Shown here piece by piece: positions 1 through 64,000 of a DNA stretch of 64,000 nucleotides (positions within the stretch are counted from its first letter, which is position 1; each line of letters opens with the position of its first letter). The notes under the pieces were generated by a model. The model did no database searches. It was not told the DNA's origin and saw only the letters and a list, made by a program, of their open reading frames with translations. This DNA comes from Myxococcota bacterium (GTDB taxonomy: Bacteria > Myxococcota_A > UBA9160 > SZUA-336). Made by a program: the position numbers and the translations under genes. The stretch spans positions 19,856-83,855 of the forward strand of contig JBIOJK010000003.1 in the NCBI GenBank assembly GCA_044450765.1, read 5' to 3'.

Positions 1-709
1 ACTCGGCCGTGAGCACGTCGCCGGGCGCGCCGTGGGCGGCGACCGCGCCGCGCTCGAGTAAGACGATCTCGTCCGCGAAGCGGGCGGCGAGCCCGAGATC
101 GTGAGTCACCAGCAGGATTCCGCGCCCGGGCGCGGCGCACAGCCACGCGCGCAGCCACTCGAAGCAGTAGAGGCCGTGGCCGAGATCCATGTGCGCGGTC
201 GGCTCGTCGAGCAGCCAGGTGTCGACGCCCTGCGCGAACGCGCGCGCGAGCAGGACGCGCCGCTTCTCGCCGCCCGACAAGGTCGGGTAGGCGCGCTCGG
301 CGAGGCCGCCGAGGTCGAGCGCGGCGAGCGCCGCTTCGGTGCGCGCGAGGTCGTCCGGCGACTCACGGCCCAGCGCGCCCAGGAACGGCGCGCGCCCGAG
401 CGCGACCATCTCGCGCACACTGAAGGGGAACTGCATCGCGCTCTCCTGCGGCACGACCGCCAAGCGCTGCGCGACGCCGCGCCGTGTGTGCTCCGCGATC
501 GCGACACCGCCAAGTGTCACCTCACCCGAGTCGGGACGCAGCACGCCGGAGAGCGCGCGCAACAGCGTCGTCTTTCCCGCTCCGTTCGGCCCGACGACGA
601 CGAGCAGCTTGCCGGGGCCGAGCGACACGTCGACGCCGCGCAAGACGCGCGCGGCGCCGAATGCGTGCGAGAGAGAGCGCGCCTCGACCAGCGACTGGGT
701 CACGCCGCG
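1..709 (-). CDS. ABC transporter ATP-binding protein (FepC/FecE/BtuD-like). The protein is complete here, with its GTG start at 709 and its stop just inside the left edge (~101); only the 3' flank runs off the window
   Basis: Reverse-strand translation gives a Walker A (GPNGAGKTTLL), an ABC signature (LSGGE) and a Walker B/D-loop (LLDEPT). The GTG start overlaps the upstream permease stop (GTGA). Confidence 0.8.
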
Positions 710-1666
710 GGCAGTCGGGCGAGCTCACGCCGCAGCAGGACCAGGAACAGGGGGCCGCCGACCAGCGCAGTCAGCGCGCCGACCGGAAGCTCGGTCGGCG
801 CGAGCACGACGCGCGCGAGTGTGTCGGCGACGACCAGGAACGCCGCGCCCGCGAGCGCCGACGCCGGAACCAGCAGGCGGTGGTCGGATCCGAACGCGAG
901 CCGCAGCAGGTGCGGCACGATCAGGCCGACGAAGCCGATCAGGCCGGAGACCGAGACCGACGCGCCGATCATGAGTGCCGTCCCGGCGAGGATCCAGCGG
1001 CGCACCGCCGGCACGTCTACCCCGAGCTGCGACGCCGTCTCGTCGCCCTGCGCGATCAGGTTCAGCGCGTACGCGAAGCGCAGGGCGATCGCGAGGCCGA
1101 GCCCGAGCAGCGCCGCGACTGCCGCGAGCAGCGCCGGCTCGACCGAGCGGATCGAGCCGATCAGCCAGAGGAACACACCCGCCACCCTCGCGAGATCGGC
1201 GGCGCTGGTCGCGAACACGATCAGCGACGACGCGAAGGCGTTGAACACGACGCCGGTCAGCAGCAGGCTGTGAGCGGGCGCGCGCCCGCCGGCGGCCGCG
1301 ATCGCGTAGAGCAAGAGACTCGCGCCGAGCGCGCCCGCGAACGCCACCGCCGGCACCGCCGCAGCGCCGAGCCACAGGCCGCCGCCGAGCGCGAGCGCGG
1401 CGACGCCGCCCAGCGCCGCGCCGCCCGAGATTCCAAGCACGTACGGGTCGGCGAGCGGGTTCTGCAAAAGCGCCTGGAGCAGCGTGCCGGCCGTCGCGAG
1501 GCCCGCGCCGACGAGCGCGGCGAGCAGCGCGCGGGGCAGGCGAATCTGCAGCACGATCTCGCGCGTCGCGTGCTGCGCCGAGCCGACCAGCAGACTCACA
1601 CCCAGAGCGGCGGCGAGCAGCAGCGCAAGCGCGCCCAACAGCGACCCGCGCGAGCGTCGAGTCACG
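700..1666 (-). CDS. FecCD-family ABC permease (iron-siderophore/cobalamin type)
   Basis: C-terminal roughly 320 aa of the 700..2319 ORF. Multi-TM sequence typical of BtuC/FepD. The GTG start overlaps the binding-protein stop. Confidence 0.8.
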
Positions 1667-2516
1667 ACCCGAGCTCCGGGTGAATGCGCGCGCGGAGGAG
1701 CTGGGCGCCCTGCGCGAGCTTCGCGCCCGGCAGGGTCGCCACCCCCGGCGGCACGAGCTCGACGCGCTTCAGCCAGGCAAAGCGACCCCAGTACGCCCGC
1801 GCGGCGTCGCGCGCGGCGGGCCCCTGTTCCTGCCGCGTCGAGTCGATCAGGACCTCGGGCGCGCGCTCGGCGAGTAACTCGAGCGACACCTGCGGGTAGC
1901 TGCGCGCCAGGTCCGCGAACACGTTGCGCCCGCCGGCCGCTTCGATCAGCGCACTCGCAAAGCTGCCGCCGGCAGCGACGTAGAGCGGCTCGCGCTCGAC
2001 GACGAGCGCAACGCTCGGCCGGCGCCGCCCTGCGACGGAGCGCGCGACCCCCGCCAGCTCGGCGCGCACGCGATCGGCCAGCTCGCGGCCCTGCGCGCCG
2101 CGGCCGACGAGCCCGCCCACGCGTTCGTAGTTCGCGATCACCGCGTCGAGTGACCCGCCGGTGTCGATCTCGCGCACGGCGATCCCGCGCGCGCGCAGCT
2201 CCGAGAAGAACCCGGCTTGTGATTCGCTCTGCACGCCGACGACCAAGCTGGGGCGCAGCTCGAGCGTGCGCTCGAGATCCGGCGCGAACAGTCCGCCCAG
2301 CGACGGGATCGAGCCGCATTCGGGAAGCTCGCGCGAGAAGCGGTCGACGCCCACGATCCGGTCGCGCATGCCGAGCGCGAGGAGTATCTCGGTCGTCGAG
2401 GGCGAGAGCGAGATCACGCGCAGCTCACCCGACTCGGCGGTCGCCCGCGCGCCCGCCTGCTCGCGACAGGCCGCGAGCGCCAGAACGAGACAGACGACGC
2501 GGACGGAGGCGCGCAC
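1662..2516 (-). CDS. Periplasmic substrate-binding protein, class III (FepB/BtuF-like)
   Basis: 284 aa with an N-terminal signal/lipoprotein-like peptide (LALAAC) and a BtuF/FecB-like fold. It is the first gene of the three-gene importer operon. Confidence 0.7.
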   Translation of the reverse strand: MRASVRVVCLVLALAACREQAGARATAESGELRVISLSPSTTEILLALGMRDRIVGVDRFSRELPECGSIPSLGGLFAPDLERTLELRPSLVVGVQSESQAGFFSELRARGIAVREIDTGGSLDAVIANYERVGGLVGRGAQGRELADRVRAELAGVARSVAGRRRPSVALVVEREPLYVAAGGSFASALIEAAGGRNVFADLARSYPQVSLELLAERAPEVLIDSTRQEQGPAARDAARAYWGRFAWLKRVELVPPGVATLPGAKLAQGAQLLRARIHPELGS

Positions 2517-2590
2517 GCCGGTGTTCTAGCACGGCGGCGGGGATGACGGAGGCGCAGCCGAACGCGTCCAGCCGCGCCTCCGGACCGCCG

Positions 2591-2938
2591 CTATTTCGCG
2601 GGCTGCGCGGTCGTCTTGCCTTCGAGCGCGACGTGCGGCCGGATCTTCTCCAGCTGCTTCTCGCCGATGCCCTTCACCTGAGACAGGTCCTCGACCCGCT
2701 TGAACGCGCCGTGCTCGGTGCGGTAGCGGATGATCGCCTCTGCCTTCGCCGGGCCGACCCCGGGCAGGAGCGACAGCTCCTCCGCCGTGGCCGAGTTCAC
2801 GTTGACGACGCCGCTCAGCGCGGGGCTCGTGCCTCGCGCCGCGGAGTCGCTGCCGGCCGCGGTGGCCGTGGTGTTCAGGAGCAGAGCCAGTGCGAGCGCC
2901 CCGAGGGCCGCCGCGATTGGATGACGCATGTTGCGCAT
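2591..2938 (-). CDS. comEA: ComEA-like helix-hairpin-helix DNA-binding protein
   Basis: 115 aa with a signal peptide followed by the tandem HhH motif (LPGVGPAKAEAIIRYR...VKGIGEKQLEKI). Confidence 0.8.
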   Translation of the reverse strand: MRNMRHPIAAALGALALALLLNTTATAAGSDSAARGTSPALSGVVNVNSATAEELSLLPGVGPAKAEAIIRYRTEHGAFKRVEDLSQVKGIGEKQLEKIRPHVALEGKTTAQPAK

Positions 2939-2992
2939 CCTCCTCTTGGTGATTGGGGTGAGGCTCGCGGGGTGAGGCGGGGAACTTCCGGT

Positions 2993-4003
2993 TCAGTGAC
3001 TGCGCTCGACCACGAAGTCGGCGAGCGCGTGCATCGCGCGCTTCGCCTCGCAGTCGACGAACGGCTCGATGCGCGCGCGCGCCTGCGCACAGACCTGGCG
3101 GGCGCGTTCGAAGGTGCTCTCGACGCCGTGGTGTCTCGCAACGCACTCCGCGACCTGGCGCACTTCGTCCCGGTCCGGAACGCGGCCGTCGGCGCTCTGC
3201 AGCGCGAACGACTTCAGCAGCGCGGACAGCGCCTCGCGCTCGCCGGTGGAGCAGCGCTTCAAGGTCGCGATCAGCGGCAGGGTCAGCTTGCCCTCCGCGA
3301 CGTCGGTGAGCGGAGCCTTGCCGAGGTCGAGCTCTTGGCCCGCGTAGTCGAGCGCGTCGTCGACGAGCTGGAAGGCGAGCCCGAGCTGCGCTCCGTAGTC
3401 GCGCACCGCGCGGCGCTCGGCGCGGGTGACTCCACCGAGCACGGCGCCCGACTCGGCCGACGCCGCCAGGAGACTCGAGGTCTTTCCGCCGATCACGTCG
3501 ATGTAGGTCGACTCGGTGATCTCCGGGTCGAAGCTGCGCGTGAGCTGGAGCACCTCGCCTTCCGCCATGGCGCGGATGCTGTCGGCGAAGCTCGCCAGGA
3601 TGTCCTGATCGCCGTCCTCGACGAGCGTCTGACACGCGCGCGCGAACAGGAAGTCGCCGACCAGAATCGCGAGCTTCGAGCCGAAGCGCGCGTTCACGCT
3701 CGGCCGGCCGCGCCGCGTCTCGGCCGCGTCGACGACGTCGTCGTGCAGCAATGACGCGCTGTGGAGATACTCGGCCGCGCTGGCGATCTGGATCGCGCGC
3801 GGTCCGCGGTAGCCGCACAGCCGCGACGCCAGCAGCACGACCACCGGGCGAATGCGCTTGCCGCCGCCGCCGAACGTGTGCTCGCCGATCGCGGGCACGA
3901 CCGGCGCAACCGAGCGCAGCGCTTCGCGCATGACGCGCTCGACCTGCTCGAGATCGTCGTGCAGGAACGCGATGATGCGGTCGAGGTCGCGGCTCTCGTT
4001 CAA
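2993..4003 (-). CDS. ispB: Polyprenyl (octaprenyl/heptaprenyl) diphosphate synthase
   Basis: Two Asp-rich motifs (LLHDDVVD and FQLVDDALD) in a trans-IPPS fold, 336 aa. Confidence 0.85.
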   Translation of the reverse strand: MNESRDLDRIIAFLHDDLEQVERVMREALRSVAPVVPAIGEHTFGGGGKRIRPVVVLLASRLCGYRGPRAIQIASAAEYLHSASLLHDDVVDAAETRRGRPSVNARFGSKLAILVGDFLFARACQTLVEDGDQDILASFADSIRAMAEGEVLQLTRSFDPEITESTYIDVIGGKTSSLLAASAESGAVLGGVTRAERRAVRDYGAQLGLAFQLVDDALDYAGQELDLGKAPLTDVAEGKLTLPLIATLKRCSTGEREALSALLKSFALQSADGRVPDRDEVRQVAECVARHHGVESTFERARQVCAQARARIEPFVDCEAKRAMHALADFVVERSH

Positions 4004-4236
4004 CTCGCTTGCCCCTGGGTAGGCTGCCGAGTCTACCCGCGGCCCGGGTTCATGTCAAAGCGCTCACATGGTAAATCCTGTGATATTTCAGACAGTTGCC
4101 GAGTGTTCTCTCCACTCGACGAGAGCTTCGAGCCCGCCCGGCAACGGGTGCCCGCGGGCAAGAGCCGCGTCGCGCCTGACGCCGGCCGGCAGCGCCTGAC
4201 TCAAGCCGCCGCCGCCGCTGGCCGAACCGATTCCGA
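4003..4236. promoter_or_regulatory. AT-richer divergent intergenic region. It probably holds promoters for ispB (leftward) and the 4237 operon (rightward).
   Basis: Local GC drop (tcaaagcgctcacatggtaaatcctgtgatatttcagacagttgcc) containing a TGTGATATT extended -10-like element. Confidence 0.3.
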
Positions 4237-4827
4237 ATGGGCCGCGGCCAACAGGACGAGATCGACGAGGAGCTCGACGAGCTCGATCAGGGCTTGAAGC
4301 GCCTGCGCGTCGAGTACGACCAGTACTTTCTCGGGATCCTGAAGCGGCCGCCCGAGGTTCTGCAGGGCCGGATCCAGAAGGTCATCATCAAGTACGCGAA
4401 TCAGACACTGCGGAAGACACACCACAAATTCCGCTTCAACTCGCTGAACTCGAAATTCCAGGTCTACCGGCAGCAGTGGGGCCGCACGCTGCGGCAGATC
4501 GAGCAGGGCACCTACAAGGGACACCTGTTTCGCGCGAAGCTCCACGAGCGCGAGCGCGGAATATCGGATGAGACGCCGAATCCGCTGAAGCCGGCGGCGC
4601 CGCCGACTGCTCCGCCGGGCGCGATCGACAAGCTCTTCGACGCGCTCGTCGCGGCGCGCAAGCGCGCCGGTGATTCGGGCCCCGCGCCCGACCGCGCGAA
4701 GCTCTCCGAGATCGTGAAGAAGCAGACCGCCGCGCTGAAGCAAAAGCACCCGGGCGCGAAGGTGAAGTTCCGCGTCGCGATCGAGGGCAACAAGGCGAAA
4801 CTGGTCGCGAGCGTCGTGAAGTCCTGA
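4237..4827 (+). CDS. Conserved hypothetical protein, Lys/Glu-rich with a low-complexity Pro/Ala linker
   Basis: 196-aa ORF. GC is lower than its surroundings and it has many AAG/AAA Lys codons, which is unlikely to arise by chance in 72% GC DNA. It is followed within 29 nt by the GT4 gene. Confidence 0.55.
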   Translation: MGRGQQDEIDEELDELDQGLKRLRVEYDQYFLGILKRPPEVLQGRIQKVIIKYANQTLRKTHHKFRFNSLNSKFQVYRQQWGRTLRQIEQGTYKGHLFRAKLHERERGISDETPNPLKPAAPPTAPPGAIDKLFDALVAARKRAGDSGPAPDRAKLSEIVKKQTAALKQKHPGAKVKFRVAIEGNKAKLVASVVKS

Positions 4828-4855
4828 GCCGGACGCTGCGCTAACCTGCGCGCCC

Positions 4856-5965
4856 ATGCGCGTCGCCCTGGTGCACGACTGGCTCACGGGCTTTCGCGGG
4901 GGCGAGAAGGTCCTCCTCGAGTTCGCGCGGCTGTTTCCGGACGCGGATCTCTTCACCCTGATCCACGTCCCGGGCAGTGTGACTCCCGAGATCGAGCGCC
5001 TCCGCATTTCCGCCAGCCCGCTGTCGCGCGTGCCTGGCGCCGCGCGGCACTACCGCAAGCTCCTGCCGCTGTTTCCGTGGGCCGTCGAGCGCTTCCGGCT
5101 CGAGGGCTACGACCTCGTGATCTCGACCAGCCACTCGTTCGCGAAGGGAGCGCGCGTTCCGCACGGCACGCCGCATCTGTGTTACTGCTTCACGCCGATC
5201 CGCTATGCCTGGGACCTCGCCGACGAGTATCTCGGCCGCGGCGCCCGCCGCCTGCTGGCGGCGCCGTTGCTCGCGTATCTGCGGCGCTGGGACCGGCGCA
5301 CCAGCTCCCCCGCGCGCGTGACCGAGGTGGTCGCGATCTCTCACGCGATCTCGGACAGGGTGCGGCGCTGCTGGGGACGCGACGCGAGCGTGGTCTATCC
5401 CGGTGTCGACGTCGCGCGCTTTCGCGGGCTTGAGACGCGCCCCGGCGACTTCTACTTCATGCTCGGTGGGTTCGTGCCGTACAAGGCCGAGGGCCTGGCG
5501 ATCGAGGCGTTTCGCAGGCTCGACCGTCCGCTCGTGATCGCCGGCGACGGGCCGACGCGCGCGTCGCTCCAGGCAGGCGCGCCCGCGAACGTGCGCTTCC
5601 TGGGCCGCGTCTCGGACGCGGAGCTCGACGACCTGTACTCGCGCTGTCGCGCCCTGGTGTACCCGCAGCTCGAGGACTTCGGCATGATCGCCGTCGAGGC
5701 GCAGGCCGCGGGAAAGCCGGTGATCGCCTTCGGCCGCGGCGGCGCGACCGAGACGGTCGTCGGCCCGCGCGACGCATCCGGGCGGACGCCCAGCGGCGTG
5801 TTCTTCGCCGAGCCGACGGCGGAGTCACTCGCCGCGGCGGTGCAGGAGTTCGAGGAGCTCGAGGCGAAGCTCGATCCGCAGGCGATCCGGCTCAACGCCG
5901 AGCGCTTCTCGCTCGAGAACTTCCGCGCGGGAATCGCGCGCGCGATCGAAGGGGTGCTGCAGTGA
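4856..5965 (+). CDS. Glycosyltransferase family 4 (GT-B, group 1)
   Basis: Carries the C-terminal GT4 signature (EDFGMIAVEAQAAGKPVIA) of the E-x7-E type. 369 aa. Confidence 0.85.
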   Translation: MRVALVHDWLTGFRGGEKVLLEFARLFPDADLFTLIHVPGSVTPEIERLRISASPLSRVPGAARHYRKLLPLFPWAVERFRLEGYDLVISTSHSFAKGARVPHGTPHLCYCFTPIRYAWDLADEYLGRGARRLLAAPLLAYLRRWDRRTSSPARVTEVVAISHAISDRVRRCWGRDASVVYPGVDVARFRGLETRPGDFYFMLGGFVPYKAEGLAIEAFRRLDRPLVIAGDGPTRASLQAGAPANVRFLGRVSDAELDDLYSRCRALVYPQLEDFGMIAVEAQAAGKPVIAFGRGGATETVVGPRDASGRTPSGVFFAEPTAESLAAAVQEFEELEAKLDPQAIRLNAERFSLENFRAGIARAIEGVLQ

Positions 5966-7068
5966 CTCGCAAGATTCCCATGGTCGATCTGGGCGCGCAG
6001 ACGGAGCGACTCTGGCCCGAGCTCGAGAAGGCAGTTCAGAGCGTCCTGCGCTCGGGTCGCTTCATCCTCGGGCCGAACGTAGAGGCATTCGAACGCGAGG
6101 CCGCGAACTTTCTCGGCACGCGCTACGCGGTCGGTGTGGGCTCGGGCACGGACGCGCTCGTGCTCGCTCTGCGCGCGCTCGGCGTCGGTGCGGGCGACGA
6201 AGTGATCGTGCCCTCGTTCACGTTCTTCGCGACCGCGGAGGCGGTGAGCCTCGTCGGCGCGACGCCGGTCTTCGCGGACATCGAGCCGACCACGTTCTGT
6301 CTCGAGCCCGATTCCGTGGCGAAGGCGATCAGTCTGCGCACGCGCGCGATCGTGCCCGTGCATCTCTTCGGTCACCCCGCCGAGATGGACGCGATCGCCG
6401 CGCTCGCGCGCGCGCGCGGGCTCGCGCTGCTCGAGGACGCCGCACAGGCGTTCGGCGCGGTCTACCGCGGGCGCAAGGTCGGCGGGCTGGGGAACGCGGC
6501 GGCCTTCTCCTTCTTCCCGTCGAAGAATCTCGGCGCGTTCGGCGAGGCCGGGCTGATCGCGACCGACGACGCGGCGGTCGCCGACTCGGTGCGCAGCCTG
6601 CGCGCGCACGGCTCGCGCGAGCGCTACGTGCACACGGAGATCGGCTACAACGCGCGGCTCGACGAGATCCAGGCGGCGCTCTTGCGCGTGAAGCTGCCGC
6701 ACGTGGCGGGCTGGAACGACGAGCGACGGCGCGTGGCTGCCGCCTACGATGCGTCACTTTTTGGTGTCACCGGCGTGCGGATCCCGCGCATCGCGCCCGG
6801 CTGCACGCACGTCTTCCACCAGTACACCGTGCGCGTGCCGGCGGAGAAGCGCGCGGCGATCCAGCGCGCGCTCGAGTCAGCCGGCGTCGCGACTCAGGTC
6901 TACTACCCGATTCCGAACCACGCGCTGCCGATGTACGCGGGGGGCGCGCCGTCGTTGCCCGAGACCGAGACGGCCGCGCGCGAAGTGCTCTCGCTGCCGA
7001 TCTTTCCGGAGCTCACCAACGCGGACGCGGCCGAGATCGCGCGCCTGCTGGCGGCCGCGCTGCGCTAG
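5962..7068 (+). CDS. DegT/DnrJ/EryC1/StrS-family PLP-dependent sugar aminotransferase
   Basis: ArnB/WecE-like motifs (FSFFPSKNLGAFGEAG with the Lys, and HQYTVRV). The GTG start overlaps the GT4 stop (GTGA). Confidence 0.85.
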   Translation: MTRKIPMVDLGAQTERLWPELEKAVQSVLRSGRFILGPNVEAFEREAANFLGTRYAVGVGSGTDALVLALRALGVGAGDEVIVPSFTFFATAEAVSLVGATPVFADIEPTTFCLEPDSVAKAISLRTRAIVPVHLFGHPAEMDAIAALARARGLALLEDAAQAFGAVYRGRKVGGLGNAAAFSFFPSKNLGAFGEAGLIATDDAAVADSVRSLRAHGSRERYVHTEIGYNARLDEIQAALLRVKLPHVAGWNDERRRVAAAYDASLFGVTGVRIPRIAPGCTHVFHQYTVRVPAEKRAAIQRALESAGVATQVYYPIPNHALPMYAGGAPSLPETETAAREVLSLPIFPELTNADAAEIARLLAAALR

Positions 7069-8591
7069 CGGCCGCGCGCGGTGACCTGCGGCGGTCTGTT
7101 CGGCCACTTCTGGAAGGTGGCGCGGTGGCGGGCGAGCCCGCGCATCACGACCTCGATGTAGACCAGCTTCCGGATCAGGTAGCTGTGAGTCTCCTTCGGG
7201 TCGAGATACAGGTTGTACAGCCGCCCATAGGGGTACTGCTGCAGCACGCCGGTGAAGCCGCCGGGATTCACGACGTCGGTCGAGTCGTCGGAGATCGACG
7301 TGCTCATGTACTTGTACTCGCCTACGCGGATCGCCGAGAGGTGCAGCGTGAGCCAGTAGTAGTGGAACTTGCGGTTCGAGAGCCCGTCGGGCGCGAGCAG
7401 GAAGCTGGTCTGATCGATCGAGTCGACGAAGCGGTCGCCGGGCACGCGGTCGCCGACACCCGCCAGTGTCAGAAACGTCGCGAACAGATCGAGCTGCGCG
7501 AAGATCCCGTCCGAGGCGCGCGGCTCGATCATTCCCTTCCACGCCATCACGCCCGGCACGCGCACTCCCCCTTCCCAGGTCGAGCCCTTCGCGCAGCGGA
7601 AGGGCGTGAACGCGGCGTCGGGCCAGGTCTCCATCTCGGGGCCGTTGTCCGACGAGACGAACACGAGCGTGTTCTCGAGCTGCCCCGTGCGCTCGAGCGC
7701 GCGCACGAGCCGGCCGACGATGTCGTCGAGCTCGATGATCGTGTCCTTGTACGGGTGCTTCGAGGGTGACTTCCCGCGGAACTTCTCGTGCGGGTAGTTG
7801 TCGAAGTGCGCGCCGCGCGTGCAATGGTACAAGAGCCAGGGCTTTCGCTCGCGACTCATGCGCTCGATGAAGCGCTCGGAGTAACCCGCCCACTCGTCGT
7901 CCAGCCGCGAGAGCACGGGAATCGTGACCTCTTCGACTACCTGCGGCTGGCCGCCGCGCTGCGCGTGCACCCAGCACTTGTTGAACGGCTCGTTCTTGAT
8001 CCAGTTCGTGCGCGCGTCGCTGTAGACGATCTCGGGGAAGAAATACGGGTCGCGCCACTCCGTGTACATATCCGAGACGGAGAGAAAGCCGAAAAAGTCG
8101 TCGAAGCCGACGTTTTGAGGCTGTGACTCGAGGTTTTCGCCCATGTGCCACTTTCCGACGGCCTGGGTCGCGTAGCCCGCGTCGGACAGCAGCTGCGCCA
8201 GAGTCACCTCGCCCGCGAGCCCGCCGGGCATGCCGTACATGGGCGGCACCAGCAGGCCGTGCCTCATCGGCACCCGGCCCGTCATCAGCGAAGCGCGCGA
8301 CGGCGTGCAGGACGGCTCGGAGTAGCACGACGTGAGCAGCAGCCCGTCGCGCGCGAGGCGGTCGATGTGCGGCGTCGGCGCGCCGGTCATGACTCCGCCG
8401 CCGTAGCAGCCGAAGTCACCCCAGCCGACGTCGTCCATCAGGATCACCAGGAAGTTCGGCTTGCGTCCCGTGCGCCGCTCGAGCTCCGCGAGCTTCGCGT
8501 TCGCCGCCGCGATCTGCGCGGGATGCCGGAACACGGACTCCCGATTCGGCGCCACTTCGACCGTCGGCGCCGTGATCGGGTCGAACTCCAA
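7065..8591 (-). CDS. Cys-type sulfatase (arylsulfatase family). Start uncertain; probably a TTG at 8591.
   Basis: Sulfatase signature I (CTPSRASLMTGR) and signature II (GKWHMG), plus an LVILMDD N-terminal motif. No signal peptide is visible. Confidence 0.75.
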   Translation of the reverse strand: MEFDPITAPTVEVAPNRESVFRHPAQIAAANAKLAELERRTGRKPNFLVILMDDVGWGDFGCYGGGVMTGAPTPHIDRLARDGLLLTSCYSEPSCTPSRASLMTGRVPMRHGLLVPPMYGMPGGLAGEVTLAQLLSDAGYATQAVGKWHMGENLESQPQNVGFDDFFGFLSVSDMYTEWRDPYFFPEIVYSDARTNWIKNEPFNKCWVHAQRGGQPQVVEEVTIPVLSRLDDEWAGYSERFIERMSRERKPWLLYHCTRGAHFDNYPHEKFRGKSPSKHPYKDTIIELDDIVGRLVRALERTGQLENTLVFVSSDNGPEMETWPDAAFTPFRCAKGSTWEGGVRVPGVMAWKGMIEPRASDGIFAQLDLFATFLTLAGVGDRVPGDRFVDSIDQTSFLLAPDGLSNRKFHYYWLTLHLSAIRVGEYKYMSTSISDDSTDVVNPGGFTGVLQQYPYGRLYNLYLDPKETHSYLIRKLVYIEVVMRGLARHRATFQKWPNRPPQVTARGR

Positions 8592-8592
8592 T

Positions 8593-8997
8593 TCAGGCCT
8601 TCTGCGCGTCGACGCGCGCCTGGGCAAATTCGAGCGCTTCGCGCAGCTCGGCGAGCTGTTCGGCAGGCGCCGCGATCCCCGCCGCGTCGAGCGCCTGGGC
8701 CGCGCGCGCGCGGCGCGTCTCGGCTTCGGCCGCGTCGATCTGCTCGGGTGTCTCGGCCGAGGGCGCGAGCACCGTGACACGCTCCTGTGTCACCTCGGCG
8801 AAGCCGCCGGCGATCGCGATGCGACTCGCGCGGCCCGCCGCCGTGTAGCGCACGACGCCCGGCTTCAGCGCGACGAGCAGCGGCGCGTGACCCGGCAGGA
8901 TGCCGAGCTCGCCCTCGCTGCCGGGCGCGACGACCGAGTCGGCCTCGGTCGCGAGCACCGCGCGGCTGGGAGTCACGATCGAGAGCGACAGAGCCAC
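8593..8997 (-). CDS. atpC: ATP synthase F1 epsilon subunit
   Basis: 134 aa with epsilon-like N-terminal beta-sandwich sequence, lying downstream of atpD. Confidence 0.85.
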   Translation of the reverse strand: MALSLSIVTPSRAVLATEADSVVAPGSEGELGILPGHAPLLVALKPGVVRYTAAGRASRIAIAGGFAEVTQERVTVLAPSAETPEQIDAAEAETRRARAAQALDAAGIAAPAEQLAELREALEFAQARVDAQKA

Positions 8998-9000
8998 GGC

Positions 9001-11291
<2,291 letters not shown>

Positions 11292-11297
11292 GAACGC

Positions 11298-12835
<1,538 letters not shown>

Positions 12836-12839
<4 letters not shown>

Positions 12840-13390
12840 GTAGCGGGCCCCTTCTTGAGAGTTTCCCCGAGCTGTTCGAGCTGCGTTCGAATGCTGCCGT
12901 CGAGTGACAAGTCGCCGATGCGCGCGATCACGCCGCCGATCAGATCGGGATCCACGGCGAACTCGATCTCGACCTCGGCGTTCACGCGCCGCGAGAGCGC
13001 GTCGCGAATCTGGCGCTGGGCCGCGGCGTCGAGCGGCCGCGCCGAGACGACGCGCGCGCCGATCCGTCCCGCTTCGGCGTCGACCAGCTCCTTCAGCGCG
13101 TCGCACAGCGCCCGAAGCAACGCGAGGCGGTTCTCATCGACGAGTATCTCGGCGGTCGCGCGGATCTCGACGGAGAGCCCGAGGCGGTCGCACAGCTCGT
13201 GGACGATCGCCTTGCGCTCGGCGCGCGTGTGGATCGGCATCAAGAGGACGCGGGTGAGCTCGTCGCTCCCGGAGATCTCGACGGCGAGTGACTGAACTTC
13301 GGCGAGCAGGCGCGCGTGCTCCTTCGCGCCGTCCGCGAGGCCGAAGACTGCGCGCGCGTAGCGGCGCGCGATTTCGCCGGCGCCGATCAT
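12836..13390 (-). CDS. atpH: ATP synthase F1 delta subunit (OSCP)
   Basis: 184 aa with a delta/OSCP-like sequence. Translationally coupled to atpF upstream and atpA downstream. Confidence 0.8.
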
Positions 13391-13962
13391 GGGACTCGTC
13401 CGATGCGCTCGACGAACTCCGAGAGCATGCGTCGCTCGTCGTCGGCGCTGAGCTGCCGGCGCACGATCTCGCCCGCCAGCGAGATCGCCAGCCGCGCTGC
13501 TTCGCGCTGCAGCTCGGCCCGCGCGCGCTCGATCTCCTGGTCGGCCGCGCGCCGCGCTTCCTCGCGCACTCGCGCGGCGGCGCTGCGCGCGCGCTCGAGC
13601 GCCTGGTCGCGCTCGCGCTCGGCGATCTCGGCGGCCTCGCGCACCAGCGCTTCGTTCTCTTCCGAGATGCGCTCGAGCCGCGCGCGAATCTCGTCGTTCG
13701 CGCTGCGGGCGCGCTCGAGCGCCGTGCGTGCGGTGTCGAGCTGGCGACGGACGCTGTCGCTGCGATCCCGCAAGAACGTTTGGACAGGCTGGCGCAAGAA
13801 GTAAACGAGGACGCCGATCAAGACCGCGAGGCCGAACGCGTGAAACGCGAGCAGACTCCAGTCCGTGGCGTGCTCTGCGTGCGCCGCATGCTCCGCCGCG
13901 ACGGCGTGTCGGGCCAGCAGGAGTGCGCCCGCGATCAGCGCCTGTCGGAAGGTCGCGCGCAT
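13387..13962 (-). CDS. atpF: ATP synthase F0 subunit b
   Basis: 191 aa with a single N-terminal TM helix followed by a long charged helix (ERARAELQREAARLA...). Confidence 0.8.
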   Translation of the reverse strand: MRATFRQALIAGALLLARHAVAAEHAAHAEHATDWSLLAFHAFGLAVLIGVLVYFLRQPVQTFLRDRSDSVRRQLDTARTALERARSANDEIRARLERISEENEALVREAAEIAERERDQALERARSAAARVREEARRAADQEIERARAELQREAARLAISLAGEIVRRQLSADDERRMLSEFVERIGRVP

Positions 13963-14477
13963 CAGACCGGCCTACCGAGCAGTCGAGCCGCTGCCTCGTC
14001 CGCGAGCGAGCGTGCGTCCGTCTCGAGCGTGAGTCGCGCGCTCGCGAGATCGTCAGCGATCGAGGCGCGCACGCTGTCGAAGCTGCGCGCGGCGTCGGCG
14101 GAGGCAGCCTCCAGCAGCGCCCGCTCCTGTGACTCCGCGTCGGCCATGATCGCGGCGCGGCGGGCTTGCGCTCGCTTGCGCGCTTCGACCAGACGCGCCT
14201 CCAGCTGCGACCCGAACGCGCTCGCCTCGCCATCGAGTCGGCTCGCTTCGTCGAGGGCGCCCGCGGTGCGCCGCTCGCGTTCCTCGGCGAGCCTCAGGAG
14301 CGGCGCGATCAAGAGGCGATTCACCGGATAGATCAGCAGGCCGAACACGACGACGTTCGTCGCGACGTACGGCCAGTGCGGGATCAGGTTGAGATCTGCG
14401 GCGGACGCAGCGGTCGGGATCGCGGCCGCAGCCGCGGCAAGCGACACCGAGAGCGCAATGTCCGCGGCGGCGCGCAA
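13962..14477 (-). CDS. ATP synthase F0 subunit b'
   Basis: 171 aa, a second b-type subunit with an N-terminal TM helix and charged coiled coil, lying directly upstream of atpF. Confidence 0.7.
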   Translation of the reverse strand: MRAAADIALSVSLAAAAAAIPTAASAADLNLIPHWPYVATNVVVFGLLIYPVNRLLIAPLLRLAEERERRTAGALDEASRLDGEASAFGSQLEARLVEARKRAQARRAAIMADAESQERALLEAASADAARSFDSVRASIADDLASARLTLETDARSLADEAAARLLGRPV

Positions 14478-14549
14478 GCAGATCTCCCTTTGGTCGCACC
14501 CGTGGCCAGGAAGGATCCGGCAGCGCAGTCCCTCCCCGAAGCGTGCGCG

Positions 14550-14577
14550 AATATGGCAAAGGAGGAACTCAAGTCAA
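14550..14577 (-). promoter_or_regulatory. Candidate sigma70-like promoter for the atpF'FHAGDC operon
   Basis: On the minus strand: TTGACT, then 16 nt, then CATATT, about 65 nt upstream of the atpF' start. Confidence 0.3.
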
Positions 14578-14626
14578 TCAGCGCCGCTGCCACATTTCGC
14601 TGCTCTCCCGCAGCGCTGGCGCCGAA

Positions 14627-14977
14627 TCAGCGGCGCAGGCTCGGGGTCGCGGCGGGTTCGCCCATCTCGATCCGCGCGCTGACCTGAGCGCCGTCGGCGA
14701 CGCGCAGTCTGGGCGTGCGCAGCACCCCGTCGATCCGGCCCTGCGGCCCGACCTCGACGCGCTGCTTCGCAGTCACTTCGCCGACGACCGAACCGAGCAC
14801 GATCAGCTCGCGAACCTCGAGCTTCGCGTCGATCGTTCCTGTCTCGCCGACGATCAGCGTGCCGTCGGCGCTCGCGGTGCCGCGAAAATGCCCGTCGATG
14901 CGCACAGCGCCGGTGAACGAGATCTTCCCCTCGAACGAGGTGCCGCTGTCGAGGAACGTCTGCAGATCGGGCTTCAC
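14627..14977 (-). CDS. Bactofilin (DUF583/CcmA-family cytoskeletal protein)
   Basis: 116 aa with repetitive beta-helical bactofilin sequence (GTIDAKLEVRELIVLGSVVGEVTAKQRVEV). Its ATG overlaps the parB stop (ATGA). Confidence 0.8.
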   Translation of the reverse strand: MKPDLQTFLDSGTSFEGKISFTGAVRIDGHFRGTASADGTLIVGETGTIDAKLEVRELIVLGSVVGEVTAKQRVEVGPQGRIDGVLRTPRLRVADGAQVSARIEMGEPAATPSLRR

Positions 14978-15864
14978 GATTCCTCTCCCAGCAGTCGCCC
15001 CGAGAGGCGTTCGAGCTCGCCCTCGCCGAAGTAGTGGAGCTCGATGCGACCGCGCGCGCGGCGGCCGATGATCCGCACCTTGGTCTGCATGGCTTTGCGA
15101 AGCCGCTCTTCCAGATCCGCCACGTGGACGTCGCGAACCGGGCCGGGGCGCGGGTGGCGCGGCGCCGACGACGCCGCGCGGCGCCCGAGCTCTTCGGCGG
15201 CACGAACGGACAGCGAGGTGCGAATGATCTGGTCGCGAACCATGACGCGCTGCTCGACCGGAACTTGAAGGATCGCCTTTGCGTGGCCCATGGTGAGTCG
15301 CTGGTCGATCAGGTCCTGCTGAATGTCTCGCGGGAGCTCGAGAAGTCGTAGGTGATTCGCCACGCTCGAGCGGTCCAATCCGACGCGTCGACCGGCCTCC
15401 TCTTGCGTCATTCCCTCGTCATCGATCAGGACCCGAAACGCCTCGGCCAGCTCCATCGGGTTGAGATCGGCGCGCTGAACGTTCTCGACGAGCGCCATCT
15501 CGACGACCTGGCGATCCGTCGCGTCGAGAATCACAGCCGGAACTTCGTCGAGGCCGGCGAGCTGAGCAGCCCGCCAGCGACGCTCCCCGATGATCAGCTC
15601 GTAGCCGTCTCCACGTCGGCGGACGACCAGCGGCTGGAGGATTCCCTGCTCGCGAATCGAGGCTGCGAGCGCGGAGAGCTCGCTATCGCGGAACAGCTTG
15701 CGGGGCTGGCCCGGATTCGGCGCGATCTTCGAGATCGCGATGAAGAGCGGCGCCGCCGACGCGTCATCCGCGTCTAACGCGGTCCGCTCGACGCGCGTCA
15801 CAGGTGGGGCGGGCGGCGGAATGAGGGCGGAGAGACCACGGCCGAGCCCCTTACGAGTCGCCAT
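14974..15864 (-). CDS. parB: Chromosome partitioning protein ParB
   Basis: ParB/Spo0J N-terminal box (GERRWRAA) and HTH; 296 aa. Confidence 0.9.
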   Translation of the reverse strand: MATRKGLGRGLSALIPPPAPPVTRVERTALDADDASAAPLFIAISKIAPNPGQPRKLFRDSELSALAASIREQGILQPLVVRRRGDGYELIIGERRWRAAQLAGLDEVPAVILDATDRQVVEMALVENVQRADLNPMELAEAFRVLIDDEGMTQEEAGRRVGLDRSSVANHLRLLELPRDIQQDLIDQRLTMGHAKAILQVPVEQRVMVRDQIIRTSLSVRAAEELGRRAASSAPRHPRPGPVRDVHVADLEERLRKAMQTKVRIIGRRARGRIELHYFGEGELERLSGRLLGEES

Positions 15865-16627
15865 CCTTGATCCTTTCCAGAAGCTCCTCGGCGAGCTGCA
15901 GATAGCTCAGTGCGCCCTTGGAGTTGATGTCGTAGAGCAACGCGGGCTTGCCGTGGCTCGGGGCCTCCGACAGCCGCACGTTGCGCGGAATCACCGTGCG
16001 AAAGACCCGCTCGCCAAAGTGCTCGCGAGTCTCCTTCGCGACCTGCAGCGCGAGGTTGTTGCGCACGTCGTACATCGTCAGCACCAGTCCTTCGATCGCC
16101 AGGCGTGGGTTCAGCGAAGCCCGGACGAGATCGATCGTCTGGGTCAGCTTCGCGAGCCCTTCCAGCGCGAGATACTCGCATTGGAGCGGGACGAGAACGG
16201 AGTCCGCGGCGACGAGCGCGTTCAGCGTCAAGAGCCCCAGCGACGGTGGAGTGTCGATCAGGATCACGCGATAGGTGTCGCCCACGCCCTCGAGCGCCTT
16301 CGTCAGCCGGCGCTCTCGCTCCGGCGCCGCTGCCAGCTCCACCTCGGCGCCGACGAGATCAGTGGACGAAGGAATCAGGCGCAGGAACTGCAGCTGCGTC
16401 TCGATCGCCACCTCGGCCACGGTCGCTTCCCCGAGCAAGAGGTCGTAGACGTCGCTCTTCAGATCGGATGGCGTGAAGCCCAAGCTGGACGTGGCATTTG
16501 CCTGCGGATCGAAGTCGACGAGCAGGGTCGGGGTTTCAGCCGCCGCGAGCGACGCAGCCAGATTGACCGCGGTCGTAGTTTTCCCGACGCCGCCCTTCTG
16601 ATTCGCGACCACAATGATCCGGGCCAC
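15851..16627 (-). CDS. parA: Chromosome partitioning ATPase ParA/Soj
   Basis: Deviant Walker A (ANQKGGVGKTTTAVNLAASLA). Start reset to a GTG at 16627; the longer 16678 start would overlap the parS-like element. Confidence 0.9.
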   Translation of the reverse strand: MARIIVVANQKGGVGKTTTAVNLAASLAAAETPTLLVDFDPQANATSSLGFTPSDLKSDVYDLLLGEATVAEVAIETQLQFLRLIPSSTDLVGAEVELAAAPERERRLTKALEGVGDTYRVILIDTPPSLGLLTLNALVAADSVLVPLQCEYLALEGLAKLTQTIDLVRASLNPRLAIEGLVLTMYDVRNNLALQVAKETREHFGERVFRTVIPRNVRLSEAPSHGKPALLYDINSKGALSYLQLAEELLERIKDGDS

Positions 16628-16671
16628 TCTTCCACCCCGCGAGCGAGCTCGCAGGGAGAGTCTACCCCAGA

Positions 16672-16726
16672 GTTCCACGTGCTAGGAGTGGAACCCGAGC
16701 GACTTCAATCCGTTCCACGGGAAAAA
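16672..16726. promoter_or_regulatory. Two parS-like degenerate sites: GTTCCACGTG-ctaggag-TGGAAC and GTTCCACGGGAAAAA
   Basis: Both resemble the GTTCCACGTGGAAC variant of the parS palindrome. The first is in the rsmG-parA spacer, the second in the rsmG 3' end. Confidence 0.3.
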
Positions 16727-17256
16727 TCCGCCGCACGCACCCGCAGAATCCTGCCGCCCGATGCGAGCGGCAGCGGTCGCGCGCCGCGCAGGTCCGCGGT
16801 CGCCGATGCCCAGACCCAAATTTCGCCCGTCGCGACGACCCACGGGAGAGCCAGCTCCGCGCTCCGCTCGGGCTTGGCGACCGCGCGGAGGAGCGCGAAG
16901 TCGAATCCGACGCTGGGCGGTGTCTCGATCGAGGTCCCGGAAATCTCGATCGAGAGCGCGAGCTCCCGTGCGACGTGGCGCAGGAACGCGAGGCGCTTCT
17001 CTCGGACCTCGACGAGGACGAAGCGAAGATCCGGGCGCGCAAGCGCGATGGGAATTCCAGGAAAGCCGGCGCCGCTGCCGAGATCGACGACCCGAGAATT
17101 CGGCGGGAGATGCGCCGCGGCCGCGAGCGAGTCCTCGACGTGCCGCGCGAGCGCAGCCGGCTCCGTCGACCCGACCAGGTTCATCCGCTGGCCCCAGCGC
17201 GCGAGCTCGGCGGTGAAGACTTCGAGGCCGGCGCGGAGCGCCGCCTGGTTGGTCAC
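16705..17256 (-). CDS. rsmG: 16S rRNA m7G527 methyltransferase RsmG (GidB)
   Basis: SAM motif (VVDLGSGAGFPGIPIAL), 183 aa, in the usual position upstream of parAB. Confidence 0.8.
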   Translation of the reverse strand: MTNQAALRAGLEVFTAELARWGQRMNLVGSTEPAALARHVEDSLAAAAHLPPNSRVVDLGSGAGFPGIPIALARPDLRFVLVEVREKRLAFLRHVARELALSIEISGTSIETPPSVGFDFALLRAVAKPERSAELALPWVVATGEIWVWASATADLRGARPLPLASGGRILRVRAADFSRGTD

Positions 17257-18242
17257 CCCGGGAAGATCTTGATTCGCTTCCTCGCGCCTTCGCCTTCGCT
17301 CTCCGAGCGCACTCCTCGCTCGTCCTTGAGGGCGTTGTGCACGAACCAGCGCTCGCGAGAGTTCATCGGGGGCAGGAGCACCGGCTCGCTTGTTTCGCGC
17401 ACCGAGCGCGCGGAATCGCGCGCGAGTCGCTCGAGCTCGCCTTCGTCGATGTCTCGGTCCTCGGGGTCGCGACCCCGTCCGGGCCGCTCTCCACCCCGTC
17501 CGTTCGAGCGCTGATCGCGGCGTCCGTCGCGCTCACCCCGCTCGCGAGTCTCCTCACGCGGCGCTCGCCGGATGCCGCGCACCTCGACCAGCGCCGCCGT
17601 GTCGTCGTCGATCAGCGCCTCGGCAGCCCGGTGCGCGAGATGGGACAGCGCCGCGATGAGTCGCGGCTCGCGCTCCGCCAGCGACGTGATCGAGCGCCCG
17701 GCGAGCGTGACGACGATCTCTCCCTCGTCGGTCTGCGCCTCCGAAACGGTCACATCGCGCAGCTTCATGCGCTCGAGGATGCCGGCGACGAAGGTCCCGA
17801 CCTGGCCGAGCGCACCGCTCGGAGCGGGAGTGACTTCGTCGTTCGGCTCGTGGCGAGGCTCACGCGCTGGAGGTGCACTCGGGTGTGGCGCGGGCGGCGG
17901 AGCAGGGCGCGACGATTCTGCGCCTGAGCGCGAGCCACCGCGATCTCGGCCCCCGCGCTCTCGATCGCCGCGATCCCTGTCGCGGTCGCGCGGCCGGTCT
18001 CGGTCGCGCTCAGCTGGCCGCCGCTCCTCGCGGCGCGGCTCGGGCGTGCGGTTCGACCGCTCCGAGCGAGGCGCGGCGATCATCAACACGCGGCCGCCGA
18101 GTCCCGAGATCTCGACTGAGGGCGGAACCACCCAGTACTCCAGCTGATCCGCCGAAGCGCGGAAATAGCTCTCGGCCAGCGCAAGGGCGGCTTCGCGAGT
18201 CTCGGCAACGAACTCTCGCACGTCGTCTACGGATGCATTCAT
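17253..18242 (-). CDS. jag: Jag/SpoIIIJ-associated KH/R3H RNA-binding protein with Arg/Asp-rich low-complexity inserts
   Basis: Jag N-terminal domain, KH-like middle, and a C-terminal R3H (ERWFVHNALKD...RKRIKIF). The 4-nt overlap is with the rsmG start; jag itself sits downstream of yidC after a ~14-nt spacer. Confidence 0.75.
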   Translation of the reverse strand: MNASVDDVREFVAETREAALALAESYFRASADQLEYWVVPPSVEISGLGGRVLMIAAPRSERSNRTPEPRREERRPAERDRDRPRDRDRDRGDRERGGRDRGGSRSGAESSRPAPPPAPHPSAPPAREPRHEPNDEVTPAPSGALGQVGTFVAGILERMKLRDVTVSEAQTDEGEIVVTLAGRSITSLAEREPRLIAALSHLAHRAAEALIDDDTAALVEVRGIRRAPREETRERGERDGRRDQRSNGRGGERPGRGRDPEDRDIDEGELERLARDSARSVRETSEPVLLPPMNSRERWFVHNALKDERGVRSESEGEGARKRIKIFPG

Positions 18243-18255
18243 GAGGTCACTCCGA

Positions 18256-19914
18256 TCAGGTTGTCGTCGGCGCGGGCGCGCGGTTCACGAGCAGCTGCTG
18301 TGCGATTCCAAGAAGGTTGCTCACGAACCAGTACAGCACGAGGCCGGCGGGGAACTGGTAGAACATGAACGTGAACATGACACTCATCAGTGTCATCATC
18401 TGTCGCTGCTGAGGATCCGCGTTCGGCGCGGGACTCAGTCGCTGCTGCAAGAGCATCGACCCGCCCATCAGCAGCGGGAGCAGTCGGAACGGCACTCCGG
18501 CGACCGCGAAGAAGTCCTCCGGCGCAGACAGATCGCGGATCCACAGCGCGAAGGGCGCGTGGCGCAAGTCGATCGAAGTCTGCAGCGCGAAATACAGCGC
18601 GATCATCACCGGCATCTGGATGATCATCGGGACGCAGCCGCCGCCCATCGCCGCGAGCGGATTCATCCCCTTCTGCCGGTAGAGCTTCATCAGCTCCTCC
18701 TGCAGCTTGTCGCGGTCGTTCGCGTGCTTCTCCTGTATCTCCTTCATCTGCGGCGCGATCAAGCTGAACTTCTTCATCGACTTCATCGAGCGCTGAGTGA
18801 GTGGGTAGGTGAGCATGCGGACGAGGATCGTCAGCAGGATGATCGCGATTCCGTAGTTCGGCACGACGTGGTCGTGGGTCCAGTGCAGGAGTGACCCGAA
18901 TGCGGCGACCAGCGGCCGCACGAACGGCCAGCCGGCGTCCGTCGCGTGCGCGAGCTGGGGATCGACCGCGCTCGTGTTCGCCTCGATCTTCGGGCCGAAG
19001 TACAGGCGATAGCTCCGCTCGATGCCCGTCCCGGGAGGAACGTCGAACGGCTGCAGCGCGAGCGCCGCCTGGCCGAGGTCCGCGCCCAGCGGGCCGAAAT
19101 ACGCCGACGCGTCGCGCGGATTCTGCGGCACCGCGGCGAGCAGGAAGTACTGGCTGTCGATGCCCGCCCATTCGGCCGGCGCCGGGTATGCGGTTCCGGT
19201 CGGCGGGCCGCGGCCCAGCAGGCTGCCGACGAATCCAGTCGAGCCCACTCCCTGGACCGGGAGCCGCTTCACGCTCCCGTCGACCGAGGCCGCGAGGCTG
19301 TAGTGCGGAAAGTGGTCCGGCGCGGTCGCCGCCCGCTCCTGGCCGTAGAACACGAGCTCGAGCTTCGGCTGGACGGTGGCAGCGCCCGCATTCGAGATCG
19401 AGACCGTCAGCCTGCCGCCATAGCCCGAGTCATCGAGCTCGATGCGCCGCGTCAAAGTGATGCCGTCGCGAACCGCTCGCAGCTCCACCCGGGTCGGCGT
19501 GCGCGAGGTGATCTCGCAGGGCACTGCCTCGAACGACCGCAGCGGCTCGGGCCCCAGGAACAAGAACATCGCGCCACGCGACGCCACCGTGACGAGCTCG
19601 ACGGGCCCCGAATCGGGCGCGACGGTGGCGCGGTACTTCAGCAAGTCGATCGTCTCGACGCGCCCTCCGAGATCGCTGACGCGCAGCTCGACTGCGTCAT
19701 TGGCAAGCGTCAGAAGCTGCTCCTGGCGGGGCCCCGCCGACTCCGCGCTCGGCGCGGTTGCGCGAAACTCCGTTGGCGACTCTTCGCGCGGAGCTTCCGA
19801 GCTCGGGCGCATCGCCTCAGGCGCGGGTCCCGGCGGAGTCGTCGGACGCAACAGGAGCGACGCCGCGAGCAACCCCACGGCGAGCGCGATCGCAGCGATC
19901 TGCCAACGATCCAA
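18256..19914 (-). CDS. yidC: Membrane protein insertase YidC
   Basis: 552 aa with a large periplasmic domain and the conserved C-terminal TM core (FPAGLVLYWFVSNLLGIAQQ). Confidence 0.9.
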   Translation of the reverse strand: MDRWQIAAIALAVGLLAASLLLRPTTPPGPAPEAMRPSSEAPREESPTEFRATAPSAESAGPRQEQLLTLANDAVELRVSDLGGRVETIDLLKYRATVAPDSGPVELVTVASRGAMFLFLGPEPLRSFEAVPCEITSRTPTRVELRAVRDGITLTRRIELDDSGYGGRLTVSISNAGAATVQPKLELVFYGQERAATAPDHFPHYSLAASVDGSVKRLPVQGVGSTGFVGSLLGRGPPTGTAYPAPAEWAGIDSQYFLLAAVPQNPRDASAYFGPLGADLGQAALALQPFDVPPGTGIERSYRLYFGPKIEANTSAVDPQLAHATDAGWPFVRPLVAAFGSLLHWTHDHVVPNYGIAIILLTILVRMLTYPLTQRSMKSMKKFSLIAPQMKEIQEKHANDRDKLQEELMKLYRQKGMNPLAAMGGGCVPMIIQMPVMIALYFALQTSIDLRHAPFALWIRDLSAPEDFFAVAGVPFRLLPLLMGGSMLLQQRLSPAPNADPQQRQMMTLMSVMFTFMFYQFPAGLVLYWFVSNLLGIAQQLLVNRAPAPTTT

Positions 19915-19926
19915 ACCGTTCCTCCG

Positions 19927-20124
19927 TCAGGGCAGATCGAGCCCGCCGCTGCCGAACGGGTGACAGCGCGCCAGTCGCCGCAGCGCGCGCGCACTGCCGC
20001 GCCAAGCCCCGTGCCGCTCGATCGACGCGATCGCATAGCTCGAGCAGCTGGGTTGGAACCGACACGCAGGACCCAGCAGCGGAGAAAGTGACATCTGGTA
20101 GAGCCGCACCAGCGCGATCAGGAC
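19927..20124 (-). CDS. yidD: Membrane protein insertion efficiency factor YidD
   Basis: LIALVRLYQ...[19 protein letters not shown] motif. Start reset to a GTG so that it does not overlap rnpA. Confidence 0.75.
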
Positions 20125-20480
20125 GCGAGGGGCGATCGCGGACGTCCCGGCAACAGCGCGGGGTCGAGATCCTCGCTGACGTCCGCCAGGCGCAGCCAGG
20201 TCGGGAACTCGCGCTTCGCGATCAACACCAAGTCGCACGACCCAAACTCATGACTGCGCGCCCGGAACCACGCGCGTGCGAGCCGTTTGATCCGATTGCG
20301 CTGCACTGCACCGCCGACCTTGCGGGTGACGGTGACGCCGAGACGGCCGTCTCCCCCGTCGCCACGATCGCGGACGAACGTGATGAAGAGCTTCGTCGGT
20401 CGGCGCGTTCCCTCGCTGGTCGAAGTGAGGAAATCTCGCCGCCGCATCCGCCGCCTGAGTGCGCCGCGGGAGTCGGCCAT
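20118..20480 (-). CDS. rnpA: RNase P protein component
   Basis: 120 aa, basic, with an RnpA motif ([13 protein letters not shown]). Confidence 0.85.
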
Positions 20481-20493
20481 GCCGTGCGGATCG

Positions 20494-20643
20494 CTACTTC
20501 CTCTTCGTCACCCGCGTGAGCGCGTGACGACCCTTCGCGCGGCGCTGCGAGAGCACGCGGCGTCCGCCCTTCGTGCTCATGCGCGCGCGAAAACCGTGGT
20601 TGCGCGCACGGCGGATACGACTGGGCTGAAAGGTGCGCTTCAT
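20494..20643 (-). CDS. rpmH: 50S ribosomal protein L34
   Basis: [45 protein letters not shown], 49 aa. Below the ORF-track size cut-off and found inside a longer spurious ORF. Confidence 0.9.
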
Positions 20644-20768
20644 GGGGAGCTGCCTCGCGAGCCTGGCTCGCCGGTGGGCGTGTATGAAAGCACCAGGTCC
20701 CGGGAGTGTCAACGCTGCGGGCGCGCAGATCGCGGGTGAACGCTCGCGGAAAAGTTCGCGTCTCGTTC

Positions 20769-20796
20769 TTGCATTGCTGCGCGCCGCTTTGATAAG
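20769..20796 (+). promoter_or_regulatory. Candidate dnaA promoter (TTGCAT, N16, GATAAG)
   Basis: Only sigma70-like pair found in the rpmH/dnaA divergent spacer; about 50 nt upstream of the dnaA ATG. Confidence 0.25.
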
Positions 20797-20845
20797 CAAC
20801 TCTCATCCCACTCGTTCGCGCCTCGCGAAAGGTCCGACTCCCCCG

Positions 20846-22165
20846 ATGACTGCGAAGATGACTGAGCTCGTCCGCCCGGACGAGGCCGCTTCCCTTTGGA
20901 AGTCGGTGCTGCAGACGCCCTCGCCGAGGATTGGCGCCGCGACGAGAGACTCGCTCGCGGAGAGCACGCGCTGCCTCGAGCGCACGGGGTCGGAGCTCCG
21001 CGTCGCGATCGACTCGGCGCAGCTCGACGCCGGGCTGCGCGGCGGCCAGCTGGCGGTGCTCGAGGTGTCGCTCGCGAATCTCACCGACGGTGCGACGGCG
21101 CTCGCTCTCGTGCCCGTCGAGGATCTCGGATCGAAGCGCGGCGACCCGAGCTACACGCTCGCGACCTTCGTCGCGAGCCCGGCGAACGCGAAGGCGCGCG
21201 CGAAAGCGGCGGCGTTCGCGCGAGACGCGCCGGCGTCGGGTGGCGCGCTGGCACTCCACGGCGGCGCGAGCTCGGGCAAGACGCACCTGCTCCGAGCGAT
21301 CGCCAGCGCGCTCGGCGATGCGCGCGGCGTCGAGCGCGTGCTCTGCTGCAGCGCAGAGCAGCTGTGTCAGGAGCTGATCCGCGCGATCTGGGCTGACTCC
21401 GTCGACGAGTTTCGCGAGCGCATCGGCTCCGTCGACGCGCTGGTCGTCGACGATCTCGACGAGCTCGTGGGCCGCGACGCGACCCAGGAGGAGCTCGCGC
21501 TGGCGCTCGAGACGCTCGGCGCGCGGGGTGTTCCGATCGCGATCTCGCTCTCGAAGCCGATCGAGCGCACCTCGGGAATGGTCGCCTCGCTGCGCGGTCA
21601 GCTCGCCCGCTTCGCGGAGCTCGAAGTGCGCGCGCCCGAGTGGGAGACCCGGGTCGCGATCGTGCTCGCGCACGCGCGGCGCTGGCGCGTCGAGCCGAGC
21701 GCCGCCGTCGCGTCGTTCATCGCGAGTCGGCTGCGCGCGCACCTCGGCCGGCTCGACGTCCTGCTGACTCGCCTGATGACGCGCTCGTCGGCCGCGGCGA
21801 GCGCGCTCGCCGATCTCGACGTGGTCAAGCACCTGCTCACGGGCGCGGGCGAAAAGCCGCTCGCGACCTCGCCCGACGACGTTCTGACCGCCGTCACGCG
21901 CCAGTTCAACCTGCGCGTCCGCGAGCTGCGCTCGTCGAGCCGCAGCGCGCGAGTGACTACGCCGCGCCAGGTCGCGATGTACCTGATGCGACGCCACTGC
22001 GGGCTCTCGTATCCGGAGATCGGCCGCCGCTTTGCGCGCCACCACACGACCGCGCTCCACGCGGACCGCATCGTGCAGGCGCAGCTGTCCGAGAACGCGA
22101 GTCTCCGCGCGGCCGTCGTGCTGATCGAGAAGGATCTTCTGCGGCTCTCCGAGGGCGGTGGATGA
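20846..22165 (+). CDS. dnaA: Chromosomal replication initiator DnaA
   Basis: AAA+ Walker A (GGASSGKTHLL) and a C-terminal DnaA-box-binding domain (MYLMRRHCGLSYPEIGRRF..HTTAL). Start set to an ATG at 20846. Confidence 0.9.
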   Translation: MTAKMTELVRPDEAASLWKSVLQTPSPRIGAATRDSLAESTRCLERTGSELRVAIDSAQLDAGLRGGQLAVLEVSLANLTDGATALALVPVEDLGSKRGDPSYTLATFVASPANAKARAKAAAFARDAPASGGALALHGGASSGKTHLLRAIASALGDARGVERVLCCSAEQLCQELIRAIWADSVDEFRERIGSVDALVVDDLDELVGRDATQEELALALETLGARGVPIAISLSKPIERTSGMVASLRGQLARFAELEVRAPEWETRVAIVLAHARRWRVEPSAAVASFIASRLRAHLGRLDVLLTRLMTRSSAAASALADLDVVKHLLTGAGEKPLATSPDDVLTAVTRQFNLRVRELRSSSRSARVTTPRQVAMYLMRRHCGLSYPEIGRRFARHHTTALHADRIVQAQLSENASLRAAVVLIEKDLLRLSEGGG

Positions 22166-22358
22166 GCGGTGGAAAACAGCAGCTCGCTCGCCGCCCACCG
22201 CGCGCGTCCACCGCAGAGCCACCTGCTGCGTCGCAGCGGCGTGAGGAAAATCTCCTGCGCGGCTGCTCCCGCACGCGGATTTTCCAGATTTCCACAGGGC
22301 TCTCTCCTACTCCTGCATTTCATGTCATAAGATCAGGAGCAGAGGGGCGGAGGTTGCT
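22155..22358. promoter_or_regulatory. Candidate oriC core: a DnaA-box cluster plus an AT-rich DNA-unwinding-element-like stretch in the dnaA-dnaN spacer
   Basis: TCATCCACC (rc), TTTTCCACC (rc), TTTTCCAGA and ATTTCCACAGG, then the AT-rich run tcctgcatttcatgtcataagatcagga. Confidence 0.5.
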
Positions 22359-23462
22359 ATGAAGCTCAGCATCGAACGCGAAGAGCTGTTGCGCGGACTC
22401 GGCCGCGTGCAGGCGATCGTCGAGCGAAAAGGGACGATGCCGATCCTGGCGAACGTCCTGATCGAAGCGCGCGACGACGGTCTGACCCTGGCGGCGACGG
22501 ATCTCGAAGTCGCCGTCGTCGCGCGTCACCCCGCGAAGGTGAAGATCGCGGGCTCGGTCACGCTCGGCGCGAAGAAGCTGTACGAGATCGCGCGCGAGCT
22601 CGAGCACCCCGAGGTCTCGCTGGTCGCCGACGACGCGCGAGTCACTCTGACCTGCGGTCCGGCGAAGTTCAATCTCTTGTCGACGTCGCCGGAGGAGTAT
22701 CCGAGCGTTCCGAGCGCGGAGAGCACGACCTTCGCCCAGCTCGACACCGGCCTCGTCGCGGAGCTGATCGACCACACGCTGTACGCCACGTCGAGCGACG
22801 AGACCCGCTACAACCTGAACGGCGTCTTCATCGAGAGCGCCGACGGGAAGCGCGTGCGCTTCGTCGCCACCGACGGCTACCGGATCTCGCTCATCGAGCG
22901 CGCGGTGCCCAACCCGGTGGGCTTCCTGGCGAAGGGCATCATCGTGCCGCGCAAGGGCATCGCCGAGATCCGCAAGCTGTGCGACGAGGCGGACGGCTCG
23001 CTCGAGATCGGCGCCGCCGATGGATTTCTCCACGTGCGCCGGCCCGATCTGTTGCTCACCACGCGGCTGATCGACGGCGAGTTTCCCAACTACCGGCAGA
23101 TACTCCCCAAGAGCCACCGCGTTCGGCTGCTGGTGGAGCGCGAAAAGCTGCTGCACGCGGTGCGGCGCATCGCGCTCATGGCGCACGAGCGGTCGCGCGG
23201 GTTCCGCTTCGTGCTGGCCGACGGACAGCTCGACCTCTCGGCCAGCAACCCCGACCTGGGCGAGGCGCGCGAGCTGCTCCCGGTGGAGTATCAGGGCGAG
23301 CGCTTCGAGACCGCATTCAACGCGCGGTATCTGCTCGACGTGCTCGGTGCGATGACCGCGAAGGAAGTCGCCATCGAGCTCTCCGAGGAGCTCAGCCCGG
23401 CGCAAATCAGGCCTGCGGACGACGCCGATGAGAGCGCCGTCATCATGCCGATGCGGCTGTAG
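22359..23462 (+). CDS. dnaN: DNA polymerase III beta sliding clamp
   Basis: 367 aa with a DnaN three-domain sequence; GGAGG RBS. Confidence 0.95.
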   Translation: MKLSIEREELLRGLGRVQAIVERKGTMPILANVLIEARDDGLTLAATDLEVAVVARHPAKVKIAGSVTLGAKKLYEIARELEHPEVSLVADDARVTLTCGPAKFNLLSTSPEEYPSVPSAESTTFAQLDTGLVAELIDHTLYATSSDETRYNLNGVFIESADGKRVRFVATDGYRISLIERAVPNPVGFLAKGIIVPRKGIAEIRKLCDEADGSLEIGAADGFLHVRRPDLLLTTRLIDGEFPNYRQILPKSHRVRLLVEREKLLHAVRRIALMAHERSRGFRFVLADGQLDLSASNPDLGEARELLPVEYQGERFETAFNARYLLDVLGAMTAKEVAIELSEELSPAQIRPADDADESAVIMPMRL

Positions 23463-26084
<2,622 letters not shown>

Positions 26085-26094
26085 GTCACTGACC

Positions 26095-28578
26095 ATGTCG
26101 GAAACGCCCGAGACTCCCGAGCTCCCGCCGGTCAATCCGCCGACCCCGGTCGCGATCGAAGACGAGATGCGCCGCTCGTTCCTCGACTACTCGATGTCGG
26201 TCATCATCAGCCGCGCGCTGCCCGACGTGCGCGATGGGCTGAAGCCGTCGCAGCGCCGCATCCTGGTCACGTTCAACGACCTGAATCTCTCGAACGATCG
26301 CCCGTACCGGAAGTGCGCCAAGATCTCCGGCGACGTCTCGGGCAACTATCACCCGCACGGCGAAGCCGTCGTCTACCCGTCGCTGGTGCGCCTCGCCCAG
26401 CCGTTCTCGATGCGCTACCCGCTCGTCGACGGCCAGGGCAACTTCGGCTCGATCGACGGCGATCCGCCCGCAGCGATGCGCTACACCGAAGCGCGACTCA
26501 CTCGGATCGCGACCGAGATGCTCGCGGATCTCGAGCGCGAGACCGTCGACTACGTCCCGAACTACGACAACACGCGCAGCGAGCCGATCGTGTTGCCGAC
26601 CCGCATTCCGAATCTGGTCGTGAACGGCTCGTCGGGAATCGCGGTCGGCATGGCCACGAACATCCCGCCGCACAACATCGGCGAGACCGTCGACGCGCTC
26701 GTCATGCTGGCGCAGAACCCGCGCGCCTCGCTCGACGAGCTGATGGAGAAGCTGCCCGGCCCGGACTTCCCCACGGGCGCGCTGATCTGCGGCGCCGGCC
26801 CGATCCGCGAGGCGTACCGCACCGGCCGCGGCCTGCTCACCGTGCGGGCGCGCGCTGCCGTCGAGGAAGCCCGCGGCGGCAAGCAGCGCATCGTCGTCGA
26901 CGAGATCCCGTACATGGTCAACAAGGCGTCGATGATCGAGAAGATCGCCGAGCTGGTGCGCGACGGGCGCATCGACGGGATCTCCGACGTGCGCGACGAG
27001 TCCGACCGCCGCGGCATGCGCGTCGTGGTCGAGCTGAAGAAGGACGCCGACGACCAGGTCGTGCTGAACCAGCTGTTCAAGCTCACCCCGATGCAGACCA
27101 CGTTCGGCGTGAACATGGTCGCGCTGGTGCGCAACCGGCCGCAGACACTCGGCCTGATTCCGCTGCTGCAGCACTTCCTCGACTTCCGCCGCGAGGTCGT
27201 GCGCCGGCGCGCGGCGTTCGACCTGCGCCAGGCCGAGGCGCGCGCACACATCTTGGAAGGCTTCGCGATCGCGCTCGACAACCTGGACGCCGTGATCGCG
27301 CTGATCCGCGCCAGTCAGAGCCCGGCCGAGGCGCGGGCCGGACTCGAGTCACGGTTCGGACTGAGCGAGCGCCAGGCGCAGGCGATCCTCGAGCTGCGCC
27401 TGCAGCGACTGACTGCCATGGAGCGCCAGAAGATCCTCGACGAGCTCGCCGAGGTGCGCGCGCTGATCGAGGAGCTGAAGGCGCTGCTCGCGAGCGACCC
27501 GCTCGTCACCGCCAAGATCATCGAGGAGCTCAGCGAGATCCGCGCGAAGTACGCGGACGAGCGCCGCACCGAGCTGGCCGCGCCGGTCGAGGACTTCACG
27601 ACCGAGGATCTGATCGCGGAAGAGGACATGGTCGTGACGATCACCCACCGCGGCTACGCGAAGCGCCACGTCCCGCGCCTGTACCGGGCTCAGAAGCGCG
27701 GCGGAAAGGGCAAGGTCGCCGCATCCACGGCCGACGAGGACTTCGTCGAGCAAGTCATCGTCGCCTCGACTCACGCCTATCTGCTCTGTTTCACGAATCT
27801 CGGCCGCGTCTACTGGCTGAAGGTCTTCGAGCTGCCCGAGCTCTCGCGCGCCGCCAAGGGAAAGGCGCTGGTGAACCTGCTGCGCCTGGGCGAAGGCGAG
27901 CGCATCCAGGCGATCCTGCCGGTGCGCAACTTCGACGAAGGCGGCTTCGTCGTGCTGGCGACGCGCCAGGGCACGATCAAGAAGACGGAGCTCGCGGCGT
28001 TCTCGAACCCGCGCCCGAGCGGCATCATCGCGCTCAACATCTCCGAGGGCGACGAGCTGATCGCCGCCGCGCGCACCACCGGCGCAGAAGAAATTCTATT
28101 GGCGACTCAGGACGGCAAGTCGATCCGCTTCAAGGAAGAGCAAGTCCGCCCGATGGGCCGCAGCGCCACCGGCGTGCGCGGCATCTCCACGCGCGAGGGC
28201 GACGCCACCGTCGGCATGGAAGTCCTGAAGCCCGGCAAGACGATCCTCACGGTGAGTGAGAACGGCTTCGGCAAGCGGACGCCGCTCGAGGACTACCGCG
28301 AGCAGAACCGCGGCGGGCAGGGAATCATCACGATCAAGACGAGCGAGCGGAACGGCCAGGTCGTCGGGATCCTGCAAGTGAGTGACGGCGACGAGATCAT
28401 GCTGATCACGAACGGCGGGAAGATGATTCGCACGCGCGTCGCCGAGATTCCCACGATGAGCCGCAACACGCAGGGCGTGCGCCTGATGGAGCCGTCCGAC
28501 GGCGAACGCGTCGTCTCGGTCGCGAAGCTCGCCGAAGAGCCCGACGACGAGATTGACTCGGGAGCGGAAGGCCCGTGA
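26095..28578 (+). CDS. gyrA: DNA gyrase subunit A
   Basis: Active-site region and QRDR (HPHGEAVVY), a GyrA-box beta-pinwheel C-terminal domain and an acidic tail. Confidence 0.95.
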
Positions 28579-29858
28579 AGACGGGGCGCTCGAAGCGCCT
28601 CATGAAGCGCGGCCGCGAGGTGATTCCCGGCGGCGTGAACAGTCCGGTGCGCGCGTTCGGGTACGTCGGCGGTCACGCGCGTTTCATCCGCTCGGCGTCG
28701 GGCGCGCGCATCGAGGACGAGGACGGCAACCGCTACGTCGACTGGGTCGCCTCCTGGGGCGCGATCCTCGTGGGTCACGCGCACCCGATCGTGCTCGAGG
28801 CGGTGCGCGCCGCGGCCGCGCGCGGCACCAGCTTCGGAGCGCCGACCGAAGCCGAGATCGCGCTCGCGGAACGCGTGGTCGAGCTCGTGCCGGGCGTCGA
28901 GATGTTGCGGCTCGTGTCGTCGGGGACCGAGGCCACGATGAGCGCGATCCGCCTCGGGCGCGGCGCCACCGGACGCGATCGGATCGTGAAGTTCGAGGGC
29001 TGCTACCACGGTCACCCCGACCACATGCTGGCGGCCGCCGGCTCCGGCGTTGCGACGCTCGGCATCCCGGGCACCGACGGCGTGCCGCGCGCCGCCGTCG
29101 CGGACACGATCGTGCTGCCGTTCAACGACCTCGCTCGCGTCGAGGCGCTGTTCGCCGAGCGGGGAGGCGAGATCGCCGGCGTGATCGTCGAGCCGGTCGC
29201 CGCGAACATGGGCTTGGTGCTGCCCGCCGAGGGCTTCCTGCGCGGCCTGCGCGCGCTCTGCGACCGACACGGATCTGTGTTGATCTTCGACGAGGTCATC
29301 ACCGGCTTTCGCGTCGCGCTCGGCGGCGCGCAAGCGCGCTACGGAGTGATTCCCGATCTGTCGACCTTCGGCAAAGTGATTGGCGGGGGGCTGCCCGTCG
29401 GCGCGTACGGCGGTCGGCGCGCACTGCTCGAGCGCATGGCGCCCGAGGGGCCCGTCTACCAGGCCGGCACGCTCTCCGGAAATCCGCTCGCCACCGCGGC
29501 CGGTCTGGCGGTGCTCGAGCTCGCGAGCCGACCCGGCACTTACGACGCGCTCGAGCTCACCGCGACGCGGGTCGCGCAGGGGCTCGAGCGGCTGGCGCGC
29601 GAGTCCGGCGTTCCCTTCAGCGCGAGCGCCGTCGGCGGGCTGTTCGGCTTCTTCTTTCACCCCGGGCCGGTGACGAGCTACGCGGACGCGCAGAAGGCCG
29701 ACGCCGCGCGCTTCCGGACCTTCTTCCACGCGATGCTCGAGCAGGGCATCTACCTGGCGCCCTCGCCCTTCGAGGCCGGCTTCGTGACTGCCGCGCACGG
29801 CGACGCGGAGATCGACGAGACTCTCGAAGCGGCGCGCCGCGCGTTCCGGAAGATCTGA
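28575..29858 (+). CDS. hemL: Glutamate-1-semialdehyde 2,1-aminomutase
   Basis: Class III aminotransferase with HemL-specific N-terminus ([10 protein letters not shown]). The GTG overlaps the gyrA stop. Confidence 0.9.
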
Positions 29859-29905
29859 CCCGCGTGGAGCCCGAGCGCCGCCCGCCGCGCCTCAGTCCGA
29901 TCAAG

Positions 29906-30094
29906 ATGGGCCGCGGCGCCGAGACCGCCTGGGAGGCGGCGCTCTCGGTCGTGGTCGGCGTGGTGCTCGGAATCTTCGTGGACAAGTGGACGGGACTCTC
30001 GCCGATCTTCACGTTCGTGTTTCTGCTGCTCGGCGTGGTGAACGCATTCCGCCGCTTGATCGCGCTGGCGAAGTCGAACGCGCCTCCACCGTGA
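29906..30094 (+). CDS. AtpZ/AtpR-like small two-TM protein (putative F0F1-ATPase-associated subunit)
   Basis: 62 aa (MGRGAETAWEAALSVVVGVVLGIFVDKW...) immediately upstream of atpI. Confidence 0.5.
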   Translation: MGRGAETAWEAALSVVVGVVLGIFVDKWTGLSPIFTFVFLLLGVVNAFRRLIALAKSNAPPP

Positions 30095-30450
30095 GTCCTC
30101 TCCGCAGCGCTTCGTTGCAGGTCAAGCACGCGCTGCTTCTCGCGCTTGCAATCGCGGGGGCGATTCCGTATGGATGCCACGCCGTTTTGAGCCTGGCTCT
30201 GGCGGGAGGGATCCAGGTCGTGAATCTCGCGGTCTTAGAGGGCAGCGTGCGCCTCGTGATCGGCGGACGGGCCGCGCGTCCGGCCGCACAGCTCGTGCTG
30301 TTCCTGCGACTGCTCTTGCTCGGCGCCGCGGTCTTCGCGGCGCTCGGCTACGCGGGCGCGGCGCCGGCGCCGTTCGTGATCGGGCTGCTCGCCGTAGTGC
30401 CGGCCGCGCTCTGGCACGGCGCGAGCCGCGCGGTCGAATCGAGTCAGTGA
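30091..30450 (+). CDS. atpI: ATP synthase protein I (AtpI-like)
   Basis: Hydrophobic, about 119 aa. Its GTG overlaps the atpZ stop and its stop overlaps the atpB ATG. Confidence 0.6.
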   Translation: MSPLRSASLQVKHALLLALAIAGAIPYGCHAVLSLALAGGIQVVNLAVLEGSVRLVIGGRAARPAAQLVLFLRLLLLGAAVFAALGYAGAAPAPFVIGLLAVVPAALWHGASRAVESSQ

Positions 30451-31145
30451 TGCACCACGCCCCGACCATCTACGGCGCGCTCGAGGCCTCCGTCCCGGTG
30501 ATCGTGCAGACGGTGGTTGCCGCCGTGTTGATCACGCTGCTGGTCGCGTGGCGGGTCGGCGCGAGCATCGGTCCCGACGCCCTCGTGCCCGACGCGCGGT
30601 TCTCGCTGCGCAACGTCGTGGAGGTGCTGTTCGAGGGCATCTGCTCGCTCGCGCACGACGCGATCGGCCACGACTGGAAGAAATACATGCCGCTGCTCGG
30701 GACGCTCGGCCTGTTCATCCTGATCGCGAATCTGATGGGCACCGTGCCGGGCCTGGGCGGGCCGACGTCGTACGTCGAGACGAATCTCTCCTGGGCGATC
30801 CTCTCGGTCGTGACTTCCGAAGTCGCCGCGATGCGCGTGAACGGGATCGCAGGCTGGGCCAAACACATGGCTCCGGGACCCTGGTGGCTCGCGCCGCTGA
30901 TGTTCCCCGTCGAGCTGTTCAGTCACTTGGTCCGCTTCGTGTCGCTCACGATCCGGCTCACGGCCAACATGTTCGCCGACCACACGCTGGTGGCGATCTT
31001 CGTCGGCGGCTTCGGCGCCACGGTTGCGATCCTGTTTCCGTGGATCGTGCTCGCACTCAGCGTCTTCGTCTGCTTCGTGCAGGCGTTCATATTCACGTTC
31101 CTCACGATGCTCTACATAGGTTTGGGCACCGAGGAATCTCACTGA
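30450..31145 (+). CDS. atpB: ATP synthase F0 subunit a
   Basis: Conserved Arg helix (LTIRLTANMFADH), 231 aa. Confidence 0.9.
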   Translation: MHHAPTIYGALEASVPVIVQTVVAAVLITLLVAWRVGASIGPDALVPDARFSLRNVVEVLFEGICSLAHDAIGHDWKKYMPLLGTLGLFILIANLMGTVPGLGGPTSYVETNLSWAILSVVTSEVAAMRVNGIAGWAKHMAPGPWWLAPLMFPVELFSHLVRFVSLTIRLTANMFADHTLVAIFVGGFGATVAILFPWIVLALSVFVCFVQAFIFTFLTMLYIGLGTEESH

Positions 31146-31156
31146 AAGGAAGTGGA

Positions 31157-31462
31157 ATGCGCGCGCTTTACTTCGCTCTGGCTCTCGTCGCTCTGTGTCT
31201 CGCCCCGGACCTCGCGTTCGCGGCGGAGGAGGGCGCCGCGGGCGGGAGCATGGCGATCGGCGCCGGCCTCGCGATCGGACTCGCGGTGCTCGGCGCGGGC
31301 ATCGGCCAGGGACTCACTGCGGGCAACGCTGCGGCGGGTGTCGCGCGGAATCCCGGTGCCGCGGGCGCGATCCAGACGCTGATGATCATCGGCCTCGCGC
31401 TGATCGAGTCGATCGCGCTGCTCGCGTTCGTGATCGCGTTCCTGATCCAGGGCAAATTCTAG
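31157..31462 (+). CDS. atpE: ATP synthase F0 subunit c, with an N-terminal signal-like extension
   Basis: GAGIGQG loop and the proton-binding Glu in IESIALLAFVIAF. An extra roughly 30-aa hydrophobic leader precedes it. Confidence 0.9.
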   Translation: MRALYFALALVALCLAPDLAFAAEEGAAGGSMAIGAGLAIGLAVLGAGIGQGLTAGNAAAGVARNPGAAGAIQTLMIIGLALIESIALLAFVIAFLIQGKF

Positions 31463-31486
31463 AACCGATCGCCCGGTTCACCTCGA

Positions 31487-31529
31487 AGCGCTCGCGCGTT
31501 CACAGAGACGCGCGGGCGCTCTCGTTTTT
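31487..31529 (+). terminator. Rho-independent terminator after atpE
   Basis: 12-bp GC stem with one mismatch (AGCGCTCGCGCG / CGCGCGGGCGCT), a 10-nt loop, then CTCGTTTTT. Confidence 0.5.
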
Positions 31530-31612
31530 CGCGCACTTCGCCGCGGCACGGCCGTTGCTGAAGCAGACGGCCGGGTGGAACGGGATGCCCTTTCACGGGA
31601 CCAGGGATCCCC

Positions 31613-31692
31613 GGAAGCCCATGCCGGATGGGGATACGGGGAATGGCGTGCGATCAACGGGGTGAGGCGTGCGCCTTCCCCATCCGGCTTCC
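31613..31692 (+). ncRNA. Long imperfect hairpin in the tmk leader; its right arm ends 1 nt before the tmk Shine-Dalgarno
   Basis: GGAAGCC(catg)CCGGATGGGGA, a 42-nt loop, then TCCCCATCCGGCTTCC. The loop contains a GGCGTGCG direct repeat. Confidence 0.3.
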
Positions 31693-31710
31693 AGGAGAGA
31701 GACTCCCGCG

Positions 31711-32322
31711 GTGGGCGCTGTGAGCAGACGCGGCCGGTTCATCGTCTTCGAGGGCATCGACGGCTCGGGGAAGTCCGAGCAGGTGCGCCGCCTGGCCACC
31801 TGGCTTCGCGCGGAGCGACACGCTGTGGTGTCAACGCGCGAGCCCACCGACGGCGAGTGGGGCCGGACCTACCGCGCGTGGGGGCGGGGCGAGTTCGAGG
31901 CCGCGCCAGACGAGGTGCTCGGCTGGTTTCTCGCAGACCGGCGCGAGCACGTGGCGGGGGTGATTCGCCCGGCGCTCGAGCGCGGCGAGGTCGTCGTCTG
32001 CGATCGCTACCGCGACTCGACGCGCGCCTACCAGGCGGCGCAGGGGATCGACCGCGTGCGATTGCGCGAGCTGTTCGCGGCCGCGGAGTTTCCCGAGCCC
32101 GATCTCGTGCTCTGGCTGCGCGTGCCGGTCGCGACCGCGCTCGCGCGCATGGGGAAGGCGGCGGAGGAGCGCTTCGAGCGCGCCGATTTCCTGTTCCGCG
32201 TCGACGCCGAGTACGAGCGCTTGGGACTCACTCCGCTCGATGCGAGCGGCGATCCCGACGCCGTCGAGCGGGCGGTCCGCGCGCGCGTGGAGCGCGTGCT
32301 CGGGGACGCCGTCGTTCCTTGA
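31711..32322 (+). CDS. tmk: Thymidylate kinase
   Basis: P-loop (FIVFEGIDGSGKS) and a DRY-like motif. Start set to the GTG at 31711, which follows an AGGAGA RBS; the ORF track starts earlier, at 31669. Confidence 0.8.
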   Translation: MGAVSRRGRFIVFEGIDGSGKSEQVRRLATWLRAERHAVVSTREPTDGEWGRTYRAWGRGEFEAAPDEVLGWFLADRREHVAGVIRPALERGEVVVCDRYRDSTRAYQAAQGIDRVRLRELFAAAEFPEPDLVLWLRVPVATALARMGKAAEERFERADFLFRVDAEYERLGLTPLDASGDPDAVERAVRARVERVLGDAVVP

Positions 32323-32353
32323 CCGGGCGCCCGCGTCGCGGGACTCTGCGCGC

Positions 32354-32974
32354 GTGGATCCGGTCGCATTCGTGGTCGCGGGCAGCGCAGTCACCTGGAC
32401 GGAGCTCGTCGGTGACGCCACCGGGCTGGCGTGCGTCTATCTCGTGGCGCGGGCCAACATCTGGAACTGGCCGCTCGGGATCGCGAATACGCTGCTCTTC
32501 TTCGCCGTGTTCGCACGCGCGCGGCTGTACGGCGACGCGCTGCTCCAGGTCGTCTTCGCAGCGCTGAACGGGTACGGCTGGTGGCTCTGGACCCGGCCCG
32601 GCGAGCGCGGCGGAGGGCTGCCCGTGCGGCGCGCCGCGCCGGTCGAGCTCGCCGGCTACGCGGCCGTGTCTCTCGCGGGCACCGCGCTCGCCGCGCTGAT
32701 CCTCGCGCGCAAGACCGACTCACCCGTTCCGCTGTGGGACGCGAGCGTGCTCGTGCTGAGTCTGGTGGCCACGTACGCGCAGGCCGAGAAGGTCGTCGAA
32801 TCGTGGGGGCTGTGGATCGCCGTGGACGTGATCTCGGTGCCGCTCTACGTCGCGCGCGCGCTCTACCCGACGGCCCTTCTGTACGCGCTGTTTCTGCTGC
32901 TCTGCGTCCTCGGTCTGCGCGAGTGGATGCGGCTCCTGCGCGAGCAGCGCGCGCTCGCGGGGCCGGCGCCGTGA
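32354..32974 (+). CDS. pnuC: Nicotinamide riboside transporter PnuC
   Basis: Multi-TM with Trp-rich PnuC motifs (ANIWNWPLGIANTLLFF, NGYGWWLW). Confidence 0.7.
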   Translation: MDPVAFVVAGSAVTWTELVGDATGLACVYLVARANIWNWPLGIANTLLFFAVFARARLYGDALLQVVFAALNGYGWWLWTRPGERGGGLPVRRAAPVELAGYAAVSLAGTALAALILARKTDSPVPLWDASVLVLSLVATYAQAEKVVESWGLWIAVDVISVPLYVARALYPTALLYALFLLLCVLGLREWMRLLREQRALAGPAP

Positions 32975-33936
32975 AGGCGAAGCACGGCCTGGTGCGCGGC
33001 CGCTTCCATCCGCCGCACGCGGGCCATCACTTGTTGGTGCGCACGGCGGCGCGCGCGTGCGAGCGCGTCACCGTGCAGGTCGTCGCGGCGCCGGGCGAGC
33101 GGATTCCGCTGGAGCGACGCGCAGCCTGGCTGCGCGAAGTTCACACCCCCGAGCCAAACGTCGAAGTCACTTGCCTCGCGGAGGTCGCCGCCGTCGACGC
33201 CCTCTTCAGCGAGGACACGATCGGGCCTGGCCTGCTGCCGGTGTCGAGTGCGCAGGTTCGCAGTGACCCGATCGCCTTCTGGGAGTATCTCGCGCCGCCG
33301 GTGCGGGCCGACCTCGCGAAGCGGGTCGTGATCATCGGCGCCGAGTCGACGGGCAAGACCACGCTCGCGCGCGAGCTGCGCGACCGACTCGCCGCGCGCG
33401 GCGGCGCGTTCGCCGAGACGCGCTGGGTCTCCGAGCTCGGCCGCGACTACACGCTCGAGAAGCTCGCGCTCGCGCGCGCCGAGGCTGGCTCGGGCGCCCT
33501 CCGACCCGGCATGGACGACCTGACCTGGACGACCGGCGACTTCGTCGCGATCGCGCGCGGACAGAACGCACTCGAAGCGAGCGAGGCGCGGGCCGGCGGG
33601 CCCGTTCTCGTCTGCGACACGGATACCTTCGCGACCGCCGTCTGGCACGAGCGCTACCTGGATCGGCGCGCCGCGGAAGTCGAGTCGCTCGCCATCGCGC
33701 GCCCCTCGCTCTATCTCGTGACTCACCCCGACGACGTCCCGTTCGCCGCGGACGAGATCCGCGACGGCGAGCATCTGCGCGCGTGGATGACCGAGCGATT
33801 CGTCGAGCGACTGCGCGCGAGCCCGCACCGCTTCGAGCTGCTGCGAGGCTCGCGGGCCGAGCGGGTCGCGCACGCGTGCGCCGCAGTCGACCGCTGGCTG
33901 ACCGGCGCGTTCGCGGGTGATTTCGGCCTTGGCTAG
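32971..33936 (+). CDS. nadR: NadR-type bifunctional NMN adenylyltransferase / ribosylnicotinamide kinase, lacking an HTH
   Basis: HxGH motif (GRFHPPHAGH) N-terminal and a P-loop (GAESTGKTT) C-terminal. The GTG overlaps the pnuC stop. Confidence 0.75.
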   Translation: MKAKHGLVRGRFHPPHAGHHLLVRTAARACERVTVQVVAAPGERIPLERRAAWLREVHTPEPNVEVTCLAEVAAVDALFSEDTIGPGLLPVSSAQVRSDPIAFWEYLAPPVRADLAKRVVIIGAESTGKTTLARELRDRLAARGGAFAETRWVSELGRDYTLEKLALARAEAGSGALRPGMDDLTWTTGDFVAIARGQNALEASEARAGGPVLVCDTDTFATAVWHERYLDRRAAEVESLAIARPSLYLVTHPDDVPFAADEIRDGEHLRAWMTERFVERLRASPHRFELLRGSRAERVAHACAAVDRWLTGAFAGDFGLG

Positions 33937-34627
33937 CGTGCTCGGAGTCGATGGCTGCAACGGCGGCTGGATCGCGGCCTCGCGCGAGCGCGGAGTGATT
34001 CGCTGCCGCCGCGTCGCGCGGCTCGAGGAGCTGTTTCTCGGCGGCGCGGCGCCCGACGTCGTCGCCGTCGACATTCCGATCGGACTGCCGGAGCGCGGCG
34101 CGCGGGCCTGTGACGTCGCGGCGCGCGCGCTGCTGGGCCGAGCGCGAGCCTCGAGCGTCTTTCCCGCTCCGCTGCGCGCGCTGCTCGAGGTCGACTCCTA
34201 CGAGGAAGCGTCGCGGCTGCGCGAGCGCCTCGAGCGCAAGCGCATCTCGAAGCAGACCTGGATGATCGTGCCGAAGATCGCCGAGGTCGATCGCTTGCTG
34301 CGCCGCAGCGCGGAGGCGCGCGCGGCGGTCCGCGAGGTCCACCCCGAGGTCTGCTTCTACTACCTGAACGGCGAGCGGTCGTTGGCGGCGCCCAAGCGGA
34401 AGCCCGCCGGGCACGACGAGAGACTCGCGCTGCTCCGCGGCTGGTGCGGCGACGCCGCGGACCGCGCGCTCGCGGACCGCCGGCGACTCACTTGCCAGGC
34501 CGACGACGTGCTCGACGCCTTCGCCGCGCTCTGGAGCGCGGAGCGGATCGCCGCGGGAATCGCCGTGGTTCACCCCGCGAACCCCGAGCTCGACCGGCAG
34601 GGACTGCCGATGTCGATCAGCGCCTAG
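33917..34627 (+). CDS. DUF429-family protein (predicted RNase H-like fold)
   Basis: N-terminal GVDGCNGGW motif, 236 aa. Overlaps the nadR 3' end by 20 nt. Confidence 0.65.
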   Translation: MISALASVLGVDGCNGGWIAASRERGVIRCRRVARLEELFLGGAAPDVVAVDIPIGLPERGARACDVAARALLGRARASSVFPAPLRALLEVDSYEEASRLRERLERKRISKQTWMIVPKIAEVDRLLRRSAEARAAVREVHPEVCFYYLNGERSLAAPKRKPAGHDERLALLRGWCGDAADRALADRRRLTCQADDVLDAFAALWSAERIAAGIAVVHPANPELDRQGLPMSISA

Positions 34628-35387
34628 CGCGGAAGGGCTCTGCCAGCATCGCGCCGAGCGAGCGGGGGTCGCCGGTCGCGCCGTCGGGCAGGCCGAGCGC
34701 GAAGTGATCGGCCGACGCGCTCGCGTGCGCGCTGCGGCCGAGTCGGTCCCAGAAGCTGAAGATCGTCCCGTAGTTCGAGTCGTGTTCGCTGCGCAACACC
34801 GAGTGGTGTCGGCGGTGCAGCGCCGGGGTGATCAGCGCGAGACCGACGGCGCGCTCCAGCCGCGCCGGCAGATCGAGGCTGCCGTGCTCGAGCGCGTTGG
34901 CAGCGCCAAACAGGGCCTCGAAGAGCACGACGCCGGCGATCGGCGCGCCCAGCAGCGCGATCGCAGTCAGTCGCACCGGGACCGACAGCAGGATCTCGCC
35001 CGCGTGAAAGCGCAGCGCCGTCGACACGTGAACCGCCGGGTCGGCATGGTGCACGCGGTGGAAGCGCCAGAGAACCGGAAGCGAGTGGTTCGCGCGGTGC
35101 CAGAGATACGAGACGAAGTCGAGCCCGAACACCGTCGCGGCCAGCGCGAGCGCGAAGGGCGCGCCGGCGGCGTGAAGGAGGCCGAACGCGTGTGCCTCCG
35201 CCCAGGCCGCCACTTGCCACTCCGCTCCGCGGAACGCGAGCGCGCGCAGAGTCAGCGCCACGAGCCACACGCCGAGGTTCACGGTCCAGGTCGGGCGGAG
35301 CGGCTCGTGCGGCGAGATTCGCTCGCACGCGAATCCCAGCGCGAGCGCCGCAGCCACCGAGGCCGAGACGGCGACGTCGGGCGACAC
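34617..35387 (-). CDS. Fatty-acid hydroxylase / sterol desaturase superfamily membrane protein
   Basis: Three His boxes (HRANH, HRVHH, HRRHH) in an integral-membrane context. Confidence 0.75.
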   Translation of the reverse strand: MSPDVAVSASVAAALALGFACERISPHEPLRPTWTVNLGVWLVALTLRALAFRGAEWQVAAWAEAHAFGLLHAAGAPFALALAATVFGLDFVSYLWHRANHSLPVLWRFHRVHHADPAVHVSTALRFHAGEILLSVPVRLTAIALLGAPIAGVVLFEALFGAANALEHGSLDLPARLERAVGLALITPALHRRHHSVLRSEHDSNYGTIFSFWDRLGRSAHASASADHFALGLPDGATGDPRSLGAMLAEPFRARR

Positions 35388-35396
35388 CCGCGCGGT

Positions 35397-35975
35397 TCAG
35401 ACCGGCTCGAGCGGGCGGTGCGGCTCGCTCGGCAGCTCGATCCCGATCGGGTCGCCCACGCGCACCTCGCCCGCGGAAATCACGATGCCCATCACGCCGG
35501 CCTTGCGAACCAGCGCGCCCGCAGTATCTCGCGCCAGGGTCGCGACCATCAGGCCGGGCGAGATGCCGTCGAGCTGCCCGCACGGATTGCGCAGGCCGGT
35601 CACTTCGACCACCGCGCTCGAGCCCAGGTGCAGCCGCGCACCGGTCGGCAGCGCGAGCAGATACACACCCCGCGTGGGCACGTTCTCGCCCATCTGCCCC
35701 GGCTCGAGCGCGAAGCCGAGCGCGCGCAGCTCGTCGTGCAGCTCGCCGTGGATCAAGTGCACCTGGCGCAGGTTCGCCTGATTCGGGTCGCGCGCCACGC
35801 GCGAGCGAGGCTTCACCGTGACGCCGAGGTGCGCGTCGCCCTCTACGCCGAGCCCCGCGAGCAGGCGCAGCCCGTCGCGCTTCCCCTTCGCCATGCTGTG
35901 ACTCGCGCTGCTGGCGAGCGCCGAGACGATCGCGGCCATCTGCGCAGGATACGGCGTTGTGCGAAGCTCCGGCAA
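35397..35975 (-). CDS. MOSC-domain protein (YiiM-like)
   Basis: MOSC beta-barrel sequence with a conserved Cys (LRNPCGQLDGISPG); 192 aa. Confidence 0.7.
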   Translation of the reverse strand: MPELRTTPYPAQMAAIVSALASSASHSMAKGKRDGLRLLAGLGVEGDAHLGVTVKPRSRVARDPNQANLRQVHLIHGELHDELRALGFALEPGQMGENVPTRGVYLLALPTGARLHLGSSAVVEVTGLRNPCGQLDGISPGLMVATLARDTAGALVRKAGVMGIVISAGEVRVGDPIGIELPSEPHRPLEPV

Positions 35976-36235
35976 TGGAGCGCCTCGGAACCGACACCCA
36001 CCACGCCGACGAGACCCTGGCCCGCTCGCTCGTCAAGACACTCAGCTATCGGGCGTCCGTCCTGGTCCTGGACTTCGGCACGATCTACCTGTTCACGCAC
36101 CGGCTCGAGGTCGCCGTCGGCTTCACGCTGCTGAGCAACGCGTACACGACGATCGCGTACCTGGTGCATGAGCGCGTCTGGGACCGGATCACGTGGGGCC
36201 GGCGGATCTTCGCGCGCGCCGGCGCGCGGGCTTAA
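35975..36235 (+). CDS. Small DUF2061-like membrane protein
   Basis: About 86 aa with two predicted TM helices (LSYRASVLVLDFGTIYLFT...FTLLSNAYTTIAYLVHERVWDRI). Confidence 0.4.
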   Translation: MERLGTDTHHADETLARSLVKTLSYRASVLVLDFGTIYLFTHRLEVAVGFTLLSNAYTTIAYLVHERVWDRITWGRRIFARAGARA

Positions 36236-36250
36236 CCGCACGCGAGCGGC

Positions 36251-37087
36251 TCAGCCCCGCGCGGGACTCGACGATCTCGCCGCGCCGGCGCGGGCCGCCG
36301 CGCGGCACAGGCCGAGGCCGACCGCCGTGAGCAGCGCGGCTCCAGCGACCCAGATCGCCGGCGTGTGAGCTCCGCCCGCGTCGAAGCCGGCGAGGCCGAA
36401 GACCTGGTAATTCGCGCAGATCTGTACGGCGCCCCAGAGACTGCTCAGCGCCAGCACGGGCCACAGCGAGCCGGCGGACTGGCGCAGGATGCAGAGGATC
36501 AGCGCGTTCAGCAGCGCCGGAACGAGCGCCCACAGCCCGAGCGCCGTGACGGCGGGCAGAAAAGCGCTCGCGAAGCCGGAGAGCAGCGCGCTCAGGATCA
36601 CCCCGGGGATGACACCGATCCGTGTCGTCGCGATCGGCTGCAGCACGCCTCGGAAGAACACGTCGTAGACGAGCGGGAAGACGCCGATCTGCACGAGCGC
36701 GAGCGCAGCTCCGAAGTACGGCGGCACCTCCGGAAGCTGCGCCGGCATCAGCGGCGGCGGCAGCAAGCTCTTCACCACGTTGTCGATCTCGCTCGTGACG
36801 ACCACCGAGGCCGCGAGAAAGAGAACCGCGAGCCACGCGCTCGCGGGCGCGGTCACGAACGCGAGCTGGCGGGACGGCGGCAGGCGGAAGCGCGATGCGC
36901 ACAGCGCGAAGAGGCCGCCGTAAGTCACGAGCGCGCCCATGCCCATCGCCGAGATGATCAGCCGCATGCCGATCTGGCCCAGCAGGATCACCCACAGCAA
37001 GTGACCGAGCGGCGCGAGCAGCGCGAGCACGAAGACGAACTCGAGTGACAGCGGCGGACGCGGCTCGGGATCCTGCTCGGGAATCAT
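36251..37087 (-). CDS. CPBP/Abi-like polytopic membrane protein (degenerate CAAX-protease motifs)
   Basis: 278 aa and highly hydrophobic, with a YDVFFRG motif-1-like element. Its ATG overlaps the uvrA stop. Confidence 0.5.
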
Positions 37088-39915
37088 GACGCGAACAGAA
37101 TCGGCCGCAGCGACTGTCCGGTGTAGGACAGCGGGTTGTTGGCGACCTCTTCGGGCGTGCCCGTGGCGACGATCTCGCCGCCCTTGTCGCCGCCCTCGGG
37201 ACCCAGGTCGATCAGGTAGTCGGCGGTCTTGATCACGTCGAGGTTGTGCTCGATCACGACCACCGTGTTGCCGCGCTCGACCAGCTTCCTCAGCACGTCG
37301 AGCAGCTTCTCGACGTCGGCGAAGTGCAGCCCGGTCGTCGGCTCGTCGAGGATGTACATCGTGCGCCCGGTTGCGCGCTTCGAGAGCTCCTTGGCGAGCT
37401 TGATGCGCTGCGCCTCGCCGCCCGAAAGCGTGGTCGCCTGCTGGCCCAGGTGCACGTAGCCGAGGCCGACCTCGGCGAGGGTCTGCAGGCCGGGGCGAAC
37501 CGTCGGGATGTGCTCGAGGAACTCGAGCGCCTCGTCGACCGTCATCTCGAGCACGTCGGCGATCGACTTGCCCTTGTACTTCACCTCGAGCGTCTGCGGG
37601 TTGTAGCGCTTGCCCTGACACTCTTCGCAGGTCACATAGACGTCGGGCAGGAAGTGCATCTCGATGCGCAGGATGCCGTCGCCCTGGCAGGCCTCGCAGC
37701 GCCCGCCCTTCACGTTGAACGAGAAGCGCCCGGGCTGATAGCCGCGCTGGCGTGACTCGGGCAGCTGCGTGAACAGCTCGCGGATTCCCGTGAAGATGCC
37801 GGTGTAAGTCGCCGGATTCGACCGCGACGTGCGGCCGATCGGGTCCTGCGACACGTCGATCACCTTGTCCAGGTGCGGCAGCCCGTCGACCCGCTTGTGT
37901 CTGCCGGCCTTCTCCTTCGCGTCGAAGAGCTTGTGCGCCAGCGCGCGGTACAGCGTGTCGTTCACCAGAGTCGACTTGCCGCTGCCCGACACACCGGTCA
38001 CGACGGTGAGCACGCCGAGCGGGAAGCGCACCGTGACGTCGCGCAAGTTGTTCGCGGACGCGCCCACGATGGTCACGAACTTGTCCGAGCCCGGGCGGCG
38101 CAGCTTCGGCACCGCGATCGAGCGCTTGCCCGACAGGAACTGGCCGGTGAGCGAGCGCGGCTCCTTCTCGATGTCGCTCGGCGCGCCCTCCGCGACGACT
38201 TCGCCGCCGTGGCGCCCGGCGCCGGGACCCAGGTCGATCACCCAATCGGACGCGCGAATCGTCTCCTCGTCGTGCTCGACCACGATCACGGTATTGCCCG
38301 TGTCTCGCAGCGAGATCAGGGTGCGCAGCAGCCGGCTGTTGTCCCGCGCGTGCAGACCGATCGACGGCTCGTCCAGGATGTACAGGACCCCGGCGAGCGC
38401 CGAGCCCACCTGGGTCGCCAGCCGGATGCGCTGGCTCTCGCCGCCCGACAGCGTCGCGGCCGTGCGCTCGAGGGTCAGATACTCGAGCCCGACGTTGCAC
38501 AGGAACGTGAGGCGCTCGCGGATCTCGCGCATCAGCCGCTCGGCGATCGCGAGCTCCTGCTTACCGAGCTTCAGCTTCTCGAAGTGCTCCACGGCCTGCG
38601 CGACCGAAAGCTTGCCGACGGCCGGCAGACTGACTCCCGCGACCAGCACCGAGCGGGCTTCCGGGCGCAGCCGCGCGCCCTGGCACGCCTCGCACGCGCT
38701 GTTGCTCATGTACTCGCGCAGGCCCTCGCGCACGAGATCGCTCTCGCTCTCGCGGTAGCGCTTGTCGAGCAGGCCGATCACGCCCGACCACTGGCGGTCG
38801 AAGCTCCACTTGCGGCTGCGGCCGAAGCGGAAGGTCACTTTCTCGTCGGTGCCGGAGAGAATCTGCGCGCGCGCTTCGGGCGCGAGCTTCTTCCACGGCG
38901 TGTCGAGCGAGAAGCCGTAGTGCGCGGACAGCGAGCGCAGCATCGACGTGTAGTATCTCGTCGCGTGGCCGCGCCCCTTGAACGGCGCGATCGCGCCGTC
39001 CTCGAGCGACACGTTCGGGTCGGGCACGAGCAGCTCGGGATCGAAGAAGTCCTTGGTGCCGAGCCCGTCGCAGCCCGGGCACGCGCCCTGCGGGCTGTTG
39101 AACGAGAACAGCCGCGGATTGATCTCCGGGAAGCTCGAGCCGCAGTCCATGCACGCCGCGAGCTCGGAGAAGAGCACCTCCTCGCCGCCCGGTCCGATGT
39201 CGACCTTCGCGAAGCCCTGACTCGCCCGCAGCGCGGTCTCGAGCGAGTCGGCCAGGCGCTGAGTCACATCGCTGCGGATCACGAGGCGATCGACGACCAG
39301 GTCGATGTCGTGCCGCTTCTTGCGGTCGAGCTCGGGCGCTTCGTCGAGCTGATGGTCCTTCCCGTCGATGCGCACGCGCACGAAGCCCTGGCGCTGGAAC
39401 TCGCGCAGCTCCTTCCGGTATTCGCCCTTGCGCCCGCGAACCACCGGAGACAGCACCTGGATGCGGGTACCGTCGGGCAGCGACTGCACGCGCTCGCACA
39501 TCTGCTTCACGGTCTGCGCCTGGATCGGCTTGCCGCAGTTCACGCAGTGGGGCACGCCGACGCGCGCGTAGAGCAGGCGCAGATAGTCGTAGATCTCGGT
39601 GACGGTTCCGACGGTGGAACGCGGGTTCCGGCTGGTGGTCTTCTGCTCGATCGAGATCGCCGGCGAGAGCCCCTCGATCGAGTCGACCTCCGGCTTCTTC
39701 ATCTGGTCGAGGAACTGACGCGCGTAGGCGGAGAGACTCTCGACGTAGCGGCGCTGCCCCTCGGCGTAGAGCGTGTCGAAGGCGAGCGACGACTTGCCGG
39801 AGCCCGACAGCCCCGTGAAGCAGACCAGCTTGTTGCGCGGGATGCGCACGTCGATCGACTTCAGGTTGTGCTCGGCCGCACCCCGAACCACGATCTCGTT
39901 GGGTTCCGTGCTCAC
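37084..39915 (-). CDS. uvrA: Excinuclease ABC subunit A
   Basis: Two ABC ATPase modules and zinc-finger cysteines ([16 protein letters not shown]); 943 aa. Confidence 0.95.
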
Positions 39916-40874
39916 TCTCTCTTGCCCCCCCGCTCGTTCCGCGAAAGCTCGACCGCCAATCTTACCGCCTCGATCATCGAGCTTGCGTCCGCCTTGCCCT
40001 GGCCCGCGATGTCGAACGCGGTTCCGTGATCGACGCTGGTGCGCACGAGCGGCAGGCCGAGGGTCACGTTCACGGCCTGCCCGAACGCGTGCGTCTTGAG
40101 AGGCGCGAGACCCTGGTCGTGATACATCGCGAGCACGGCGTCGAACTCGCCCGCCAGCGCGCGGTGGAACAGGCTGTCGCCCGCGAACGGACCGCGGGCG
40201 TCGATTCCGCGCGCGCGCCCGTCCGCCACGGCGGGCGCGATGGCGCGCGCCTCCTCGTCGCCGAAGCGGCCGCCTTCGCCGGCGTGCGGATTCAGCCCGC
40301 AGACGCCGATCCGCGGCGAGCGCAGGCCGAAGCGCGCAGCGAGGTCGCGCTGCATGACTTCCAGCACCTCGAGCAGCCCGGCCCGAGTGATTCGCTCCGG
40401 CACCTCGCGCAGCGCGCAGTGAATCGTCGCGAGCGCAACGCGCAGACCGCGCCCGACGAGCAGCATGACCGCGCGCCCGCTCCCCGCGATCTCTTCCAGC
40501 AGCTCGGTGTGGCCCGGATAGCTGAAGCCGCCGGCGCCGATGATCTCTTTCGACAAGGGCGCGGTCGCCATCGCGTCGAGCTCGCCCGCGAGGCAGTCGC
40601 GCGCGGCTGCCTTCACGGCGTCGACGATCCCGCGCGCCGCGGCCGCCAGCGGCCGGCCGGGCTCGACGCGCGCGCTCGCGAAGGCACGCGCAGTCGCCTG
40701 CGCGAGCGAGCCGCCTGCGCGAGTCACCGCCTCGACGTCGCCGTAGACGCGGAGCTCCACGGCCTCGGCCGCGAAAGCGCGCAGCGCGGCCGCGACCACC
40801 TCGGGCCCGATCCCTGCGGGATCGCCGACGGTGATGCCGATGCGCGGGCGGGGGGTGCGGGGGCGTTCGCTCAA
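39912..40874 (-). CDS. pdxA: 4-hydroxythreonine-4-phosphate dehydrogenase
   Basis: PdxA N-terminal motif ([15 protein letters not shown]). Start reset to a TTG that overlaps the surA-like stop (TTGA). Confidence 0.8.
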
Positions 40875-41836
40875 CGAAGCTCCGGTGCGACCACCTCGAT
40901 ATAGCGGGCCTTTCGCACGTCGGCGATCCACTTCTCGAACGCCGGCATGGTCTGCTGCTCCATCAGCTCGGCGCGCAGCCGGTCGGCGACCTTCTCGTAC
41001 GGCACGTCAGCGGGGTCGAAGCTGTCGAGGTACTGAAACAGATTCTCGCCGTGCGCGGTCTCGATCACCCCGCTGATCTCGCCCGGCTTCAAGCCGGAGA
41101 TCGCGTTCTTGATGTCGGGAGGCGCGTCCTGCTCGCGGAACACGGTCAGCCCGCCTTGCGCCGCGGTCGGCGCCGCGGAGTACTTGCGCGCGAGCGCCGC
41201 GAAGTCGCCGCTCTCGCGCGCCTTCGCCCGGAGCTGCTCCGTCAGCTCCTTCGCCTCGGCGCGCTTCGCCGCCGGCGCGTCCGGCGCCACCGGAATCAGG
41301 ATGTGCAGGACGCGGATTCGCAATCCCGGCTTTGCGTTGCCGTAGCGCTCGTCGTAGAGCTTCCGCACGTCTTCCTCGCTGACGTGCACTTTCCCCTGGA
41401 CCGCGCCCTGGACGATCTTCATGCGTGTGACCTGGCGGCCCAGCTGCTCGCGGTAGGTCTTGCGGTCGAGACCTTGCTTCAGGGCCGCCGCGTAGATGTC
41501 GTCGACCTTGACCCCGGAGTCCTGCGCGATGTTCGCCACGGACTCGTCGATCTCCTCCTCGCTCGCGGTCAGGTTCTGCTTCTTCGCGAGCTGCAGGACG
41601 ATCTTCTCGTCGATCAGCGTCTGCAGCGCGGTGTTCCGCAGCTCGAGCGCCTCTTCCTGACTCAGTGACTCGCCCCGCTCGCGCACGCGGTTGACGTAGC
41701 CGTGCCAGGCTTCGCGCACCTCGGACAGCAGAATCACCTCGTCGCCGACGATCGCCGCGACCCCGTCCACGACCTCGGCGCGCGCCGCCGGCGCCCAGGC
41801 CAAGCCGGCCAGCAGCAGGGCGATCGCTCTCTTCAT
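40871..41836 (-). CDS. surA: SurA-like periplasmic chaperone / parvulin PPIase
   Basis: Signal peptide ([20 protein letters not shown]), a SurA N-terminal chaperone domain and a single PpiC domain. Confidence 0.8.
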
Positions 41837-42704
41837 CGCAGGCTCTCCAGCACGCGGTCGTTCACGCGGATCTCGGCGTTCTTGCGCAGGCCCCGCACCC
41901 ACTCGCGCCGCAGGTCCTCGAGCGTCTGCTCCCCGAGCACGAGGGCGATCTTCTCGCGCACCTCGTCGAAGGTCGCATCGTGCGCCGGCAGTCTGCTCTC
42001 GACGCGAAACAGATGAAAGCCGTAGGGAGACTCGATCACCGGCGACAGGACGCCCACTTCGAGCTCGAACGCGCGGTCGAACGCCTCGGGCATGTCGCCC
42101 TTCGCGAACGGCGGTAGCAAACCGCCGTCCGAGGCCTCGGGACCGATGCTGTTCGCGCGCGCCAGCTCGGCGAAGTCGGCACCGGCCAGGAGCTGCGTGC
42201 GCAGCGCCTCGGCCTTGGGCCGCTCCGCGACGACGATCTGCCGGATCTGAACGCGCGCCGGAGTCGCGTACTCGGCTCGGTGCTCCTCGAAGTAGGCGCG
42301 CTGCGCGCTCTCGGGGGCGCGCGCCCGGGCACCCAGCTCGGCCAGCGCGGTGCGCTCCAGGATCATCTCGCGCCGGACCGACTCGCGATAGCGCGGGTCC
42401 GGATCCTTCCAGCTCTCGCCGTGCAGCTCGCGCAGGCGCGCGTCGACGTCTTCCATCGAGACGTCGACGCCTCGCTTCTTCGCGTAGTTCAACACGACCT
42501 GGTCCGACACGAGCCGCTGCAGGACGTCGGTCGCGACGTCCTCGCGCTTGGCGTCGGGATTGTCTTCCATGCGCTGGTCGACCTGGCGGCGCAGCTCCGC
42601 GGCGGGGACCTGAACGCCGTCGACCTCGGCAGCCCAGGCGTCGCTGTCCGAGCGCGAGCCACAGCCGGCGGCCAGCAATGCGATCAGCAGCGCGACGGCG
42701 CTCT

Positions 42705-42708
<4 letters not shown>
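41833..42708 (-). CDS. PpiC-type peptidyl-prolyl isomerase lipoprotein (PrsA/SurA-like)
   Basis: Lipobox (LLAAGC) and a C-terminal parvulin domain (GFHLFRVE). Its ATG overlaps the mfd stop. Confidence 0.75.
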
Positions 42709-46214
<3,506 letters not shown>

Positions 46215-46354
46215 AAGTCGCTCTCCGGCGATTAAATGCGGAAAGGCCCGCCCCCCGAGATGACCCCGGGGGGTGGACGCGTTGCGATTGGGGGACGGAG
46301 TATAGGGAATGTCGGGTCGCGGGCCGCCCCGAAGGCGAAGCCGCGGGCAGCGGC

Positions 46355-46360
46355 TATAAT
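46355..46360 (+). promoter_or_regulatory. Perfect TATAAT -10 hexamer upstream of rplC
   Basis: GGCTATAATG sits 27 nt upstream of the rplC ATG in otherwise very GC-rich DNA. No good -35 was found. Confidence 0.35.
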
Positions 46361-46387
46361 GCGCCCCCCCTCCGCGAAGGATCCGCC

Positions 46388-47026
46388 ATGAGCCTGGAAT
46401 TGATCGGCCGGAAGCTCGGCATGACCCAGATCTTCACCGACTCCGGCGACCGCGTGCCGGTCACCGTGATCGAGGCCGGCCCCTGCACCGTCGTGCAGAA
46501 GAAGTCGGACGAGACGGACGGTTACTGCGCGCTGCAGCTCGGCTTCGCGGAGAAGAAGGCCAAGCACACGCCCAAAGCCATGCAGGGTCACTTCGCCAAG
46601 GCCAAGACCACCGCGAAGCGCGTGCTGGTCGAGGTTGCGGTCGAGGCGAAGGAGCTCGCGAGCTACGAGGTCGGCCAGCAGGTCACCTGCGAGGGTTACA
46701 AGCCCGGCGAGTTCGTCGACGTCACCGGCACGACCAAGGGCCGCGGCTTCACGGGCGTCGTGAAGCGGCACGGCTTTCCGACGCGCAGTGACACGCACGG
46801 CAACCACGAGTCGTTCCGCCACGGCGGTGCGGTCTCGTCCGGCACGTTCCCGGGTCGCATCAAGAAGGGCCTGCGCATGGCGGGTCACTCGGGAAACGCG
46901 CGAGTGACCCAGCTGAATCTGCGGGTCGAGAAGGTCGAGCCGGAGCGGAACCTGATCTATGTGCGCGGCGCGGTGCCCGGGCGCGCCGACGGCTTCATCT
47001 GCATCCGGCCGACGGTGAAGGGCTAG
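46388..47026 (+). CDS. rplC: 50S ribosomal protein L3, stand-alone gene outside an S10 operon
   Basis: 212-aa bona fide L3 (GMTQIF, GYKPGEFVDVTGTTKGRGFTG, MAGHSGN); GAAGGA RBS. Confidence 0.9.
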   Translation: MSLELIGRKLGMTQIFTDSGDRVPVTVIEAGPCTVVQKKSDETDGYCALQLGFAEKKAKHTPKAMQGHFAKAKTTAKRVLVEVAVEAKELASYEVGQQVTCEGYKPGEFVDVTGTTKGRGFTGVVKRHGFPTRSDTHGNHESFRHGGAVSSGTFPGRIKKGLRMAGHSGNARVTQLNLRVEKVEPERNLIYVRGAVPGRADGFICIRPTVKG

Positions 47027-47628
47027 CGCCGACGGCGCGCTACGACCGCAAGGACGCCTTCTACCGGCGCGCCAAGGACGAGGGCCGCCGCTCGCGCGCG
47101 GCCTTCAAGCTCGAGGACCTGCTGCGCCGCGCGCCGTCGCTGGCCCGGAACGCGGCCGTCCTCGATCTCGGCTGCTGGCCCGGCGGGTGGCTCGAAGTCT
47201 TGGCGCAGCGCATCGGTCCCGAGGGCCGCATCGTCGGCGTCGATCTCCAGCCGACCGACCCCGTGGCCGCCGCGCAGGTCCGGATCCTGACGCTCGACAT
47301 GTGCGCGCCCGAGTCACTCGAGCCGATTCGCGCGGCGCTCGGCCGGCCGGCAGACGCCGTCCTGTGCGACGCGTCGCCCAAGCTCACCGGCGTGCGCGAC
47401 GTGGACCTCGCCGCGATCGACGAGATCTACGCTGCGGCCCTCTCGATCGCGCGCGCGCTGCTCCGTCCGCGCGGCTTCCTGATCGTGAAGGGCTTCCCCG
47501 GGCAAGAGAGCGATCTCTTCCGCAAGGAGCTGAAGCGCCACTTCGCCGACGTGCACGAGATCCGCCCCGAGGGCAAGCGCACCACGTCGAAGGAGTTCTA
47601 CTGGGTCGCTTGCCAGCGCCGCGGATGA
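46999..47628 (+). CDS. rlmE: 23S rRNA Um2552 2'-O-methyltransferase RlmE/FtsJ; start unresolved, possibly a CTG at 46999
   Basis: The conserved N-terminus (AFYRRAKDEGRRSRAAFKLEDL...LDLGCWPGGW) lies upstream of the first canonical in-frame start, a TTG at 47200. A CTG at 46999 would give a 209-aa protein. Confidence 0.6.
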   Translation: MHPADGEGLAPTARYDRKDAFYRRAKDEGRRSRAAFKLEDLLRRAPSLARNAAVLDLGCWPGGWLEVLAQRIGPEGRIVGVDLQPTDPVAAAQVRILTLDMCAPESLEPIRAALGRPADAVLCDASPKLTGVRDVDLAAIDEIYAAALSIARALLRPRGFLIVKGFPGQESDLFRKELKRHFADVHEIRPEGKRTTSKEFYWVACQRRG

Positions 47629-47631
47629 CTC

Positions 47632-48330
47632 CTAGAGCTTGAGCCACGCGAAGCCGCTGCGCAGCGCTTCGCGGCCGCCCTTCTCGAGGATCTCGCCGTG
47701 CGCGACGGTGACTCGCTCGAACTCCCAGGCGAGAATCCGGTCGAGCGACGCGCGCGCGCTTCGCCGGTCCTTCAGAACCGCGAAGCGGAAGATGCGCGAG
47801 GGGCCGAAGCGGCCGAAGGCGCCGTTCACGCGCATGAACAGCCGAGTCGGCGCGCTGGCCGACTCGCGCACGTTGAAGCACAGGTCGAGACACAGCAGCG
47901 TGCGGCTCGCCCGGTGCAGGAACACGACCTCGTTCAAGCTCGGAGCGCCGCGCACGAGCAGCTGATCCAGGTCGGCCGCCCAAAGGTCCGGCGCCCGATC
48001 GGCGAGCACCTCGTCCACGCGCACGTCGCCGAGCTTCTCGCGCAGGCCGGGCGCGCCGAAGACGCGCGCGTGCGGGTACGCGGCGATGTTCTCGCGCAGG
48101 AACATGTGATGCAGCAGATTCGGCGCGATCAGAGCGCGCACGGGCCCGAGTGAGTCGATCGCGCGGCGCACATCGTCGTCCAGCGGCCCCGGGGTGTGCA
48201 CGGCGACACCTCCGCCCGAGAGCCGGACCGCACAGCAGCGCGTCCCGAGCTCGAGGCCGCCCGGCAGGCGCAGCGGGTGGTCGATCGCGATCAGGTCGGG
48301 GTGCAGGCGGTGGACGTGGGTCACTGCCAC
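47632..48330 (-). CDS. DUF4336-like protein (metallo-beta-lactamase-like fold); start uncertain
   Basis: C-terminal roughly 230 aa of the 47632..48486 ORF (IAIDHPLRLPGGLELGTR...APNLLHHMF...). Confidence 0.55.
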   Translation of the reverse strand: MAVTHVHRLHPDLIAIDHPLRLPGGLELGTRCCAVRLSGGGVAVHTPGPLDDDVRRAIDSLGPVRALIAPNLLHHMFLRENIAAYPHARVFGAPGLREKLGDVRVDEVLADRAPDLWAADLDQLLVRGAPSLNEVVFLHRASRTLLCLDLCFNVRESASAPTRLFMRVNGAFGRFGPSRIFRFAVLKDRRSARASLDRILAWEFERVTVAHGEILEKGGREALRSGFAWLKL

Positions 48331-48361
48331 GGCTCTTGAAGCTAAGCGTAGAATCGGCGGC

Positions 48362-50389
48362 GTGGAAGAGCGGCAGATCGAGCTCGGATCGGGCGCGACG
48401 CGCATTCGCATCGAGGGCGACGGCCGGCCGCTCGTCTGGACGCACGGCTTCACGAGCTCGATCGAGGCGGAGGATGCGGCCGGCATGAGCGCGCTCTGGC
48501 GCGGCGTGCTCGACCTGCAGCTCGTGCGCTACGACGCGCGCGGTCACGGCCGCTCCGCGCCGGGCCGCGACGAGCCCGCGCAATCCTGGTCGGCGCTCGG
48601 CGCGGACTTGCTCGAGCTCGTGACTGCGCTCGGCCTCGACCGGCCGATCGCCGGCGGCGCCTCGATGGGCACCGCGACCTCGCTGCATGCGGCCGTGCGG
48701 AACCCGGGCGCGTTCAGCGGCCTGCTGCTGGTCCTGCCGCCGACGGCCTGGGAGACGCGCAAGCCGCAAGCCGATCTGTATCGCGGCGGCGCGGCGCTGG
48801 TCGAGGCGCGCGGCGTCGAGGGATACATCGCCGCTGCGCGCGAGGCCTTCCGCACGCGGCCGATGCCCGGCTTCAGCGAAGAGATGCAGGAGCGCGTGAT
48901 CGCGGAGCTGCGCGCGACGAGCGCCGCGGATCTCGTGCGCAATCTCCGCGGCGCGGCGGCGAGTGACTTGCCCGATCCCGCGCGGCTTCGCGAGCTCGAC
49001 GTCCCGGCGCTCGCGATCGCCACGCGCGGCGATCCCGGTCACCCGCTTTCGACCGCGGAGCGGCTGCTCGAGCTCCTGCCGCGCGCCGAACTGGTCGTGC
49101 TCGACGATCTCACTCAGCTCTCGTCGGCGCGCGGCGAGCTGGAGCGCTTCGCGGCTCGCACCGGCGTGCGCGCCCGCGGGCCGAATGTCTCGCCGATCGA
49201 TCTCTACTCGCCCGACCGCTTCGCGAACGGCGCGCCCTACGCGGACTTCGCGCGCCTGCGCCGCGAGCGCCCGGTGCACTGGCAGCCGACGCCGGACGGC
49301 GGCGGATACTGGGCCGTGACGAAGCACGCCGACGTCGCGGCGATCTCGCGCGACCCGGCGACTTACTCGTCTGCGCAGGGCTTCGTCGTGATCGAGCCGC
49401 TCTCGGAGGCGCAGCTGGCGATGATGCGCTTCACCTTACTCGGCATGGACCCGCCCGAGCACGCTCGGCTGCGCCGGCTGTTCCAGAGCGCCTTCACGCC
49501 GCGCATGGTCGCGGCGCTCGAGCCGCGCATTCGCGAGATCTCGCGCGGCATCATGGCGCGCGGAGCAGCGCGCGGCGAAGTCGAGTTCGTCGAGGACATG
49601 GCGGGTGACTTGCCGATGCAAGTGATCGGCGAGCTGCTCGGCGTGCCCGAGGGCGAGCGTGCGCGCCTGCGCGCTTGGGCGGCGCAGCTGACCGGCTCGC
49701 AGGATTCCGATCTCAATCCGGGCGGCGCGGAGGCCGCGCCCGCGGCGTCGATCGAGATGGCCATGTACGCGATCGGGCTCGCGCGGGCGCGCCGCGGCGC
49801 GCCCGGATCCGACCTCACGACCGTCGCCGTGAACGCTGAAGTGGACGGCCACGCGATGACCGACGCGGAGTTCGGCGGCTTCTTCGTCCAGCTCGCGACC
49901 GCCGGCAACGACACGACGCGCAACTTGTTGTCCTCGGGGACGCGCCTCCTGCTCGAGCATCCGGACGCGCTCGCGTCACTGCGCGCGGACGAGTCACTCG
50001 TTCCGAGCGCGGTCGAGGAGATGCTGCGCGTCGAGAGCCCGCTCCACTACTTCCGGCGGACCGCGACGCGGGACGCGAGCCTGCGCGGCCAGGCGATCCG
50101 CAGCGGCGACCGCGTCGTCCTGTACTACGGCGCGGCAAACCGCGACGAAGAGGTCTTTCGCGAGCCCGACCGCTTCGACGTGCGGCGCTCGCCGAACCCG
50201 CATCTGTCGTTCGGCTTCGGCGAGCACTTCTGTCTGGGAGCCGCGCTCGCGCGCCTGGAGGCGCGCGTGTTCTTCGAGGAGCTGCTGCGCGCGTTCCCGC
50301 GCATCGAGCTGGCCGGCGAGCCGCGGCACCAGCGCTCGAATCTGAACAACGCGCTGAAGTCGCTGCCCGTCCGGCTCTACGCGAACTAG
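48362..50389 (+). CDS. Apparent fusion of an alpha/beta-hydrolase (N-terminal, about 270 aa) and a cytochrome P450 (C-terminal, about 400 aa)
   Basis: Continuous frame. The hydrolase has an HG box (WTHGF), a nucleophile elbow (GASMG) and Asp/His (RGDPGHP). The P450 has EMLR and FGFGEHFCLGAALA. Confidence 0.65.
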   Translation: MEERQIELGSGATRIRIEGDGRPLVWTHGFTSSIEAEDAAGMSALWRGVLDLQLVRYDARGHGRSAPGRDEPAQSWSALGADLLELVTALGLDRPIAGGASMGTATSLHAAVRNPGAFSGLLLVLPPTAWETRKPQADLYRGGAALVEARGVEGYIAAAREAFRTRPMPGFSEEMQERVIAELRATSAADLVRNLRGAAASDLPDPARLRELDVPALAIATRGDPGHPLSTAERLLELLPRAELVVLDDLTQLSSARGELERFAARTGVRARGPNVSPIDLYSPDRFANGAPYADFARLRRERPVHWQPTPDGGGYWAVTKHADVAAISRDPATYSSAQGFVVIEPLSEAQLAMMRFTLLGMDPPEHARLRRLFQSAFTPRMVAALEPRIREISRGIMARGAARGEVEFVEDMAGDLPMQVIGELLGVPEGERARLRAWAAQLTGSQDSDLNPGGAEAAPAASIEMAMYAIGLARARRGAPGSDLTTVAVNAEVDGHAMTDAEFGGFFVQLATAGNDTTRNLLSSGTRLLLEHPDALASLRADESLVPSAVEEMLRVESPLHYFRRTATRDASLRGQAIRSGDRVVLYYGAANRDEEVFREPDRFDVRRSPNPHLSFGFGEHFCLGAALARLEARVFFEELLRAFPRIELAGEPRHQRSNLNNALKSLPVRLYAN

Positions 50390-51519
50390 CTCGAGTCCGC
50401 CGGCTCCGCCTCGTCGGCGACGCCGTAGTCGGCGTAGAAGCCGCGCTTCCACTCGAGAAAGCGGCCGGCCAGGATCGCGCCTCGCATCTCGCCCATCAGC
50501 CGCTGGTAGAAGCGCACGTTGTGAATCGCGCCGAGAATCGCCGCGAGGATCTCGTTCGCGGCGTACAGGTGGTTCACGTACGCGCGCGTGAAGGTCTTGC
50601 ACGCGTAGCAGTCACAGCTCGTGTCGATCGGATAGAGATCCCGCCGGTAGCGGCGGTGGTTCATGCGGATCCGCCCGCGCCGCGTGAAGAGAGTCGCGGA
50701 GCGCGCATAGCGCGTGGGGATCACGCAGTCGAACATGTCCATGCCGCGCTCGACGGACTCGATCAGGTCTTCGGGCAGGCCGACGCCCATCAGGTAGCGC
50801 GGCTTGTGCTCCGGCAGCAGCGGCGCGGTGAAGCCGACGATGCGCTTCAGCTCTTCGATCCCCTCGCCGACCGAGACGCCGCCGATCGCGTAGCCCGGCG
50901 CCTCGACCTTCGCGATCTCGCGCGCGCACAGCTCGCGCAAGTCGAGATACACGGAGCCCTGCACGATCGGGAACAGCGCCTGCTCCGACCCGGCGTGCGC
51001 GCGGCCGCAGCGCTCGAGCCAGCGCAGCGAGTTCTCGACCCCGCGCCGCGCCAGCTCAGGAGTCGCCGGGAAGGGTGTGCACTCGTCGAAGGCCATGATG
51101 ATGTCCGCGCCGAGCGCGTGCTGAATCTCGATCGAGCGCTCCGGCGTGAGCTCCACCTCGGAGCCGTCGACCTCGTTCTTGAAGCGGACGCCCTCGGGCG
51201 TGATCTGCTTGTGCTTCAAGCTGAAGACCTGAAAGCCGCCCGAGTCAGTCAGGATCGGGCCGTCCCAGGCCATGAACGCGTGCAGGCCGCCGGCGCGCTT
51301 CACGAGCTCGGGTCCGGGCCGCAGCAGCAGGTGATACGTGTTTGCGAGCAGGATCCGCGCGCCCGTCGCGCGAACCTGCTCGGGAGTCATCGCGCGAACC
51401 GCGGCGTGGGTGCCGACCGGCATGAAGACCGGTGTGTCGACCGCGCCGTGCGGCGTGTCGAGCCGGCCGGCACGCGCGGCACAGCCCGGGTCGGTCGCCT
51501 CGAGGGCGAAGCGAATCAC
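50386..51519 (-). CDS. tgt: Queuine tRNA-ribosyltransferase
   Basis: TGT motifs (ANTYHL, DSGGFQV) and the zinc site (CDCYACKTFTRAYVNHL). The GTG overlaps the purM stop. Confidence 0.9.
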   Translation of the reverse strand: MIRFALEATDPGCAARAGRLDTPHGAVDTPVFMPVGTHAAVRAMTPEQVRATGARILLANTYHLLLRPGPELVKRAGGLHAFMAWDGPILTDSGGFQVFSLKHKQITPEGVRFKNEVDGSEVELTPERSIEIQHALGADIIMAFDECTPFPATPELARRGVENSLRWLERCGRAHAGSEQALFPIVQGSVYLDLRELCAREIAKVEAPGYAIGGVSVGEGIEELKRIVGFTAPLLPEHKPRYLMGVGLPEDLIESVERGMDMFDCVIPTRYARSATLFTRRGRIRMNHRRYRRDLYPIDTSCDCYACKTFTRAYVNHLYAANEILAAILGAIHNVRFYQRLMGEMRGAILAGRFLEWKRGFYADYGVADEAEPADSS

Positions 51520-52580
51520 GACTCGCGGACGAAGTGCTTCGACCGTCCGACCAGGCGCTCGGGCAGGATGCGCACCTTGCGCTCGGGGTCCGCGACCGCG
51601 CGGCCGAGGCGCCAGGCCTCGAGCCCGGTCGCGCGCACCGCCGCGATCGTGCGCTCGACTTCGGCCGGCGCCACCACCGCGGTGAAGCCGACGCCCATGT
51701 TGAACACGGTGTACAGCTCGGCGAGCTCGAGCTCGCCGACGCGCTGAATCAGCCGCAGCACAGCCGGCGCGGGCGGCAGGAAGTCGATCTCGAAGCCGAC
51801 GGGCGCGTCCACCCGGCGGATGTTCAGGAAGCCGTCGCCCGTGATGTGCGCGAGCGCGCGCGGAGTGACTCCCGCCTTCGCGAGCGCCTCGACTTGGGGG
51901 ACATAGATCAGGGTCGGACAGAGCAGCGCTTCGCCCACCGTGGCGCCGAGCTCGTTCACGAACTCGTCCAGGCGGAACTTGCGCGCGAGCACCGCGCGCG
52001 CCAGCGAGAGACCGTTCGAGTGCACGCCGCTCGACGCGATGCCGACCAGCGCATCGCCGGGCCGCACCTGCGAGCCGTCGATCAGCGCCCCGTCGGGAAC
52101 CAGGCCCACGGCCATGCCCGCGAGGTCGAGTCCGCTGCCTTCGCGCGCCCCGCGCAGCATGTCTGGGATCTGCGCGGTCTCGCCGCCGACGATCGCAATG
52201 CCGGCCTGGCGCGCGCCCTCGCACAGGCCGCGCCCGATCTGCCCGAACACGTCCGGGTCACAGCGCTCGACGGCGATGTAGTCGAGCATCGCGAGCGGCT
52301 TCGCGCCGACGCAGAGCAAGTCGTTCACGTTCATGGCCACGCAGTCGATGCCGACCGAGTCGTACTTTCCCAGTGCCTGCGCGACGAGCAGCTTCGAGCC
52401 GACGCCGTCGGTGGTCAGCGCGAGGTGCAGCGGCCCCACCCGGATGACGGCCGCGAAGTGACCGATGCCGAGCTCGCTCGCCGGGCCGAACGCGGCCGTC
52501 GGCGCGATCTCGAGCAGCAGCCGCGCGAGCGCGCGATCCGCCTCGCTCGTGTCGACTCCGCTGCGCGCGTACTCGCTCAT
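51516..52580 (-). CDS. purM: Phosphoribosylformylglycinamidine cyclo-ligase (AIR synthetase)
   Basis: PurM N-terminal motif (DGVGSKLLVA) and C-terminal domains; 354 aa. Confidence 0.9.
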   Translation of the reverse strand: MSEYARSGVDTSEADRALARLLLEIAPTAAFGPASELGIGHFAAVIRVGPLHLALTTDGVGSKLLVAQALGKYDSVGIDCVAMNVNDLLCVGAKPLAMLDYIAVERCDPDVFGQIGRGLCEGARQAGIAIVGGETAQIPDMLRGAREGSGLDLAGMAVGLVPDGALIDGSQVRPGDALVGIASSGVHSNGLSLARAVLARKFRLDEFVNELGATVGEALLCPTLIYVPQVEALAKAGVTPRALAHITGDGFLNIRRVDAPVGFEIDFLPPAPAVLRLIQRVGELELAELYTVFNMGVGFTAVVAPAEVERTIAAVRATGLEAWRLGRAVADPERKVRILPERLVGRSKHFVRES

Positions 52581-52593
52581 CGCGACCCGCGAG

Positions 52594-52719
52594 TCACGTG
52601 TAGGGCGACTCGCCGCGGCTCCGGCGCAGGCGAGCGCGGCGGTTCTTGGCGCGCAATTTCGCGCGGTGGTGCGCGCTCTTCCGGCGCTTCCGGTGGGTGA
52701 GTTTCGTGCTCTTCTTCAT
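52594..52719 (-). CDS. Candidate 41-aa highly basic small protein (MKKSTKLTHRKRRKSAHHRAKLRAKNRRARLRRSRGESPYT)
   Basis: Lys/Arg-rich ORF below the track cut-off, between the DUF1232 gene and purM. The Lys codons are unusual at this GC content. No clear RBS. Confidence 0.3.
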   Translation of the reverse strand: MKKSTKLTHRKRRKSAHHRAKLRAKNRRARLRRSRGESPYT

Positions 52720-52731
52720 CGCGCGCGCAGC

Positions 52732-53289
52732 TTACCGACCCCGCCAGAGACGCACAACCGGCGCGTGCTCGCGGATCTCGATCTGGGCGCGCAGCGCGCG
52801 GCGGCGCTCGGCGAGCTTGCGCGCGAGCCACTCCGGGTCGCGCGCGGACCGGCGCTTGCGCAGGCCCGCGCGGAAGCGCGCGAACACCCGGTACGCCGCG
52901 CGCTCGTGCCGGAGCTCTCGGCCCAGCAGCTCGATCACGATCGCGTCGTCGAGGAAGCCGAGTCCCGGCACCGAGTCGGCGATCAAGTCGTCCGGGTCGA
53001 TGAAGTAGGCGAGCGCGGCGCGGATCCGCTCGCGAACGCGCTCGGGCGGCTTCCAGTCGGCGTCCTCCAGCAGCTCGATCAGCTCCTCGAGGCCGGCGAC
53101 CCGCTCGACCACGTAGCTCGGCGGGTGGAATTTCCGCAGCTCGGCGGCGCGCGCTCGGGCGGCGGCCGTGATGGTCCGCTCGGGCCGCAAGCTCGCACGG
53201 GCGCTGGCGCGCTCGGCGACGCTGCGCAGGTGGCGGAGATCTCGCTCTCCGAGGGTGAAAGTGACGGTGAGCCGGTCGAGCGGCGGCAC
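52732..53289 (-). CDS. DUF1232 (YkvA-like) domain protein
   Basis: DPDDLIADSVPGLGFLDDAIVIELL motif. Start reset to a GTG with a GGAG RBS; the Ser-rich N-terminus of the longer ORF is likely spurious. Confidence 0.55.
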   Translation of the reverse strand: MPPLDRLTVTFTLGERDLRHLRSVAERASARASLRPERTITAAARARAAELRKFHPPSYVVERVAGLEELIELLEDADWKPPERVRERIRAALAYFIDPDDLIADSVPGLGFLDDAIVIELLGRELRHERAAYRVFARFRAGLRKRRSARDPEWLARKLAERRRALRAQIEIREHAPVVRLWRGR

Positions 53290-53344
53290 GAACTCCGGGT
53301 AGCATGGCGCTCGTGACTGAGCCAGCGAACGGCGGGCGAGGCTC

Positions 53345-54238
53345 GTGAGCGGTCGCGTGCGCGTGCGCAGCGGCGTGCCCGAGAGCGCGCTCGCGCTGCT
53401 GGCCGACGCGGGTTTCGACGCCGAGCTCGGCCCGCTCGAGCTCGCGGACTGCGACGCACTTCTGTGTTTGCTCACCGACCGCATCGACGCGGAGCTGCTG
53501 GCTCGCGCGCCGCGACTCCGGATCGTCGCGAACATGGCCGTCGGCACGGACAACATCGACCTGGCCGCCGCGCGGGCGCGCGGGGTGGCGGTCTCGAACA
53601 CCCCCGACGTGCTGACCGACGCCACCGCGGACCTCGCGTTCGCGCTGCTGCTCGCCGCCGCGCGCCGGCTCGCCTGGGCCGACCGCTACGTGCGCGGCGG
53701 CGGCTTCGTCGGCTGGCGCCCGGACCTCGGCATCGGGCTCGACGTCACCGGCCGCACGCTGGGCATCGTCGGCTACGGCCGCATCGGGCGCGCGGTCGCC
53801 GAGCGCGCGCGCGGCTTCCGCATGGACGTGCTCTGGCACGCCCGCGGCTCGGGTGTCTCGCTCGACGAGTTACTCGAGCGCAGCGACTTCGTCTCGCTCC
53901 ACGTGCCGCTCAGCGACCAGACGCGGCATCTGATCGGCGAGCGCGAGCTGCGCCGCATGCGGCCGCACGCGCTCTTGGTCAACACCGCGCGCGGCCCGAT
54001 CGTCGACGAGGCGGCGCTGGTGCGCGCGCTGCGCGAGGGCTGGATCGCCGCCGCCGGACTCGACGTCTTCGAGCACGAGCCGAAGCTGACGCCCGGTCTC
54101 GCCGACCTGCCGCAAGTCGTGCTCGCCCCGCACCTGGGCAGCGCCACCACTCACACTCGCGCGCGCATGGCCGAGGTCGCGGCGCGGAACATCGTCGCCG
54201 CTCTGCGCGGCGAGCCGATCCCGAACCGAGTCGCCTGA
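53345..54238 (+). CDS. D-isomer-specific 2-hydroxyacid dehydrogenase (glyoxylate/hydroxypyruvate reductase-like)
   Basis: NAD motif (GIVGYGRIGRAVA) and a catalytic region (NTARGPIVDE...PHLGSAT). Confidence 0.85.
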   Translation: MSGRVRVRSGVPESALALLADAGFDAELGPLELADCDALLCLLTDRIDAELLARAPRLRIVANMAVGTDNIDLAAARARGVAVSNTPDVLTDATADLAFALLLAAARRLAWADRYVRGGGFVGWRPDLGIGLDVTGRTLGIVGYGRIGRAVAERARGFRMDVLWHARGSGVSLDELLERSDFVSLHVPLSDQTRHLIGERELRRMRPHALLVNTARGPIVDEAALVRALREGWIAAAGLDVFEHEPKLTPGLADLPQVVLAPHLGSATTHTRARMAEVAARNIVAALRGEPIPNRVA

Positions 54239-54275
54239 CACCACCGGACGAGGCGATCCGCGGGAGAGCCGGCCC

Positions 54276-54656
54276 TCAGGCGCGGAGCTGCCGCGCGGTC
54301 GTGAAGGTGGCCGCAGCGGTGGCGAGCTCGACGGCGATCGCGACGCCGATGCGCGGATCCCAGCCGTCGAGCGCGACTCCGAGCAGTCGCGCCGCGACGA
54401 TGCAGACCATGATGCCCGCCACCGCTTCCAGATAGCCGGGCTCCTTGCGGAAGAGTCCGAGCAGGGCGAGCGAGCCGACCGCGAAGAAGGCGCCGCCGGC
54501 GTCTCCGCGCATCTGACTGAGGGCCGCGGGCCCCGACAGCGAGATACCGAGCTCCGCGCTCGCCGACTCGGGCGCGAGCAGCCAGCGAAGCGCGAACGGG
54601 AGCGCGAGCAACACACCGAGCAGCGCAGTCAACACGCGCGGGACTCTCTGCAGCAT
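54276..54656 (-). CDS. Small hydrophobic membrane protein (DUF4345-like)
   Basis: 126 aa with four predicted TM segments. Confidence 0.45.
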   Translation of the reverse strand: MLQRVPRVLTALLGVLLALPFALRWLLAPESASAELGISLSGPAALSQMRGDAGGAFFAVGSLALLGLFRKEPGYLEAVAGIMVCIVAARLLGVALDGWDPRIGVAIAVELATAAATFTTARQLRA

Positions 54657-54694
54657 GGACTCTCCCCGAACGCTGGCGAGCGGGGAGCAGTCTA

Positions 54695-55036
54695 TCAGAA
54701 GAGAGGTTCGAGCTTCGCCGCGGTGCCGACCGCGTGCAGCCGCAGGCCGGTCGCGTCCGAGTCACTCGCCCGCGCGAACGGGTCGAGGGTCACTTCGAGC
54801 CCGACCACCGCGTTCGCGCCGAGCAGCCGCGCCTTGTCGCGCAGCGACTCGAGCAGCTCGCGCTCGGCCTTGGTCCAGGCGGACGAGCGGTCTTCGACCT
54901 GGTCGTCCTGCAGAAAGAGCTCGGAGCTGATCGGACCGAAGTAGGCGGCCGCACGCGTGCCGCTGACCCACGGCGAGGTGTAGAGCTCGACGTCGTTCTC
55001 CGAGTTCAGCGAGATCTGAGACTGCGTCTCACCCAC
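54695..55036 (-). CDS. YbjQ/UPF0145 family protein (putative heavy-metal-binding domain)
   Basis: 113 aa with the LGANAVVGLEV...HAVGTA motif. Confidence 0.65.
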   Translation of the reverse strand: MGETQSQISLNSENDVELYTSPWVSGTRAAAYFGPISSELFLQDDQVEDRSSAWTKAERELLESLRDKARLLGANAVVGLEVTLDPFARASDSDATGLRLHAVGTAAKLEPLF

Positions 55037-55145
55037 GAAGTTTGGTATCGGCGCCCCCGGAAGCGGACTGTACGTAGATCGGTGTAGATCCCGCGTTGGT
55101 TGGCCGCGCGTCTCTCGGGTATTCTCGCCGCGCCTTCGGGGGGAG

Positions 55146-56090
55146 TTGCCGGTGCGCTGGACGAGCGGAGCGGATCGCGCCGAGTTCCGAGTTGCGCGTC
55201 TCCTGCGCGGTGTCTGCCTGGCGGTCGTGGCGCTCGCTGGCGCCGCGTGTAGCGGCGCCTCCTCGAGCGATGCGGCGCGCGATGCGGCGTCCGCCGGCGT
55301 CGCGCCGATCGTCGCGCGCGCCGCGGCCGCGGCCGCCAGCGGCGATCTGGACGCCGCGGTCGACGGCTACAGCGAGGCGATCGAGCGCACGCCCTGGAAC
55401 ACGCGCCTGCGCAGCCAGCTCGTCGCCGCGCATACGGAGCGCGCGGAGCAGAAGCGGCGCAAGCCGGGCGGGCCCGTCGGTCTGGCGGCGGCCGAGAAGG
55501 ACTTGCGCGCGGCGCACGCGCTCGCGCCCGACGATGCCGTGGTCACGCGCAGTCTCGCCGCGATCCTGGTCGAGCGCGCTGCGTTCGAAGCCGACGACGC
55601 GCTCGCCGCCGCGCTGCGCGCCGAGGGAGTCCGGCTCGCGCCCGAGCTCGCGGAGCAGACACCCGCCGTGCGCCTGCCGATCGAGCAGCGACTCGACCTC
55701 GCCTACGACCTGATCGAGCAGGGCAACGTCGACGCCGGCATCGACCAGCTCCACACGGTCGTGCGCGAGTATCCGCAGAACGCGCAGGCCGCGCGCATGC
55801 TGGCGCAGGCGCTCGTGCGCCTCGGCAACCAACAGACCGAGGTGCACGACTACGACGGCGCGCAGCAGAGCTTCAGCGAGGCCGTCGAGCAGTACGCGCG
55901 GCTGCTCCCCTGCGACGGGACGCGCTGTGACTCGGCCGAGCTCGAGCTCGCGCACCGCGATCGGATCCTGTCGGCGCTCGACGCGCAGCGCATCGACCTC
56001 GCGCGCGCCGCGCTCGCCGAGGCGCAAGGGCTCGGGATGAACTTCGACGACCTGCTGAAGCGCTGGCCGGAGCTGCGCGCCGCGCCCTGA
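55146..56090 (+). CDS. TPR-repeat (lipo)protein
   Basis: Signal/lipobox-like N-terminus (ALAGAACSG) followed by several TPR-like helical repeats. Confidence 0.65.
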   Translation: MPVRWTSGADRAEFRVARLLRGVCLAVVALAGAACSGASSSDAARDAASAGVAPIVARAAAAAASGDLDAAVDGYSEAIERTPWNTRLRSQLVAAHTERAEQKRRKPGGPVGLAAAEKDLRAAHALAPDDAVVTRSLAAILVERAAFEADDALAAALRAEGVRLAPELAEQTPAVRLPIEQRLDLAYDLIEQGNVDAGIDQLHTVVREYPQNAQAARMLAQALVRLGNQQTEVHDYDGAQQSFSEAVEQYARLLPCDGTRCDSAELELAHRDRILSALDAQRIDLARAALAEAQGLGMNFDDLLKRWPELRAAP

Positions 56091-56148
56091 CCCGGGGCCG
56101 TGGCCCGCCTGCTATGCTGCTCCGGGCTCCAATCACGGGAGGAACGCG

Positions 56149-57789
56149 ATGGCCACGCACGGTGGAAAGCTCGCAGCGCGGGCGCTCAAGCTGGCGGGTG
56201 TCGACTGCATCTTCACGCTCTCGGGCGGTCACATCATGCCGATCTACGACGGCGCGCTCGACGAGGGCATCCGCATCATCGACGTGCGCCACGAACAGGC
56301 CGCGGTGCACGCGGCCGACGCGTACAGCCGCCTGAACCCGACCAAGATCGGCTGCGCCGTCGTGACCGCCGGTCCGGGAGTCACCGATGGAGTCACCGGG
56401 ATCGCGAACGCGTGGCGCGCGAACAGCCCGATTCTGGTGATCGGCGGGCAGGGCCCGTTCTCGAATCTGCGCCGCGGCTCACTCCAGGAGATGGACCACG
56501 TCTCGATGATTCGGCCGATCTCGAAGTGGGCCGACGCGTGCTACGACACCGCGCGCATTCCGGAGTACATCGAGCTCGCGGTGCGGCACGCGACGTCGGG
56601 CATTCCCGGCCCCGCCTTTCTCGAGATTCCGATGGACGTGCTGATGGGGCCCGCTGACTTCGACAAGGCCTGGTTCCCGAAGTTCCGCCGCGCGCCGCGC
56701 CAGGCGCCCGACCGCGCGGACGTGGTCGCGGCGCTCGAGATACTCGCCGGCGCCAAGCGGCCGATCATGATGGGCGGCACGAGCGTGAAGTGGTCGCAGG
56801 GCGGCGCCGCGATGCGGCGCTTCGTCGAGGAGACCAAGCTGCCGACGTTCCTGAACGGCATGGGCCGCGGACAGCTGCGCTTCGACGACCCGCAGTTCAT
56901 GAACCGCTCGCGCAAGGAGGCGATGTCGAAGTGCGACGTGTTCGTGCTCGCCGGCTCGCCGCTCGACTTCCGGCTGCGCTTCGGCAAGGCGATCCCCGCC
57001 AGCGCGAAGATCGTCCAGCTCGAGATGGAGAACTCACTCGTCGGGCAGAACCGCTCCGCGGACGCGGCGATCGTCGGAAATCTCGGGGTCGCGTTCGAGC
57101 AGATGCTGCAGGTCATGAAGGAGGAGTCAGTCAAGCTCGACTTCCACGCCTGGCGCGACGAGCTGCGCGCGATCGAGACGAAGATCGAAGCCGGCTTCCA
57201 GAGCGAGCTGGCCTCGGACGAAGTCCCGATCGATCCGCTGCGCCTGTGCCGCGAGATCCGCGATTTCATCGACGAAGACACGATCCTGATCGGCGACGGC
57301 GGCGACATCGTCGCGCAGGCGGCGAAGGTCGTGCCCGTGATGAAGGAGAACTGCTGGATGGACCCCGGTCCGCTCGGCACGCTCGGCGTCGGCATGCCCT
57401 TCGCGCTCGCTGCGAAAGTGTCTTTCCCCGACAAGAAGGTGCTGATCATCTACGGGGACGGGTCGTTCGGCCTGAACGGCTTCGAGTACGACACCGCGAT
57501 CCGATTCAATCTCCCAATCGTCGGCATCGTCGGGAACGACGCGGCCTGGGGGCAGATGCTGCGCCCGCAGATCGGCATCTACGGCAAGGACCGCGCCGTC
57601 GGCACCTATCTCAACTACACGCGCTACGACAAGGTCGTCGAGGCGCTCGGCGGTCACGGCGAGCACTGCACGCGGCCCGAGCAGATCCGTCCCGCGCTCG
57701 AGCGCGCGTTCGCATCCGGGAAGCCCGCCTGCATCAACGTGGTCATCCGGCGCGACGAGACGGAGCCGAAGGGCAGCACGTACGTCTAG
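56149..57789 (+). CDS. Thiamine-pyrophosphate-dependent enzyme (acetolactate synthase large-subunit / oxalyl-CoA decarboxylase-like)
   Basis: TPP N-terminal domain (GVDCIFTLSGGHIMPIYDG), central domain, and a C-terminal GDGSFG...NDAAWG TPP-binding motif; 546 aa. Confidence 0.85.
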   Translation: MATHGGKLAARALKLAGVDCIFTLSGGHIMPIYDGALDEGIRIIDVRHEQAAVHAADAYSRLNPTKIGCAVVTAGPGVTDGVTGIANAWRANSPILVIGGQGPFSNLRRGSLQEMDHVSMIRPISKWADACYDTARIPEYIELAVRHATSGIPGPAFLEIPMDVLMGPADFDKAWFPKFRRAPRQAPDRADVVAALEILAGAKRPIMMGGTSVKWSQGGAAMRRFVEETKLPTFLNGMGRGQLRFDDPQFMNRSRKEAMSKCDVFVLAGSPLDFRLRFGKAIPASAKIVQLEMENSLVGQNRSADAAIVGNLGVAFEQMLQVMKEESVKLDFHAWRDELRAIETKIEAGFQSELASDEVPIDPLRLCREIRDFIDEDTILIGDGGDIVAQAAKVVPVMKENCWMDPGPLGTLGVGMPFALAAKVSFPDKKVLIIYGDGSFGLNGFEYDTAIRFNLPIVGIVGNDAAWGQMLRPQIGIYGKDRAVGTYLNYTRYDKVVEALGGHGEHCTRPEQIRPALERAFASGKPACINVVIRRDETEPKGSTYV

Positions 57790-57823
57790 CGGCGGCGAGC
57801 TTCGAGACTCGGGCTGGGGCCCG

Positions 57824-58480
57824 GTGCTGCGCGACGCGCCGCCCGAGGGCCATCCGATCGCGAACGAGGCGTGCCGCGCGCTGGCGAGCGCATCGGGAGT
57901 GGTGTTTGCCGGCGGACGCATCGACGCGCTCGTGCGCTGCGAAGGCCTCGTGCTCTCGACGCGCGAGCCCCTGTCGACACATTTTGGTGTCGCACAGGCC
58001 AGGCGCGAGCTGCGCACGCCCAGCCTCCGCTTGACTCACGTCGTCTTCGCGCCCGCGTCGCCGCGCGCGCTGCTGCTCGGCTTCGTGCGGCTGGAGAACC
58101 GCGCCGACGAGCCGCTCGCGCTCGAGTACACCGAGATCTGGGACGTGCCGGCCGGCGAGTACCGAGCCGCGGTCGCGGCCTGTGAGCGGCGCTTCGGCGG
58201 TCATCTGTTCGCGCTCGCCGAGGCATCGGCAGTCACTCGCGCGCGCGCGCCCGAGGCAGAGCCGAAGCGCGGCCTGGCGCTGGACGTCGCGCTAGCGCTG
58301 CCTGCCGGCGCACGGCGACACCTCGCCTTCGCCTACGCAGCGCTCCCCGACGAGGAGGACGCGGGCGAGCTCGTCCGCGCCTGGCGCGGCGGCGTCGCCG
58401 CGGAGCTCGAGCAGATCGGCCGCTCGGGCCAGAGCGTGGCGGCCTACCGCGAGCTCGGCCGCTACTCTGGCCGGCCATGA
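57824..58480 (+). CDS. Hypothetical protein, possibly a gene fragment
   Basis: 218-aa ORF that fills the spacer. Its stop overlaps the next ATG (ATGA). No motif recognised. Confidence 0.4.
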   Translation: MLRDAPPEGHPIANEACRALASASGVVFAGGRIDALVRCEGLVLSTREPLSTHFGVAQARRELRTPSLRLTHVVFAPASPRALLLGFVRLENRADEPLALEYTEIWDVPAGEYRAAVAACERRFGGHLFALAEASAVTRARAPEAEPKRGLALDVALALPAGARRHLAFAYAALPDEEDAGELVRAWRGGVAAELEQIGRSGQSVAAYRELGRYSGRP

Positions 58481-59160
58481 ATCGCACCGCCGCGCTCGCC
58501 GTCGCCGCAGCGCTGTCTCTCCTTCCGCTGCGGGCGCTGGCCGCGAGCAGCTCCGAGATCGCCGCCGAGACCGCGCGCAACCTCGAGGAGGGGAGCGCGC
58601 ACGTCGCGAATTTCTGGTGGCTGCCGCCCGAATATTGGCAGCAGGCGGCGAAGGAGCTCGACCTGCCCGCCGAGGATCAGGCCAAAGTCTCGAAGCTGTT
58701 CCGCGACTACGTCATCGTCGGCGCGCTCGACGCCGACCTGTCGGAGAAGAAGAAGCCGAGCCTCGCGTCGATCGCGGACATCGTGAAGCGCTCCCACTTC
58801 ACGCGCGACGGCCAGACGCTGGAGGTGCTGCGCGAGGTGAACCCGGAGGTCGCGAAGCTCGTGCCCACCCTGGTGTATCTGCTGCACGCGTCGCTCGGAC
58901 CGCTCGGCGATGGTCTGCGCCTGCTCCCGCTCGCGAACGTCAGCCCGAAGGGCGATCCCCTGCTCTCGGCCAGCTCACCCGGCGAGCTCGTGCTGCAGTT
59001 CCGCTTCACCGACGACGGGCCGCTGCACGACGTGCGCTGGCACGCGCCGCTCACTTCGGTGGCCGGCGTGCGCAAGTGCCCGAAGGGCGGCGAGCCGCTC
59101 GAGGCGAGCTGGACCTTCTGTCCCTGGCACGGCGTGAAGCTGGAGCCGGCGAAGCCCTAG
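58477..59160 (+). CDS. Secreted hypothetical protein with a C-terminal CxxGG...CPWHG zinc-ribbon-like motif
   Basis: Signal peptide (MNRTAALAVAAALSLLPLRALAASS), lower GC and Lys-rich. Confidence 0.55.
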   Translation: MNRTAALAVAAALSLLPLRALAASSSEIAAETARNLEEGSAHVANFWWLPPEYWQQAAKELDLPAEDQAKVSKLFRDYVIVGALDADLSEKKKPSLASIADIVKRSHFTRDGQTLEVLREVNPEVAKLVPTLVYLLHASLGPLGDGLRLLPLANVSPKGDPLLSASSPGELVLQFRFTDDGPLHDVRWHAPLTSVAGVRKCPKGGEPLEASWTFCPWHGVKLEPAKP

Positions 59161-59780
59161 TCGACGGCCACCGGCGCGAACGCGAGCTCGAGGTCGATCG
59201 GGATCGCGCCGGAGAGTGACTCGTGACCGCAGACCGCCTTCAGCGCTGCGAGCTGCGCGTCCATGCCGAGGTCGTGCGCCGACAACACGAGCGGAGCTGC
59301 GTTGTGCACGTGCAGGTGGTTCTGCCCGTCGCGGCCGACGAGCACGAGCAGCTTCAGCGGCACGGACGCGCCGTGCAGCGAGAGCGTGCCCGCGAGCTCG
59401 ACGCGCGCGTTCGCCCCGGGCGCGGGCAGCGCGTCGCTCGCCGGCAGGCCACTCACGTCGAAACGCGCCACCGGGAACCTCGCGGCCTCGAAGAAGTGCG
59501 TGCGGATGTTCTCGTCGCGCGCCGGATTGCCGGTCTCGGCGGTCCCGAGCTTCACCTCGACGAAGCCGCTGCGCGTGGCCATGTCGAAGGCGCCCTCGAG
59601 GCTGGCGAACGAGCCCGGCACGCCGACCGCGTTGTTCTTGATGCCGACGAACTGGATCGCGGACTCCGCCGGCACGAGGCGCCAGAGGCCCGACACTTCT
59701 CGGTGTCCCGCGAAGGAACCCGACTGACACGCGAACGACGCCGCGAGCGCGAGAGCGGCCAGACCGCGCCGCGCGCTCAC
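59157..59780 (-). CDS. YceI-family (polyisoprenoid-binding) lipoprotein
   Basis: Lipobox (LAASFAC) and YceI-like sequence (WRLVPAESAIQFVGIKNN...). The GTG overlaps the argD-like stop. Confidence 0.7.
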   Translation of the reverse strand: MSARRGLAALALAASFACQSGSFAGHREVSGLWRLVPAESAIQFVGIKNNAVGVPGSFASLEGAFDMATRSGFVEVKLGTAETGNPARDENIRTHFFEAARFPVARFDVSGLPASDALPAPGANARVELAGTLSLHGASVPLKLLVLVGRDGQNHLHVHNAAPLVLSAHDLGMDAQLAALKAVCGHESLSGAIPIDLELAFAPVAVD

Positions 59781-60973
59781 GCTGCGCTCGCGACGCAGGA
59801 CTCGAGCACGTCGAGGCCCTGCGCGAGATCGCGCTCGGGGATGTTCAGCGCCGGGAAGAGTCGCAGCACGCGATCGGCGGTCAGATTCACCAGCACGCCG
59901 CGCTCTCGCATCGCCGCGTGAGCCGCGGCCGCGGCCGCCGCCTCGCGCAGCACGACGCCGATCAGCAGGCCTTGTCCGCGCACCTGCTCGATCCGCGCGT
60001 GCTGCCTCTCCGCGAACGCGCCGAGCCGCGCGAGAGTGTCCTTGCCGAGCACTGCCGCGCGCTCGACGAGCCGCTCGTCCTCGATCACGCGCATGACCGC
60101 CGCGCCGGCGCGACACGCGAGCGGGTTGCCCGCGTAGGTGCCGCCGTGGTCGCCGGGCTGGATCGCCGCCATCACCGACTCACTCGCCATGAACCCAGCC
60201 AGCGGGAAGCCGCCGCCGATGCCCTTCCCGAAGGTGAGGACGTCGGGCGACACGCCGCTGTGCTCGCACGCGAACCAGCGGCCGGTGCGGCCGATGCAGG
60301 TCTGCACCTCGTCGGCGATCAGCAGCGCGCCGACCTTGTGACACGCGTCGGCGATCCGGCGCAGATAGTCGGCCGGCGGCACGACCACGCCGCCCTCGCC
60401 CTGGATCGGCTCGACGATCATCGCCGCGAACTCGGTCGTGAGCGCGGCGCGCGCGGCGTCGGCGTCTCCGAACGGCACGAAGGTCGCCTCGCGCACGATG
60501 CCCTTCCACGGGCCGCGGTACTTGTCCTGCCCGAGACAGCCCATCACCCCCAAGGTCCGCCCGTGGAAGCTGTTGAAGGTCGACAGGAAGCGGCTGCGCC
60601 CCGTCTTCCGCGCCGAGAGCTTGAGCGCGCCCTCGTTCGCCTCCGCGCCGCTCGAGGTGAAGAACGACTGGTGCAGCCCGCCCGGCGCGACGCGCGCGAG
60701 GCGCTCGGCGAGCTCGAGCTGCGGCTTGGTGTAGACCAGGTTCGTGGTCTGCATCAGCGTGCGCGCCTGATCGCTGATCGCCTCGACCAGCGCGGGATGG
60801 CAGTGACCGATCGAAGTCACTCCCCAGCCCGCGGTCAGGTCGACGTACTCGCGGCCGTCGACGTCCCAGACGCGCGAGCCCTGAGCGCGCTCGAGCGCCA
60901 CGGGCCAGCGCCGCACCTGCGGCATGAAGACTTGTTTCTCTCGGCTGACGAGCTGGTCGAACTTCTCGGACAT
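59777..60973 (-). CDS. argD: Class-III PLP aminotransferase (acetylornithine/succinylornithine aminotransferase-like)
   Basis: FTSSGAEANEGALK, the PLP Lys (DVLTFGKGIGGGFP) and LIADEVQTCIGRTG; 398 aa. Confidence 0.8.
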   Translation of the reverse strand: MSEKFDQLVSREKQVFMPQVRRWPVALERAQGSRVWDVDGREYVDLTAGWGVTSIGHCHPALVEAISDQARTLMQTTNLVYTKPQLELAERLARVAPGGLHQSFFTSSGAEANEGALKLSARKTGRSRFLSTFNSFHGRTLGVMGCLGQDKYRGPWKGIVREATFVPFGDADAARAALTTEFAAMIVEPIQGEGGVVVPPADYLRRIADACHKVGALLIADEVQTCIGRTGRWFACEHSGVSPDVLTFGKGIGGGFPLAGFMASESVMAAIQPGDHGGTYAGNPLACRAGAAVMRVIEDERLVERAAVLGKDTLARLGAFAERQHARIEQVRGQGLLIGVVLREAAAAAAAHAAMRERGVLVNLTADRVLRLFPALNIPERDLAQGLDVLESCVASAA

Positions 60974-61200
60974 GATTCACCTCTCGGAATGCGATTGATC
61001 GGACTGATCAGGGCGACGCGGGTTCTGGGAGCACGGGGTGGGTCCCGCCGGCCGGCGTCGATCGCGAGGCGAATCTATCCGCGCCGGTGGGACCCTGTAC
61101 GGGTGCGACGCGGTGCGGAGGGCTGCAGGCGGATGTCGAGGTCGACGCGCATCAGGTCGCGCAGAATGCGGCAGGCGAAAAGGCGTGTCAATCTCGCCGG

Positions 61201-62385
61201 GTGCGCATTCTCGCCCTGACGCCGCGCCTGCCGTACCCGCCGGTCGGCGGAGACAAGCTGCGCGCTCACGAATTTCTCGCGCGCCTCGCGGCGCGACACG
61301 ACGTCCACCTGGTGTCGTTCGTCGAGAGCGCGGCGGAGGACGAGCACGCGCGCGCGCTCGCGCGCCGACACCAGAAAATGTCGGTGGAGACGGTGCTGCT
61401 CCCGCGCTGGCGCTCGCGGCTGCACACCCTGGTCGGTGTCGCGTCTCCGCTTCCGCTCCAGGTGCACTACTACCGCTCGTCGCGCATGCGTTCGCTGGTC
61501 GCGAGGCGGCTCGCCGAGGGCCGCTTCGATGCGGTCTACGTCCACTTGCTGCGCATGGCTCAGTACGTCGAGCGCGCCGCGGACACGCGGCGGGTGCTCG
61601 ACATCACCGACGCGATCTCGCTGGTCTACGGGCGCGCGCAGCAGATGCGCCGCGACGGATTCCGCGCCCTGTTCGCGCTCGAGGTCGCGCGCCTGCCGCG
61701 CTACGAGACGCGACTCATCCGCTCGTTCGACGCGACCGCGGTGATCTCGCAAGTCGACCGCGACGTTTTGATCTCGAACGGCGCGCCGGCGGAGCGCCTG
61801 GCGCTGATCAACAACGGCGTCGACCGCACGTACTTCACGCCGCGCGCGGAGGGCTACGATCCGCGGCGGCTGGCCTTCGTCGGAAATCTGGGGAGCTTCG
61901 CGAACACCGACGCCGCGCTGTTCATGCTGCGCGAGGTGTTTCCCGCGATTCGGCGCCAGCGGTCGGACGCCGAGCTCGACGTCGTCGGAGTGAGTCCGCC
62001 GCCGTCAGTGCTCGCGTTCCACGGCGCAGGCGGCGTGAACGTCACGGGTGCCGTCGACGACGTGCGACCCTACGTCGAGCGCGCCGCGGCGAGTCTTTGC
62101 CCCGTGCGCGTCGCCGGCGGAGTGCAGAACAAGATCCTCGAGTCACTCGCGCTCGGCGTTCCGGTCGTGACCAGCCCCGAGGGCTTCGAAGGGCTGGGCG
62201 CGCGCGGCGAGGACGACGGCGTCTGCGTCGCGGCCGACCCCGAGGATTTCGCGCGCAAGTCGATCGCGCTGATGGCAGACCCGGCGCGCCGGCGCGAGCT
62301 CGGCGGGCGCGGCGCGCGCTTCGTCGCCGAGCACTACGATTGGGACCGCCAGGTCGCGCTGCTCGAGTCGCTGCTCGCGGGCTAG
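61201..62385 (+). CDS. Glycosyltransferase family 4
   Basis: GT-B C-terminal motif (GGVQNKILESLALGVPVV). Start reset to a GTG at 61201 (RILALTPRLPYPPVGGDK...). Confidence 0.8.
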   Translation: MRILALTPRLPYPPVGGDKLRAHEFLARLAARHDVHLVSFVESAAEDEHARALARRHQKMSVETVLLPRWRSRLHTLVGVASPLPLQVHYYRSSRMRSLVARRLAEGRFDAVYVHLLRMAQYVERAADTRRVLDITDAISLVYGRAQQMRRDGFRALFALEVARLPRYETRLIRSFDATAVISQVDRDVLISNGAPAERLALINNGVDRTYFTPRAEGYDPRRLAFVGNLGSFANTDAALFMLREVFPAIRRQRSDAELDVVGVSPPPSVLAFHGAGGVNVTGAVDDVRPYVERAAASLCPVRVAGGVQNKILESLALGVPVVTSPEGFEGLGARGEDDGVCVAADPEDFARKSIALMADPARRRELGGRGARFVAEHYDWDRQVALLESLLAG

Positions 62386-63128
62386 CTCGCGGCGAGCTTC
62401 TCGAGCTCGGCCAGGTCCGCGATCGCATGCGCCGGCGGCGCGCCCGCGTAGGACGCCAGCGCCGCTTCGGGATCGGCGACGCGGCGCGTGATCCAAACCG
62501 GGCGCACGCCGAGCGCCGCGGCGCCGGCGACGTCCGCCTCGAGGTCGTCGCCGACGTGGAGCGTCTGCTCCGGCGCGACGCCGAGTGAATCGAGCGCGGC
62601 GCGGAAGATCTCGGGGCGCGGCTTGCGCACGCCCAGGTCCATCGAGATCACGACCGCGTCGAAGTGCTCGAGCAGGCCCGCCTCGGCCAGCACCGCGCGC
62701 GCGGTGTCGGTGTGGCTGAAGTTCGAGCAGACGGCCAGCTTCACGCGTCCGCGCAGCCGTGCGAGCACCTGCGCGTGGTGCGGGTGGAAGCGCACGTGCT
62801 TGCGCAGCTCGGCCATGTGAGTCGCGGTGAGCGCGCGCGCCATCTCGTCGCCCGGCCGCGCGATGCTGCGGCCGAAGGCGCGGAAGCGATCCAGCGTGGC
62901 GAACTCGACGTGCTCGCGCCGCATCGCATCGCGCTGCTCTCGGTCGACCCGCCCGAGCGCCGCGGCGAACTTCTCGAAATCGAGTCCGTGCCAGTGCACA
63001 CTCGCCGCATGCAGGAGCCCGTAGGTCGACGGAATCCGCCGCCCGCCGATCTCGACGAGCGGCAGCCGGTCCATGTGGATGTCGACGAGCGTGTCGAACA
63101 GGTCGAGCGAGATCGCGCGCACCGGCAC
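62382..63128 (-). CDS. HAD-superfamily hydrolase
   Basis: Motif I (ISLDLFDTLV), motif III Lys and motif IV (HVGDDLEADVAGA). Confidence 0.75.
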   Translation of the reverse strand: MPVRAISLDLFDTLVDIHMDRLPLVEIGGRRIPSTYGLLHAASVHWHGLDFEKFAAALGRVDREQRDAMRREHVEFATLDRFRAFGRSIARPGDEMARALTATHMAELRKHVRFHPHHAQVLARLRGRVKLAVCSNFSHTDTARAVLAEAGLLEHFDAVVISMDLGVRKPRPEIFRAALDSLGVAPEQTLHVGDDLEADVAGAAALGVRPVWITRRVADPEAALASYAGAPPAHAIADLAELEKLAAS

Positions 63129-63146
63129 GCGGCGCAGGATACGCGG

Positions 63147-64000
63147 GTGCGGTGGATCGTCCAGGGCGAGAATCTCGACGCGCTGCGCGCGCTTCCCGAC
63201 GCGAGCGTCGCCCTCTGCTACGTCGATCCGCCGTTCAACACCGGCCGCACGCAGAAGCGCACCCGGCTGCGCACGCGGCGCGCGGCCGAGGGCGGCGACC
63301 GCACCGGCTTCGGCGGCCGGCGCTACCGCAGCGAGGTGGTCGGTGTCTCGCAGTTCGCCGACCGCTTCGCCGATCTGCCCGCCTATCTCGAGCCGCGCCT
63401 TCGCGAGGCGCGCCGCGTGCTGCGCCCGGATGGCTCGCTCTTCGTGCACCTCGACCCGCGCGAGTCACACTACGTGAAGGTGCTGCTCGACCGCATCTTC
63501 GGGCGCGCATCGTTCATGAACGAGATCGTCTGGGCCTACGACTACGGCGCGCGCACGAAGCGCCGCTGGCCCGCGAAGCACGACACGATTTTCTGGTACG
63601 CGGTCGATTCCGCGTGTTACACGTTCGACTACGGCGCGATGGATCGCTTGCCGTACGCGGCGCCCGGACTCGTCGGTCCCGAGAAGGCCGCGCGCGGCAA
63701 GACACCCACCGATGTCTGGTGGCAGACGATCGTGCCGACGAACGGGCGCGAGCGCACCGGCTACGCGACGCAGAAGCCGCTCGCGATCCTGTCCCGCATC
63801 GTTGCGGTGCACTCGCGGCCGGGCGATCTCGTGCTCGACTTCTTCGCGGGCAGCGGCACGACGGGCGAAGCGGCCGCGCGGCTCGAGCGCGACTTCATCC
63901 TGGTCGACTCGAGCCCCGAAGCGGTGCGCGTGATGCAGAAGCGGCTCGCTTTCGCCGGCGCGAAGTGTCTCGCGCTCGAGCAGCTCGCGCCGGCGCGGGA
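63147..64000 (+). CDS. Beta-class amino (N4-C/N6-A) DNA methyltransferase, 3'-partial
   Basis: Motif IV (DPPF) precedes motif I (FAGSGTTG). The frame stays open to the window end and is absent from the ORF track because no stop is present. Confidence 0.7.
   Translation, partial: MRWIVQGENLDALRALPDASVALCYVDPPFNTGRTQKRTRLRTRRAAEGGDRTGFGGRRYRSEVVGVSQFADRFADLPAYLEPRLREARRVLRPDGSLFVHLDPRESHYVKVLLDRIFGRASFMNEIVWAYDYGARTKRRWPAKHDTIFWYAVDSACYTFDYGAMDRLPYAAPGLVGPEKAARGKTPTDVWWQTIVPTNGRERTGYATQKPLAILSRIVAVHSRPGDLVLDFFAGSGTTGEAAARLERDFILVDSSPEAVRVMQKRLAFAGAKCLALEQLAPAR

What the first reader, a model, noticed from the sequence alone, without database searches (positions are those of the whole stretch)
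14627..16627. A bactofilin gene translationally coupled to parA-parB
A 116-aa bactofilin starts with ATGA overlapping the parB stop. That makes parA-parB-bac a single unit. In Myxococcus xanthus, bactofilins BacNOP and the adaptor PadC lie directly downstream of parAB and scaffold the ParABS machinery. Here there is one bactofilin and no PadC-like (ParB/Srx-domain) gene; the atp operon follows instead. Either this is a minimal variant of that system, or a direct bactofilin-ParB/ParA contact replaces the adaptor.
Basis: partly seen in the sequence, partly recalled or inferred. Interest (0 to 1): 0.55.

Follow-up and report, generated by a model that had tools for sequence, protein, structure and literature searches.

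The report
BacM-type bactofilin gene after parAB
A small cytoskeletal (bactofilin) gene really does overlap the end of the chromosome-partition gene parB, but this is the parA-parB-bacM gene order already described in Myxococcus and Bdellovibrio, and the one tested member shapes the cell rather than positioning the partition machinery.

Summary
On the minus strand, parA (15851-16627), parB (14974-15864) and a 116-aa bactofilin (14627-14977; Pfam PF04519, E=1e-25) are packed together. The bactofilin start overlaps the parB stop by 4 nt, but the motif is GTGA, not ATGA. This (A/G)TGA overlap is kept in all 12 loci of the clade examined.

The interpretation starts from a wrong premise. In M. xanthus the gene directly downstream of parAB is bacM. 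bacNOP-padC form a separate operon (PMC5703909). bacM is co-transcribed with parAB and is dispensable for ParA/ParB positioning (PMC3899335, PMC5703909). B. bacteriovorus has the same co-transcribed parA-parB-bactofilin unit (PMC7186360).

I recovered BacM. It is 35% identical to the window protein over the whole domain, and both fall in one sequence group.

Across 80 genomes this group is not tied to parB. Twenty loci have mreD-PBP2-rodA upstream. Thirty-six of 63 evaluable loci have the F-type atp operon downstream, and five have a V-type ATPase there.

A conserved promoter-like block separates the bactofilin from atpF'.

The best reading is a tail-less BacM-type bactofilin that is the last cistron of the parAB operon, probably acting in cell shape or the envelope. 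It is a new member of a known kind and of low to moderate interest.

The parts
16705..17256 (-). rsmG (gidB), the gene upstream of parA in the conserved origin-proximal block rnpA-yidD-yidC-jag-rsmG-parA-parB-bac
   Evidence: Pfam PF02527, E=2e-33. NCBIfam TIGR00138 scores 106 bits against a cut-off of 99.5. Relatives L001-L003 and L014-L024 show the same gene order.
16659..16720 (-). rsmG-parA intergenic control region. It holds two parS right half-sites (CGTGGAAC at 16712-16719 and 16672-16679; the second is part of CACGTGGAAC at 16672-16681) and a conserved -10-like TAGACT at 16659-16664.
   Evidence: Two of the three CGTGGAAC copies in the window lie here. The block GCACGTGGAAC-N7-TAGA(A/C)T is conserved in 11 relatives, and in basal relatives it is a nearly complete parS, CCTTTCACGTGGAACA. 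Its function as a promoter or ParB operator is inferred.
15851..16627 (-). parA (Walker-type partition ATPase). The likely start is GTG 16627 (258 aa), although the ORF is open to 16678.
   Evidence: Pfam AAA_31, E=1.9e-61. Relatives encode a 258-aa ParA. The stop overlaps the parB start by 14 nt.
14974..15864 (-). parB (296 aa) with ParB_N, HTH_ParB and ParB_C domains
   Evidence: Pfam E=1e-32, 4.5e-29 and 4e-4. NCBIfam TIGR00180 scores 163.6 bits against a cut-off of 58.45. It is 43% identical to Myxococcus ParB from L094.
14974..14989 (-). Translational-coupling junction: a Shine-Dalgarno-like GGGAGAGGAA (14989-14980) followed by GTGA, in which the bactofilin GTG start (14977-14975) overlaps the parB TGA stop (14976-14974)
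   Evidence: Read directly from the sequence. An (A/G)TGA junction is conserved in 12 of 12 clade loci.
14627..14977 (-). Bactofilin, 116 aa, made of the core domain only: a 4-residue N-terminal tail, an 11-residue C-terminal tail and no membrane-targeting peptide
   Evidence: Pfam PF04519, E=1.1e-25. PDB sequence hits 6RIA (5e-10) and 2N3D (6e-8). The AF2 model has pLDDT 86.5 and is a beta-solenoid over residues 5-104. Foldseek gives TM 0.77/0.88 to 6RIB and 0.78/0.87 to 2N3D. It is 35% identical to BacM and 79-89% identical within the clade.
14550..14577 (-). Sigma-70-type promoter-like site, TTGACT-16-CATATT with a TG extension, in the bactofilin/atpF' gap. It is the probable promoter of the atp operon.
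   Evidence: It is the only promoter-like hit in 14300-17400, where 0.1 is expected by chance. The block TTGACTTG...CTTTGCCATA(T/C)T is conserved in all 11 aligned relatives, down to 54% bactofilin identity.
13962..14477 (-). atpF' (F-type ATP synthase subunit b'), first gene of atpF'-atpF-atpH-atpA-atpG-atpD
   Evidence: Pfam PF00430, E=2.7e-9. Weak NCBIfam matches to b/b' models. The same gene order occurs in relatives.

Best explanation
The gene encodes a BacM-type bactofilin. [quoted passage not shown] Here the gene is the last cistron of the origin-proximal (rsmG-)parA-parB-bac transcription unit.

Ribosomes finishing parB at TGA restart at the overlapping GTG, helped by the GGGAGAGG Shine-Dalgarno sequence. 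The bactofilin is therefore made together with ParB. The atp operon that follows has its own promoter.

The position after parB is an old, inherited gene order of the former 'Deltaproteobacteria' (Myxococcota, Bdellovibrionota and some deep lineages). It is not a sign of a ParABS-specific scaffold.

The most likely job of the polymer is the one shown for BacM, namely maintaining cell shape and envelope integrity, probably in connection with the elongasome.

Shown here:
- family membership and fold
- the overlap and its conservation
- the synteny
- the promoter-like block in front of atpF'
- purifying selection on the gene

Inferred:
- co-transcription and translational coupling
- polymerisation
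- the cell-shape function
For: Family and fold.

Coupling: the GTGA overlap with a Shine-Dalgarno sequence, conserved as (A/G)TGA in 12 of 12 loci.

Operon boundary: a conserved promoter-like block lies in the bac/atpF' gap and no terminator follows the bactofilin.

Precedents:
- M. xanthus parA-parB-bacM-MXAN_7474 is one transcript, and BacM is not needed for segregation (PMC3899335).
- bacM lies immediately downstream of parAB, and its deletion leaves ParA and ParB localisation unchanged (PMC5703909).
- Loss of BacM gives bent or crooked cells (PMC4372379).
- B. bacteriovorus parA3-parB-bd3904 is co-transcribed (PMC7186360).

Relatedness to BacM:
- BacM was recovered from L094 and is confirmed by NCBI naming at 99% identity.
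- It aligns without gaps at 35% identity over the domain.
- It sits inside the same neighbour-joining group, and unlinked paralogues lie outside.

Elongasome link: in 20 of 80 loci the orthologue follows mreD-PBP2-rodA on the same strand.

Selection: within the clade the bactofilin is 79-89% identical, as conserved as ParA and ParB and more conserved than RsmG, AtpF or AtpH.
Against: - No expression or phenotype data exist for this organism, which is an uncultured Myxococcota MAG.
- BacM-to-window identity is only 35%, the lowest pairing within the group.
- The tree is a neighbour-joining tree on about 120 columns with no support values.
- BacN, BacO and BacP were never obtained, so assignment to the BacM paralogue rests on position plus clustering.
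- The window protein lacks BacM's processed N-terminal extension and long C-terminal tail.
- It has Val99 where the polymerisation-interface Phe sits (TtBac F105, BacM F125).
- The very tight coupling to parB is specific to this clade and M. xanthus. That could reflect a real stoichiometric need for ParB and the bactofilin together.
- In rodA-linked loci the gaps are 30-200 nt. The elongasome association is therefore adjacency, not proven co-expression.
Confidence: 0.6

Rival explanations
1. In this clade the single bactofilin would scaffold the ParABS machinery by touching ParB or ParA directly, doing without the PadC adaptor used by BacNOP in M. xanthus.
For: - The 4-nt translational coupling to parB is conserved in 12 of 12 loci.
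- The bactofilin is as conserved as ParA and ParB.
- It has no membrane-targeting tail, so it could be a cytoplasmic polymer (MTS consensus in PMC12448750).
- The same speculation was published for B. bacteriovorus bd3904 (PMC7186360).
- The window lacks a canonical parS, which hints at a somewhat unusual partition system.
Against: - The only tested parAB-linked bactofilin, BacM, has no effect on ParA or ParB localisation.
- Orthologues in most other lineages have left parB while staying next to rodA and/or atp.
- The protein has no BacP-like C-terminal tail for recruiting partners.
Confidence: 0.13
2. The bactofilin belongs functionally with the ATP synthase or energised-membrane genes downstream. 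For example, it might organise or position ATP synthase or envelope complexes. Its link to parB would then be incidental.
For: - An atp operon lies directly downstream in 36 of 63 evaluable loci from Desulfobacterota and Myxococcota. That includes 23 of the 59 loci evaluable on both sides that have no parB upstream.
- In L005-L007 the gene sits between two atpF'F pairs inside an atp cluster.
- In five loci a V-type ATPase operon takes the place of the F-type operon right after the bactofilin.
- No terminator follows the bactofilin in the window, so read-through into atp is possible.
Against: - A conserved promoter-like element separates the bactofilin from atpF'.
- The gaps to atpF' are about 100-145 nt.
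- M. xanthus BacM and 25 of the 59 loci evaluable on both sides have no ATPase genes nearby.
- Adjacency of housekeeping operons can persist by inertia alone.
- I found no published bactofilin-ATP synthase function.
Confidence: 0.1
3. The gene is a neutral passenger. It would be a conserved general-purpose polymer with no specific tie to any neighbour, expressed from the parAB operon only because that is where it landed.
For: The upstream neighbour differs by lineage: parB, rodA, a Ser/Thr kinase-like gene or an unknown secreted protein. Bactofilins in general serve as hubs for varied cargo (PMC5703909 discussion).
Against: Sequence conservation within the clade is strong. The start-stop overlap is strictly retained. 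Recurrent linkage to elongasome genes (20 loci) is unlikely for a gene without a defined role.
Confidence: 0.12

Closest known systems
BacM (MXAN_7475) of Myxococcus xanthus, encoded in the parA-parB-bacM-MXAN_7474 operon
   Same: - It is a bactofilin gene directly after parB on the same strand. In the Myxococcus-like locus L094 the spacer is only 3 nt.
- It aligns without gaps at 35% identity across the whole domain.
- It falls in the same sequence group.
[quoted passage not shown] The exact cleavage site, Ser28, is from my memory of Koch et al. 2011.
   Different: - There is no N-terminal pro-region and almost no C-terminal tail (116 aa against 149-150 aa).
- Val99 replaces the interface Phe125.
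- The atp operon follows, instead of the MXAN_7474 lipoprotein gene.
- The junction is a true 4-nt overlap rather than a 3-nt spacer.
- Function is untested here.
bd3904, the bactofilin gene of Bdellovibrio bacteriovorus (bd3908 rsmG-like, bd3906 parA3, bd3905 parB, bd3904)
   Same: The order is the same, with an rRNA methyltransferase gene, then parA, parB and a bactofilin (PMC10547168). Co-transcription of parA3-parB-bd3904 was shown by RT-PCR (PMC7186360).
   Different: It belongs to a different phylum. The sequence was not compared here, and its function is likewise unknown. The authors only speculated about a ParB scaffold.
BacNOP-PadC scaffold of M. xanthus (MXAN_4637-4634)
   Same: The proteins are bactofilin-family polymers from the same phylum. 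This is the only bactofilin system shown to position ParABS.
   Different: - It is encoded in a separate operon, not next to parAB.
- It uses three co-polymerising paralogues plus the ParB-like adaptor PadC.
- BacP has a long C-terminal tail.
- The window has one tail-less bactofilin and no PadC-like ORF.
Thermus thermophilus bactofilin (PDB 6RIA/6RIB) and Caulobacter BacA (PDB 2N3D)
   Same: They share the same beta-helical fold: TM 0.77/0.88 with rmsd 2.1 A, and TM 0.78/0.87 with rmsd 1.5 A. Sequence E-values are 5e-10 and 6e-8.
   Different: Both carry an N-terminal membrane-targeting peptide (MFSKQAKS in BacA; PMC12448750). The window protein has none. Its interface Phe is replaced by Val.

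Membership tests
Bactofilin (Pfam PF04519 / DUF583) | Full-length match to the bactofilin domain profile above the gathering score | tested here: met
   90.2 bits against a cut-off of 27.9, E=1.1e-25, profile positions 1-97 of 98.
Bactofilin (Pfam PF04519 / DUF583) | Beta-helical (solenoid) fold like the solved bactofilins | tested here: met
   The AF2 model has pLDDT 86.5 and is all-beta over residues 5-104. The best PDB matches are 6RIB (TM 0.77/0.88) and 2N3D (TM 0.78/0.87).
Bactofilin (Pfam PF04519 / DUF583) | Conserved hydrophobic end-to-end polymerisation interface, including the C-terminal Phe (TtBac F105, BacM F125) | tested here: inconclusive
   The aligned position is Val99 in the window, and V, I or L across its clade. 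More distant group members keep Phe. The residue is still hydrophobic. Polymerisation itself cannot be tested here.
Bactofilin (Pfam PF04519 / DUF583) | N-terminal membrane-targeting peptide (consensus MFSKKKK). This is typical of the family but not universal. | tested here: not met
   Only four residues (MKPD) precede the first strand. The consensus comes from PMC12448750.
BacM-type (parAB-linked) bactofilin | Gene immediately downstream of parB, on the same strand, in the origin-proximal parAB unit | tested here: met
   The start overlaps the parB stop by 4 nt. dnaA lies about 5.7 kb away. BacM has the same position in L094 and in PMC5703909.
BacM-type (parAB-linked) bactofilin | Sequence closer to BacM than to the other M. 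xanthus paralogues (BacN, BacO, BacP) | tested here: inconclusive
   Identity to BacM is 35% at 74 bits. Both cluster together, away from the unlinked paralogues P0097-P0109, which score 53-64 bits. BacN, BacO and BacP sequences could not be obtained, and the tree has no support values.
BacM-type (parAB-linked) bactofilin | Co-transcription with parAB | not testable with these tools
   This is inferred from the conserved overlap, the lack of a terminator after the bactofilin, and a promoter-like site that lies only downstream of it.
BacM-type (parAB-linked) bactofilin | N-terminal extension that is removed by proteolysis | tested here: not met
   No extension is possible, because 14977 is the first start codon in the open frame. 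The protein begins where the BacM core begins.
BacM-type (parAB-linked) bactofilin | Cell-shape phenotype on deletion, with no effect on ParAB positioning | not testable with these tools
   This is known only for M. xanthus.
BacNOP-PadC ParABS scaffold | Several co-polymerising bactofilin paralogues encoded in tandem | tested here: not met
   There is one bactofilin ORF in 64 kb, even at E<=50 with the HMMER filters off. The rest of the genome was not available.
BacNOP-PadC ParABS scaffold | Adjacent PadC-like adaptor carrying a ParB/Srx-type domain | tested here: not met
   The only ParB-like ORF in the window is parB itself. The next-best hit has E=0.56.
BacNOP-PadC ParABS scaffold | Physical recruitment of ParA (through PadC) and of ParB-parS complexes | not testable with these tools
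   This needs interaction or localisation experiments.

The most novel reading that the evidence does not exclude
The BacM-type bactofilin could be an ancestral 'deltaproteobacterial' organiser that works with membrane machines encoded beside it. On one side lies the elongasome (mreD-PBP2-rodA). On the other lies an ATP synthase. The ATPase adjacency persists whether the enzyme is F-type or V-type. In this clade, tight coupling to parB would additionally tie production of the bactofilin to the origin-segregation module. If true, a bactofilin would position ATP synthase or cell-wall synthesis relative to the chromosome origin.
Probability: 0.08. Interest if true: 0.7.

Novelty: new member of a known kind. 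Interest (0 to 1): 0.25.

Why it matters
As it stands, this is a correct gene call placed in a known arrangement, so the main value is corrective. The parAB-linked bactofilin of Myxococcota is the BacM type, not the BacNOP/PadC scaffold. It should not be annotated or interpreted as a partition scaffold.

The comparative survey adds some context:
- The block rsmG-parA-parB-bac-atpF'FHAGD(C) is conserved throughout the window clade. Parts of it recur in distant lineages, which is what an ancestral block would look like.
- The bactofilin is a frequent breakpoint neighbour of rodA/PBP2 and of ATPase operons.

This gives testable hints about what the still poorly understood BacM-type bactofilins do. 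A tail-less natural variant that equals the processed BacM core could also be a convenient minimal protein for biochemistry.

Tried and rejected
- An exact-sequence look-up of the window bactofilin in the contig index found nothing. The source is known only as an NCBI Myxococcota MAG on a 90-kb contig.
It worked with 12 sequences.
- NCBIfam has no model that hits this protein, BacM or two homologues, even at E<=10. The NCBI name 'bactofilin BacM' could therefore not be used as an HMM membership test.
- Koch et al. 2011 (PMC3091990) is not held. The cleavage site Ser28 is from memory.
- BacN, BacO and BacP were not obtained. A search with BacM listed only BacM orthologues among its best 120 hits, and no fetched locus contains tandem bactofilins.
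- No canonical parS was found in the window at up to 3 mismatches.
- Rfam at gathering threshold gave no hits, and the tandem-repeat scan gave nothing relevant.
- A greedy longest-ORF neighbourhood call in these GC-rich loci produced some spurious antisense ORFs. For that reason the parB and atp tallies rest on tblastn rather than on those clusters.
- The terminator-like hit at 16731-16746 lies inside rsmG and is within chance expectation, so I ignored it.
- I considered that the bactofilin might be the first gene of the atp operon. I rate that unlikely because of the conserved promoter-like block between the two.
Full report
**1. What is there**

The window has about 70% G+C. On the minus strand it carries the classical origin-proximal block. 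dnaA (plus strand, 20633-22165) faces rpmH-rnpA-yidD-yidC-jag-rsmG-parA-parB, which is followed by a 116-aa ORF and then atpF'-atpF-atpH-atpA-atpG-atpD.

Pfam identifies the 116-aa ORF (14627-14977) as a full-length bactofilin domain: PF04519, E=1.1e-25, profile positions 1-97 of 98. The upstream genes are ParB (ParB_N, HTH_ParB, ParB_C) and a ParA-type ATPase. NCBIfam agrees for ParB, RsmG and the b/b' subunits.

The junction reads ...GGGAGAGGAATC-GTG-A.... The bactofilin GTG start (14977-14975) overlaps the parB TGA stop (14976-14974).

The bactofilin frame is open for another 441 nt upstream, yet it contains no ATG, GTG or TTG before 14977. Homologues also start at the same residue, with MK.xLQTFLD. 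The start is therefore well supported.

parA and parB overlap by 14 nt. The real parA start is most likely GTG 16627, giving 258 aa as in relatives.

**2. Is the coupling more than chance?**

The closest database proteins are 79-88% identical bactofilins of 108-125 aa from uncultured Myxococcota or 'delta proteobacterium' MAGs. The 100% match is annotated as coming from a Myxococcota MAG.

In every relative with enough flanking sequence, the block rnpA-yidD-yidC-jag-rsmG-parA-parB-bac-atpF'FHAGD(C) is the same.

The start-stop overlap is kept as ATGA or GTGA in 12 of 12 loci, which range from 54% to 89% bactofilin identity.

Within the clade the bactofilin is as conserved as ParA and ParB (79-89%) and more conserved than RsmG, AtpF or AtpH. 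It is therefore a real gene under selection.

**3. Operon boundaries**

Only one sigma-70-like site is found between 14300 and 17400. It is TTGACT-16-CATATT with a TG extension, at 14577-14550, inside the 149-nt gap between the bactofilin and atpF'. By chance 0.1 such sites are expected. No terminator-like hairpin follows the bactofilin.

Aligning this gap from eleven loci shows that the block TTGACTTG...CTTTGCCATA(T/C)T is conserved throughout. A second box, CAGCGAAATGTGGCA, is conserved in the closer relatives.

The simplest reading is that the bactofilin is the last gene of the parAB unit and that the atp operon has its own promoter. Read-through into atp remains possible.

**4.

Lin et al. 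[quoted passage not shown] They also report that deleting bacM has no significant effect on ParA or ParB-YFP localisation. [quoted passage not shown] In B. bacteriovorus the same order is drawn (bd3908 methyltransferase, bd3906 parA, bd3905 parB, bd3904 bactofilin; PMC10547168). Co-transcription of parA3-parB-bd3904 was shown by RT-PCR. Those authors had already speculated about a ParB-bactofilin scaffold (PMC7186360).

The arrangement is therefore known, and the only tested member argues against a partition role.

**5. Is the window protein a BacM relative?**

I rebuilt a wild-type stretch of bacM from a mutagenesis primer in PMC4372379. Using it as a probe, I fished a Myxococcus-like metagenome locus, L094.

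L094 encodes parA-parB-bacM-lipoprotein, with a 3-nt spacer between parB and bacM. Its 149-aa product matches the primer-encoded peptides. It is 99% identical to proteins that NCBI names 'bactofilin BacM'.

BacM and the window protein align without gaps over the whole domain at 35% identity. Their ParBs are 43% identical.

In a neighbour-joining tree of 87 sequences, BacM falls inside the group that holds the window clade and all parB-, rodA- and atp-linked homologues. The unlinked paralogues P0097-P0109 fall outside. BLAST scores agree: 74 bits for BacM against the window protein, versus 53-64 bits for the outgroup.

This supports positional and sequence orthology, with caveats:
- The tree has no support values.
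- The BacM-to-window pairing is the most divergent one in the group.
- I could not obtain BacN, BacO or BacP.

**6. Anatomy of the protein**

The AF2 model has pLDDT 86.5 and is a beta-solenoid from residue 5 to 104, with a disordered tail from residue 110. It superposes on T. thermophilus bactofilin filaments (6RIB, TM 0.77/0.88, rmsd 2.1 A) and on BacA (2N3D, TM 0.78/0.87). The sequence hits agree.

Three features are worth noting:
- **No membrane-targeting peptide.** Only MKPD precedes the first strand, whereas the family consensus is MFSKKKK (PMC12448750).
- **The protein starts at the BacM core.** Window residue M1 aligns with BacM R27. The protein therefore begins where BacM's core begins, after its proteolytically removed N-terminal region (PMC4372379). 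The exact site, Ser28, is from my memory of Koch et al. 2011.
- **The interface Phe is replaced.** The Phe at TtBac F105 and BacM F125 is Val99 in the window protein, and V, I or L across the clade.

**7. Wider synteny**

A scan of GTDB representative genomes returned the 80 best of 251 relatives. I scored the neighbours with tblastn, and 59 loci had enough flank on both sides.

| Identity to the window protein | Loci | parB upstream and atp downstream | atp only | parB only | Neither |
|---|---|---|---|---|---|
| 50% or more | 9 | 9 | 0 | 0 | 0 |
| below 50% | 50 | 1 | 23 | 1 | 25 |

Over all loci evaluable on the relevant side, atp lies downstream in 36 of 63 and parB lies upstream in 14 of 72.

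Clustering of the neighbours, with Pfam annotation, gave three further results:
- In 20 loci, mostly Desulfobacterota, the upstream genes are mreD, PBP2 (PF00905 + PF03717) and rodA (PF01098, E=1e-106), all on the same strand.
- In five loci a V-type ATPase operon (G-like subunit, subunit I, proteolipid) follows the bactofilin instead of the F-type genes.
- In many Haliangiales and Kofleriaceae loci the upstream genes are a Ser/Thr-kinase-like protein and an unknown secreted protein.

In one lineage the gene sits between two atpF'F pairs inside an atp cluster.

The gaps to rodA and to atpF' are tens to about 200 nt. Tight coupling to the upstream gene is therefore special to the window clade and to M. 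xanthus.

The parB-linked and atp-linked states are interspersed on the tree. This is what an ancestral parA-parB-bac-atp order with later breaks on either side would produce. That reconstruction is an inference.

**8. Mechanism I consider most likely (confidence about 0.6)**

The bactofilin is translated by ribosomes that terminate on parB and re-initiate at the overlapping GTG. It then assembles into nucleotide-independent polymers. Like BacM, it supports rod-shape and envelope integrity, possibly together with the elongasome.

Its place after parB is inherited gene order.

Rival readings:
- A direct ParB or ParA scaffold: about 0.13.
- A functional tie to ATP synthase: about 0.10.
- A passenger gene with no specific partner: about 0.12.

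The evidence for and against each is given in the structured fields.

**9. Verdict**

This is a new member of a known arrangement.

Interest is low to moderate (0.25). The remaining curiosity lies in the recurrent rodA-bac-ATPase neighbourhood and in the degenerate parS sites.

Noticed in passing
L025, L030, L033, L037, L040, L043, L049, L053, L057, L070, L083, L093 and others (bactofilin match at about 8001 in most of these loci): In about 20 Desulfobacterota-type genomes the orthologous bactofilin sits directly after mreD-PBP2(mrdA)-rodA on the same strand and directly before atpF'-atpF-atpH-atpA-atpG-atpD. I found no paper describing this elongasome-bactofilin-ATP synthase neighbourhood.
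   Followed up: partly
L059, L068, L072, L074, L087 (genes +1 to +3 after the bactofilin): In five loci the F-type atp genes after the bactofilin are replaced by a V-type ATPase operon (G-like subunit, subunit I PF01496, proteolipid PF00137). The bactofilin-ATPase adjacency therefore survives a change of ATPase type.
   Followed up: partly
L005-L007 (bactofilin at 5001-5411 in L005): A 136-aa homologue (40% identity) lies inside an atp cluster between two atpF'-atpF pairs: atpI-atpB-atpE-atpE-atpF'-atpF-bac-atpF'-atpF-atpH-atpA-atpG-atpD.
   Followed up: no
window 1-64000; half-sites at 16672-16681 and 16712-16719: No canonical parS (TGTTNCACGTGNAACA) occurs in the 64-kb origin region at up to 3 mismatches. 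Only two right half-sites (CGTGGAAC) remain just upstream of parA, one of them within a split inverted repeat, GTTCCAC-N9-GTGGAAC. Basal relatives (L022-L024) have nearly full parS sites near there, and L035, L073 and L076 have two perfect or near-perfect parS sites upstream of parA.
   Followed up: partly
window 16659-16681 (minus strand): The block GCACGTGGAAC-N7-TAGA(A/C)T is conserved upstream of parA in 11 relatives. It is a -10-like hexamer preceded by the parS half-site, which suggests ParB autoregulation of the parAB-bac promoter.
   Followed up: partly
window about 14586-14600 (minus strand), upstream of the atp promoter-like site: A box, CAGCGAAATGTGGCA, lies about 10 nt upstream of the -35 hexamer. 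It is conserved in relatives with 79% or higher bactofilin identity. It may be a regulator site for the atp operon.
   Followed up: no
window 13962-14477 onward; no atpB or atpE nearby: The ATP synthase genes are split. Only atpF'-atpF-atpH-atpA-atpG-atpD(-atpC) follow the bactofilin. The a and c subunit genes are not adjacent.
   Followed up: no
window 1-2000: This stretch has the highest G+C in the window (0.746) and an unusually strong AT skew (+0.295) compared with the rest.
   Followed up: no

What the first reader, a model, noticed from the sequence alone, without database searches (positions are those of the whole stretch)
46214..47026. Stand-alone rplC with its own TATAAT promoter and a G/C hairpin in the mfd/rplC divergent spacer
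L3 is normally the second gene of the S10 operon (rpsJ-rplC-rplD...). Here it is monocistronic-looking, preceded by mfd on the opposite strand and followed by rlmE. A perfect TATAAT at 46355-46360 and a 7-bp CCCCCCG/CGGGGGG hairpin at about 46247-46272 lie upstream. This may be a second, separately regulated L3 paralogue, or a lineage-specific break-up of the S10 operon.
Basis: partly seen in the sequence, partly recalled or inferred. Interest (0 to 1): 0.5.

Follow-up and report, generated by a model that had tools for sequence, protein, structure and literature searches.

The report
Relocated rplC forming rplC–rlmE operon
In this uncultured Myxococcota lineage the gene for ribosomal protein L3 has left the otherwise near-universal S10 ribosomal operon and sits with its own promoter in front of an rRNA methyltransferase gene that has no normal start codon, so it is most likely a relocated single copy rather than a spare L3.

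Summary
A full-length bacterial uL3 gene lies at 46388-47026 (+). It is divergent from mfd (42705-46214, -) and is followed after 5 nt by an FtsJ/RlmE-like gene. The TATAAT at 46355-46360 is the only one in the 64 kb window, and the G/C hairpin exists.

The mfd<->rplC->rlmE arrangement is kept in every relative examined, down to 56% L3 identity. Metagenome and MAG loci labelled Myxococcota carry tuf-rpsJ-rplD-rplW-rplB with S10 abutting L4 and no rplC. That favours a lineage-specific break-up of the S10 operon over an extra paralogue. I could not show both loci in one assembly, so this link is inferred.

The -10 element and its GC-rich discriminator travel with rplC. The hairpin and a TATACT -10 on the minus strand are found only where mfd is the neighbour, so they belong to mfd.

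An unexpected extra: rlmE has no ATG/GTG/TTG start. A conserved ACG sits exactly where a relative with an unlinked rlmE has ATG, 3-14 nt after the rplC stop. This suggests termination-reinitiation coupling at a near-cognate codon.

In the same S10-L4 group, rplX (L24) is also missing from the spc cluster.

The parts
42705..46214 (-). mfd (transcription-repair coupling factor). TTG start at 46214, with GGAGAG Shine-Dalgarno at 46221-46226.
   Evidence: TIGR00580 scores 1008 bits against a cut-off of 800. Pfam domains found: UvrB_inter, CarD_TRCF_RID, DEAD, Helicase_C, TRCF. Sequence read.
46246..46280 (.). Conserved G/C-rich hairpin or palindrome, core stem 46248-46257 / 46267-46276. It lies in the predicted mfd 5' leader. 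The functional strand is not resolved.
   Evidence: Folds at -24 to -35 kcal/mol on both strands in the window, L001, L004 and L008. It sits at the same place in 7 of 7 loci where mfd is the neighbour. Only 1 covarying pair was found. It is absent in L238 and L006, where the upstream neighbour is not mfd. No Rfam family matches.
46299..46304 (-). -10-like hexamer TATACT on the minus strand (AGTATA on +), the candidate mfd promoter.
   Evidence: AGTATAGG is invariant in the 7 mfd-adjacent loci. It is the only TATACT in the window. Only the minus orientation has A at position 2 and T at position 6. It is absent where mfd is not adjacent. No transcription start site data exist.
46355..46369 (+). 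rplC promoter: -10 TATAAT (46355-46360) followed by the GC-rich discriminator GCGCCCCCC.
   Evidence: GCTA(T/C)(A/T/G)ATGCGC is conserved in all clade members. A TATACT, TACAAT or TATATT -10 is kept in L238, L006 and L008. Relatives have TTGGGC-N17 as the -35. In the window and L005 an insertion displaces it. The two-hexamer consensus scan finds nothing in the window.
46376..46381 (+). Shine-Dalgarno GAAGGA, 6 nt before the rplC ATG.
   Evidence: Read directly. CGAAGGA is conserved in the window, L001 and L215, L005 has GAGGAA, and L234, L236 and L004 have TGGAG.
46388..47026 (+). rplC, bacterial ribosomal protein uL3, 212 aa.
   Evidence: TIGR03625 scores 253 bits against a cut-off of 143, covering the profile from end to end. 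It aligns over its full length with uL3 chains from solved ribosomes. It is 100% identical to NCBI MFI5314305.1, 'MAG: 50S ribosomal protein L3 [Myxococcota bacterium]'.
47018..47022 (+). AAGGG, the Lys-Gly codons at the end of rplC, 9 nt before the ACG. A possible Shine-Dalgarno for rlmE.
   Evidence: Conserved as AAGGG in all clade members with at least 73% L3 identity. Its role is inferred.
47032..47628 (+). rlmE-like FtsJ-family 2'-O-methyltransferase, 198 codons. Its proposed initiation codon is ACG at 47032-47034.
   Evidence: Pfam FtsJ scores 136 bits. There is no ATG, GTG or TTG in frame before TTG 47200. The ACG is conserved in 9 of 10 lineage members and aligns with the ATG of L007. 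The first 55 codons have dN/dS of 0.06-0.2. They carry the catalytic Lys (AFKL) and motif I, DLGCWPGGW.

Best explanation
This is the ordinary uL3 gene of an uncultured Myxococcota lineage, and very probably the only one. In this lineage rplC has been moved out of the S10 operon.

rplC is now the first gene of a two-gene unit, rplC-rlmE, divergent from mfd. It is transcribed from its own sigma-70-type promoter: a -10 TATAAT with a GC-rich discriminator, a leader of about 20 nt, and a GAAGGA Shine-Dalgarno. It therefore lies outside any control exerted on the S10 leader.

The downstream FtsJ/RlmE-like methyltransferase has no canonical start codon. It is most likely translated by ribosomes that finish rplC and restart 5 nt further on at a conserved near-cognate ACG. 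That would hold the enzyme at a small, fixed fraction of uL3 output.

The G/C hairpin and the TATACT on the minus strand belong to the mfd promoter and leader, not to rplC.

Shown: gene identities, conservation of the arrangement, conserved -10 elements, absence of a canonical rlmE start, and the existence of rplC-less S10 operons in Myxococcota-labelled genomes.

Inferred: that those S10 operons and this rplC lie in the same genomes, the promoter activity, initiation at ACG, and the role of the hairpin.
For: Identity: TIGR03625 scores 253 bits here. Canonical S10-operon L3s score 258-291 bits and other stand-alone L3s 245-279. The protein aligns over its full length with uL3 from solved ribosomes.

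Arrangement: uvrA-pdxA-surA-surA-mfd <-> rplC-rlmE is found in L001-L005, L234 and L236 (73-86% L3 identity) and in L008 (57%). L215 (86%) shows rplC-rlmE, but its contig ends 82 nt upstream of rplC. rplC-rlmE with a different upstream neighbour is found in L238 and L006 (64% and 56%). rplC-rlmE is also found in L014, L023, L028, L042 and L044.

One L4 group (group 3, GC about 0.68) is labelled Myxococcota, Myxococcales or Deltaproteobacteria by NCBI. MAGs GCA_035489755.1 and GCA_035315025.1 carry tuf-rpsJ-rplD-rplW-rplB, and longer contigs with the same S10 (L205, L206) show rpoC-rpsL-rpsG-fusA upstream of it. S10 and L4 overlap by 4 nt in these loci.

Co-occurrence: JGI sample Ga0210377 holds both a group-3 S10-L4 contig (L119) and a clade rplC contig (L235). 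The Ga03350xx sample series holds both kinds as well.

Promoter: the -10 and discriminator are conserved even where the upstream gene differs.

rlmE start. In L004 an in-frame stop leaves only CGC-ACG-GCC before the conserved RYERKD. L007, where rlmE is 4 kb away from rplC, has ATG at the same position. Initiation at ACG with an N-terminal Met has been measured in E. coli (bioRxiv 10.1101/063800).
Against: No single assembly was shown to hold both the stand-alone rplC and an rplC-less S10 operon. Protein accessions and assembly ids on the two sides did not coincide.

The L3 of this clade is slightly less conserved than Mfd in every pair compared: 86 vs 89%, 82 vs 84%, 73 vs 77%, 57 vs 65%. Its dN/dS is 0.18-0.37. 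Its TIGR03625 score is at the low end of the range. Some relaxation, as expected for a paralogue, therefore cannot be dismissed.

The window has no recognisable -35.

Initiation at ACG is weak in E. coli, at most about 1-3% of AUG, and has not been observed here. L005 has GCG in place of ACG, with a CTG overlapping the rplC stop.
Confidence: 0.78

Rival explanations
1. An extra uL3 paralogue. The genome keeps a canonical rpsJ-rplC-rplD operon, and this copy is a second, separately regulated L3, for example for specialised ribosomes or a non-ribosomal role together with RlmE.
For: The gene lies outside the operon and has its own promoter. It evolves as fast as Mfd or slightly faster, and its family score is at the low end. 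The same genome could not be checked for a second copy.
Against: No S10-type L3 turned up in the contexts examined. All 11 distinct loci of the clade and its near relatives are stand-alone. Myxococcota-labelled S10 operons lack rplC, and those genomes need an L3 somewhere. This abundant, co-occurring family is the obvious candidate. The protein is full length and aligns with ribosome-bound uL3 throughout.
Confidence: 0.1
2. Xenologous displacement. The lineage acquired a foreign rplC (perhaps already linked to rlmE) by horizontal transfer, and afterwards deleted the native copy from the S10 operon. This differs from moving its own gene.
For: In a rough neighbour-joining tree the window's clade does not group with the canonical Polyangiaceae L3 (L029). 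Stand-alone L3s fall into two or three separate groups. rplC-rlmE linkage occurs in several lineages.
Against: The tree is a distance tree of one short protein with long branches and no support values. GC content and codon use of rplC match the rest of the window, with CAI rank 2 of 36. Either way the result today is the same: one L3, outside the operon.
Confidence: 0.1
3. The hairpin is a regulatory element of rplC, for example an autogenous uL3 binding site or an attenuator.
For: It lies in the shared spacer, is conserved in sequence, and folds stably as + strand RNA. G-U pairs favour the + strand in L001 and L008.
Against: It lies upstream of the conserved rplC -10, so it would not be in the rplC transcript. 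It is missing in L238 and L006, which keep rplC and its -10 but have another upstream gene. In the window the - strand folds better. There is almost no covariation.
Confidence: 0.07

Closest known systems
Canonical S10 operon (rpsJ-rplC-rplD-rplW-rplB-rpsS-rplV-rpsC-rplP-rpmC-rpsQ), autoregulated by L4 at the S10 leader in E. coli (own knowledge)
   Same: The protein is the orthologous uL3. The rest of the cluster is intact and in the usual order in the related loci.
   Different: rplC is not in the operon: S10 overlaps L4 by 4 nt. rplC has its own promoter and a leader of about 20 nt, so it cannot be controlled through an S10 leader. No Rfam r-protein leader matches here.
Known breaks in the S10-spc-alpha cluster, such as rpsJ placed with tuf in the str operon in cyanobacteria and plastids (own knowledge)
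   Same: A lineage-specific rearrangement of an otherwise very conserved gene order.
   Different: Here an internal gene is excised while its two neighbours are joined. In the same group rplX is likewise excised from between rplN and rplE. I found no description of this in the paper library.
Duplicated ribosomal protein genes, such as the zinc-dependent and zinc-independent L31, L33, L36, S14 and S18 pairs (own knowledge)
   Same: An r-protein gene sits outside the main clusters with separate regulation.
   Different: Those systems are defined by two copies in one genome. No second uL3 was seen here, and the related S10 operons have none.
E. coli rlmE (ftsJ/rrmJ), first gene of the heat-shock rlmE-ftsH operon (own knowledge); structure 1EIZ
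   Same: FtsJ fold. The K-D-K-E residues and the SAM motif are present in the alignment. Pfam FtsJ scores 136 bits.
   Different: It lies downstream of rplC, not upstream of ftsH. It scores below the NCBIfam RlmE equivalog cut-offs, 149 vs 300 and 105 vs 269. It has no canonical start codon.
Non-AUG initiation used for dosage control (infC AUU in E. coli), and translational coupling by termination-reinitiation in bacterial operons (own knowledge; 64-codon measurements in bioRxiv 10.1101/063800)
   Same: A near-cognate codon at the start position, a few nucleotides after the stop of the upstream gene, preceded by a purine-rich stretch.
   Different: The codon is ACG. As far as I know, no natural bacterial gene has been established to start at ACG. 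Here it is conserved across 56-100% L3 identity and recurs in a separate lineage, L044.
rRNA and r-protein promoters with a GC-rich discriminator, such as E. coli rrnB P1 CTATAATGCGCC (recalled from memory; a lead, not a test)
   Same: GCTATAATGCGCC: a -10 followed directly by GCGCC.
   Different: No -35 is present in the window. Stringent or growth-rate control was not tested, and the factors involved in Myxococcota may differ.

Membership tests
Bacterial ribosomal protein uL3 (TIGR03625 / PF00297) | Score above the curated cut-off over the whole profile. | tested here: met
   253.2 bits against a cut-off of 142.9, profile positions 2-202 of 202. PF00297 scores 56 bits against a cut-off of 22.
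Bacterial ribosomal protein uL3 (TIGR03625 / PF00297) | Full-length similarity to uL3 chains seen in solved ribosomes. | tested here: met
   Residues 5-207 align with 7jil chain C residues 4-204 (E 2e-57). A further 55 distinct uL3 sequences also match.
Bacterial ribosomal protein uL3 (TIGR03625 / PF00297) | Physical presence in the 50S subunit. | not testable with these tools
   Needs ribosome proteomics from a cultured or enriched member.
S10 operon member | rplC flanked by rpsJ and rplD. | tested here: not met
   There is no S10 or L4 anywhere in the 64 kb window, nor within 6-10 kb of rplC in any clade locus. The neighbours are mfd and rlmE.
Ribosomal protein paralogue pair | Two genes of the same family in one genome. 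| tested here: inconclusive
   No whole genome was accessible. Related S10 operons contain no rplC.
RlmE (23S rRNA U2552 2'-O-methyltransferase) | Score at or above the NCBIfam equivalog cut-off. | tested here: not met
   TIGR00438 scores 148.9 against 300.15. NF008390 scores 104.8 against 269. The gene is therefore filed as FtsJ-family, RlmE-like.
FtsJ-like methyltransferase (PF01728) | Pfam gathering score, plus the SAM motif and catalytic K-D-K-E. | tested here: met
   135.6 bits against 24.1. AFKL, DLGCWPGGW, CDASP, VKGF and KEF align with FTSJ1. The assignment of K-D-K-E positions rests on my knowledge of the 1EIZ literature.
Translationally coupled gene pair (termination-reinitiation) | The downstream start lies within a few nucleotides of the upstream stop. 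| tested here: met
   The gap between the stop and the ACG is 3-5 nt in 8 lineage members and 14 nt in L008.
Translationally coupled gene pair (termination-reinitiation) | Downstream translation depends on upstream translation. | not testable with these tools
   Needs reporter fusions with a premature stop in rplC.
Sigma-70-type promoter | -35 and -10 hexamers with 16-18 nt spacing. | tested here: inconclusive
   The -10 is perfect and conserved. TTGGGC-N17 is present in L001, L215, L234, L236 and L004. The window itself has no -35, and the consensus scan finds nothing.
Known structured RNA (Rfam) | A match to any Rfam 15 covariance model. | tested here: not met
   Only two chance-level miRNA matches, E 2.2 and 5.7, far below the gathering scores.

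The most novel reading that the evidence does not exclude
RlmE in this lineage would be made only by ribosomes that have just completed uL3 and restart at a conserved ACG codon. This would be a natural, evolutionarily maintained ACG-initiated bacterial gene. Its output would be tied stoichiometrically to a ribosomal protein that sits next to the methyltransferase's target region.

The same lineage has removed both rplC and rplX from the conserved cluster. These encode the two proteins described as initiators of 50S assembly in E. coli reconstitution (own knowledge). The move could allow them to be regulated apart from the other r-proteins.
Probability: 0.35. Interest if true: 0.7.

Novelty: new variant of a known kind. 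Interest (0 to 1): 0.5.

Why it matters
The S10-spc-alpha cluster is one of the most conserved gene orders in prokaryotes, and its regulation is built on that order.

A lineage in which rplC (and, in the matching S10-L4 group, rplX) has been cut out and given its own promoter shows that the order is not obligatory. It offers a natural test of how r-protein stoichiometry is kept without operon linkage.

The practical points:
- uL3 is a single-copy phylogenetic marker that is usually expected next to rpsJ and rplD.
- Gene callers truncate the downstream methyltransferase in these genomes, because its start codon is ACG.

If initiation at ACG is confirmed, it would be a rare natural example of near-cognate reinitiation used to set an enzyme-to-r-protein ratio.

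Tried and rejected
1. Exact look-up of the window's L3 found no contig on record.

3. I tried to place the stand-alone rplC and an rplC-less S10 operon in one assembly. I compared NCBI protein accessions, assembly and sample ids and contig lengths used as fingerprints. There was no match. Only same-sample co-occurrence was found (Ga0210377 and the Ga03350xx series).

4. Tetranucleotide signatures did not separate the S10-L4 groups: correlation with the window was 0.83 for group 3 against 0.75-0.83 for the others.

5. Codon adaptation (CAI) ranks rplC 2nd of 36 window genes, but the spread is small.

6. The neighbour-joining tree of L3 is too poorly resolved to decide between paralogy, transfer and relocation.

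7. A readthrough or frameshift fusion of L3 and RlmE was rejected. The rlmE frame relative to rplC is 0, +1 or +2 in different relatives.

8. A start at the first canonical codon (TTG 47200) was rejected. It would remove the catalytic Lys and the SAM motif, and the upstream 55 codons are under purifying selection.

9. The hairpin as an intrinsic terminator was rejected. There is no T-run, and the scan finds none.

10. The hairpin as a dispersed repeat was rejected. The motif occurs once in the window.

11. Literature searches for a described rplC relocation or for bacterial ACG starts found nothing relevant.

Full report
**Observation.** The window has 70% G+C. The region 46214-47026 runs from the TTG start of mfd on the minus strand (42705-46214) to the stop codon of a 212-codon ORF on the plus strand (46388-47026).

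- The plus-strand ORF scores 253 bits on TIGR03625 (bacterial L3, cut-off 143) across the whole profile.
- mfd scores 1008 bits on TIGR00580.
- The next plus-strand gene is an FtsJ-family methyltransferase (Pfam 136 bits).
- TATAAT lies at 46355-46360. It is the only TATAAT on either strand of the 64 kb window.
- The CCCCCCG/CGGGGGG arms are at 46251-46257 and 46267-46273. They extend to a 10-bp stem that folds at -24 kcal/mol on the + strand and -27 on the - strand.

**What the gene is.**

- The protein is 100% identical to NCBI MFI5314305.1, 'MAG: 50S ribosomal protein L3 [Myxococcota bacterium]', on a 90 kb contig.
- It aligns over its full length with uL3 chains from solved bacterial ribosomes.
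- Its family score of 253 bits lies at the low end of the range: 258-291 bits for five L3s that sit in canonical S10 operons, and 245-279 for five other stand-alone L3s.
- Nothing suggests a truncated or decaying copy.
- The clade's L3 is slightly less conserved than the neighbouring Mfd in every pair I compared, and dN/dS is 0.18-0.37. I list these as evidence against a fully ordinary status.

**The arrangement is a lineage trait.**

- The order uvrA-pdxA-surA-surA-mfd <-> rplC-rlmE is kept on contigs carrying L3 proteins 73-86% identical to the window's. These include a 212 kb MAG contig of GCA_035499075.1 and a 701 kb long-read contig. A 7.7 kb contig of GCA_035624655.1 (L215, 86%) shows rplC-rlmE but ends 82 nt upstream of rplC.
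- mfd <-> rplC-rlmE is also kept at 57% identity in L008.
- rplC-rlmE with a different upstream neighbour occurs at 64% (L238) and 56% (L006).
- More distant Myxococcota, Polyangia and 'Deltaproteobacteria' MAGs also have rplC followed by rlmE (L014, L023, L028, L042, L044).
- Syntrophorhabdus MAGs have rplC alone, beside a HemN-like gene.
- A Polyangiaceae MAG (L029) and 59 other loci from other phyla have the canonical S10-L3-L4-L23-L2 order.

**Paralogue or relocation?** I could not read a whole genome, so I asked whether S10 operons without rplC exist.

- The search pattern joined a high-GC back-translation of the S10 'HKR' motif to the L4 'QKGTGRAR' motif. The distance was set to what is expected if L3 is absent.
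In 119 of the 120 loci, S10 is directly followed by L4-L23-L2.
- These loci fall into at least 16 L4 groups.
- Group 3 has 25 loci with GC about 0.68. Its internal L4 and S10 divergence corresponds to about 70-82% L3 identity by my calibration on canonical loci.
- NCBI labels group 3 as Myxococcota, Myxococcales or Deltaproteobacteria.
- For one S10 protein of this group, contigs from the MAGs GCA_035489755.1 and GCA_035315025.1, a 290 kb long-read contig and several JGI samples show tuf-rpsJ-rplD-rplW-rplB-rpsS-rplV-rpsC-rplP-rpmC-rpsQ-rplN-rplE-rpsN-rpsH-rplF. The longer contigs (L205, L206) also show rpoC-rpsL-rpsG-fusA upstream. S10 and L4 overlap by 4 nt. A second S10 protein gave the same picture.
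- These genomes must encode uL3 elsewhere. The stand-alone family studied here carries the same NCBI label, has similar G+C and abundance, and occurs in the same samples. Ga0210377 holds both L119 and L235, and the Ga03350xx series holds L085 and L118 as well as the P0025 organism.

I therefore regard relocation of a single copy as the best explanation. It remains an inference.

**Anatomy of the spacer.** Seven loci in which mfd is the neighbour share three blocks.

1. The G/C hairpin. It folds at -24 to -35 kcal/mol on either strand. It is conserved mainly as sequence (CCCGGGGGGTGG), with only one covarying pair.
2. An invariant AGTATAGG about 25 nt to its right. On the minus strand this reads TATACT, and only that orientation has the critical A at position 2 and T at position 6.
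3. TTGGGC-N17-TA(T/C)(A/T/G)AT followed by GCGC(C/G).

In the window and in L005, an insertion between blocks 2 and 3 has displaced the -35. That is why the consensus scan finds no two-hexamer promoter.

L238 and L006 have a different gene upstream. They lack blocks 1 and 2 but keep the -10 and discriminator in front of rplC. L006 has a different G/C hairpin and a TATCAT-like -10 in front of its own mfd.

I conclude that block 3 is the rplC promoter, and that blocks 1 and 2 are the mfd promoter and leader. The hairpin would then lie at about +20 to +50 of the mfd mRNA. Its function (stability, attenuation or a protein site) and its active strand are not resolved. No Rfam family matches.

The -10 and discriminator GCTATAATGCGCC resemble E. 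coli rrnB P1 as I recall it. That is a lead towards growth-rate or stringent control, not a result.

**The downstream gene.** The FtsJ-family reading frame is open from well inside rplC, but it has no ATG, GTG or TTG before TTG 47200.

- A protein starting at that TTG would lack the catalytic Lys (AFKL) and SAM motif I (DLGCWPGGW).
- The 55 codons upstream of it have dN/dS of 0.06-0.2, lower than the rest of the gene. They are therefore translated.
- Gene callers truncate the gene in relatives to 149-170 aa, and one annotation uses an ATT at -31.
- In the rlmE frame, the codon in front of the conserved ARYDRKD is ACG in 9 of 10 lineage members (56-100% L3 identity). It lies 3-14 nt after the rplC stop.
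- The frame relative to rplC is 0, +1 or +2 in different members. That excludes a readthrough or frameshift fusion.
- In L004 the in-frame stop upstream is the rplC TAG itself, which leaves only CGC-ACG-GCC as possible starts.
- L005 has GCG instead, but has a CTG overlapping the stop (C-TGA).
- L044, from a separate lineage, has ACG aligned with the ATG of L023 and L028.
- L007 provides the control. There rlmE lies 4 kb from rplC and starts with ATG at exactly this position (MPRYERKD).
- ACG-initiated GFP with an N-terminal Met has been recovered from E. coli. Non-canonical codons give 0.01-3% of AUG (bioRxiv 10.1101/063800).

The most economical reading is termination-reinitiation. Ribosomes ending rplC restart at the ACG, helped by the conserved AAGGG 9 nt upstream. 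The result would be a low, fixed ratio of enzyme to uL3. This is inferred, not shown.

**Comparison with what is known.**

- The protein is a member of uL3 (tests met).
- The gene is not a member of the S10 operon (test not met).
- The paralogue-pair test is inconclusive but disfavoured.
- The methyltransferase meets Pfam FtsJ but not the NCBIfam RlmE equivalog cut-offs, so I call it RlmE-like.
- Breaks in the r-protein clusters are known in other lineages. I found no description of rplC excision or of a conserved bacterial ACG start in the paper library.
- In passing, rplX (L24) is missing between rplN and rplE in 13 of 13 group-3 loci. It is present in 40 of 40 canonical loci and in 11 of 11 loci of the other S10-L4 groups. 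It is not in the window.

**Verdict.** The 'break-up of the S10 operon' reading is supported, and the 'second paralogue' reading is not. The hairpin is reassigned to mfd. The finding is a new variant of a known kind of gene-order change. It is of moderate interest, raised by the conserved ACG start of the coupled methyltransferase gene and the parallel loss of rplX from the cluster.

Noticed in passing
L205 10307-11218; also L085, L089, L135, L158, L163, L198, L206-L211: In the Myxococcota-labelled S10-L4 group, rplX (L24) is also missing from the spc cluster. The rplN stop is followed directly by the rplE start. This holds in 13 of 13 loci. L24 is present in 40 of 40 canonical loci and in 11 of 11 loci of the other S10-L4 groups. 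No L24 is found in the window. L3 and L24 are the two 50S assembly-initiator proteins of E. coli reconstitution (own knowledge).
   Followed up: partly
L085-L204 (metagenome contigs): S10 directly abutting L4, with no rplC, occurs in at least 16 distinct L4 groups. Two large groups (33 and 30 loci, GC 0.64-0.66) have unknown taxonomy and keep L24. rplC excision is therefore probably much wider than this clade.
   Followed up: partly
L011, L012, L036, L037, L046, L049, L070 around position 6000: Syntrophorhabdus MAGs have a stand-alone rplC downstream of a HemN/HemW-like radical-SAM gene and a SelA-like gene. No rlmE, S10 or L4 lies nearby. Neighbour identities were judged by eye from the translations, not by a family search.
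   Followed up: no
L005 5825-5975; window about 46309-46349: L005 carries an insertion of about 150 bp between the mfd -10 and the rplC -10. It consists of repeated GGGCGAAGCGAG(A/G)GCCGCCCCGAGCGTAG(GAAATCG) units. The window has a shorter related insertion (GGGCCGCCCCGAAGGCGAAGCC). Both displace the TTGGGC -35 seen in the other relatives.
   Followed up: no
window 47632-48486 (-) and 48194-50389 (+): Downstream of rlmE lies a convergent DUF4336 gene that starts 3 nt after the rlmE stop. Next comes a long ORF that, in the syntenic relative L001, carries alpha/beta-hydrolase and cytochrome P450 domains in one 678-aa product.
   Followed up: no
window 40871-46214 (-): mfd is followed on the same strand by two tandem SurA-like peptidyl-prolyl isomerase genes. 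In the syntenic relatives these are followed by pdxA and uvrA, apparently as one long transcription unit with 4-nt overlaps.
   Followed up: no
L215 688-1320: In GCA_035624655.1 the rlmE-like gene is called from an ATT codon 31 nt before the rplC stop. That is a different non-canonical start from the conserved ACG proposed here.
   Followed up: partly

What the first reader, a model, noticed from the sequence alone, without database searches (positions are those of the whole stretch)
46999..47202. rlmE conserved N-terminus has no canonical start codon; possible CTG initiation overlapping the rplC 3' end
In the rlmE frame there is no ATG, GTG or TTG between an upstream TGA at 46789 and a TTG at 47200. 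Yet the conserved K-D-K-E-family N-terminus (YRRAKDEGRRSRAAFKLEDL) and SAM motif I (LDLGCWPGGW) are encoded at 47030-47190. An in-frame CTG at 46999 would give exactly 209 aa, the typical RlmE length, and would overlap the last 28 nt of rplC. The alternatives are non-AUG initiation and coupling to L3 translation, a sequencing indel, or an N-terminally truncated pseudogene.
Basis: seen in the sequence. Interest (0 to 1): 0.6.

Follow-up and report, generated by a model that had tools for sequence, protein, structure and literature searches.

The report
Conserved ACG start codon for rlmE
A ribosomal-RNA methyltransferase gene that sits 5 bases behind ribosomal protein L3 has no normal start codon; comparison with about 50 related metagenome sequences indicates it starts at a conserved ACG, probably using ribosomes that have just finished L3, and annotation software does not allow for this.

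Summary
The rlmE-like frame is open from 46792 and has no ATG, GTG or TTG before 47200, yet it encodes the catalytic Lys and SAM motif I upstream of 47200.

The proposed CTG at 46999 is not the conserved start, although NCBI annotates it (MFI5314306.1). It occurs in 2 of 17 aligned relatives, and in five relatives an in-frame stop lies between its position and the conserved N-terminus.

The best candidate is ACG 47032-47034, 5 nt after the rplC stop.
- It aligns exactly with the ATG or GTG of relatives that begin M/V-A-R-Y.
- It is ACG in 30 loci (21 distinct junctions, about 6 deep lineages), never another Thr codon.
- Spacer indels of 1-2 nt end at it, and the coding signal begins one codon after it.
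- The 55 codons between it and TTG 47200 are under purifying selection (pN/pS 0.20).

Non-canonical starts occur only where the rplC stop is 13 nt or less upstream, which fits termination-reinitiation coupling. Sequencing error, pseudogene and an L3-RlmE fusion are rejected.

One subclade has GCG at this position. One of its lineages has no near-cognate codon at all, and this remains unexplained.

Verdict: a new variant of known mechanisms, inferred from sequence comparison only.

The parts
46388..47026 (+). rplC, ribosomal protein L3 (212 aa plus TAG stop); the upstream gene of the pair
   Evidence: TIGR03625 L3_bact scores 253 bits against a cut-off of 142.9. Its own SD-like GAAGGA lies at 46376-46381, 6 nt before the ATG.
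46999..47001 (+).
   Evidence: P0001 begins MHPADGEGLAPTARY. The CTG is kept only in the window and L003. In five relatives a stop codon separates it from the conserved N-terminus. Anti-SD pairing is -2.1 kcal/mol.
47017..47022 (+). GAAGGG, a modest Shine-Dalgarno-like sequence formed by the last rplC codons, 9 nt upstream of the ACG
   Evidence: Pairing energy is -4.2 to -6.0 kcal/mol across the close clade, against -5.5 for rplC's own SD. It is retained as non-coding AAGGGC or AGGGGC in L053 and L052, where the rplC stop has moved upstream. It is absent in the more distant ACG lineages L110 and L113, and 29% of random 17-mers pair as well. The evidence for a role is therefore weak.
47024..47026 (+). 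rplC stop codon TAG
   Evidence: It is TAG in all 16 distinct close-clade ACG junctions.
47027..47031 (+). 5-nt spacer CGCCG between the rplC stop and the proposed rlmE start
   Evidence: In ACG-type relatives the spacer is 3, 4, 5, 7, 10 or 13 nt long, so the relative frame of the two genes is not conserved.
47032..47034 (+). ACG, the proposed initiation codon of rlmE
   Evidence: It aligns without gaps to the ATG or GTG of M/V-A-R-Y relatives. It is ACG in 30 loci and 21 distinct junctions, never ACC, ACA or ACT, while the neighbouring Ala and Arg codons vary at the third position. Spacer indels end here. The coding-potential signal begins at 47035.
47032..47628 (+). rlmE-like FtsJ-family 2'-O-methyltransferase as re-delimited here (198 aa plus TGA stop)
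   Evidence: Pfam FtsJ scores 135.6 bits. Homology to solved FtsJ-family structures starts at residue 4, YDRKD. The N-terminal 55 codons show pN/pS of 0.20.
47107..47109 (+). Codon for the catalytic Lys (AAFK-L; E. coli K38 equivalent), upstream of the first canonical start
   Evidence: Alignment to 1EIZ, FTSJ1 and MRM2. The identity of K38 as the catalytic residue is from my own knowledge of the FtsJ literature.
47161..47190 (+). SAM-binding motif I, LDLGCWPGGW, upstream of the first canonical start
47200..47202 (+). TTG, the first canonical in-frame start codon; not the functional start
   Evidence: A product starting here (142 aa) would lack the catalytic Lys and motif I. The codon is not conserved as a start in relatives. 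It is preceded by fortuitous anti-SD complementarity of -9.3 kcal/mol.

Best explanation
rplC and rlmE form a two-gene unit. It is flanked by a divergent mfd gene and a convergent DUF4336 gene.

**Proposed mechanism.**
1. Ribosomes translating rplC terminate at UAG 47024-47026.
2. rlmE translation then starts 5 nt further on, at ACG 47032-47034. This codon occupies the position of the AUG or GUG start in relatives.
3. The product is 198 aa and begins (f)Met-Ala-Arg-Tyr. Initiator tRNA presumably pairs with ACG through a central C·A mismatch.
4. Initiation at ACG is intrinsically weak, about 0.1-1% of AUG in E. coli reporters. It is therefore most likely fed by post-termination ribosomes from the heavily translated rplC (termination-reinitiation).
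5. The outcome would be a small amount of the methyltransferase made in proportion to L3 synthesis.

**Shown and inferred.**
- Shown by sequence comparison: where the reading frame's constraint begins, the invariance of the ACG, and the restriction of non-canonical starts to short rplC-rlmE spacers.
- Inferred: that fMet-tRNA decodes the ACG, that initiation depends on rplC termination, and that the purpose is low, coupled expression.
For: **The N-terminus is translated.**
- The 55 codons between ACG and TTG 47200 have pN/pS of 0.20 in the rlmE frame, against 1.9 and 2.5 in the other frames. Variable sites by codon position are 15, 12 and 46, over 22 non-redundant loci.
- This stretch holds the catalytic Lys and motif I.

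**The start maps to the ACG.**
- T-A-R-Y aligns without gaps to M-A-R-Y or V-A-R-Y of relatives.
- In L006 the frame opens only one codon before the ACG.
- Spacer indels give 3, 4, 5, 7, 10 and 13 nt between the rplC stop and the ACG. Sequence downstream of the ACG is conserved, while upstream sequence is unrelated between lineages.
- The coding-potential signal begins at 47035.

**The codon, not the amino acid, is conserved.**
- It is ACG in 21 of 21 distinct junctions, including five lineages at only 53-62% protein identity (L105, L110, L112, L113, L115).
- Thr codons in this window are ACG only 46% of the time.
- The adjacent Ala and Arg codons vary at the third position.

**Coupling.**
- All 50 loci without a canonical start have the rplC stop 13 nt or less upstream of, or overlapping, the candidate start.
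- Canonical ATG or GTG lineages with rplC upstream have spacers of 8, 13, 16, 33, 47, 93 and 123 nt. The Mann-Whitney test gives p = 0.0003 and the Fisher test p = 0.0008, on 15 against 7 lineage classes.
- Loci without rplC immediately upstream use ATG, GTG or TTG.
- Experiments show reinitiation falling steeply beyond about 14-20 nt (PMC10666635).
- In three further lineages a CTG overlaps the rplC TGA as cTGA, the classic -4 coupling geometry.

**Other support.**
- ACG supports initiation with N-terminal Met in E. coli (Hecht et al., bioRxiv 10.1101/063800).
- The anomaly is gene-specific within the window.
- No promoter-like or terminator-like site was found between the two genes.
Against: - No expression, N-terminal or RNA data exist. 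Everything here is comparative inference.
- A nested subclade has GCG instead of ACG at the start position. L002-type members have a CTG overlapping the TGA as an alternative. The L045-type has no single-mismatch near-cognate of AUG in frame within 240 nt upstream, yet its N-terminus is still under purifying selection (14-16 synonymous against 2 non-synonymous differences from L002-type). The L045-type is one species-level population seen in 6 contigs from at least 5 samples. A simple near-cognate model does not explain it.
- A short spacer is necessary but not sufficient. Two lineages with spacers of 8 and 13 nt use ATG.
- The SD-like AAGGG is modest, is partly a by-product of L3's Lys-Gly codons, and is absent from the distant ACG lineages.
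- The lineage tree is a neighbour-joining tree without support values, so the number of independent ACG/ATG switches is uncertain.
Confidence: 0.62

Rival explanations
1. rlmE starts at ACG 47032 through ordinary, independent 30S initiation, positioned by the AAGGG SD-like sequence. It does not depend on termination of rplC. The weak codon simply sets a low expression level.
For: - AAGG(G) lies 7-10 nt upstream of the ACG throughout the close clade, and pairs as well as rplC's own SD.
- It is kept as non-coding sequence in L052 and L053 after the rplC stop moved upstream.
- ACG initiates from an ordinary ribosome-binding site in E. coli reporters.
Against: - Non-canonical starts are confined to spacers of 13 nt or less, whereas canonical starts occur at all distances.
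- The distant ACG lineages L110 and L113 have no SD-like sequence.
- The SD-like pairing is no better than 29% of random 17-mers.
Confidence: 0.15
2. The mRNA is edited from C to U at 47033. This would turn ACG into AUG, and GCG into GUG in the GCG subclade, so that translation starts at a canonical codon that is not visible in the DNA.
For: - A single edit at the same position would make both the ACG-type and the GCG-type junctions canonical.
- This would account for the otherwise puzzling L045-type lineage.
- In L042-type loci an ACG lies at -6.
- Start codons are created by ACG-to-AUG editing in plant organelles.
Against: - My searches found no precedent in bacteria. All hits were plant organelles or viruses.
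- No conserved upstream sequence or RNA structure is present that could guide an editing factor. Spacers and L3 C-termini are unrelated between ACG lineages, the alifold energy is -2.6 kcal/mol with no covariation, and the folding z-score is 0.35.
- It does not explain L036 (GTC) or L058.
- The anomaly affects only this gene in the window.
Confidence: 0.06
3. Translation starts at CTG 46999, overlapping the last 28 nt of rplC.
For: - The CTG is in frame, and CTG is an accepted rare start codon in translation table 11.
- NCBI's MFI5314306.1 uses it.
Against: - It is present in only 2 of 17 aligned ACG-type relatives.
- In-frame stops lie between its position and the N-terminus in L005, L006, L008, L052 and L053.
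- The 11 extra residues are not conserved.
- The coding signal starts at 47035.
- Anti-SD pairing is poor.
Confidence: 0.05
4. RlmE is made as a C-terminal extension of L3, through a programmed -1 frameshift, a bypass or stop-codon readthrough at the rplC stop. No start codon would then be needed.
For: - In the window the rlmE frame is -1 relative to rplC and is open across the junction.
- The take-off-like arrangement GGC UAG superficially recalls T4 gene 60 (from my own knowledge).
Against: - The relative frame differs between relatives. Spacers of 3, 4, 5, 7, 10 and 13 nt give all three frame relations.
- The last rplC codon varies (GGC, GAC, GTC, GAA, GGA, GGT) and no slippery motif is present.
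- In L052 and L053 the rlmE frame has a stop just upstream of the rplC stop.
- The downstream GGC at 47034-47036 is not in the rlmE frame.
Confidence: 0.02
5. The missing start is a sequencing or assembly indel, or the gene is an N-terminally truncated pseudogene expressed, if at all, from TTG 47200.
For: Only the absence of a canonical start in this single window.
Against: - The same junction occurs in dozens of independent assemblies from different samples.
- The N-terminus is under purifying selection.
- A product starting at TTG 47200 would lack the catalytic Lys and motif I.
- TTG 47200 is not conserved.
Confidence: 0.01

Closest known systems
Translational coupling by termination-reinitiation at closely spaced or overlapping gene pairs (for example E. 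coli rplK-rplA and galT-galK at +3 nt, and NTGA overlaps; reviewed in PMC12548453, distance dependence in PMC10666635)
   Same: - The genes are co-directional with a 5-nt stop-to-start distance, and the upstream gene is a highly translated ribosomal protein gene.
- The non-canonical state occurs only at spacings of 13 nt or less, which matches the experimentally measured distance dependence.
- Sister lineages use the classic -4 overlap, as cTGA.
   Different: - The downstream start is ACG (or CTG, ATC, GTC or GCG in other lineages) rather than ATG, GTG or TTG.
- Dependence on upstream translation has not been tested.
Conserved non-canonical start codons that set or regulate low expression, such as infC AUU/AUC, which is discriminated by IF3 (PMC5499595)
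   Same: A codon that is not AUG, GUG or UUG is kept at the start position of one gene across many orthologues. It is expected to be translated weakly and to be sensitive to IF3.
   Different: - The mismatch is in the middle codon position (ACG), not the third.
- ACG is not among the start codons of NCBI translation table 11 (from my own knowledge).
- My literature searches found no natural, conserved bacterial example.
- No autoregulatory logic is evident here.
ACG initiation in eukaryotic and viral mRNAs (AAV VP2, Sendai C', Arabidopsis AGAMOUS) and ACG reporters in E. coli (Hecht et al., 10.1101/063800)
   Same: ACG is decoded as an initiator codon at low efficiency, with Met at the N-terminus.
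   Different: - The eukaryotic cases rely on scanning and Kozak context.
- The E. coli data come from engineered reporters, not a natural gene.
ACG-to-AUG start-codon creation by C-to-U editing in plant organelles (psbL, ndhD; see PMC12548569 and PMC9891260)
   Same: A genomic ACG sits at the position of a conserved AUG start.
   Different: - Organelle editing needs PPR-DYW factors that recognise upstream sequence, and no conserved upstream element is present here.
- My searches found no bacterial precedent.

Membership tests
FtsJ/RlmE-type 2'-O-methyltransferases (Pfam PF01728) | The FtsJ domain scores above Pfam's gathering threshold | tested here: met
   135.6 bits against a cut-off of 24.1, covering profile positions 2-179 of 181.
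FtsJ/RlmE-type 2'-O-methyltransferases (Pfam PF01728) | The K-D-K-E catalytic residues and the SAM-binding motif I are present | tested here: met
   Alignment to FTSJ1, MRM2 and E. coli FtsJ 1EIZ shows conserved AFK-L, cDasPk, vK-f and SkE columns, and DLGcwPGgW. The roles of these residues are taken from my own knowledge of the FtsJ literature.
RlmE proper (23S rRNA U2552 methyltransferase; NCBIfam equivalogs TIGR00438 and NF008390) | The score reaches the curated equivalog cut-off | tested here: not met
   148.9 bits against 300.15, and 104.8 bits against 269. It is the best-matching family, but the substrate is not established. 'rlmE-like' is the safe name.
Bacterial ribosomal protein L3 (upstream gene) | TIGR03625 scores above its cut-off | tested here: met
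   253.2 bits against 142.9, over the full length of the model.
Termination-reinitiation coupled gene pairs | The genes are co-directional, with a stop-to-start distance of roughly -8 to +10 nt | tested here: met
   The distance is +5 nt in the window, and -4 to +13 nt in all 50 loci that lack a canonical start. The range comes from PMC10666635.
Termination-reinitiation coupled gene pairs | Translation of the downstream gene depends on translation and termination of the upstream gene | not testable with these tools
   This needs a reporter or genetic experiment. The only support here is the association between start type and spacer length.
Genes with a conserved non-canonical initiation codon (infC type) | The same non-AUG/GUG/UUG codon is kept at the start position across orthologues | tested here: met
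   ACG is found in 21 of 21 distinct junctions of the ACG type, across about 6 deep lineages.
Genes with a conserved non-canonical initiation codon (infC type) | Initiation at that codon has been demonstrated, with sensitivity to IF3 | not testable with these tools
   No expression data are available.
Programmed frameshift, readthrough or bypass fusions | A conserved frame relation and a conserved slippery or take-off site | tested here: not met
   All three frame relations occur, the last rplC codon varies, and the frame is blocked by stops in L052 and L053.
Start codons created by C-to-U RNA editing | A genomic ACG lies at a position that is AUG in relatives | tested here: met
Start codons created by C-to-U RNA editing | A conserved cis-element for an editing factor, and U in the transcript | tested here: inconclusive
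   No conserved upstream sequence or structure was found. Transcript data are not available.

The most novel reading that the evidence does not exclude
In this uncultivated Myxococcota lineage the rlmE mRNA is edited from C to U at the second position of its start codon. ACG would become AUG and, in the GCG subclade, GCG would become GUG. This would be the first site-specific C-to-U mRNA editing in bacteria that creates a start codon. A less exotic but still unusual alternative for the GCG-type lineage is a start-codon-independent restart by post-termination ribosomes.
Probability: 0.06. Interest if true: 0.95.

Novelty: new variant of a known kind. Interest (0 to 1): 0.62.

Why it matters
**For the study of translation initiation.** If confirmed, this would be a natural ACG initiation codon in bacteria that has been conserved through evolution.
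- ACG is not in translation table 11 (from my own knowledge), and my searches found it discussed only for reporters, eukaryotes, viruses and organelles.
- The comparative series is a ready-made natural experiment on how termination-reinitiation relaxes start-codon choice. The same gene pair carries ATG, GTG, ACG, GCG, cTGA-CTG or ATC depending on the lineage, and the non-canonical forms occur only at spacers of 13 nt or less.
- The GCG lineage marks where present models fail.

**For biology.** The arrangement ties the synthesis of an rRNA-modifying ribosome-assembly enzyme to that of an early-assembling ribosomal protein, with a built-in large step-down in yield.

**For annotation.** The practical consequence is immediate.
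- 97 of the 120 best homologue clusters in public databases are called as truncated proteins that lack the catalytic Lys and the SAM motif.
- NCBI's model for this very gene uses a non-conserved CTG.

Tried and rejected
- **RNA structure at the junction.** By eye, AGCGC-cgACGgc-GCGCT or GCGCC-gac-GGCGC could form a hairpin. RNAalifold on 19 junctions gave -2.6 kcal/mol with no covariation, and the single-sequence z-score was 0.35. Rejected.
- **Rfam.** A search of 46100-47700 at E up to 1 gave no hit.
- **Internal promoter or terminator between rplC and rlmE.** None was found.
- **Special tRNA nearby.** The window contains no tRNA genes.
- **Genome-wide use of odd starts.** A codon-model scan of all window ORFs flagged only rlmE.
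- **Frameshift or bypass.** I considered a -1 slip of tRNA-Gly on A-AGG-GCU-AG and a gene-60-like hop from GGC-UAG to the downstream GGC. The landing GGC (47034-36) is out of frame, the last rplC codon is not conserved, and the frame relation varies. Rejected.
- **A long N-terminal extension from the GTG at -558 seen in some relatives.** Not conserved, and blocked by stops in the window and others. Rejected.
- **SD-driven start as the main determinant.** The pairing is only modest and is not conserved outside the close clade.
- **Look-up of the source contig through P0001.** It is not on record.
- **A flawed number.** The pN/pS value for 'downstream of TTG' (0.86) is an artefact of using fixed offsets across indels and should be ignored.
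- **A claim I withdrew.** I first argued that the close clade never reverts to ATG and that a weak start is therefore selected. The wider census shows ATG and GTG lineages interspersed with ACG lineages, so I do not rely on that argument.
Full report
**1. The observation**

Reading the window confirms every coordinate in the finding.
- rplC ends at TAG 47024-47026. It is 212 aa and scores 253 bits against TIGR03625 L3_bact, cut-off 142.9.
- In the frame one base behind it, a TGA lies at 46789. The frame then stays open to TGA 47626-47628, and it has no ATG, GTG or TTG before TTG 47200.
- The conceptual product is an FtsJ-family methyltransferase, Pfam PF01728 at 135.6 bits. Position 1 of the rrmJ model falls at 47053.
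- Alignment to solved FtsJ-family structures begins at YDRKD, residue 4 counted from the ACG at 47032.
- The catalytic Lys (47107-47109) and SAM motif I (47161-47190) both lie upstream of the first canonical start, so a product starting at TTG 47200 would be inactive.
- The CTG at 46999 is in frame, and NCBI annotates it as the start (MFI5314306.1, 209 aa, MHPADGEGLAPTARY...).

**2. The feature is real and belongs to a whole clade**

- A protein search returned 2951 homologues at E of 1e-10 or better.
- Among the 120 best clusters, 97 are called as N-terminally truncated proteins that begin at LRRAP, VLDLG, VYKL and similar. Six carry arbitrary upstream extensions with Thr at the position of the expected Met. 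Only 17 begin with a normal M or V.
- I fetched the DNA of 115 related loci from genome and metagenome collections.
- In 57 of them rplC lies within 200 nt upstream of rlmE, usually in the arrangement mfd(-) | rplC-rlmE(+).
- Fifty of those 57 have no ATG, GTG or TTG upstream of the conserved N-terminus.
- This rules out a sequencing or assembly error.
- The 55 codons between 47035 and 47199 show pN/pS of 0.20 in the rlmE frame, against 1.9 and 2.5 in the other two frames. Variable sites by codon position are 15, 12 and 46, across 22 non-redundant close relatives.
- This rules out a truncated pseudogene.

**3. Where translation starts**

Relatives that are not preceded by rplC begin M-A-R-Y, with ATG exactly 9 nt before the conserved Tyr codon. 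In the window that position is ACG 47032-47034, giving T-A-R-Y. Five observations point to this codon.
- **Invariant codon.** It is ACG in 30 loci, representing 21 distinct junction sequences. Sixteen are in the close clade, at 73% protein identity or more. Five are in lineages at only 53-62% identity (L105, L110, L112, L113, L115). It is never ACC, ACA or ACT, although ACG makes up only 46% of Thr codons in this window. The neighbouring Ala and Arg codons vary at their third positions.
- **Variable spacer.** The spacer between the rplC stop and the ACG is 3, 4, 5, 7, 10 or 13 nt. The relative frame of the two genes therefore changes, but the ACG and everything downstream stay in register.
- **Unrelated upstream sequence.** Upstream of the ACG the sequences of different lineages are unrelated. 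Downstream they are conserved.
- **Blocked frames.** In L006 the rlmE frame is closed by the rplC stop itself, 6 nt before the ACG. In L052 and L053 it is closed 15-18 nt before.
- **Coding signal.** A codon-usage model trained on the window places the start of coding signal at 47035, one codon after the ACG. No other ORF in the 64 kb shows such a signal upstream of its first canonical start.

By contrast, the CTG at 46999 is shared only with L003 among 17 aligned relatives. It is cut off from the N-terminus by stops in five relatives, and it has poor anti-SD complementarity.

**4. Recoding alternatives**

An L3-RlmE fusion by frameshift, bypass or readthrough would need a fixed frame relation and a conserved shift site.
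- All three frame relations occur.
- The last rplC codon varies (GGC, GAC, GTC, GAA, GGA, GGT).
- The only downstream GGC is out of frame.

No conserved RNA structure, Rfam family, promoter-like site or terminator-like site is present at the junction.

**5. Coupling to L3**

I grouped the loci that have rplC upstream into lineage or junction classes. The distance between the rplC stop and the start position was then as follows.

| Start type | Distance from rplC stop (nt) | Classes |
|---|---|---|
| Non-canonical | -4 to +13 | 15 |
| Canonical ATG or GTG | 8, 13, 16, 33, 47, 93, 123 | 7 |

- The Mann-Whitney test gives p = 0.0003 and the Fisher test p = 0.0008.
- Loci without rplC immediately upstream all use ATG, GTG or TTG.
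- A short spacer is therefore necessary for the non-canonical state, but not sufficient.
- Published reporter work shows reinitiation falling steeply beyond about 14-20 nt (PMC10666635).
- Coupling is well documented for ribosomal protein operons (PMC12548453).
- In three other lineages (L002-type, L042-type, L058) a CTG overlaps the rplC TGA as cTGA, the classic -4 geometry.
- In E. coli reporters ACG gives about 0.1-1% of AUG, with Met at the N-terminus (Hecht et al.). IF3 discriminates against such codons (PMC5499595).
- A high local supply of post-termination ribosomes is a plausible way to make an ACG usable. It would also give a large, fixed step-down from L3, a structural and abundant protein, to RlmE, a catalytic one.
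- Within the close clade an AAGG(G) sequence lies 7-10 nt upstream of the ACG. It survives as non-coding sequence in L052 and L053. But it is weak, not unusual against background, and absent in the distant ACG lineages. I treat it as at most a contributor.

**6. What does not fit**

- Nested within the close clade is a subclade with GCG at the start position.
- Five of its loci have a CTG overlapping TGA as an alternative start.
- One species-level population has neither. It appears in 6 contigs from at least 5 samples, with the junction GGC TAG CCGCC GCG GCG CGC TAC. It has no single-mismatch near-cognate of AUG in frame within 240 nt upstream.
- Its N-terminus is nevertheless still under purifying selection: 14-16 synonymous against 2 non-synonymous codon differences from the sister type.
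- Three readings are possible:
  - initiation at GCG, which relates to GUG as ACG relates to AUG;
  - a start-codon-independent restart by un-recycled ribosomes, which I recall being described under RRF deficiency;
  - C-to-U editing, which would make both ACG and GCG canonical.
- I found no bacterial precedent for editing and no conserved cis-element, so I give it about 6%.
- A rough neighbour-joining tree intersperses ACG lineages with ATG and GTG lineages. The state has therefore switched several times, but the number and direction of switches are uncertain.

**7. Comparison with what is known**

- The combination is not described in anything I could find. It consists of a middle-position mismatch codon, ACG, conserved as the start of one gene across many lineages and seen only directly behind a ribosomal protein stop codon.
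- ACG is not among the starts of translation table 11 (from my own knowledge). That would explain why PGAP chose the CTG here, and why other gene callers truncate the gene.
- The protein is a member of the FtsJ family. It does not reach NCBIfam's equivalog cut-offs for RlmE, so its U2552 specificity is presumed and not shown.

**8. Verdict**

The specific CTG is not. Indel and pseudogene are refuted.
- The most likely mechanism is reinitiation at ACG 47032 after termination at the rplC UAG.
- My confidence is about 0.8 for the start position and about 0.6 for the whole mechanism.
- This is a new variant of known kinds. It is of clear interest to specialists in translation initiation and to genome annotators, but it rests entirely on comparative sequence evidence.

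Noticed in passing
window 42705-47628; also L099, L101, L104, L105, L107, L108, L115: rplC is not part of an S10-type ribosomal protein cluster here. It sits alone with rlmE, next to a divergent mfd gene, and this mfd|rplC-rlmE arrangement is conserved across many Myxococcota MAG contigs. I could not check whether a second rplC exists elsewhere in these genomes.
   Followed up: partly
public protein databases (P0002-P0120): 97 of the 120 best homologue clusters are annotated as N-terminally truncated proteins of 131-194 aa that lack the catalytic Lys, the SAM motif I or both. This is a systematic gene-calling error for this clade.
   Followed up: yes
window 48194-50389 (+): A single 731-aa ORF carries an alpha/beta-hydrolase domain (aa 82-304) and a cytochrome P450 domain (aa 544-701). 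Its 5' end overlaps the convergent DUF4336 gene (47632-48486, minus strand). It may be a fusion protein or two genes in one frame.
   Followed up: no
window 47178-47202: TTG 47200 is preceded by strong anti-SD complementarity (GGCGGGTGG, -9.3 kcal/mol) inside the sequence that codes for motif I. It may be a fortuitous internal ribosome-binding site. It is not conserved as a start in relatives.
   Followed up: partly
L042, L079, L084, L086, L089; L058; L036, L064: More distant lineages with rplC directly upstream also lack canonical rlmE starts, but use other arrangements. One has CTG overlapping the rplC TGA, followed by ATC and ACG codons. One has CTG overlapping TGA, followed by a poly-proline N-terminus. 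One has GTA overlapping TAG, with GTC at the start position.
   Followed up: partly
L019 about 650-760: A masked run of N lies directly after rplC in this genome record. In this lineage rplC and rlmE are separated by about 2.3 kb of unrelated genes, and rlmE has a normal ATG.
   Followed up: no
window 7414-7797 (+): This is the second-highest coding-like signal upstream of a first canonical start (score 24). It lies antisense to a long minus-strand gene (7065-8789), so it is probably a shadow ORF.
   Followed up: no

What the first reader, a model, noticed from the sequence alone, without database searches (positions are those of the whole stretch)
48362..50389. In-frame alpha/beta-hydrolase-cytochrome P450 fusion next to a DUF4336 gene
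A complete alpha/beta-hydrolase domain runs straight into a complete P450 through a linker of about 45 aa with no stop. The hydrolase has an HG oxyanion motif, a GASMG nucleophile and Asp/His. The P450 starts at its usual N-terminus (PIDLYSPDRF...) and carries EMLR and FGFGEHFCLGAALA. There is no RBS-like sequence before the only internal GTG. A hydrolase-P450 single polypeptide could couple ester or epoxide hydrolysis to oxidation of a hydrophobic substrate. The divergently placed DUF4336 (metallo-beta-lactamase-like) gene may belong to the same tailoring set.
Basis: partly seen in the sequence, partly recalled or inferred. Interest (0 to 1): 0.65.

Follow-up and report, generated by a model that had tools for sequence, protein, structure and literature searches.

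The report
Natural hydrolase–cytochrome P450 fusion protein
One 675-residue gene in an uncultured soil Myxococcota genome really does join an esterase-like alpha/beta-hydrolase to a CYP125-like cytochrome P450; relatives carry the same two parts as separate genes, or only one of them, at the same locus, so this is a young, lineage-restricted fusion of unknown substrate and only modestly novel.

Summary
Window 48362-50389(+) is one uninterrupted ORF of 675 aa. It has an N-terminal alpha/beta-hydrolase (aa 1-266), a 12-aa disordered linker (aa 267-278, not about 45 aa) and a complete class-I P450 (aa 279-675).

It is not an assembly artefact:
- NCBI already annotates the identical 675-aa protein (MFI5314308.1, Myxococcota MAG).
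- 15 further 90%-identity clusters from independent assemblies have the same architecture, with in-frame linkers of different lengths.

The locus mfd-rplC-rlmE-DUF4336(-)|X(+)|tgt(-)-purM(-) occurs in four states in relatives:
- hydrolase only (ancestral);
- hydrolase plus P450 as two genes with an ATGA overlap;
- the fusion;
- P450 only.

Fused forms are not monophyletic, so the junction has been remodelled more than once. Both domains are under purifying selection.

The P450 belongs to the CYP125/124/126/268 clan of terminal lipid and steroid side-chain hydroxylases and has no fused redox partner. The hydrolase belongs to an uncharacterised family. That family lacks the canonical His after strand beta8 and has an invariant DPGHP loop after beta7 instead.

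Most likely this is a bifunctional enzyme that de-esterifies and then omega-oxidises a lipophilic substrate. The coupling is inferred, not shown. There is no biosynthetic cluster around it. It is a new variant of known P450/non-redox fusions such as fungal MpaDE.

The parts
48362..50389 (+). Complete fusion ORF: 675 aa plus a TAG stop. Identical to NCBI MFI5314308.1.
48362..49159 (+). Alpha/beta-hydrolase domain, aa 1-266. It has eight strands and a helical cap (aa 130-210).
48443..48448 (+). H28-G29 oxyanion-hole motif.
   Evidence: H28 is invariant in 148/148 family members.
48656..48670 (+). GASMG nucleophile elbow. Ser101 is at 48662-48664.
   Evidence: S101 is present in 147/148 members.
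49031..49045 (+). DPGHP loop after strand beta7. It holds Asp224 and His227, the proposed acid and base.
   Evidence: D224 is present in 147/148 members; H227 and P228 in 148/148. There is no conserved His after beta8.
49160..49195 (+). Linker TGVRARGPNVSP, aa 267-278. It is disordered and varies in length and sequence among fused homologues.
   Evidence: pLDDT is below 50 at residues 271-276. Alignment A1. Coordinates.
49196..50386 (+). Cytochrome P450 domain, aa 279-675, of the CYP125/124/126/268 clan.
49901..49918 (+). I-helix AGNDTT, the acid-alcohol pair D517-T518.
   Evidence: conserved in A1
50015..50029 (+). K-helix ExxR motif (EEMLR).
50210..50239 (+). Haem-binding loop FGFGEHFCLG. 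Cys624 is at 50231-50233.
47632..48330 (-). DUF4336 gene, 232 aa from GTG 48330. It is a constant divergent neighbour in every relative of this clade.
   Evidence: Pfam. tblastn gives 71-79% identity in L001-L015. Gene tables.
48331..48361 (.). 31-bp divergent spacer between the two start codons. It contains TAGAAT at 48349-48354.
   Evidence: Sequence. No sigma-70 consensus hit. Function untested.
50386..51492 (-). tgt (queuine tRNA-ribosyltransferase), convergent with the fusion. Its stop overlaps the fusion's stop by 4 nt. It marks the downstream edge of the variable slot.
   Evidence: Pfam 511 bits; synteny

Best explanation
This is a real, single, cytoplasmic 675-aa polypeptide made by a recent, lineage-restricted gene fusion in uncultured soil Myxococcota.

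**How it arose.**
1. The ancestral locus carried only a DUF4336 gene and, divergently, a small serine alpha/beta-hydrolase (shown by synteny).
2. A CYP125-clan P450 was then placed immediately downstream of the hydrolase, with a 4-nt ATGA stop/start overlap that couples translation (shown in L001-L004).
3. Small indels in that junction removed the stop and put the two genes in one frame. This created a 0-25-residue flexible tether, 12 aa in the window (shown by comparison).

**How it most likely works (inferred).**
- The N-terminal domain is an active serine hydrolase. Ser101 is the nucleophile, H28-G29 form the oxyanion hole, and Asp224 and His227 of the invariant DPGHP loop replace the missing canonical His.
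- It removes an acyl or ester group from a lipophilic substrate.
- The C-terminal class-I P450 receives electrons from a separately encoded ferredoxin and ferredoxin reductase. It hydroxylates a terminal or sub-terminal methyl of the aliphatic, isoprenoid or steroid-type chain, as CYP124, CYP125 and CYP142 do.
- The two steps could also run in the opposite order, with oxidation first and then hydrolysis or lactone handling, as in MpaDE.
- The fusion secures 1:1 co-production and proximity rather than forming a rigid channel.
For: **One ORF, correctly read.** There is no stop, GC3 is uniform, and the NCBI call is identical.

**Conserved architecture.** 15 further fused clusters of 660-692 aa share 73-83% identity. 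Their linkers differ in length but all are in frame.

**Shared locus.** Every fused locus fetched (L008-L011, L014, L015) has the window's gene order.

**Split form.** At the same locus, the stop TGA overlaps the ATG, with GGAG 7 nt upstream.

**Ancestral state.** Hydrolase-only loci occur in more distant clade members.

**Selection and catalytic residues.** dN/dS is 0.27-0.41 for the hydrolase and 0.21 for the P450. All catalytic and haem motifs are retained in every fused copy.

**Structure prediction.** The AF2 model has mean pLDDT 93, and only the linker is disordered.

**P450 clan.** E = 6e-127 and 53% identity to CYP125MRCA. 43% identity to CYP268A2. E about 1e-80 to CYP126, CYP125A1 and CYP124.

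**Precedent.** Fungal MpaDE is a natural P450-hydrolase fusion that performs hydroxylation and then lactonisation (PMC11934065, PMC4708987).
Against: - No substrate, product or activity is known for either half.
- Either partner can be absent in sister lineages. L005-L007 have the hydrolase only, and the hydrolase tree nests them among fused forms. L013 has the P450 only.
- The association is confined to one narrow clade. Only one 50%-identity cluster in 1.84 billion representatives has it, and only 2 of 185,579 species genomes. Distant homologues of either half are never neighbours.
- pTM falls from 0.94 (hydrolase alone) to 0.71 (full length). This suggests there is no fixed inter-domain interface.
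- The canonical catalytic His is missing, so hydrolytic activity itself is unproven.
- No redox partner lies nearby (no ferredoxin motif anywhere in the window).
Confidence: 0.55

Rival explanations
1. The fusion is a tolerated accident. Two adjacent, translationally coupled genes were joined by a small indel. The domains work independently on unrelated substrates, and the fusion brings no catalytic benefit.
For: - Each partner occurs alone at the same locus in sister lineages.
- The fused state is not monophyletic: 0/200 bootstraps recover it, while P0009 (fused) groups with the split and P450-only forms in 196/200. The junction therefore flips easily.
- The linker is short, variable and disordered.
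- Distant homologues of the two halves are not neighbours.
- The drop in pTM gives no sign of a fixed interface.
Against: - The P450 was inserted precisely behind the hydrolase with an ATGA overlap, which is typical of co-functioning operon partners.
- The fused state persists across 16 diverged sequences (73-83% identity) with both halves under purifying selection.
Confidence: 0.3
2. The hydrolase domain is a non-catalytic pseudo-enzyme. It could be a substrate-binding, solubility or docking module for the P450, because it lacks the canonical His after beta8.
For: - The window protein has no His between residue 228 and the P450. The Pfam and PDB alignments stop just before the GH motif.
Against: - S101 (147/148), D224 (147/148), H227 (148/148) and H28 (148/148) are essentially invariant across the whole family, including stand-alone members down to 30% identity. 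That pattern fits a catalytic site, not a decayed one.
- The GxSxG elbow and the HG motif are intact.
Confidence: 0.1
3. The continuous ORF is a sequencing or assembly artefact, or the cell mainly makes a separate P450 from an internal start (GTG codon 269 at 49166).
For: - Some relatives in long-read MAGs carry frameshifted copies (P0027, P0151, L015).
- An in-frame GTG lies 10 codons before the P450 N-terminus.
- Many Myxococcota genes may lack Shine-Dalgarno sites (own knowledge).
Against: - The same architecture occurs in independent short-read and long-read assemblies from four data sources, with different in-frame linker lengths.
- No Shine-Dalgarno-like sequence precedes GTG 49166, whereas the split form has GGAG 7 nt before its ATG.
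- The shortest fused linker (P0006...RLVTRTTDLYSPERY) leaves no room for an internal start.
Confidence: 0.05

Closest known systems
MpaDE of Penicillium (mycophenolic acid pathway), a natural P450-hydrolase fusion
   Same: One polypeptide joins a P450 to a hydrolase that is not a redox partner. The two domains act consecutively on one small molecule, by hydroxylation and then lactonisation (PMC11934065, PMC4708987).
   Different: - It is fungal and bound to the endoplasmic reticulum.
- The domain order is reversed, with the P450 at the N-terminus.
- Its hydrolase is, to my knowledge, of the metallo-beta-lactamase type rather than the alpha/beta-hydrolase fold.
- It is embedded in a biosynthetic gene cluster.
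- There is no sequence relationship, so it is an analogue and not a family member.
CYP125, CYP124, CYP142, CYP126 and CYP268 of Actinobacteria (terminal hydroxylases of steroid side chains and methyl-branched lipids)
   Same: - These are the best solved-structure matches to the P450 half: CYP125MRCA E = 6e-127 with 53% identity, CYP268A2 with 43% identity, and CYP126, CYP125A1 and CYP124 at E about 1e-80.
- The length is the same, and so are the N-terminal 'DLxxPDxY...' start, the I-helix acid-alcohol pair, the ExxR motif and the Cys loop.
- They use the same class-I layout, with no fused reductase.
   Different: - All characterised members are stand-alone proteins inside lipid or steroid catabolic contexts. 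Here the P450 is fused to a hydrolase, sits in a housekeeping neighbourhood and is found in Myxococcota.
- Identity to natural CYP125A1 was not computed.
- The substrate is unknown.
Self-sufficient P450 fusions (CYP102/BM3, CYP116B, the CYP51-ferredoxin fusion and XplA)
   Same: They are naturally fused bacterial P450s. A single ORF gives co-expression of the P450 with a functional partner.
   Different: Their partners are electron-transfer domains. Here Pfam finds no FMN, FAD or Fe-S domain, so this protein still needs separate redox partners.
Small cap-bearing carboxyl- and aryl-esterases, perhydrolases and PcaD-like enol-lactonases (for example PDB 4uhc, 5h3h, 7dq9, 3om8, 1a8s)
   Same: - The HG oxyanion motif, the GxSxG elbow and the Asp after beta7 are shared.
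   Different: - Identity is only 16-24%, and no NCBIfam model reaches its cut-off (PcaD scores 61 bits against 256).
- The canonical His after beta8 is absent. An invariant His sits three residues after the Asp, in a DPGHP loop, where the PDB relatives aligned (7dq9, 6eb3/8v16) have an aliphatic residue.

Membership tests
Cytochrome P450 superfamily (PF00067) | A profile match above the curated threshold. | tested here: met
   82.1 bits against a cut-off of 22.8.
Cytochrome P450 superfamily (PF00067) | A haem-thiolate loop FxxGxHxCxG, the K-helix ExxR motif and the I-helix acid-alcohol pair. | tested here: met
   FGFGEHFCLG with Cys624, EEMLR, and AGNDTT.
CYP125 family (steroid C26-monooxygenases) | At least 40% identity to named family members, following the P450 nomenclature convention (own knowledge). 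| tested here: inconclusive
   Identity is 53% to the reconstructed ancestor CYP125MRCA, but also 43% to CYP268A2 from a different family. Natural CYP125A1, CYP126 and CYP124 all score about E 1e-80. Identity to a natural CYP125 was not computed, so only clan-level placement is safe.
CYP125 family (steroid C26-monooxygenases) | Oxidation of the cholesterol or cholest-4-en-3-one side chain, and a steroid-catabolic gene context. | tested here: not met
   The context is housekeeping (mfd, rplC, rlmE, tgt, purM). The activity itself cannot be tested with these tools.
Alpha/beta-hydrolase fold (PF00561) | A profile match above threshold and the eight-stranded fold. | tested here: met
   [not shown]
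Alpha/beta-hydrolase fold (PF00561) | A nucleophile elbow GxSxG after beta5 and an HG oxyanion motif after beta3. | tested here: met
   GASMG with S101 in 147/148 members, and H28 in 148/148.
Alpha/beta-hydrolase fold (PF00561) | The canonical order of the catalytic triad: the acid after beta7 and the His after beta8. | tested here: not met
   The Asp224 after beta7 is present. No conserved His follows beta8, where strand 242-247 runs directly into helix 250-270. The invariant His227 lies in the beta7 loop.
3-oxoadipate enol-lactonase PcaD, and BioH-type pimeloyl-ACP methyl ester esterase (the labels JGI gives to homologues) | A match to the equivalog model above its trusted cut-off. | tested here: not met
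   TIGR02427 scores 61.3 bits against a cut-off of 255.85. No BioH model was hit.
Natural P450/non-redox enzyme fusions (MpaDE-like) | Both catalytic domains lie in one conserved ORF. | tested here: met
Natural P450/non-redox enzyme fusions (MpaDE-like) | The two domains catalyse consecutive steps on one substrate. | not testable with these tools
   This needs enzymology. Only indirect support is available, from the ATGA coupling in the split forms.
Self-sufficient (redox-partner-fused) P450s | A fused flavodoxin, reductase or ferredoxin domain. | tested here: not met
   Only Abhydrolase_1, Hydrolase_4 and p450 were found in the 675 aa.
DUF4336 (PF14234), neighbouring gene | A profile match above the gathering score. 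| tested here: met
   39.6 bits against a cut-off of 28.5. No functional literature was found: three incidental mentions only.

The most novel reading that the evidence does not exclude
The N-terminal domain may not be a substrate esterase at all. It could be a perhydrolase-type alpha/beta-hydrolase with a relocated catalytic His in the DPGHP loop. Its structural neighbours include cofactor-free haloperoxidases and aryl-esterase perhydrolases.

In this reading it makes a peracid from H2O2 and a carboxylic acid right next to the haem domain. The peracid drives the P450 through the peroxide/peracid shunt. The fusion would then be a redox-partner-independent, 'chemically self-sufficient' P450.

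A weaker form of the same reading is much more likely, at about 0.5. It says that this hydrolase family uses a catalytic-triad topology I have not seen described, with Asp and His both on the beta7 loop.
Probability: 0.04. Interest if true: 0.85.

Novelty: new variant of a known kind. Interest (0 to 1): 0.4.

Why it matters
- Natural fusions are Rosetta-stone hints to function. This one links an uncharacterised, widespread alpha/beta-hydrolase family to a CYP125-clan lipid or steroid hydroxylase, and gives a concrete bifunctional enzyme to express.
- Four states survive side by side in close relatives at the same locus: hydrolase only, coupled genes, fusion and P450 only. This is an unusually clean natural series for studying how enzyme fusions arise, revert and are selected.
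- The hydrolase family's invariant DPGHP loop, together with the missing canonical His, would be of interest to enzymologists if it proves to be a working triad.
- A bacterial, soluble esterase-P450 tandem could serve as a one-protein cascade catalyst.
- No long-standing question hinges on any of this.

Tried and rejected
- **Artefact or frameshift.** Rejected on the basis of independent fused homologues and the identical NCBI protein.
- **Redox partner nearby.** A regex scan of all six frames of the window for ferredoxin Cys motifs found nothing. None appears in the syntenic gene tables.
- **Biosynthetic or catabolic cluster.** The neighbours are housekeeping genes.
- **Reverse-order or independent hydrolase-P450 fusions within this hydrolase family.** An exhaustive HMMER search of 1.84 billion representatives gave only one fused cluster (P0006). 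The other long hits are enoyl-CoA hydratase-hydrolase, FrhB-hydrolase or tandem hydrolases, not P450s.
- **Co-location of the two families outside the clade.** No hydrolase of this family and no DUF4336 lies within 6 kb of 78 more distant P450 relatives; one weak match to another alpha/beta-hydrolase (29% identity) sits near L020. No P450 or DUF4336 lies next to distant hydrolase homologues.
- **Promoter and terminator scan.** Uninformative.
- **Literature.** Six full-text searches found no bacterial alpha/beta-hydrolase-P450 fusion and no functional work on DUF4336. Only MpaDE emerged as an analogue.
- **Foldseek against AFDB50.** It would have shown other two-domain proteins, but the library was unavailable.
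- **Model coordinates.** They are not exposed, so the Ser101-His227 distance could not be measured.
- **First bootstrap attempt.** It timed out and was redone with a faster distance method.
Full report
**1. The observation**

The window is about 72% G+C. ORF 48194..50389(+) has no stop. From GTG 48362 it encodes 675 aa beginning MEERQIEL, which is the N-terminus shared by all homologues. This exact sequence is in NCBI as MFI5314308.1, 'MAG: cytochrome P450 [Myxococcota bacterium]', on a 90,376-bp contig.

Pfam finds Abhydrolase_1 and Hydrolase_4 in aa 26-248, plus p450. Both exceed their gathering scores, and no other domain is found.

- H28-G29
- G99-A-S101-M-G103
- G223-D-P-G-H227-P
- AGNDTT (aa 514-519)
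- EEMLR (aa 552-556)
- FGFGEHFCLG (aa 617-626, Cys624)

Third-position G+C in the ORF frame is 0.90 in the hydrolase, 0.88 in the linker and 0.92 in the P450. The other two frames give 0.50-0.78. One frame is therefore coding throughout.

**2. It is not an artefact, and the architecture is conserved**

A search of 5.8 billion proteins returned 15 other clusters of 660-692 aa. They cover 97-100% of the query at 73-83% identity and carry both Pfam domains. They come from JGI, ENA, NCBI and Logan assemblies.

In their alignment both domains are colinear. The segment between them varies in sequence and in length, and is 13 residues shorter in P0005, P0006 and P0008, yet it is always in frame.

AlphaFold2 with a 147-sequence alignment gives mean pLDDT 93.1. 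The hydrolase's C-terminal helix runs to about residue 270, residues 271-276 have pLDDT below 50, and the P450 fold follows.

Stand-alone hydrolases end opposite residue about 266-268. The stand-alone P450 P0016 starts at the residue aligned to I279 (MIDLYSPDRY). The real linker is therefore aa 267-278, or 12 residues (nt 49160-49195), not about 45.

**3. The locus in relatives: four states**

The window's gene order was confirmed by Pfam:

mfd(-) / rplC / rlmE / DUF4336(-) / fusion(+) / tgt(-) / purM(-) / DUF1232(-) / 2-hydroxyacid dehydrogenase

The same framework recurs in relatives, with different content between DUF4336 and tgt:

| State | Loci | Content of the slot |
|---|---|---|
| a. 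Fusion | L008/L009 (P0006), L010/L011/L014 (P0009), L015 | One fused ORF |
| b. Two genes | L001-L004 | Hydrolase P0124 (272 aa) and P450 P0016 (399 aa), in different frames, overlapping by 4 nt |
| c. Hydrolase only | L005-L007 (GCA_035498875.1); the more distant L096 and L097 | No P450 |
| d. P450 only | L013 (P0017) | P450 directly divergent from DUF4336 |

In state (b) the junction reads ...CCGCGATGATCGAC..., so the TGA stop lies inside the ATG-A of the P450 start, and GGAG sits 7 nt upstream.

No remnants of the missing partner were detected by tblastn in states (c) or (d).

The next-closest P450s (P0019-P0025, 70-76% identity) are stand-alone. The one checked, P0023, sits elsewhere in its genome in the order recA-P450-SDR-glyoxalase.

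**4. Polarity and dynamics**

The more distant hydrolase-only loci share the framework, so hydrolase-only is the ancestral state and the P450 arrived later.

On a P450-domain neighbour-joining tree with 200 bootstraps:
- all locus-resident P450s form one clade in 200/200 replicates;
- P0009 (fused) groups with P0016/P0018 (P0016 split; P0018 context not checked) and P0017 (P450 only) in 196/200;
- the fused proteins are monophyletic in 0/200.

On the hydrolase tree, the hydrolase-only pair P0122/P0123 nests inside the fused forms, and the split pair P0124/P0125 lies just outside them. This tree has no support values.

So either the fusion arose at least twice, or it arose once and was undone by fission and by loss of either half. 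Either way the junction is evolutionarily labile.

The shortest fused junction...ARLVTRTTDLYSPERY in L008, is essentially the split form with its stop/start overlap deleted.

Pairwise Nei-Gojobori dN/dS against L008, L010, L001 and L005 is 0.27-0.41 for the hydrolase and 0.21 for the P450. The values do not depend on whether the comparison partner is fused, split or solitary. Both halves are maintained.

**5. How restricted it is**

An exhaustive phmmer search used the hydrolase half against 1.84 billion 50%-identity representatives. It found 4,205 relatives with E of 1e-3 or better. Among the best 150, exactly one is a hydrolase-P450 protein (P0006).

Other long hits are different fusions: enoyl-CoA hydratase-hydrolase (P0249), FrhB-hydrolase (P0279) and tandem hydrolases.

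Among 185,579 species-representative genomes, only two give full-length matches. Both are uncultured Myxococcota or 'delta proteobacterium' MAGs. The other 78 loci are P450-only matches from Binatia, Acidimicrobiia and other taxa at 65% identity or less (L016 at 72% is the exception). None has a hydrolase of this family or a DUF4336 within 6 kb.

Distant hydrolase homologues (L094, L095) have neither a P450 nor a DUF4336 beside them.

**6. The P450 half**

The best solved-structure match is the reconstructed ancestor CYP125MRCA, with E = 6e-127 and 53% identity over 394 aligned positions. Next come CYP268A2 (43% identity), CYP126, CYP125A1 and CYP124, all at E about 1e-80 to 1e-84.

This places it in the clan of terminal hydroxylases of steroid side chains and methyl-branched lipids. 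The data do not assign it to one named family.

It has the normal O2-activating I-helix pair (D517-T518) and no fused redox domain. It should therefore need a free ferredoxin and reductase. None is encoded nearby, and a ferredoxin-motif scan of the window found nothing.

**7. The hydrolase half**

The eight strands are canonical. However, strand beta8 (242-247) runs straight into the last helix (250-270). The window protein has no His between residue 228 and the P450.

The Pfam match ends at profile position 234 of 245, and the PDB alignments end at '...VVLDD'. That is exactly where the GH motif of ordinary family members begins.

Conservation across 148 family members, down to 30% identity:

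| Residue | Members with it |
|---|---|
| H28 | 148 |
| S101 | 147 |
| D224 | 147 |
| H227 | 148 |
| P228 | 148 |

No position after beta8 is conserved. The PDB relatives aligned (7dq9 and 6eb3/8v16) have an aliphatic residue where H227 sits.

I infer that this family uses Ser101 with Asp224 and His227 from a single DPGHP loop after beta7. This is an inference from conservation and topology. All fused copies keep these residues.

**8. Mechanism**

*Shown:*
- one conserved ORF;
- intact catalytic motifs in both halves;
- purifying selection on both halves;
- derivation from a translationally coupled gene pair;
- a flexible tether. pTM is 0.71 for the whole protein against 0.94 for the hydrolase alone, which suggests no fixed interface.

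*Inferred:*
- The two activities serve one pathway. The most likely one is de-esterification of a lipophilic ester, followed or preceded by omega-oxidation of its hydrophobic chain.
- The benefit of the fusion is stoichiometric co-production and proximity.

The main rival is a tolerated neutral fusion of neighbouring genes. It draws strength from the dispensability of either partner in sister lineages and from the youth and narrowness of the association.

An epoxide-hydrolase role is unlikely, because the nucleophile is Ser rather than Asp.

**9. Comparison with what is known**

P450s fused to non-redox enzymes are known. The closest functional analogue found in the literature is fungal MpaDE, in which a P450 hydroxylates and a fused hydrolase lactonises. 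It has the opposite domain order, is membrane-bound, is unrelated in sequence and sits in a biosynthetic cluster.

Six full-text searches found no description of a bacterial alpha/beta-hydrolase-P450 fusion and no functional study of DUF4336. Database annotators label the protein only as 'cytochrome P450' or 'cytochrome P450/pimeloyl-ACP methyl ester carboxylesterase'.

**10. Verdict**

- The fusion is real and conserved, but it is young, narrow and reversible.
- There is no tailoring cluster.
- The link to DUF4336 cannot be distinguished from synteny.
- Catalytic coupling is plausible but unproven.

The finding is a new variant of a known kind and is of moderate interest (0.4). Two side points are worth a specialist's attention: the four-state natural series at one locus, and the relocated catalytic His of the hydrolase family.

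Noticed in passing
window 49031-49045 (D224-P-G-H227-P) and 49085-49110 (strand beta8): The whole hydrolase family (148 members, mostly stand-alone proteins) lacks the canonical catalytic His after beta8. It has an invariant DPGHP loop after beta7 instead. This may be an undescribed triad topology in an uncharacterised alpha/beta-hydrolase family.
   Followed up: partly
window 48331-48361: Only 31 bp separate the divergent start codons of DUF4336 (GTG 48330, minus strand) and the fusion (GTG 48362). Relatives have 14-30 bp. A TAGAAT box ends 7 nt before the fusion's GTG, which hints at a leaderless transcript and at promoters buried in the neighbouring coding sequences. The consensus promoter scan found nothing.
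   Followed up: partly
window 50386-50389: The fusion's TAG stop and the stop of the convergent tgt gene overlap by 4 nt. Relatives show 16-30-nt convergent overlaps (L001, L005).
   Followed up: no
L008/L009 7989-8645: In the P0006 lineage a SAM-dependent methyltransferase gene overlaps the fusion's stop by 4 nt. It may be a third operon member, and it is absent from the window.
   Followed up: no
L096 3708-5819; L097 1811-5819: In the more distant hydrolase-only relatives, DUF4336 heads an operon with an Alginate_exp porin-like gene and an Lnb_N lipoprotein gene. In L096 a MarR regulator is translationally coupled upstream of the hydrolase. These may be clues to an envelope- or lipid-related role for the DUF4336/hydrolase pair.
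   Followed up: no
L013 2465-4385: In this relative the hydrolase is gone. The P450 (P0017, 407 aa, with an N-terminal extension MRASYNGGTLTG) abuts DUF4336, and the two start regions overlap by 2 nt.
   Followed up: partly
proteins P0249 and P0279: The same hydrolase family also occurs fused to the C-terminus of an enoyl-CoA hydratase (P0249). It is likewise fused to the C-terminus of an FrhB/FdhB-like F420-dehydrogenase subunit (P0279). The enoyl-CoA hydratase fusion hints at acyl-CoA or thioester substrates.
   Followed up: no
P0027, P0151, L015 (MFD long-read MAGs): Copies of the fusion or the hydrolase have apparent frameshifts. The P0027 reading frame changes after PPEHLRFR, and the P0151 C-terminus is scrambled. 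These are probably long-read indel errors rather than pseudogenes.
   Followed up: no
L012 6001-8597: The nearest out-of-locus paralogue clade of the P450 (P0023, 72% identity) sits downstream of recA. A short-chain dehydrogenase and a glyoxalase-fold gene follow it. This may be the original context from which the locus copy derives.
   Followed up: no
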